A stretch of DNA of 11,352 bases from Acidobacteriota bacterium (GTDB lineage Bacteria > Acidobacteriota > Vicinamibacteria > Vicinamibacterales > Fen-181): positions 1,183 to 12,534 of the forward strand of contig PMZR01000104.1 of NCBI GenBank assembly GCA_003170135.1. Direction: 5' to 3'. Of the stretch, positions 1 through 11,352 are shown piece after piece. How positions within the stretch are numbered: the stretch's first letter is position 1; every line of letters starts with the position of its first letter. The notes under the pieces are model-generated. The model had not been told where the DNA came from and did no database searches. It saw only the letters and a list, made by a program, of their open reading frames with translations. The position numbers and the translations under genes were made by a program.

Positions 1-107
1 TCGTCGAGGGCCGCGGCTGCGCCTGTGCTCGCGCGAGCGCTCGCGGAGAGGGTGCAGCAGCGAAGGCAACCGCGTGGAACTTCCGCTGCGGGTCCGGATC
101 GCAGCAG

Positions 108-320
108 ACAAAGCGGCGCATCACCGAACGAGCCGTGCGGAGCAATCGGCGCGCGAAACCGGAACACGACGAGCGCTTGGCGCCGTTTTTCCCGGCGCAG
201 CGCGTAGCGGTCGAGCAAGCGCGGGTAGCGCCAGCCGGACACCGAGATCCGGAAAACGGCGCAACGCGAGGAGTGTTCCCCGATTGCGGCGCCGGCTCGG
301 AAGGTGATGCGCCGCTTTGT
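108..320. repeat. Long imperfect palindrome of about 213 bp. The termini are a perfect 18-bp inverted repeat: ACAAAGCGGCGCATCACC at 108-125 and its reverse complement at 303-320.
   Basis: Aligned by hand. Beyond the 18-bp termini, the arms (108-195 vs 249-320) share ordered inverted blocks: CGAGCCG (129-135 / 293-299), CAATCGG (143-149 / 280-286), GGAACAC (161-167 / 273-279) and GCGCCGTTTT(T)CCGG (180-195 / 249-263). The central region of about 50 bp is not symmetric. The element lies 60 nt downstream of the PBP stop codon. Confidence 0.7.
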
Positions 321-379
321 GCGCGCCTCGGGATCGCCGCGGGTCTGCGCCGACGAAACTCGTTTCCGCGGTCGCGAGC

Positions 380-2746
380 TTACTTGTCCTTCTTCTTCCC
401 AATCCCGAAAAGCTTCGACCAGAAGCTGCGCTTCTTCTTGGGCTGCTGCGCGCGCCCCTGGTCCGAAGGCGGCTGCCCCGCCGTCGCCGCAGGCGACGTC
501 GCCTGCCCGGGCCCGGGCGCGGGTGCCGGTGGGACAGCCGATTCCGGCACCGGCTGCAGGCCCGAGGCCGTGCCGCCGAACAACCCGACAATGCGGTTGA
601 GGATCGACGACCCGCCGTGCAACGCGCACGTCTGGGTGGGCTCGGTGCCGCGGGCAAAGTACTCGTAGTAGGCCATCGAGCGCACGTCGATCTCGCCCGC
701 CTTGGTCACCACCGGCACGCGCTCGCAGCCGTCCACCGCGAGCTTGCCCGACAGCCGGCACACTCGGGCCGACACGACGCCCGCCGGGACCGGGTACCAC
801 TGCGGCTTGTCGCTGGCGGTCGCGGCCTTCATGAAACGCGTCCACAGCGGCACCGCGACGTCGCCCGCGTAGCCGTTCTTGAGAATCGTCCGCGGCTGGT
901 CGTAGCCCACCCAGACGCCGGCCAGGATCCGGGGCGTGAACCCGATGAACCAGGCGTCGTTGTACCCGTTGGTCGTGCCCGTCTTACCCGCGGCCGGCAG
1001 CAGGAACCCCATCGCCCGCGCCTTGTTCGCCGTGCCCGCGTCGATGACGTCGGCCAGCATCTGCTCCATCAGGAAGGCGTTCGTCTCGGAGAGCACCCGG
1101 CTCGACTCGTCGGGCACCGCGAAGAGCACCTGGCCGTCCCGATCCTCGACGCGGCGGATCATGAAGCTCTTGCGTGCGATGCCGCTGTCGGCAAACGGCA
1201 CGTAGGCGGTGGCGAGCGCGAGCAGCGTCACCTCGCCCGAGCCGAGCGCCAGCGACGGCACGTCGGGCAGCGCGCCGATGCCGGCGCTCTTCGCGTAGCC
1301 GATCGTCTTCTGGACGCCCACCTGCTGGAGCAACCGCACGGCCGCGCGGTTGCTCGACGTGCGCAGGCCGGTGCGCAGCGTCATCGAATCGGTCTCCAGG
1401 TGCTCGTCTTCGGGCATCCACTCGCCCTGCTCGGTCAGCACCGGATCGTCCAGGTGCTCGATGAGCGTGGCCGGCGTGAAGCCCGACTCGAGCGCCTCGG
1501 CGTAGACGAACGGCTTGAAGGCGGACCCGGGCTGTCGCTTCGCCTGCACCGCGCGATTGAACTCGTCCGCGTGGGACTTTGACGCAGCCGGGCGTGCGGC
1601 GAGGCTGGCCGCATCGGCCTGGCGGCCCCCGACCATCGCGCGCACGGCGCCGGTCTGCGGGTCGATGGCCACCAGGGCGGCCTGCAGCGGCTCATCCGGC
1701 TCGGCGGTCTTCGTCCGCTTCACGGCCGCGGCCCGCCTCGCGTCCAGGTCGCGCAGCGACTCCTCAACGGCGCCCTCGGCCGCGCGTTGCATGGCCGGGT
1801 CGAACGTCGTGTAGACGCGCAGCCCGCCTTCGTACACGCGCTGCCACCCGAACCGGCCGACCAGTTCGCGCCGCACCTGCTCCTTGAAGTACTGGCCAAA
1901 CCCGCTGTCGTTCGCCTCGAGTGCGTCGTGCAGAACGAGCGGCTCCTGCCGGCTCTGTTGCGAGTCTGCCCGGCTGAGCTTGTTCGTGTCGCACATCGCC
2001 TGCAGCACGACGTTGCGCCGCGCCACGGCGCGGGCCGGGCTGATCGTCGGCGCATAGGCCGAAGGCGACTTCACCAGGCCGGCGATGAGCGCCGATTCGG
2101 CCACGTCGAGATCCGATGCGTGCTTGCCGAAATAGCCGAGCGACGCGGCTTCCACGCCGTAGAGGCCGCCGCCGAAATAGATCCGGTTCAGGTACATCTC
2201 GAGGATTTGCTTTTTCGAGAACATCCTTTCCAGGCGCGCTGCCAGCAGCAGTTCGGCCACCTTGCGCCGGATCGTCTTGTCGGGGGTCAGGAAGCTCTGC
2301 CGTGCGAGCTGCTGCGTGATGGTGCTGCCGCCCTGGGCCGCTCGTTTGTGGCGGAGGTTGGCAACAACGGCGCCCGCGATCCGCGTCAGGTCGAAGCCGT
2401 GATGCTCGAAGAACCGCTGATCTTCGATGGCCACGATCGCATCGATGAGACGGGGCGACATCCGCGCGATCGGAATCTCGATCCGCTGTTCCTTGAAAAT
2501 CGTGAACACCGGGCGGTCGCCAGCGTCGTAGAGGGTGCTGGCCTGGGCCATCACCGCGGTCTGCCTGAGCGTGTCGGAACCGGGAAGTGAGGACGCGACG
2601 TTGTACGTAAATGCGACGCCCCAACCGATCGCGCAAAGGACGACGAACGCGTAGGCCGCGGCAGCGCCGACAACGAGGCGCGGATGTGCCCGGTAAACCG
2701 CGCGAACGCGGCTGAGGTTGGTGTGAAGCCGGTGAGATAAGGACAT
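380..2746 (-). CDS. mrcA: Class A penicillin-binding protein (PBP1A-type bifunctional glycosyltransferase/transpeptidase)
   Basis: ORF of 788 aa. It has an N-terminal TM segment (LVVGAAAAYAFVVLCAIGWGVAF). GT51 motifs are EDQRFFEHHG, GGSTITQQLAR and RKVAE. Transpeptidase motifs are SAFK (SxxK), SSN (SxN) and KTGTT (KTG). GC3 is high throughout. The C-terminus is a Pro/Ala-rich low-complexity tail. Confidence 0.93.
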   Translation of the reverse strand: MSLSHRLHTNLSRVRAVYRAHPRLVVGAAAAYAFVVLCAIGWGVAFTYNVASSLPGSDTLRQTAVMAQASTLYDAGDRPVFTIFKEQRIEIPIARMSPRLIDAIVAIEDQRFFEHHGFDLTRIAGAVVANLRHKRAAQGGSTITQQLARQSFLTPDKTIRRKVAELLLAARLERMFSKKQILEMYLNRIYFGGGLYGVEAASLGYFGKHASDLDVAESALIAGLVKSPSAYAPTISPARAVARRNVVLQAMCDTNKLSRADSQQSRQEPLVLHDALEANDSGFGQYFKEQVRRELVGRFGWQRVYEGGLRVYTTFDPAMQRAAEGAVEESLRDLDARRAAAVKRTKTAEPDEPLQAALVAIDPQTGAVRAMVGGRQADAASLAARPAASKSHADEFNRAVQAKRQPGSAFKPFVYAEALESGFTPATLIEHLDDPVLTEQGEWMPEDEHLETDSMTLRTGLRTSSNRAAVRLLQQVGVQKTIGYAKSAGIGALPDVPSLALGSGEVTLLALATAYVPFADSGIARKSFMIRRVEDRDGQVLFAVPDESSRVLSETNAFLMEQMLADVIDAGTANKARAMGFLLPAAGKTGTTNGYNDAWFIGFTPRILAGVWVGYDQPRTILKNGYAGDVAVPLWTRFMKAATASDKPQWYPVPAGVVSARVCRLSGKLAVDGCERVPVVTKAGEIDVRSMAYYEYFARGTEPTQTCALHGGSSILNRIVGLFGGTASGLQPVPESAVPPAPAPGPGQATSPAATAGQPPSDQGRAQQPKKKRSFWSKLFGIGKKKDK

Positions 2747-3010
2747 GAAGTCGCCGTTTCAGGTGGCAACTGACGTGCCATCCGATCGGCCTAACGTATT
2801 GGGGCAGAACGCGTAGGCGACCTCGCGCGGCTGGCCTTGCACTCATCCGGCCATTTCCGCGGATTCCCTGATTCGACCGACATCCGGTGTCTGGAATTGC
2901 GGCGGGTCCAGGCGTCTGGTCGGAGAATCGCGCCCGCCAGAAACGTCGTCGACGTGACGATCTCGCGCGGCCCGGGTCTTGCTGATCCCCGACCAAGGAG
3001 GTCTCTTATC

Positions 3011-3358
3011 GTGTTTCGGGTCATCGCATTCGTCGCAGGGGTGGCAGCTGGGGTTGCGTTGCTCCTGTTCGTGATCGCCAGCATGTCGGTCCCAACGCCG
3101 GCTTTCGCCAAGGCGGCGGATGGCCCGCCGTCCCCGCCGCAGCAGGAATCGGGGAGAGTCTTTGCTCATCCGGACGATCTGCAGGGCATGACGTCGCTCG
3201 GCGACGAGGACGACCCGAACGATGGGTCGCAGATGGATCTCGAAGGGAACGAAGTCACGCCGGCGCTGGCGAAATACCGGTTCGACGCGCAGGGAAACAT
3301 CTACGAGACCCACGCGCCGCACACCGAGGTGCCGCACCTGGGTTCGCCGACGCTGTAA
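3011..3358 (+). CDS. Small hypothetical secreted or membrane-anchored acidic protein (115 aa from GTG 3011)
   Basis: AGGAGG at 2996-3001 lies 9 nt upstream of GTG 3011, in frame with the 2837..3358 ORF. The N-terminus (VFRVIAFVAGVAAGVALLLFVIASMSVPTPAFA/KA) looks like a Sec signal with an AxA site. The rest is acidic (DEDDPNDGSQMDLEGNE). GC3 is high. I recognise no family. Confidence 0.55.
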   Translation: MFRVIAFVAGVAAGVALLLFVIASMSVPTPAFAKAADGPPSPPQQESGRVFAHPDDLQGMTSLGDEDDPNDGSQMDLEGNEVTPALAKYRFDAQGNIYETHAPHTEVPHLGSPTL

Positions 3359-3362
3359 GAGA

Positions 3363-3502
3363 GTGCGACGTGCGAAGTGCGGTGCTTGTGCGCCGCGCAC
3401 TCCGCGCTAGCTGCCGGGCACGGCGCACCTCGCACGCACCTTGCACCCAGCAGTCAGCACCGCACCTCGCACCCCGCACTACGCACCCCGCACGCCGCAC
3501 TA
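3363..3502. repeat. Composite inverted heptamer element: GTGCGNN x3 (3363-3383), a GTGCGC-c-GCGCAC palindrome (3388-3400), then CGCACNN units (3424-3437 and a strictly 7-bp phased run of six at 3461-3502).
   Basis: CGCAC starts at 3461, 3468, 3475, 3482, 3489 and 3496, exactly 7 bp apart. GTGCG starts at 3363, 3370 and 3377. The two arrays are reverse complements of each other. The element lies between convergent genes and begins 4 nt after the stop at 3356-3358. Confidence 0.85.
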
Positions 3503-3524
3503 TTTCCCCCCGTACACACAACAG

Positions 3525-3558
3525 GCGCGAGCCGCGAATTCCGATCGCGGCAACGCGC
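3525..3558. terminator. GC-rich hairpin, a candidate bidirectional terminator between convergent genes
   Basis: The structure is GCGCG-a-GCCGCGA [attccga] TCGCGGC-aa-CGCGC, giving 12 paired bases with a 7-nt loop. On the minus strand it is followed by CTGTTGTGTGT, which is U-rich but not a clean U-tract. On the plus strand there is no T-run. Confidence 0.3.
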
Positions 3559-3575
3559 CCTGGTTGAATCCCGAC

Positions 3576-3617
3576 AGCCAAAGGCCAAAGGCCTAAGGCC
3601 AAAGGCCAAAGACCAAG
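3576..3617. repeat. Heptamer tandem array, GGCCAAA-type, 6 units
   Basis: The units are AGCCAAA GGCCAAA GGCCTAA GGCCAAA GGCCAAA GACCAAG. The array ends 7 nt from the stop codon of the gamma-subunit gene (3625-3627). Confidence 0.85.
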
Positions 3618-3624
3618 AGCCCTC

Positions 3625-4188
3625 CTACACCGCCACTCCCTTCGCCTTCAGCGCCTCCAGCCCGGCCTCGTAGCCGCGGCGGAACGCCTTCAGGTTCAGG
3701 TCATGCGTGCCCGGCGGCACCGAATCGATGACGGACTGCTCGAGCGCCTTGAGCGGCACCAACTGGCTGACCGCGCCGAAGAACCCCACCGCCACGATGT
3801 TCAGCACGATCTTGCGGCCGATCTCCTCCGCGATGCGCGTGGCCGGTACCGCGAAATGCCGGTCCGACGCGACATCGGGCCCGACCTTCACCAGCTCGGC
3901 CTCGGTCACCAGCAGGCCGCCCTTCTTCAGCCGGGGCGCGAAGCGCGCGTAGGCGTCCTGCGACAGCACGACCAGCATGTCGAGGTCCCCGACATAGGGA
4001 TAGTTGATCGGCTCGTCGGACACGATGAGTTCCGCGCTCGACGAGCTGCCGCGTGCCTCCGGGCCGAAGCTCTGGATGAGCGTAGCGTTCAGCCCCCCGT
4101 GGATTGCGGCCGCGCGGCCGATGATGATGGCGCTCAGGATGACGCCCTGCCCGCCGAAGCCGCCGATTCTGATTTGAGTCTCCGCCAT
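3625..4188 (-). CDS. korC: 2-oxoacid:ferredoxin oxidoreductase, gamma subunit
   Basis: The protein is 187 aa. The N-terminus IRIGGFGGQGVILSAIIIGRAA... and overall length are typical of OFOR gamma subunits. ATG 4188 is preceded by GGAG with a 9-nt spacer. It is the last gene of a delta-alpha-beta-gamma cluster. The symbol reflects assumed 2-oxoglutarate specificity, which is inferred only from gene order. Confidence 0.88.
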   Translation of the reverse strand: MAETQIRIGGFGGQGVILSAIIIGRAAAIHGGLNATLIQSFGPEARGSSSSAELIVSDEPINYPYVGDLDMLVVLSQDAYARFAPRLKKGGLLVTEAELVKVGPDVASDRHFAVPATRIAEEIGRKIVLNIVAVGFFGAVSQLVPLKALEQSVIDSVPPGTHDLNLKAFRRGYEAGLEALKAKGVAV

Positions 4189-4210
4189 ATGTTGATGCTC
4201 CGACTGAAAA

Positions 4211-4224
4211 GGCCTAAGGCCAAA
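4211..4224. repeat. Short heptamer array, GGCCTAA GGCCAAA (2 units)
   Basis: It has the same unit and orientation as 3576-3617. It lies in the 40-bp beta/gamma intercistronic gap, 4 nt from the beta stop codon (4229-4231). Confidence 0.6.
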
Positions 4225-4228
4225 GAAG

Positions 4229-5083
4229 CTAGGCGAGGCGCTTGTATCGATCGCCGAGCTTCTTCGACAAATGCGCGTCCATCGCTTCCTGCCACGTCTG
4301 CCGGTCGCGGTCCACGAACTTGCCGACGACGATCGGGCCGTCGATCGCGAGATCGCAGTCCTTCGTGCTCGCGCCGTTCTTGATCTGGCTGCGCTTCTTG
4401 TAGTCCTTCAGCTCGTCCAGCCCGTCGCCGCGGTGGTTGCGCCGGCCGTAGAGCGTCGGGCAGGGCGACAGGATCTCGATGAACGAGAAGCCCTTCTTGC
4501 TGATGGCCTCGCGCATCGCCTTCTTCAGCTGCGTCACGTGGTACACGGTCCAGCGCGCCACGTACACGGCGCCGCTCGACTCGGCCAGGTACGGCAGGTT
4601 GAAGGGCTGCTCGAAGTTCCCGTACGGGCTCGTCGACGCGATCGCGTCCTCGGGCGTCGTCGGGGTGACCTGGCCGCCGGTCATCCCGTAGGTCAGGTTG
4701 TTGACGCAGACGATCGTCATGTCCACGTTGCGGCGCGCCGCGTGGATGAAATGGTTGCCGCCGATGGCCGTCAGGTCGCCGTCGCCGCTGTACACCACGA
4801 CCTTCAGCTCGGGATTGGACAGCTTCAGGCCGGTCGCAAACGGGATGGCGCGGCCGTGCGTCGTGTGGAACGAATCGAGCTTCGCATAACCCGCCACGCG
4901 GCCCGTGCAGCCGATGCCCGAGACGATGGCGAGCTTGTCCAGATCCAACCCGCACTCGTCGATGGCGCGGGCGAAGCAGTTGACCGTGGTCCCGATGCCG
5001 CAGCCGGGGCACCAGATGTGCGGGATCCGATCGGTCCGAAGAAACCGTTCGACGGGGTTTTCCATGACGACAGAACCGGTCAT
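4229..5083 (-). CDS. korB: 2-oxoacid:ferredoxin oxidoreductase, beta (thiamine diphosphate-binding) subunit
   Basis: Motifs are WCPGCGIG and GIGCTGR, plus the TPP motif GDGD...NN (YSGDGDLTAIGGNHFIHAARRNVDMTIVCVNNLTYGMTGGQ). I place the start at ATG 5083, with GGAGG 7 nt upstream, giving 284 aa. The ORF-track start at 5146 adds 21 codons that read through the heptamer repeat. Confidence 0.92.
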   Translation of the reverse strand: MTGSVVMENPVERFLRTDRIPHIWCPGCGIGTTVNCFARAIDECGLDLDKLAIVSGIGCTGRVAGYAKLDSFHTTHGRAIPFATGLKLSNPELKVVVYSGDGDLTAIGGNHFIHAARRNVDMTIVCVNNLTYGMTGGQVTPTTPEDAIASTSPYGNFEQPFNLPYLAESSGAVYVARWTVYHVTQLKKAMREAISKKGFSFIEILSPCPTLYGRRNHRGDGLDELKDYKKRSQIKNGASTKDCDLAIDGPIVVGKFVDRDRQTWQEAMDAHLSKKLGDRYKRLA

Positions 5084-5105
5084 TACAATGCCTCCGCTGG
5101 CTGAA

Positions 5106-5249
5106 GTGCGAGGTGCGACGTGCGAGGTGCGAGGTGCGTCAGACACCCCGCAGCCGCTTCGCGCCTTGCACTACCGCACGCCCCACTCCGCACTGTGCAC
5201 GTCGCACATCGCACCGCACTTCGCACTCCGCACGTCGCACTCCGCACTT
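5106..5249. repeat. Composite inverted heptamer element: GTGCGNN x5 (5106-5140), a 26-nt spacer, then about 12 NGCACNN units (5167-5249)
   Basis: The first array reads GTGCGAG GTGCGAC GTGCGAG GTGCGAG GTGCGTC. After the spacer, NGCAC starts at 5167, 5175, 5182, 5189, 5196, 5203, 5210, 5215, 5222, 5229, 5236 and 5243. The element fills the 164-bp alpha/beta intercistronic gap and overlaps the alpha stop codon (5248-5250). Confidence 0.9.
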
Positions 5250-6402
5250 ATCCCAGCGCTTCCGCGATCGCATCGGCGATGGTCGCCGGGTTGTGAACGG
5301 TCCCGCCGGCGTGCGGCACCGAGATGACGCGCGTCGACCGCGCGCAGCGTTCGACTTCGCGGACCATCTGCCCCAGGTTGAGTTCGGGCACCACGAACGC
5401 CTTCACCGACGGCGCGATCGCGCGGATGCGCTCTTCGGGGAACGGCCACACCGTGCGCAGGCGAAGCAACCCGATCTTGCGGCCGCGCTTGCGCATCTGC
5501 GCGATGGCCGGCAGCACCACGCGCGACGTGATGCCGTAGGCGATGACGACCACGTCGGCGCCTTCGACGCCGTCCTCGACGACGTCGGTCAGGTCCGCCG
5601 TGTGCTTGGTGATCTTCTCGGTCAGCCGGCGCAGCAGGCGCGCCTGGCCGGGCGCGTTCATGTCCGGGTAGCCGCGCTCGTCGTGCGTCAGGCCCGTGAT
5701 GTGGAAGCGGTAGCCCGTGCCCGCCTTCGCCATATCCGGCACGCCATCCTCACCGGCCGCGTAGGGCTGGTACTCGCCCTGCGCGGCGGTCGTGTAGCGC
5801 CGGGGGTAGATCTCGATGTCGGTGGGCGCCGGGATGACCACGCGCTCCATCATGTGGCCGACGCATTCGTCCATCATCACGATCGCCGGTGAACGGTAGC
5901 GCTCGGAGAGGTTGAAGGCCTTGATGGTGAGATCGAAGCATTCCTGCGGCGAGTTGGGCGAGACGGCGATGATCTGGTAGTCGCCGTGCGAGCCCCACTT
6001 GGCCTGCATCATGTCGGCCTGCGCCGGCAGCGTCGGCAGCCCCGTGGACGGTCCGCCGCGCTGGACGTTGACGAACACGCACGGCGTCTCGGTCATGACG
6101 GCGTAGCCGAGGTGCTCCATCATCAGCGAGAAGCCGGGGCCCGAGGTCACGGTCATCGCTTTCTGACCGCCCCAGGCCGCGCCCGCGATCGCGATCGAGG
6201 ACGCCAGTTCGTCCTCCATCTGGATGAAGACGCCGCCCACTTCGGGAAAGCGCCACGCGATGCGTTCGACGACTTCGGTCGAAGGCGTGATCGGGTAGCC
6301 GGCGACGAAGCGGCAGCCGGCGGCCAGCGCTCCTTCGCAACACGCGTGATCGCCGTCGATGAAATGCGCGCCCGTCAGGACGCCAGCCGGATCGGCATGC
6401 AT
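5248..6402 (-). CDS. korA: 2-oxoacid:ferredoxin oxidoreductase, alpha subunit
   Basis: The protein is 384 aa. The N-terminal signature is GDHACCEGALAAGCRFVAGYPITPSTEV. The length matches alpha subunits of four-subunit enzymes. ATG 6402 is preceded by GAGG with a 7-nt spacer. Confidence 0.92.
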   Translation of the reverse strand: MHADPAGVLTGAHFIDGDHACCEGALAAGCRFVAGYPITPSTEVVERIAWRFPEVGGVFIQMEDELASSIAIAGAAWGGQKAMTVTSGPGFSLMMEHLGYAVMTETPCVFVNVQRGGPSTGLPTLPAQADMMQAKWGSHGDYQIIAVSPNSPQECFDLTIKAFNLSERYRSPAIVMMDECVGHMMERVVIPAPTDIEIYPRRYTTAAQGEYQPYAAGEDGVPDMAKAGTGYRFHITGLTHDERGYPDMNAPGQARLLRRLTEKITKHTADLTDVVEDGVEGADVVVIAYGITSRVVLPAIAQMRKRGRKIGLLRLRTVWPFPEERIRAIAPSVKAFVVPELNLGQMVREVERCARSTRVISVPHAGGTVHNPATIADAIAEALG

Positions 6403-6429
6403 GTAGTACCTCGCAGGACGGGAAGACTC

Positions 6430-6485
6430 GGCTCTCGGCCTTTGGCCTTGGGCCTTTGGCTTTCGGGCTTAGGCCTAAGGCCTTC
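6430..6485. repeat. Heptamer tandem array, GGCCTTT-type, about 8 units. It is inverted relative to 3576-3617 and 4211-4224.
   Basis: The units are GGCTCTC GGCCTTT GGCCTTG GGCCTTT GGCTTTC GGGCTTA GGCCTAA GGCCTTC. The array ends 1 nt from the delta stop codon (6487-6489) and fills most of the 84-bp delta/alpha gap. Confidence 0.85.
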
Positions 6486-6486
6486 T

Positions 6487-6720
6487 TTACAGCTTGTAAC
6501 CGAAGATCGCGAAATCCGGGCAGTACATCCCGCACAGATCGCAGCCGGAGCACGCCTCCGGCTTGAGGACCTCGGGCGGGTGGTAGCCCTTGCTCGTGAA
6601 CCCGGACGACAGGGCCAGAACGTCGGTCGGACAGAACTCGACGCAGAAGCCGCAGCCTTTGCAGCGTTCGGCCCGGACGACCACCTGACCGCGGACGCGC
6701 GGACGACTTGTGTCAGCCAT
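6487..6720 (-). CDS. korD: 2-oxoacid:ferredoxin oxidoreductase, delta subunit (2x[4Fe-4S] ferredoxin)
   Basis: There are two CxxCxxCxxxCP motifs (CKGCGFCVEFCP and CSGCDLCGMYCP). I place the start at ATG 6720 (MADTSRPRVRG...), giving 77 aa. The 30 extra codons of the ORF-track version (to 6810) run through palindromic non-coding sequence. Confidence 0.88.
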   Translation of the reverse strand: MADTSRPRVRGQVVVRAERCKGCGFCVEFCPTDVLALSSGFTSKGYHPPEVLKPEACSGCDLCGMYCPDFAIFGYKL

Positions 6721-6733
6721 AACAATTTCCGGA

Positions 6734-6746
6734 ACCTGGACCAGGT
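6734..6746. promoter_or_regulatory. 13-bp palindrome ACCTGG-A-CCAGGT, 14-26 nt upstream of the korD start, flanked by an A7/T7 tract
   Basis: The 6-1-6 inverted repeat was read directly. T7 at 6751-6757 corresponds to A7 on the coding strand. It could be an operator or a 5'-UTR element. No promoter hexamers could be assigned confidently. Confidence 0.3.
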
Positions 6747-6805
6747 CAGTTTTTTTGAGGCAACGCGATGTGGCGCGGACCGCACGGCTGCCACACCGCA
6801 CAGCT

Positions 6806-6835
6806 GCCACATGTGGCGCAGGACTTCAGTCCTGC
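6806..6835. promoter_or_regulatory. Two abutting palindromes upstream of the kor operon: GCCACATGTGGC (6806-6817) and GCAGGACT-tc-AGTCCTGC (6818-6835)
   Basis: The first is a perfect 12-bp palindrome and the second an 8-2-8 palindrome, both read directly. Nearby direct repeats are ATGTGGCGC (6768-6776 and 6811-6819) and GCTGCCACA (6787-6795 and 6803-6811). The region looks REP-like or operator-like. Confidence 0.35.
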
Positions 6836-7063
6836 GACCCTCGGTTGCGCTCTACTACGCAAGCGATGTTCCGCAAAGCGACGGGGGGAAGAAACCCGAG
6901 GGATTCCTGGGGTTTACGCCGTGCGGCCTGCCGGTTGCGAAAACTCCGCGCGCTCGAGCTGCCGGGTTGCCGGCGCCGGGGCCAAACGCGGACTGCGCAT
7001 TTTACTACAGCTGGAGGTTCCGTCGCGAAACGGCACCAGCGCACCATGACGCCGCCCGTGCCG

Positions 7064-7095
7064 CCCACCCACTGCCCACTACCCACTGCCCACTG
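7064..7095. repeat. Heptamer tandem array, CCCACTG-type, about 4.5 units
   Basis: The sequence reads CCCACCC ACTGCCC ACTACCC ACTGCCC ACTG. It abuts the stop codon (7096-7098) of the aminotransferase gene. On the minus (mRNA) strand it reads CAGTGGG repeats. Confidence 0.8.
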
Positions 7096-8415
7096 TCACG
7101 TCATCCGCATGTACCGGCCGACGGTCCCGACCAAGCGTTCCACCTCCGCCTGCAGGTTGTAGAAGTGCGGCGCCACGCGCAGGCCGCCGCGGTCCGCGCC
7201 GCCGCGCGCCATCACGGCAATCCGTTCCTTTTCGTACAGCGTCGTTGCCAGCGTGCTGGCGTTCAGCCCGCCCGGCTGGAACGAGATGATCGCGGCCGAC
7301 CGCGTCGGATCGGCGTCGGTCCACACCTTCACGCCCGGGATCTTCTTCAGGCCGTCGATGAGCGCCTGCGCGAGCGCACAGCTTCGCCGCTCGACCGCGG
7401 GCCGTCCGATCGCGTTCTGCAGCTTCAGCGCCTCGCCGAACGCCATCACCGCCGCATCGTCTCGCTGGCCCAGCCCCTCGAAGGTGGTGCTGGCGCCCGT
7501 CGCGCCCGCGTAGAGGCTGATGATGCTGGGCGACAGCTTCGGCAGCGCGTCCTTTCTTATATAGAGGACGCCCACCTCGCGCGGTCCGCACGGCCACTTG
7601 TGCGCGCTGCCGGTGAAGAAGTCCGGCTGCATGTCGGCGAGATCGATGTCGAGGACGCCGAACGACTGGGCACCGTCCACGATCGACAAGGCGCCGCGTT
7701 CGCGGGCCAGGCGGCACAGTTCCTTCGCGGGGAACAGGTCGCCCACCGACGCGGTGACGTGCGAGAAGGCGACGACCTTCGTGCGCGCGGTCATCGCTTT
7801 GGCGAACGCATCGACGTAGTAGTCGGTGCCCGGGTGCGGGTTCACCTGCTCGACGACGCGGACGATGAATCCGAAGCGTTTCGCCTTCTGCTGCCACGCG
7901 CCGAGGAGGCTCGGGTGATTGTCCGAGACCACGACGACTTCGTCGCCGGCCTTCAGGTCCAGGCCGCTCGAGACGATGTTGTTGCCTTCGCTCGTGTTGC
8001 GGGTGATGACGATTTCTTCGGGGGTGGCGTGCAGGAAGTCGGCGAGGAGCTTGCGCGTGGTCTCGCGGCCCTCCCCCACGCGACGACGGTTGGGGAGGGA
8101 CGGGTCGCGATCCACCCAGCGCGTCTCCGCCTCGAGCACCTCGAGCACCGGCTTCGACGCGGGACACAGGTTGGCCGCGTTCAGGAGCGCCAAATCGGAA
8201 GGCACCAGGAACTTCTCGCGCACGGTCCGCCAGAACGCCTCGTCCTGGACCGCGCCCTGCAGATCCCGGTAGGGCGTGCCTTCAGGCCCGCCGTGGCGGG
8301 ACGCTTCGGGGTCGCGAGGCCCGCGGGGCCCCAGCGCCGCGCCGAGCGGCGCCAGTATTCCCGCGCCGCCCACCATCTTTCCGAACTCACGCCTGCTGAT
8401 GCCCTTGCCGGCCAT
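7096..8415 (-). CDS. Class V aminotransferase-fold PLP-dependent enzyme (isopenicillin-N-epimerase/cysteine-desulfurase-like) with a twin-arginine (Tat) signal peptide
   Basis: SAHKW contains the PLP-lysine motif. The N-terminal block FWRTVREKFLVPSDLALLNAANLCPASKPV is typical of this family. The Tat motif is SRREFGK followed by a hydrophobic stretch (MVGGAGILAPLGAALG). I place the start at ATG 8415, with AGGAGG 5 nt upstream, rather than 8433. This gives 439 aa. Confidence 0.85.
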   Translation of the reverse strand: MAGKGISRREFGKMVGGAGILAPLGAALGPRGPRDPEASRHGGPEGTPYRDLQGAVQDEAFWRTVREKFLVPSDLALLNAANLCPASKPVLEVLEAETRWVDRDPSLPNRRRVGEGRETTRKLLADFLHATPEEIVITRNTSEGNNIVSSGLDLKAGDEVVVVSDNHPSLLGAWQQKAKRFGFIVRVVEQVNPHPGTDYYVDAFAKAMTARTKVVAFSHVTASVGDLFPAKELCRLARERGALSIVDGAQSFGVLDIDLADMQPDFFTGSAHKWPCGPREVGVLYIRKDALPKLSPSIISLYAGATGASTTFEGLGQRDDAAVMAFGEALKLQNAIGRPAVERRSCALAQALIDGLKKIPGVKVWTDADPTRSAAIISFQPGGLNASTLATTLYEKERIAVMARGGADRGGLRVAPHFYNLQAEVERLVGTVGRYMRMT

Positions 8416-8495
8416 GACATCCTCCTCGATCATCTCCGCCTGTCGTCGGAGACAGAGCGCGTCCGCGCCTGCGCATCATCGATCTCGGGCCCCCG

Positions 8496-8579
8496 GGACT
8501 CCGGACTCCGTGGTTCGACAAGCTCACCACGCCCTGAGCCAGTCGAAGGGCGGACTCCGGACTCCGGACCCCGGATTAT
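8496..8579. repeat. GGACTCC heptamer arrays (8496-8509 and 8552-8579) flanking a palindromic hairpin element (8514-8547)
   Basis: Layout: GGACTCC GGACTCC - gtgg - TTCGAC aa GCTCA [ccacgccc] TGAGC ca GTCGAA - gggc - GGACTCC GGACTCC GGACCCC GGATTAT. It lies in the divergent intergenic region between the aminotransferase and MNT genes. Confidence 0.8.
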
Positions 8580-8608
8580 ATCCCCGGGCGCCAGGCCCGC
8601 CGGCCGGG

Positions 8609-8614
8609 TAAAAT
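8609..8614 (+). promoter_or_regulatory. Candidate -10 hexamer TAAAAT immediately upstream of the MNT start. The transcript may be leaderless or short-leader.
   Basis: An AT-rich hexamer stands out in GC-rich DNA. It lies 6 nt before ATG 8621, and there is no convincing SD upstream of either GTG 8615 or ATG 8621. I found no good -35. A second AT-rich hexamer (TTATAT, 8576-8581) lies inside the last degenerate heptamer unit. Confidence 0.2.
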
Positions 8615-8620
8615 GTGCTC

Positions 8621-8974
8621 ATGTCGGATGGTTCTGCGACAAGGCGCCTGCCTCCGCTCGTCCAGGCAACGCTCGACGCTTTCGTCTCGGGCGTACGAGA
8701 GCGGTTCGGATCGCGGGTGACGACGATCACGCTCTTCGGCTCGTACGCCCGCGGACAGGCACATGAGGAATCGGACATCGACTGCCTGATTCTGCTCGAC
8801 TGGCTGGATGCGGCCGACGATCGGGTGATCACCGACATGGCGGCCGATCTTATCTGGGAAATCGGCGGCGCCGTCATCTCGCCGCTGGTCATGTCGGTGG
8901 CCGAGTTCGAACGATGGAAGGCAACGGAACGCCGCGCGCCGATCGAGATCGCGCGGGATGGGATTCCCCTGTGA
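8621..8974 (+). CDS. Minimal nucleotidyltransferase (MNT, Pol-beta-like NTase domain), the antitoxin-type partner of HEPN
   Basis: The signature is LFGSYARGQAHEESDIDCLILLD (GS-x2-RG ... DxD). The protein is small (117 aa from ATG 8621; GTG 8615 is an alternative start). Its stop overlaps the downstream HEPN start. Confidence 0.85.
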   Translation: MSDGSATRRLPPLVQATLDAFVSGVRERFGSRVTTITLFGSYARGQAHEESDIDCLILLDWLDAADDRVITDMAADLIWEIGGAVISPLVMSVAEFERWKATERRAPIEIARDGIPL

Positions 8975-9372
8975 CCGACGACAACAAACGCTCGGCTGTC
9001 GCCTCGGAACTTGCCCGGGCTGATGAATCGCTACGCGCTGCCGAACTGCTGGTCGGCGCGGGCCTTCTGCACGACGCCGAAAGCCGGCTGTACTACGCCG
9101 TCTACCACGCCGCGGTGGCGTTGCTCCTGACTGAGGATCTGCAGCCGCGCTCGCATGCCGGGGTCGCCAGTCTGTTCGGATTGCATTTCGTGAAGACCGG
9201 GCGCATCGATGCCGAGGACGGACGGCTGCTGCTCCGGATGCAAAAATACCGAATCGAGGCCGATTATGGGCGTGACTTCGTGCTCACGGAACCGGCACTG
9301 AACGAAGACCTGGTGGCGTGCCGAGGGTTCATCGACCGCGTGCGCCGCATCATTGCATCGATAGGTTACTGA
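8971..9372 (+). CDS. HEPN domain protein, the toxin-type partner of MNT
   Basis: GTG 8971 overlaps the MNT stop codon in a GTGA 4-nt overlap, giving 133 aa. The protein is helical, with the features LYYAVYHAAVALL, PRSHAGVASLF and RIEADYG that I associate with the classic HEPN family found next to MNT genes. The ORF-track start at 8914 would overlap MNT by 61 nt. Confidence 0.8.
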   Translation: MTDDNKRSAVASELARADESLRAAELLVGAGLLHDAESRLYYAVYHAAVALLLTEDLQPRSHAGVASLFGLHFVKTGRIDAEDGRLLLRMQKYRIEADYGRDFVLTEPALNEDLVACRGFIDRVRRIIASIGY

Positions 9373-9380
9373 CTTCCCGT

Positions 9381-9626
9381 TCACGACCGGCGGCGACGTT
9401 CCTCCAGCGTCCGGTCAAGCGCCTCGAGATCCGGATCCGGTCCGTTCGGCGGCCGTCCAACGACGGTTTCCACGCGCCGTCCGCGATTCGCCCCCCAGCC
9501 GCGCCATCCGCACGTTGAACAACGGAACGGCACTTTCCGCGTCAGCCTGTTGCGCAGCCGCCCCAGCGCCCCGCTCACCTTTGAACGGTGAACCCGGTTC
9601 GATTTGCACTTCGGACAGACATCCAC
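9381..9626 (-). CDS. Small zinc-ribbon protein of unknown function (81 aa)
   Basis: There are two CxxC pairs (CPKC ... 29 residues ... CSTC), in a pattern like 'CPxCxS.RVHRS...RC.xCGWR'. The tail is basic then acidic. AAGGGGG and GGTGG lie upstream of ATG 9626. GC3 is moderate. It is the best of two overlapping ORFs here. Confidence 0.55.
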   Translation of the reverse strand: MDVCPKCKSNRVHRSKVSGALGRLRNRLTRKVPFRCSTCGWRGWGANRGRRVETVVGRPPNGPDPDLEALDRTLEERRRRS

Positions 9627-9695
9627 CGTTCACCCCCTTAGCTCGCTCCCCTGGTTCCTTGTCCCCCACGCCAAGGACCAATGTCGAATGGCCCG

Positions 9696-9744
9696 CAACG
9701 AACGACTAACGACCGGCGACCAACGACCAACGACCAACGACCAT
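9696..9744. repeat. Heptamer tandem array, CGACCAA-type, about 7 units
   Basis: The units are CAACGAA CGACTAA CGACCGG CGACCAA CGACCAA CGACCAA CGACCAT. The array touches the rmlA stop codon (9744-9746). On the minus (mRNA) strand it reads TTGGTCG repeats. Confidence 0.85.
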
Positions 9745-10646
9745 CAACAGATTTCCCCGCCTTCCCTGGCTGCCTCCCTCAGCAGCAGCATCAGGTAATC
9801 GCCGTACTCCGTCTTCGCCAGGTCCTGCGCCAGGCGTTCGAGCTGCGCGGCGTCGATGAACCCCTGGCGGAAGGCGATTTCCTCGAGACAGGCGATCTTC
9901 AGACCCTGGCGTCGTTCGACGGTTTCGATGAACTGGCTGGCTTCAAGTAATGATGCGTGTGTGCCCGTATCGAGCCAGGCATATCCACGACCGATGACGT
10001 CCACGACCAGCCGGCCCTGCTCGAGGTAACACCGGTTCAGGTCGGTGATCTCGAGTTCCCCTCGCTCTGAACGCGTCAGCCCGGCCGCCAGGTCCGGCGC
10101 AAAGCGATCGTAGAAGTAGAGGCCGGTGACCGCGTAGTTGGAACGCGGTGCGGTGGGCTTCTCCTCGATCGATTCCACCCGACCGTTCCGGTTGAAGGTC
10201 ACCACGCCGTAGCGCTGCGGATCGCGCACGTGGTAGGCGAATATCGTCGCGCCCGTCGTGCGAGCGGTAGCGGTCTGAAGCAGGTCGCCGAGACGGCCGC
10301 CATAAAAGATGTTGTCGCCAAGGACGAGCGCGGACGGCTGCCCGTCCAGGAACGCGCGACCGATGATGAGCGCCTCGGCCAGGCCTCCCGGGGACGGCTG
10401 AATCGCGTAGCTGATCTCCAGTCCCCACTGGCGCCCGTCGCCAAGCAGCTGCTCGAACCGCGGAGTGTCCACGGGCGTCGAGATGACCAGGACCTCGCGA
10501 ATGCCCGCCAGCATCAATGTGCTGAGCGGGTAATAGATCATCGGCTTGTCATACACCGGCAGGAGTTGCTTGGAAACAGCCCGGGTGACCGGGTACAGAC
10601 GCGTCCCCGCGCCTCCTGCCAGCACGATACCTTTGCGACGGTCCAT
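9744..10646 (-). CDS. rfbA: Glucose-1-phosphate thymidylyltransferase
   Basis: The protein is 300 aa. The N-terminus [54 protein letters not shown] is the canonical RmlA/RfbA signature, and similarity is full length. AAGG lies upstream of ATG 10646. Confidence 0.93.
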
Positions 10647-10734
10647 GGTTCTGCCTTTTGATCCGCTGGTGGGGAGCCCCGCCTCTTGCCGCGGGCGCAG
10701 AATAACACGACGGAACGGGTTTGATCATGCGCAG

Positions 10735-10768
10735 GCCAAACGTGCGGTCCGGCTCAGCCGGATTTGGC
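10735..10768. other. Imperfect nested hairpin in the gmhB-rmlA gap, directly after the gmhB stop
   Basis: The structure is GCCAAA-cgtgcggt-CCGGCT-c-AGCCGG-a-TTTGGC, with an outer 6-bp stem, an inner 6-bp stem and an asymmetric internal loop. No U-tract follows on the minus strand, so it is not a canonical terminator. Confidence 0.3.
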
Positions 10769-10770
10769 GC

Positions 10771-11319
10771 TCAGCGGGCCCCCGAGAGGATGTAATCGGC
10801 CGCCGCCCCGAGCGACCCCACGGTGGCATCGGGAACGTCAGCGTGGTGCTCGCGGTAGCCGCCGTCCACCAGCACCGTTCGGCACCCCGCCCGCTGCCCC
10901 GCCTCCACGTCGCGCCACCTGTCGCCCACCATGAAGCTGCGTGACAGATCGACCCCCGCTTCGCGCGCGGCATCGACCAGCATCCCCGCTTTCGGCTTCC
11001 GGCACCCGCAGCCGTCCGCATCGTCGTGGTAACACACGCGAAGATCGTCGATCGGAAGCAGCGAGCGAAGGAAGGCGTGCATCGCCTCGACGACCTCGCG
11101 GGACTGGAGGCCCCGCGCAACGTCCGGCTGGTTCGTCACGACGATGAGCACGAAGCCCGCCCGCTGCAAACGCGCCAGCGCGTCGCCCACGCCGGGCAGG
11201 ATCTCGAGCGTGTCGAGGCCGGAGGGCGGATAGGGCCGGCCCTCGCGGACGATCGCGCGCACGATCACGCCGTCGCGATCGAGGAACACCGCACGTCGGG
11301 TTGCGTTCATTGAATGCAT
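10771..11319 (-). CDS. gmhB: HAD-IIIA family phosphatase, D-glycero-D-manno-heptose 1,7-bisphosphate phosphatase (GmhB)-like
   Basis: Motifs are FLDRDGVI (DxDG), VVTNQ, the Zn-type C-x-H ... C-x-C RKP motif (CYHDDADGCGCRKPKAGML) and VGDRWRDVEAGQRAG. ATG 11310 is an alternative start. The histidinol-phosphatase-like alternative cannot be excluded from sequence alone. Confidence 0.8.
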   Translation of the reverse strand: MHSMNATRRAVFLDRDGVIVRAIVREGRPYPPSGLDTLEILPGVGDALARLQRAGFVLIVVTNQPDVARGLQSREVVEAMHAFLRSLLPIDDLRVCYHDDADGCGCRKPKAGMLVDAAREAGVDLSRSFMVGDRWRDVEAGQRAGCRTVLVDGGYREHHADVPDATVGSLGAAADYILSGAR

Positions 11320-11352
11320 CTCGTACTCGAGTCGCTATCAGGGCCCATCGGC

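What the first reader, a model, noticed from the sequence alone, without database searches (positions are those of the whole stretch)
3363..9744. Heptanucleotide tandem arrays fill almost every intergenic gap, most starting 0-7 nt from a stop codon
At least ten arrays share an exact 7-bp period but use five unrelated units.
- GTGCGNN at 3363-3383, starting 4 nt after the stop of the 3011-3358 CDS.
- CGCACNN at 3424-3502.
- GGCCAAA at 3576-3617, ending 7 nt from the korC stop.
- GGCCTAA/GGCCAAA at 4211-4224, 4 nt from the korB stop.
- GTGCGNN at 5106-5140.
- NGCACNN at 5167-5249, overlapping the korA stop.
- GGCCTTT at 6430-6485, 1 nt from the korD stop.
- CCCACTG at 7064-7095, abutting the aminotransferase stop.
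- GGACTCC at 8496-8509 and 8552-8579.
- CGACCAA at 9696-9744, touching the rmlA stop.

Seven is not a multiple of three, and none of the arrays lies in a credible CDS. Read on the mRNA strand of the upstream gene, the array next to the stop is G-rich and C-poor in four of the seven stop-proximal cases: GTGCG (twice), CAGTGGG and TTGGTCG. The three GGCC-type arrays have equal G and C.

The closest precedent I know is the heptameric STRR repeats of heterocystous cyanobacteria. This DNA is far too GC-rich to be one of those. The shared period with unrelated sequence suggests a common generating or selecting mechanism: slippage with a 7-nt register, a periodic RNA/DNA-binding factor, or 3'-end/intercistronic RNA structure. 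I cannot tell which.
Basis: partly seen in the sequence, partly recalled or inferred. Interest (0 to 1): 0.72.

Follow-up and report, generated by a model that had tools for sequence, protein, structure and literature searches.

The report
Seven-base repeat arrays after stop codons
The gaps between genes in this soil acidobacterium are packed with tandem 7-base repeats that start right at stop codons and often fold into long hairpins; this is a dense new example of a repeat class already described in Xanthomonas, Geobacter and cyanobacteria, whose function is still unknown.

Summary
All ten arrays sit at the stated coordinates. The window's intergenic DNA holds 8 strict period-7 arrays and none at periods 4-6 or 8-12; shuffles give about 0.02. 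More than ten independent assemblies carry the arrays without a single indel.

In 30.9 kb of the source contig, 16 period-7 arrays are all intergenic, against one each for periods 6 and 8. Arrays abut stop codons far more often than random placement allows (7 stop ends against 1.26 expected, 0 of 20,000 trials).

Near relatives keep arrays at the same sites with different copy numbers, for example 8 against 4 units. Some carry a different array at the same junction. More distant relatives have tight, array-free kor junctions.

Many arrays are inverted pairs or quasi-palindromic units that fold into long hairpins. An orthologous junction in Terriglobales shows compensatory changes between the two arms.

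This is the known class of heptanucleotide simple-sequence repeats. Stop-codon proximity and inverted pairs were already reported for Xanthomonas. I read them as slippage-resized arrays retained as self-folding 3'-end or intercistronic stem-loops. The cause of the 7-base period remains unexplained. I file this as a new member of a known kind, of moderate interest.

The parts
3363..3383 (.). GTGCGNN array of 3 units, starting 4 nt after the stop of the small CDS 3011-3358. It is the 5' arm of a hairpin; 3362-3386 pairs with 3456-3480.
   Evidence: The fold of 3350-3630 gives -120 kcal/mol, z = -5.35.
3424..3502 (.). CGCACNN array of about 11 units, some irregular. It is the inverted partner of 3363-3383 and lies between the convergent small CDS and korC.
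3576..3617 (-). TTTGGCC array (GGCCAAA on the + strand) of about 6 units, 7 nt after the korC stop (3625). The palindromic GGCC core gives only small local hairpins.
   Evidence: Fold z = -0.46.
4211..4224 (-). Two GGCC-type units (GGCCTAA GGCCAAA) in the 40-nt korB-korC junction, 4 nt after the korB stop and 22 nt before the korC start.
5104..5140 (-). CUCGCAC units x5 on the mRNA (GTGCGAG on the + strand). This is the 3' arm of the korA-korB hairpin and ends 22 nt before the korB start, leaving the GGAGG ribosome-binding site free.
5167..5249 (-). NNGUGCG units, about 12 on the mRNA. The first five (5215-5249) begin inside the korA UAA stop codon and form the 5' arm, pairing with 5104-5138 at 30 of 35 positions. 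Variant units sit in mirror order in the two arms.
   Evidence: (-95.6 kcal/mol, z = -3.95, 0 of 200 shuffles).
6430..6485 (-). AGGCCWW units, about 8 on the mRNA, starting 1-3 nt after the korD stop and ending 24-27 nt before the korA start. The first units (AGGCCUU) are complementary to later ones (AAGGCC), but the resulting hairpin is weak.
   Evidence: Fold -32.1 kcal/mol, z = -1.79.
7064..7095 (-). CAGUGGG x4-5 on the mRNA, abutting the aminotransferase stop codon. It fits a G3N4 G-quadruplex motif. A relative at 93% identity has 8 units at the same site.
   Evidence: no hairpin, z = -0.41; MFE -16.1 to -27.6 kcal/mol when G-quadruplexes are allowed.
8496..8579 (.). Composite palindromic element in the divergent NTase|aminotransferase gap. 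Quasi-palindromic GGACTCC units (8496-8509 and 8552-8579) flank a central hairpin (8514-8547) and pair with each other.
   Evidence: z = -3.7 and -4.07 on the two strands. A second copy at 94% identity lies elsewhere on the contig.
9696..9744 (-). UGGUCGU x6-7 on the mRNA, starting at the base after the rmlA UGA stop. It has no partner arm and no excess structure. The 93% relative has about 12 units.
   Evidence: (z = 0.18).
3625..6720 (-). The korD-korA-korB-korC operon (2-oxoacid:ferredoxin oxidoreductase), whose junctions host the arrays. Junctions measure 84, 164 and 40 nt here. In relatives at about 80% KorA identity, korA-korB and korB-korC are 12 nt or less and korD-korA is about 40-60 nt; no period-7 array lies at these junctions in those loci.
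   Evidence: Pfam; relatives L001, L096, L097, L099.

Best explanation
These are heptanucleotide simple-sequence repeats, the long-SSR class reported in many bacteria, in a soil Acidobacteriota genome that is probably Vicinamibacterales-like.

Shown:
- The arrays are real.
- They are period-7 specific and strictly non-coding.
- They sit directly 3' of stop codons and stop 13-27 nt short of the next start codon, which leaves the ribosome-binding site free.
- They gain and lose whole units between close relatives.
- They appear, disappear or are replaced at gene junctions over short evolutionary distances.

Inferred:
- Arrays are created and resized by replication slippage in a 7-nt register. 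Arm-to-arm copying, by template switching within a hairpin, would keep inverted arms complementary.
- Arrays persist mainly where they are harmless or useful, which is just after a stop codon.
- Most are self-folding. They are inverted pairs (GTGCGNN/CGCACNN), quasi-palindromic units (GGACTCC, GGCCWWW), or in one case a G-quadruplex motif (CAGTGGG).
- In the transcript they would therefore act like REP-type 3'-end or intercistronic stem-loops. The base of the hairpin brings the stop codon and the next ribosome-binding site back together despite an insertion of up to 164 nt. The stem could also protect the upstream cistron from 3' exonucleases.

Why the preferred unit is 7 nt is not explained here. 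The only published proposal known to me is a slippage bias linked to the DNA polymerase footprint.
For: Period specificity:
- The window has 8 period-7 arrays and none at other periods; shuffles give about 0.02.
- The 30.9-kb stretch has 16 at period 7 against 1 each at periods 6 and 8.
- In 2.06 Mb of mostly acidobacterial relatives, TRF finds 59 arrays at period 7 against 6 at period 6 and 3 at period 8.

Unit-wise change:
- L180 (93% nucleotide identity) has the same arrays abutting the same stops, but with 8 against 4 CAGTGGG units, about 12 against 6.5 TGGTCGT units, and more GGAGTCC units.

Turnover:
- L181 (98% identical in korA) has a 59-nt korA-korB spacer with three TTGGCCT-type units in place of the 164-nt GTGCG/CGCAC hairpin.
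- In relatives at about 80% KorA identity the korA-korB and korB-korC gaps are 12 nt or less, and no period-7 array lies at any kor junction.
- The DegT-SDF, hyp187-DegT and SDF-epimerase junctions carry different arrays, simple hairpins or nothing in relatives at 88-92% identity.

Placement:
- Stop adjacency is 7 observed against 1.26 expected, with 0 of 20,000 random placements reaching it.

Structure:
- The korA-korB spacer folds at -95.6 kcal/mol with z = -3.95. Its 35-nt arms start in the stop codon and carry variant units in mirror order.
- The 3350-3630 region folds with z = -5.35.
- The GGACTCC element folds with z = -3.7 and -4.07.
- In relatives, 10 of 15 neighbouring array pairs are inverted complements.
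- An orthologous Terriglobales junction keeps an inverted heptamer pair while the unit changes between AGGTCTT, AGTTCTC and AGCTCTC, with matching changes in the other arm. There, 90% of cells are paired, there are 14 double-change cells, 0 of 500 shuffles reach that, and slid controls pair at 51% or less.

Precedent:
- The Xanthomonas heptamers show the same stop proximity and the same inverted pairs (PMC4692102).
Against: - Three stop-abutting arrays (TGGTCGT, CAGTGGG, TTTGGCC) show no structure beyond shuffles, with z between 0.18 and -0.46. The hairpin reading therefore does not cover everything that shares the period.
- The arrays are not conserved in relatives at about 80% identity. Any function is dispensable or lineage-specific.
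- Complementary arms can be maintained by mutation alone, through quasipalindrome template switching, without selection.
- No copy-number variation is seen among the more than 10 assemblies of this population.
- The GTGCGNN family has a conserved 5-nt core with two nearly free positions. Simple whole-unit slippage does not predict that.
- Stop adjacency was not significant in the Terriglobales-dominated set of relatives, with 4 observed against 1.8 expected (P about 0.10) on crude gene calls.
- There are no expression data of any kind.
Confidence: 0.55

Rival explanations
1. Neutral by-product. The arrays are functionless slippage products. They accumulate just after stop codons only because that is the one stretch of a compact intergenic gap with no promoter, operator or ribosome-binding-site constraint. 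Hairpin-prone units are over-represented because hairpins promote slippage and template switching.
For: - Arrays are absent from the kor junctions of relatives at about 80% identity.
- Whole arrays are replaced between 98%-identical strains.
- Content differs at the same junctions in relatives at 88-92% identity.
- Several arrays have no structure.
- The units are unrelated to each other.
Against: - In long gaps of 186-375 nt, arrays start within -2 to 8 nt of the stop rather than anywhere in the free space.
- The mirror order of variant units in the arms and the compensatory unit changes at a junction retained across eight Terriglobales genomes suggest that the pairing is maintained.
- Arrays end at a consistent 13-27 nt before the next start codon.
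Confidence: 0.25
2. Mobile palindromic elements. The arrays, or the hairpins built from them, are REP-, MITE- or RPE-like elements that are spread between junctions, for example by a RAYT-type Y1 transposase or by recombination, and are not generated in place.
For: - The GGACTCC-flanked 67-bp element occurs twice at 94% identity, and one copy is in frame inside a clamp-loader gene.
- The same unit families (GTGCG, GGCC-W3, GGACTYC, CAGTTGA/GTCGACA) recur at different junctions in this genome and in relatives L181, L184 and L186.
- A whole array is replaced at korA-korB.
- Relative L184 encodes a Y1_Tnp protein next to tandem REP-like palindromes.
Against: - No transposase lies in the 40 kb examined here.
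- I saw no target-site duplications or conserved element ends for most arrays.
- Copy number changes by single units at fixed sites.
- The REP-like repeats beside the Y1_Tnp gene in L184 are palindromes of about 20 nt within roughly 95-nt units, not heptamers.
- Mobility does not explain why unrelated units share the period of 7.
Confidence: 0.12
3. Heptad binding sites. The arrays are cooperative binding platforms for a protein that reads one 7-nt unit per subunit. On RNA this could be a cold-shock or OB-fold type protein. On DNA it could be a ribbon-helix-helix repressor, like the omega protein on the heptad operators of plasmid pSM19035.
For: - The GTGCGNN and GGCCWWW families have conserved cores with free positions, which is the pattern expected of recognition sites.
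- CspB binding to heptamer repeats is discussed in PMC4679880.
- Omega heptads occur in direct and inverted orientation (from my own knowledge).
Against: - At least eight unrelated units in 40 kb would need many factors, or a reader of the period alone.
- Arrays sit 3' of genes and mostly not in promoter regions.
- Units turn over quickly between relatives.
- No candidate binding-protein gene is linked to the arrays in the 40 kb.
Confidence: 0.06

Closest known systems
Heptanucleotide long simple-sequence repeats of bacteria (Mrazek et al. 2007, as summarised in PMC4692102 and PMC4679880)
   Same: Tandem 7-nt units lie in intergenic DNA. Period 7 is favoured over neighbouring periods, several different units occur in one genome, and length varies between relatives. 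Slippage is the proposed origin.
   Different: The local density here is very high: about 16 strict arrays in 31 kb, covering 12.5% of the window's intergenic bases. Arrays also occupy junctions inside an operon that are tight in relatives. I did not find Acidobacteriota mentioned in the searchable literature on this class.
GGGAATC and GGGGAYT heptamer repeats of Xanthomonas and Nostoc (Rehm et al. 2015, PMC4692102)
   Same: The Xanthomonas host is also high in GC. [quoted passage not shown] There are many inverted pairs able to form stem-loops, and length varies between species. The CAGTGGG array here is a G3N4 quadruplex motif on the sense strand.
   Different: In Xanthomonas one G-rich unit dominates and G-quadruplex formation is the proposed property. 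Here most units (GTGCGNN, GGCCWWW, GGACTCC, TGGTCGT) have no G-tracts, and pairing is the dominant property instead.
REP/BIME extragenic palindromes of Enterobacteria and Pseudomonas
   Same: Both are imperfect palindromes located just after stop codons and between cistrons, forming stable RNA stem-loops. They are lineage-specific and absent from orthologous sites in relatives.
   Different: REPs are single palindromes of 20-40 nt from one sequence family, mobilised by RAYT transposases. Here the stems are built from tandem 7-nt units of several families, and no RAYT lies in the 40 kb examined (one is present in relative L184).
STRR heptamers of heterocystous cyanobacteria, and TAACTGA repeats of Beggiatoaceae, Cyanobacteria and Bacteroidetes (PMC4679880)
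   Same: Both are tandem intergenic heptamers with genome-specific units. TTGGTCG here differs by one base from STRR2 TTGGTCA as I recall it. The Terriglobales unit GAACTGA differs by one base from TAACTGA and, like it, lies directly upstream of start codons.
   Different: The phylum, base composition and units differ. TAACTGA arrays are described mainly upstream of start codons, whereas the arrays in this window abut stop codons.
Tandem heptanucleotide elements of Geobacter metallireducens (GGACCGG x4 at 49 sites; MTYCTGA x5, an additional-file figure shows them looping from one strand to the other; PMC2700814)
   Same: These are GC-rich heptamers in short arrays at many sites. At least some sites are drawn switching strands, which suggests paired, opposite-strand arrays. 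GGACCGG resembles the GGACTCC/CCGGACT unit here.
   Different: The Geobacter elements are fixed four- or five-unit families annotated as putative regulator sites or RNA elements, and some are intragenic. No stop-codon rule was reported in the passages I read.

Membership tests
Heptanucleotide long SSRs (bacterial) | Head-to-tail copies of a 7-nt unit, at least 3 units, far beyond chance | tested here: met
   TRF. There are 8 strict arrays against 0.02 in shuffles.
Heptanucleotide long SSRs (bacterial) | Period 7 over-represented relative to periods 6 and 8, and confined to non-coding DNA | tested here: met
   16 against 1 and 1 in 30.9 kb, all intergenic. By TRF, 59 against 6 and 3 in 2.06 Mb of relatives; by my own detector on the high-GC subset, 63 against 12 and 4 intergenic arrays.
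Heptanucleotide long SSRs (bacterial) | Copy number changes by whole units between related genomes | tested here: met
   L180 against the window: 8 against 4 units and about 12 against 6.5 units at the same sites. No variation was seen within the sampled population.
G-quadruplex-forming heptamers (Xanthomonas/Nostoc type) | A G3 or longer tract in every unit, at least 4 units, on the sense strand near a stop codon | tested here: inconclusive
   Met by CAGTGGG at 7064-7095 only. Not met by the other nine arrays, which lack G-tracts.
Cyanobacterial STRR | The specific units (CCCCART, TTGGTCA, CAACAGT, as I recall them) in heterocystous cyanobacteria | tested here: not met
   The units differ. 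The nearest genomes are Acidobacteriota and Vicinamibacterales, and GC content is 67%.
REP/BIME elements | Extragenic imperfect palindrome forming a stable stem-loop, placed after stops or between cistrons | tested here: met
   for the GTGCG/CGCAC pairs and the GGACTCC element. Not met for TGGTCGT, CAGTGGG and TTTGGCC.
REP/BIME elements | One conserved palindrome family in high copy number, with a cognate RAYT (Y1) transposase | tested here: inconclusive
   Several unit families are present instead of one. No Y1 gene lies in the 40 kb read. A Y1_Tnp gene with REP-like tandem palindromes exists in relative L184. The whole genome was not available.
Intrinsic (Rho-independent) terminators | GC-rich stem-loop followed by a U-tract | tested here: not met
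   The consensus scan gives 3 sites against 6.7 expected. Only one overlaps an array, and that one lies on the non-coding strand. No array hairpin has a T-run after it.
Known RNA families (Rfam 15) | A match to a curated covariance model | tested here: not met
   The only hit is a sub-threshold miRNA model, 26 bits against a gathering score of 80.
Heptad operator arrays bound by ribbon-helix-helix repressors (omega of pSM19035) | 7-bp units in promoter regions, bound one dimer per heptad by a linked repressor | not testable with these tools
   Position argues against membership, because most arrays are 3' of genes. Binding cannot be tested in silico.

The most novel reading that the evidence does not exclude
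Heptamer-built hairpins may be a distinct, evolvable kind of self-folding spacer that Acidobacteria, and perhaps many other phyla, insert between a stop codon and the next ribosome-binding site. A dedicated 7-nt-register process would extend both arms together. This could be hairpin-templated slippage, or a factor that reads heptads and is tied to translation termination. The junction would then keep a stem-loop while its sequence is replaced wholesale, giving tunable expression of cistrons within operons.
Probability: 0.15. Interest if true: 0.65.

Novelty: new member of a known kind. Interest (0 to 1): 0.42.

Why it matters
Heptanucleotide repeats are reported as the commonest long simple-sequence repeats in bacteria. 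Nobody yet knows why seven bases is favoured or what the arrays do.

This lineage offers an unusually dense natural experiment. Arrays sit inside an essential-looking operon whose junctions are tight in relatives. They start at the stop codon. Their arms keep complementarity while units are swapped.

Relatives at 88-98% identity carry more units, different units or no array at the same junctions. Together this makes three questions directly testable with RNA-seq or Term-seq, structure probing and array deletions:
- slippage origin against mobility;
- RNA-hairpin function against neutrality;
- the link to translation termination.

For genome annotation there are two practical points. These arrays inflate intergenic length, and they can be read through by gene callers: in L184 a called CDS ends at a stop codon inside an array.

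Tried and rejected
- Assembly artefact: rejected. The sequence is identical in more than 10 independent assemblies.
- Copy-number polymorphism within the population: looked for and not found. The differences in L093 and L095 are confined to the contig-end stretch inside korA; no array in the overlap differs.
- Hidden coding function: rejected. All arrays lie outside Pfam-supported CDSs, and the sense-strand units examined (TGGTCGT, CAGTGGG, GTGCGGA) contain no stop codons, so the abutting stops are genuine gene ends.
- Known RNA families: none found.
- Canonical terminators and sigma-70 promoters: not associated with the arrays.
- STRR membership: rejected on units and host.
- G-rich, C-poor mRNA-strand rule: not general, at 4 positive, 4 neutral and 2 negative by my tally. 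It is also confounded, because nearly all genes lie on one strand.
- G-quadruplex as the common property: only one array qualifies.
- Stop adjacency in the Terriglobales-dominated set of relatives: a trend only, P about 0.10, using a crude gene caller based on third-position GC content.
- Excess of G-U over A-C in the Terriglobales alignment as a test for RNA-level selection: 14 against 9 by my count, which is not decisive.
- Closer relatives through the two large contig scans: none nearer than about 80% KorA identity. Near relatives came instead from the 90% protein clusters and from a homologue search.
- Literature: one search for the STRR unit strings was uninformative. The Mrazek 2007 paper is not held and is cited only through PMC4692102 and PMC4679880. 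No paper linking Acidobacteria with intergenic heptamer repeats was found.

Full report
**What is in the window.** The window is 67% GC. Pfam supports these genes:
- a class A penicillin-binding protein, 380-2746 (-);
- a small CDS with no Pfam match, 3011-3358 (+);
- korC 3625-4188, korB 4229-5083, korA 5248-6402 and a ferredoxin-type korD 6487-6720, all on the - strand;
- a class-V aminotransferase, 7096-8415 (-);
- a nucleotidyltransferase/HEPN pair, 8621-9372 (+);
- rmlA, 9744-10646 (-);
- a HAD phosphatase, 10771-11310 (-).

The closest reference genome is an uncultured Acidobacteriota MAG, with KorA 80% identical. A flanking transporter has 86-92% relatives, one of which is named Vicinamibacterales.

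**Checking the observation.**
- Self-identity at lag 7 is 0.364 in intergenic DNA against 0.263 in coding DNA.
- With a strict score the intergenic segments hold 8 period-7 arrays (290 of 2314 bp) and none at periods 4-6 or 8-12. Dinucleotide shuffles average 0.02.
- The same 11.35 kb recurs at 99.98-100% identity, with no indels, in more than ten independent JGI, ENA and Logan assemblies. The few differing contigs differ only in the contig-end stretch inside korA. The arrays are therefore not assembly artefacts, and they are not visibly polymorphic in this population.

**Beyond the window.** I merged loci from the 302-kb source contig into a 30.9-kb stretch, later extended to about 40 kb.
- There are 16 strict period-7 arrays, all intergenic, against one each at periods 6 and 8.
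- A relaxed list has 23 arrays.
- Ten arrays start between -2 and +9 nt from a stop codon: rmlA 0, aminotransferase 0, korD 3, korA -1, korB 3, korC 8, the small CDS 4, and three genes outside the window.
- Restricting to the 11 gaps with at least 60 nt of array-free space, 7 stop ends have an array within 9 nt. Random placement gives 1.26, and 0 of 20,000 trials reach 7.
- In co-directional junctions the arrays end 13-27 nt before the next start, leaving the Shine-Dalgarno sequence free.
Across the 30.9 kb the figure is 15 of 28.

**Anatomy.** GTGCGNN and CGCACNN are one unit in two orientations, and they form hairpins.
- In the korA-korB spacer the mRNA reads UAA-GUGCG... A 35-nt arm that starts inside the stop codon pairs with a 35-nt CGCAC arm that ends 22 nt before the korB start. 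Thirty of the 35 positions are complementary, and the variant units (AAGUGCG, ACGUGCG) sit in mirror order in the two arms.
- That fold is -95.6 kcal/mol with z = -3.95.
- The convergent gap between the small CDS and korC folds with z = -5.35.
- GGACTCC is quasi-palindromic (TCCGGA plus one base). Its two direct arrays pair with each other around a central hairpin, with z = -3.7 and -4.07.
- GGCCWWW has a palindromic core and gives only weak structure, with z = -1.8 and -0.5.
- TGGTCGT and CAGTGGG show no excess pairing. CAGTGGG x4-5 is, however, a G3N4 quadruplex motif on the sense strand.
- In the GTGCGNN family the five core positions carry 1.3-1.75 bits and positions 6 and 7 carry 0.59 and 0.04 bits. 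Simple whole-unit slippage does not predict this, and it remains unexplained.
- No Rfam family matches, and no array hairpin is followed by a T-run.

**Evolution.** In relatives at about 80% KorA identity the korA-korB and korB-korC gaps are 12 nt or less. No period-7 array lies at any kor junction in those loci, against junctions of 164, 40 and 84 nt here. Nearer relatives came from the 90% protein clusters.
- L180 (93% nucleotide identity) keeps the arrays at the same stops but with 8 against 4 CAGTGGG units, about 12 against 6.5 TGGTCGT units and extra GGAGTCC units.
- L181 (98% identical in korA) has a 59-nt korA-korB spacer with three TTGGCCT-type units in place of the GTGCG/CGCAC hairpin.
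- L182 is identical apart from a 45-nt deletion in the penicillin-binding protein gene.

Relatives at 88-92% identity, reached through the transporter gene, show the same dynamics.
- L184 and L186 each have 7 strict period-7 arrays. L185 has none and L187 has one.
- The DegT-SDF junction holds 186 nt of arrays here, CCCAAAG x4 in L184, a G-rich/C-rich imperfect hairpin in L186, and short simple hairpins in L185 and L187.
- The SDF-epimerase junction is 0-7 nt in all relatives but 116 nt here, with inverted GTTGACAGT/ACTGTCAAC arrays.
- Unit families recur across these genomes at different junctions: GGCC-W3, GGACTYC and CAGTTGA/GTCGACA.

**A wider pattern.** In 2.06 Mb of loci from relatives, mostly Acidobacteriota, TRF finds 59 arrays at period 7 against 6 and 3 at periods 6 and 8. 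With my own detector on the high-GC subset, intergenic arrays number 63 against 12 and 4. Ten of 15 neighbouring array pairs are inverted complements.

One orthologous Terriglobales junction lies between a sigma-54 response-regulator gene and a conserved 185-aa gene.
- In eight genomes the 77-93-nt gap is filled by an inverted pair of about four heptamers.
- The unit changes between AGGTCTT, AGTTCTC and AGCTCTC, with matching changes in the other arm.
- On the alignment 90% of cells are paired and there are 14 double-change cells. None of 500 shuffles reaches that, and slid controls pair at 51% or less.

Arms therefore co-evolve, either by selection for pairing or by arm-to-arm template switching. 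Stop adjacency in large gaps was only a trend in this set (P about 0.10).

**Comparison with what is known.**
- Heptanucleotide repeats are reported as the most abundant long-SSR class in most bacterial genomes, with a polymerase-slippage proposal (Mrazek et al. 2007, as summarised in PMC4692102 and PMC4679880).
[quoted passage not shown] About 70 of them are inverted pairs, and length varies between species.
- Geobacter metallireducens has GGACCGG and MTYCTGA heptamer families.
- Beggiatoaceae, cyanobacteria and Bacteroidetes have TAACTGA arrays.

The period, the stop proximity and the inverted pairing are therefore all precedented. Four things are added here:
- the host phylum, since I found no paper on Acidobacteria;
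- the density;
- the invasion of tight operon junctions;
- the evidence for mirrored and compensatory arms.

**Conclusion.** The arrays are heptanucleotide SSRs that are resized in whole units and turned over rapidly. They are retained directly after stop codons, mostly in self-folding form.

I consider a REP-like role as 3'-end or intercistronic stem-loops the best-supported mechanism. In that role the hairpin keeps the stop codon and the next ribosome-binding site together, and may stabilise the upstream cistron. My overall confidence is 0.55: high for the class and its dynamics, moderate to low for function.

The rivals are neutral tolerated slippage (0.25), REP/MITE-like mobility (0.12) and heptad-binding proteins (0.06). 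The reason for the 7-nt period remains open.

Noticed in passing
window 8496-8562; second copy at L081 17250-17316: The GGACTCC-flanked 67-bp palindromic element has a second copy at 94% identity inside the DNA polymerase III clamp-loader (delta'/gamma-like) gene. It is in frame and adds about 21 residues in the loop before the CxxC zinc module, by comparison with E. coli gamma (1njf). This resembles the Rickettsia palindromic elements that insert into coding genes.
   Followed up: partly
L184 5600-6531: A relative at 92% identity encodes a 158-aa Y1_Tnp (IS200/RAYT-like) protein. It is preceded by about five tandem units of roughly 95 nt made of REP-like palindromes (CCCCGAGCTGAAGCTCGGGG). 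The window's genome has only sequence remnants at the same place, in the hyp307|SmpB gap at L183 6034-6710.
   Followed up: partly
window 6768-6835: Upstream of korD there is a 16-bp direct repeat (ACCGCACAGCTGCCAC x2, 6779-6811) and a perfect 12-nt palindrome (GCCACATGTGGC, 6806-6817), with ATGTGGCGC repeated at both ends. A GGACTTCAGTCC mini-hairpin follows. This may be an operator for the kor operon.
   Followed up: no
window about 846-890 (inside the PBP1A gene): One assembly (L182) differs from the window only by a 45-nt in-frame deletion inside the penicillin-binding protein gene.
   Followed up: no
L184 9950-10000: In this relative the DegT reading frame runs into a CCCAAAG array and ends at a TAA created by a variant unit (CCTAAAG). 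Gene callers extended both flanking CDSs across the array.
   Followed up: partly
window 5248-5262 against L181 1585-1600: KorA's last 2-3 codons differ between the window (…GCGCTGGGATAA) and the 98% relative (…GCGCTGCGCTGA), exactly where the downstream array has been replaced. The exchange therefore reached into the end of the gene.
   Followed up: no
L117 11638-11722 and orthologous sites in L022, L029, L055, L019, L012, L128, L130: At the Terriglobales junction, the arm next to the start codon is (GAGAACT)n or (GAGAGCT)n and ends 4-8 nt before the ATG. No separate Shine-Dalgarno sequence is visible. The unit GAACTGA is one base from the TAACTGA repeats reported directly upstream of start codons in Beggiatoaceae.
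   Followed up: partly
window 10783-11352 and 112-314, against L081 448-1017 and 208-412: The HAD phosphatase gene and a 200-nt stretch near the left end of the window have diverged duplicates (91% and 87% identity) a few kb away on the same contig.
   Followed up: no
L180 2036-2301: In the 93% relative the HEPN gene of the nucleotidyltransferase/HEPN pair has decayed to fragments of 30 and 54 aa, while the nucleotidyltransferase gene is intact.
   Followed up: no
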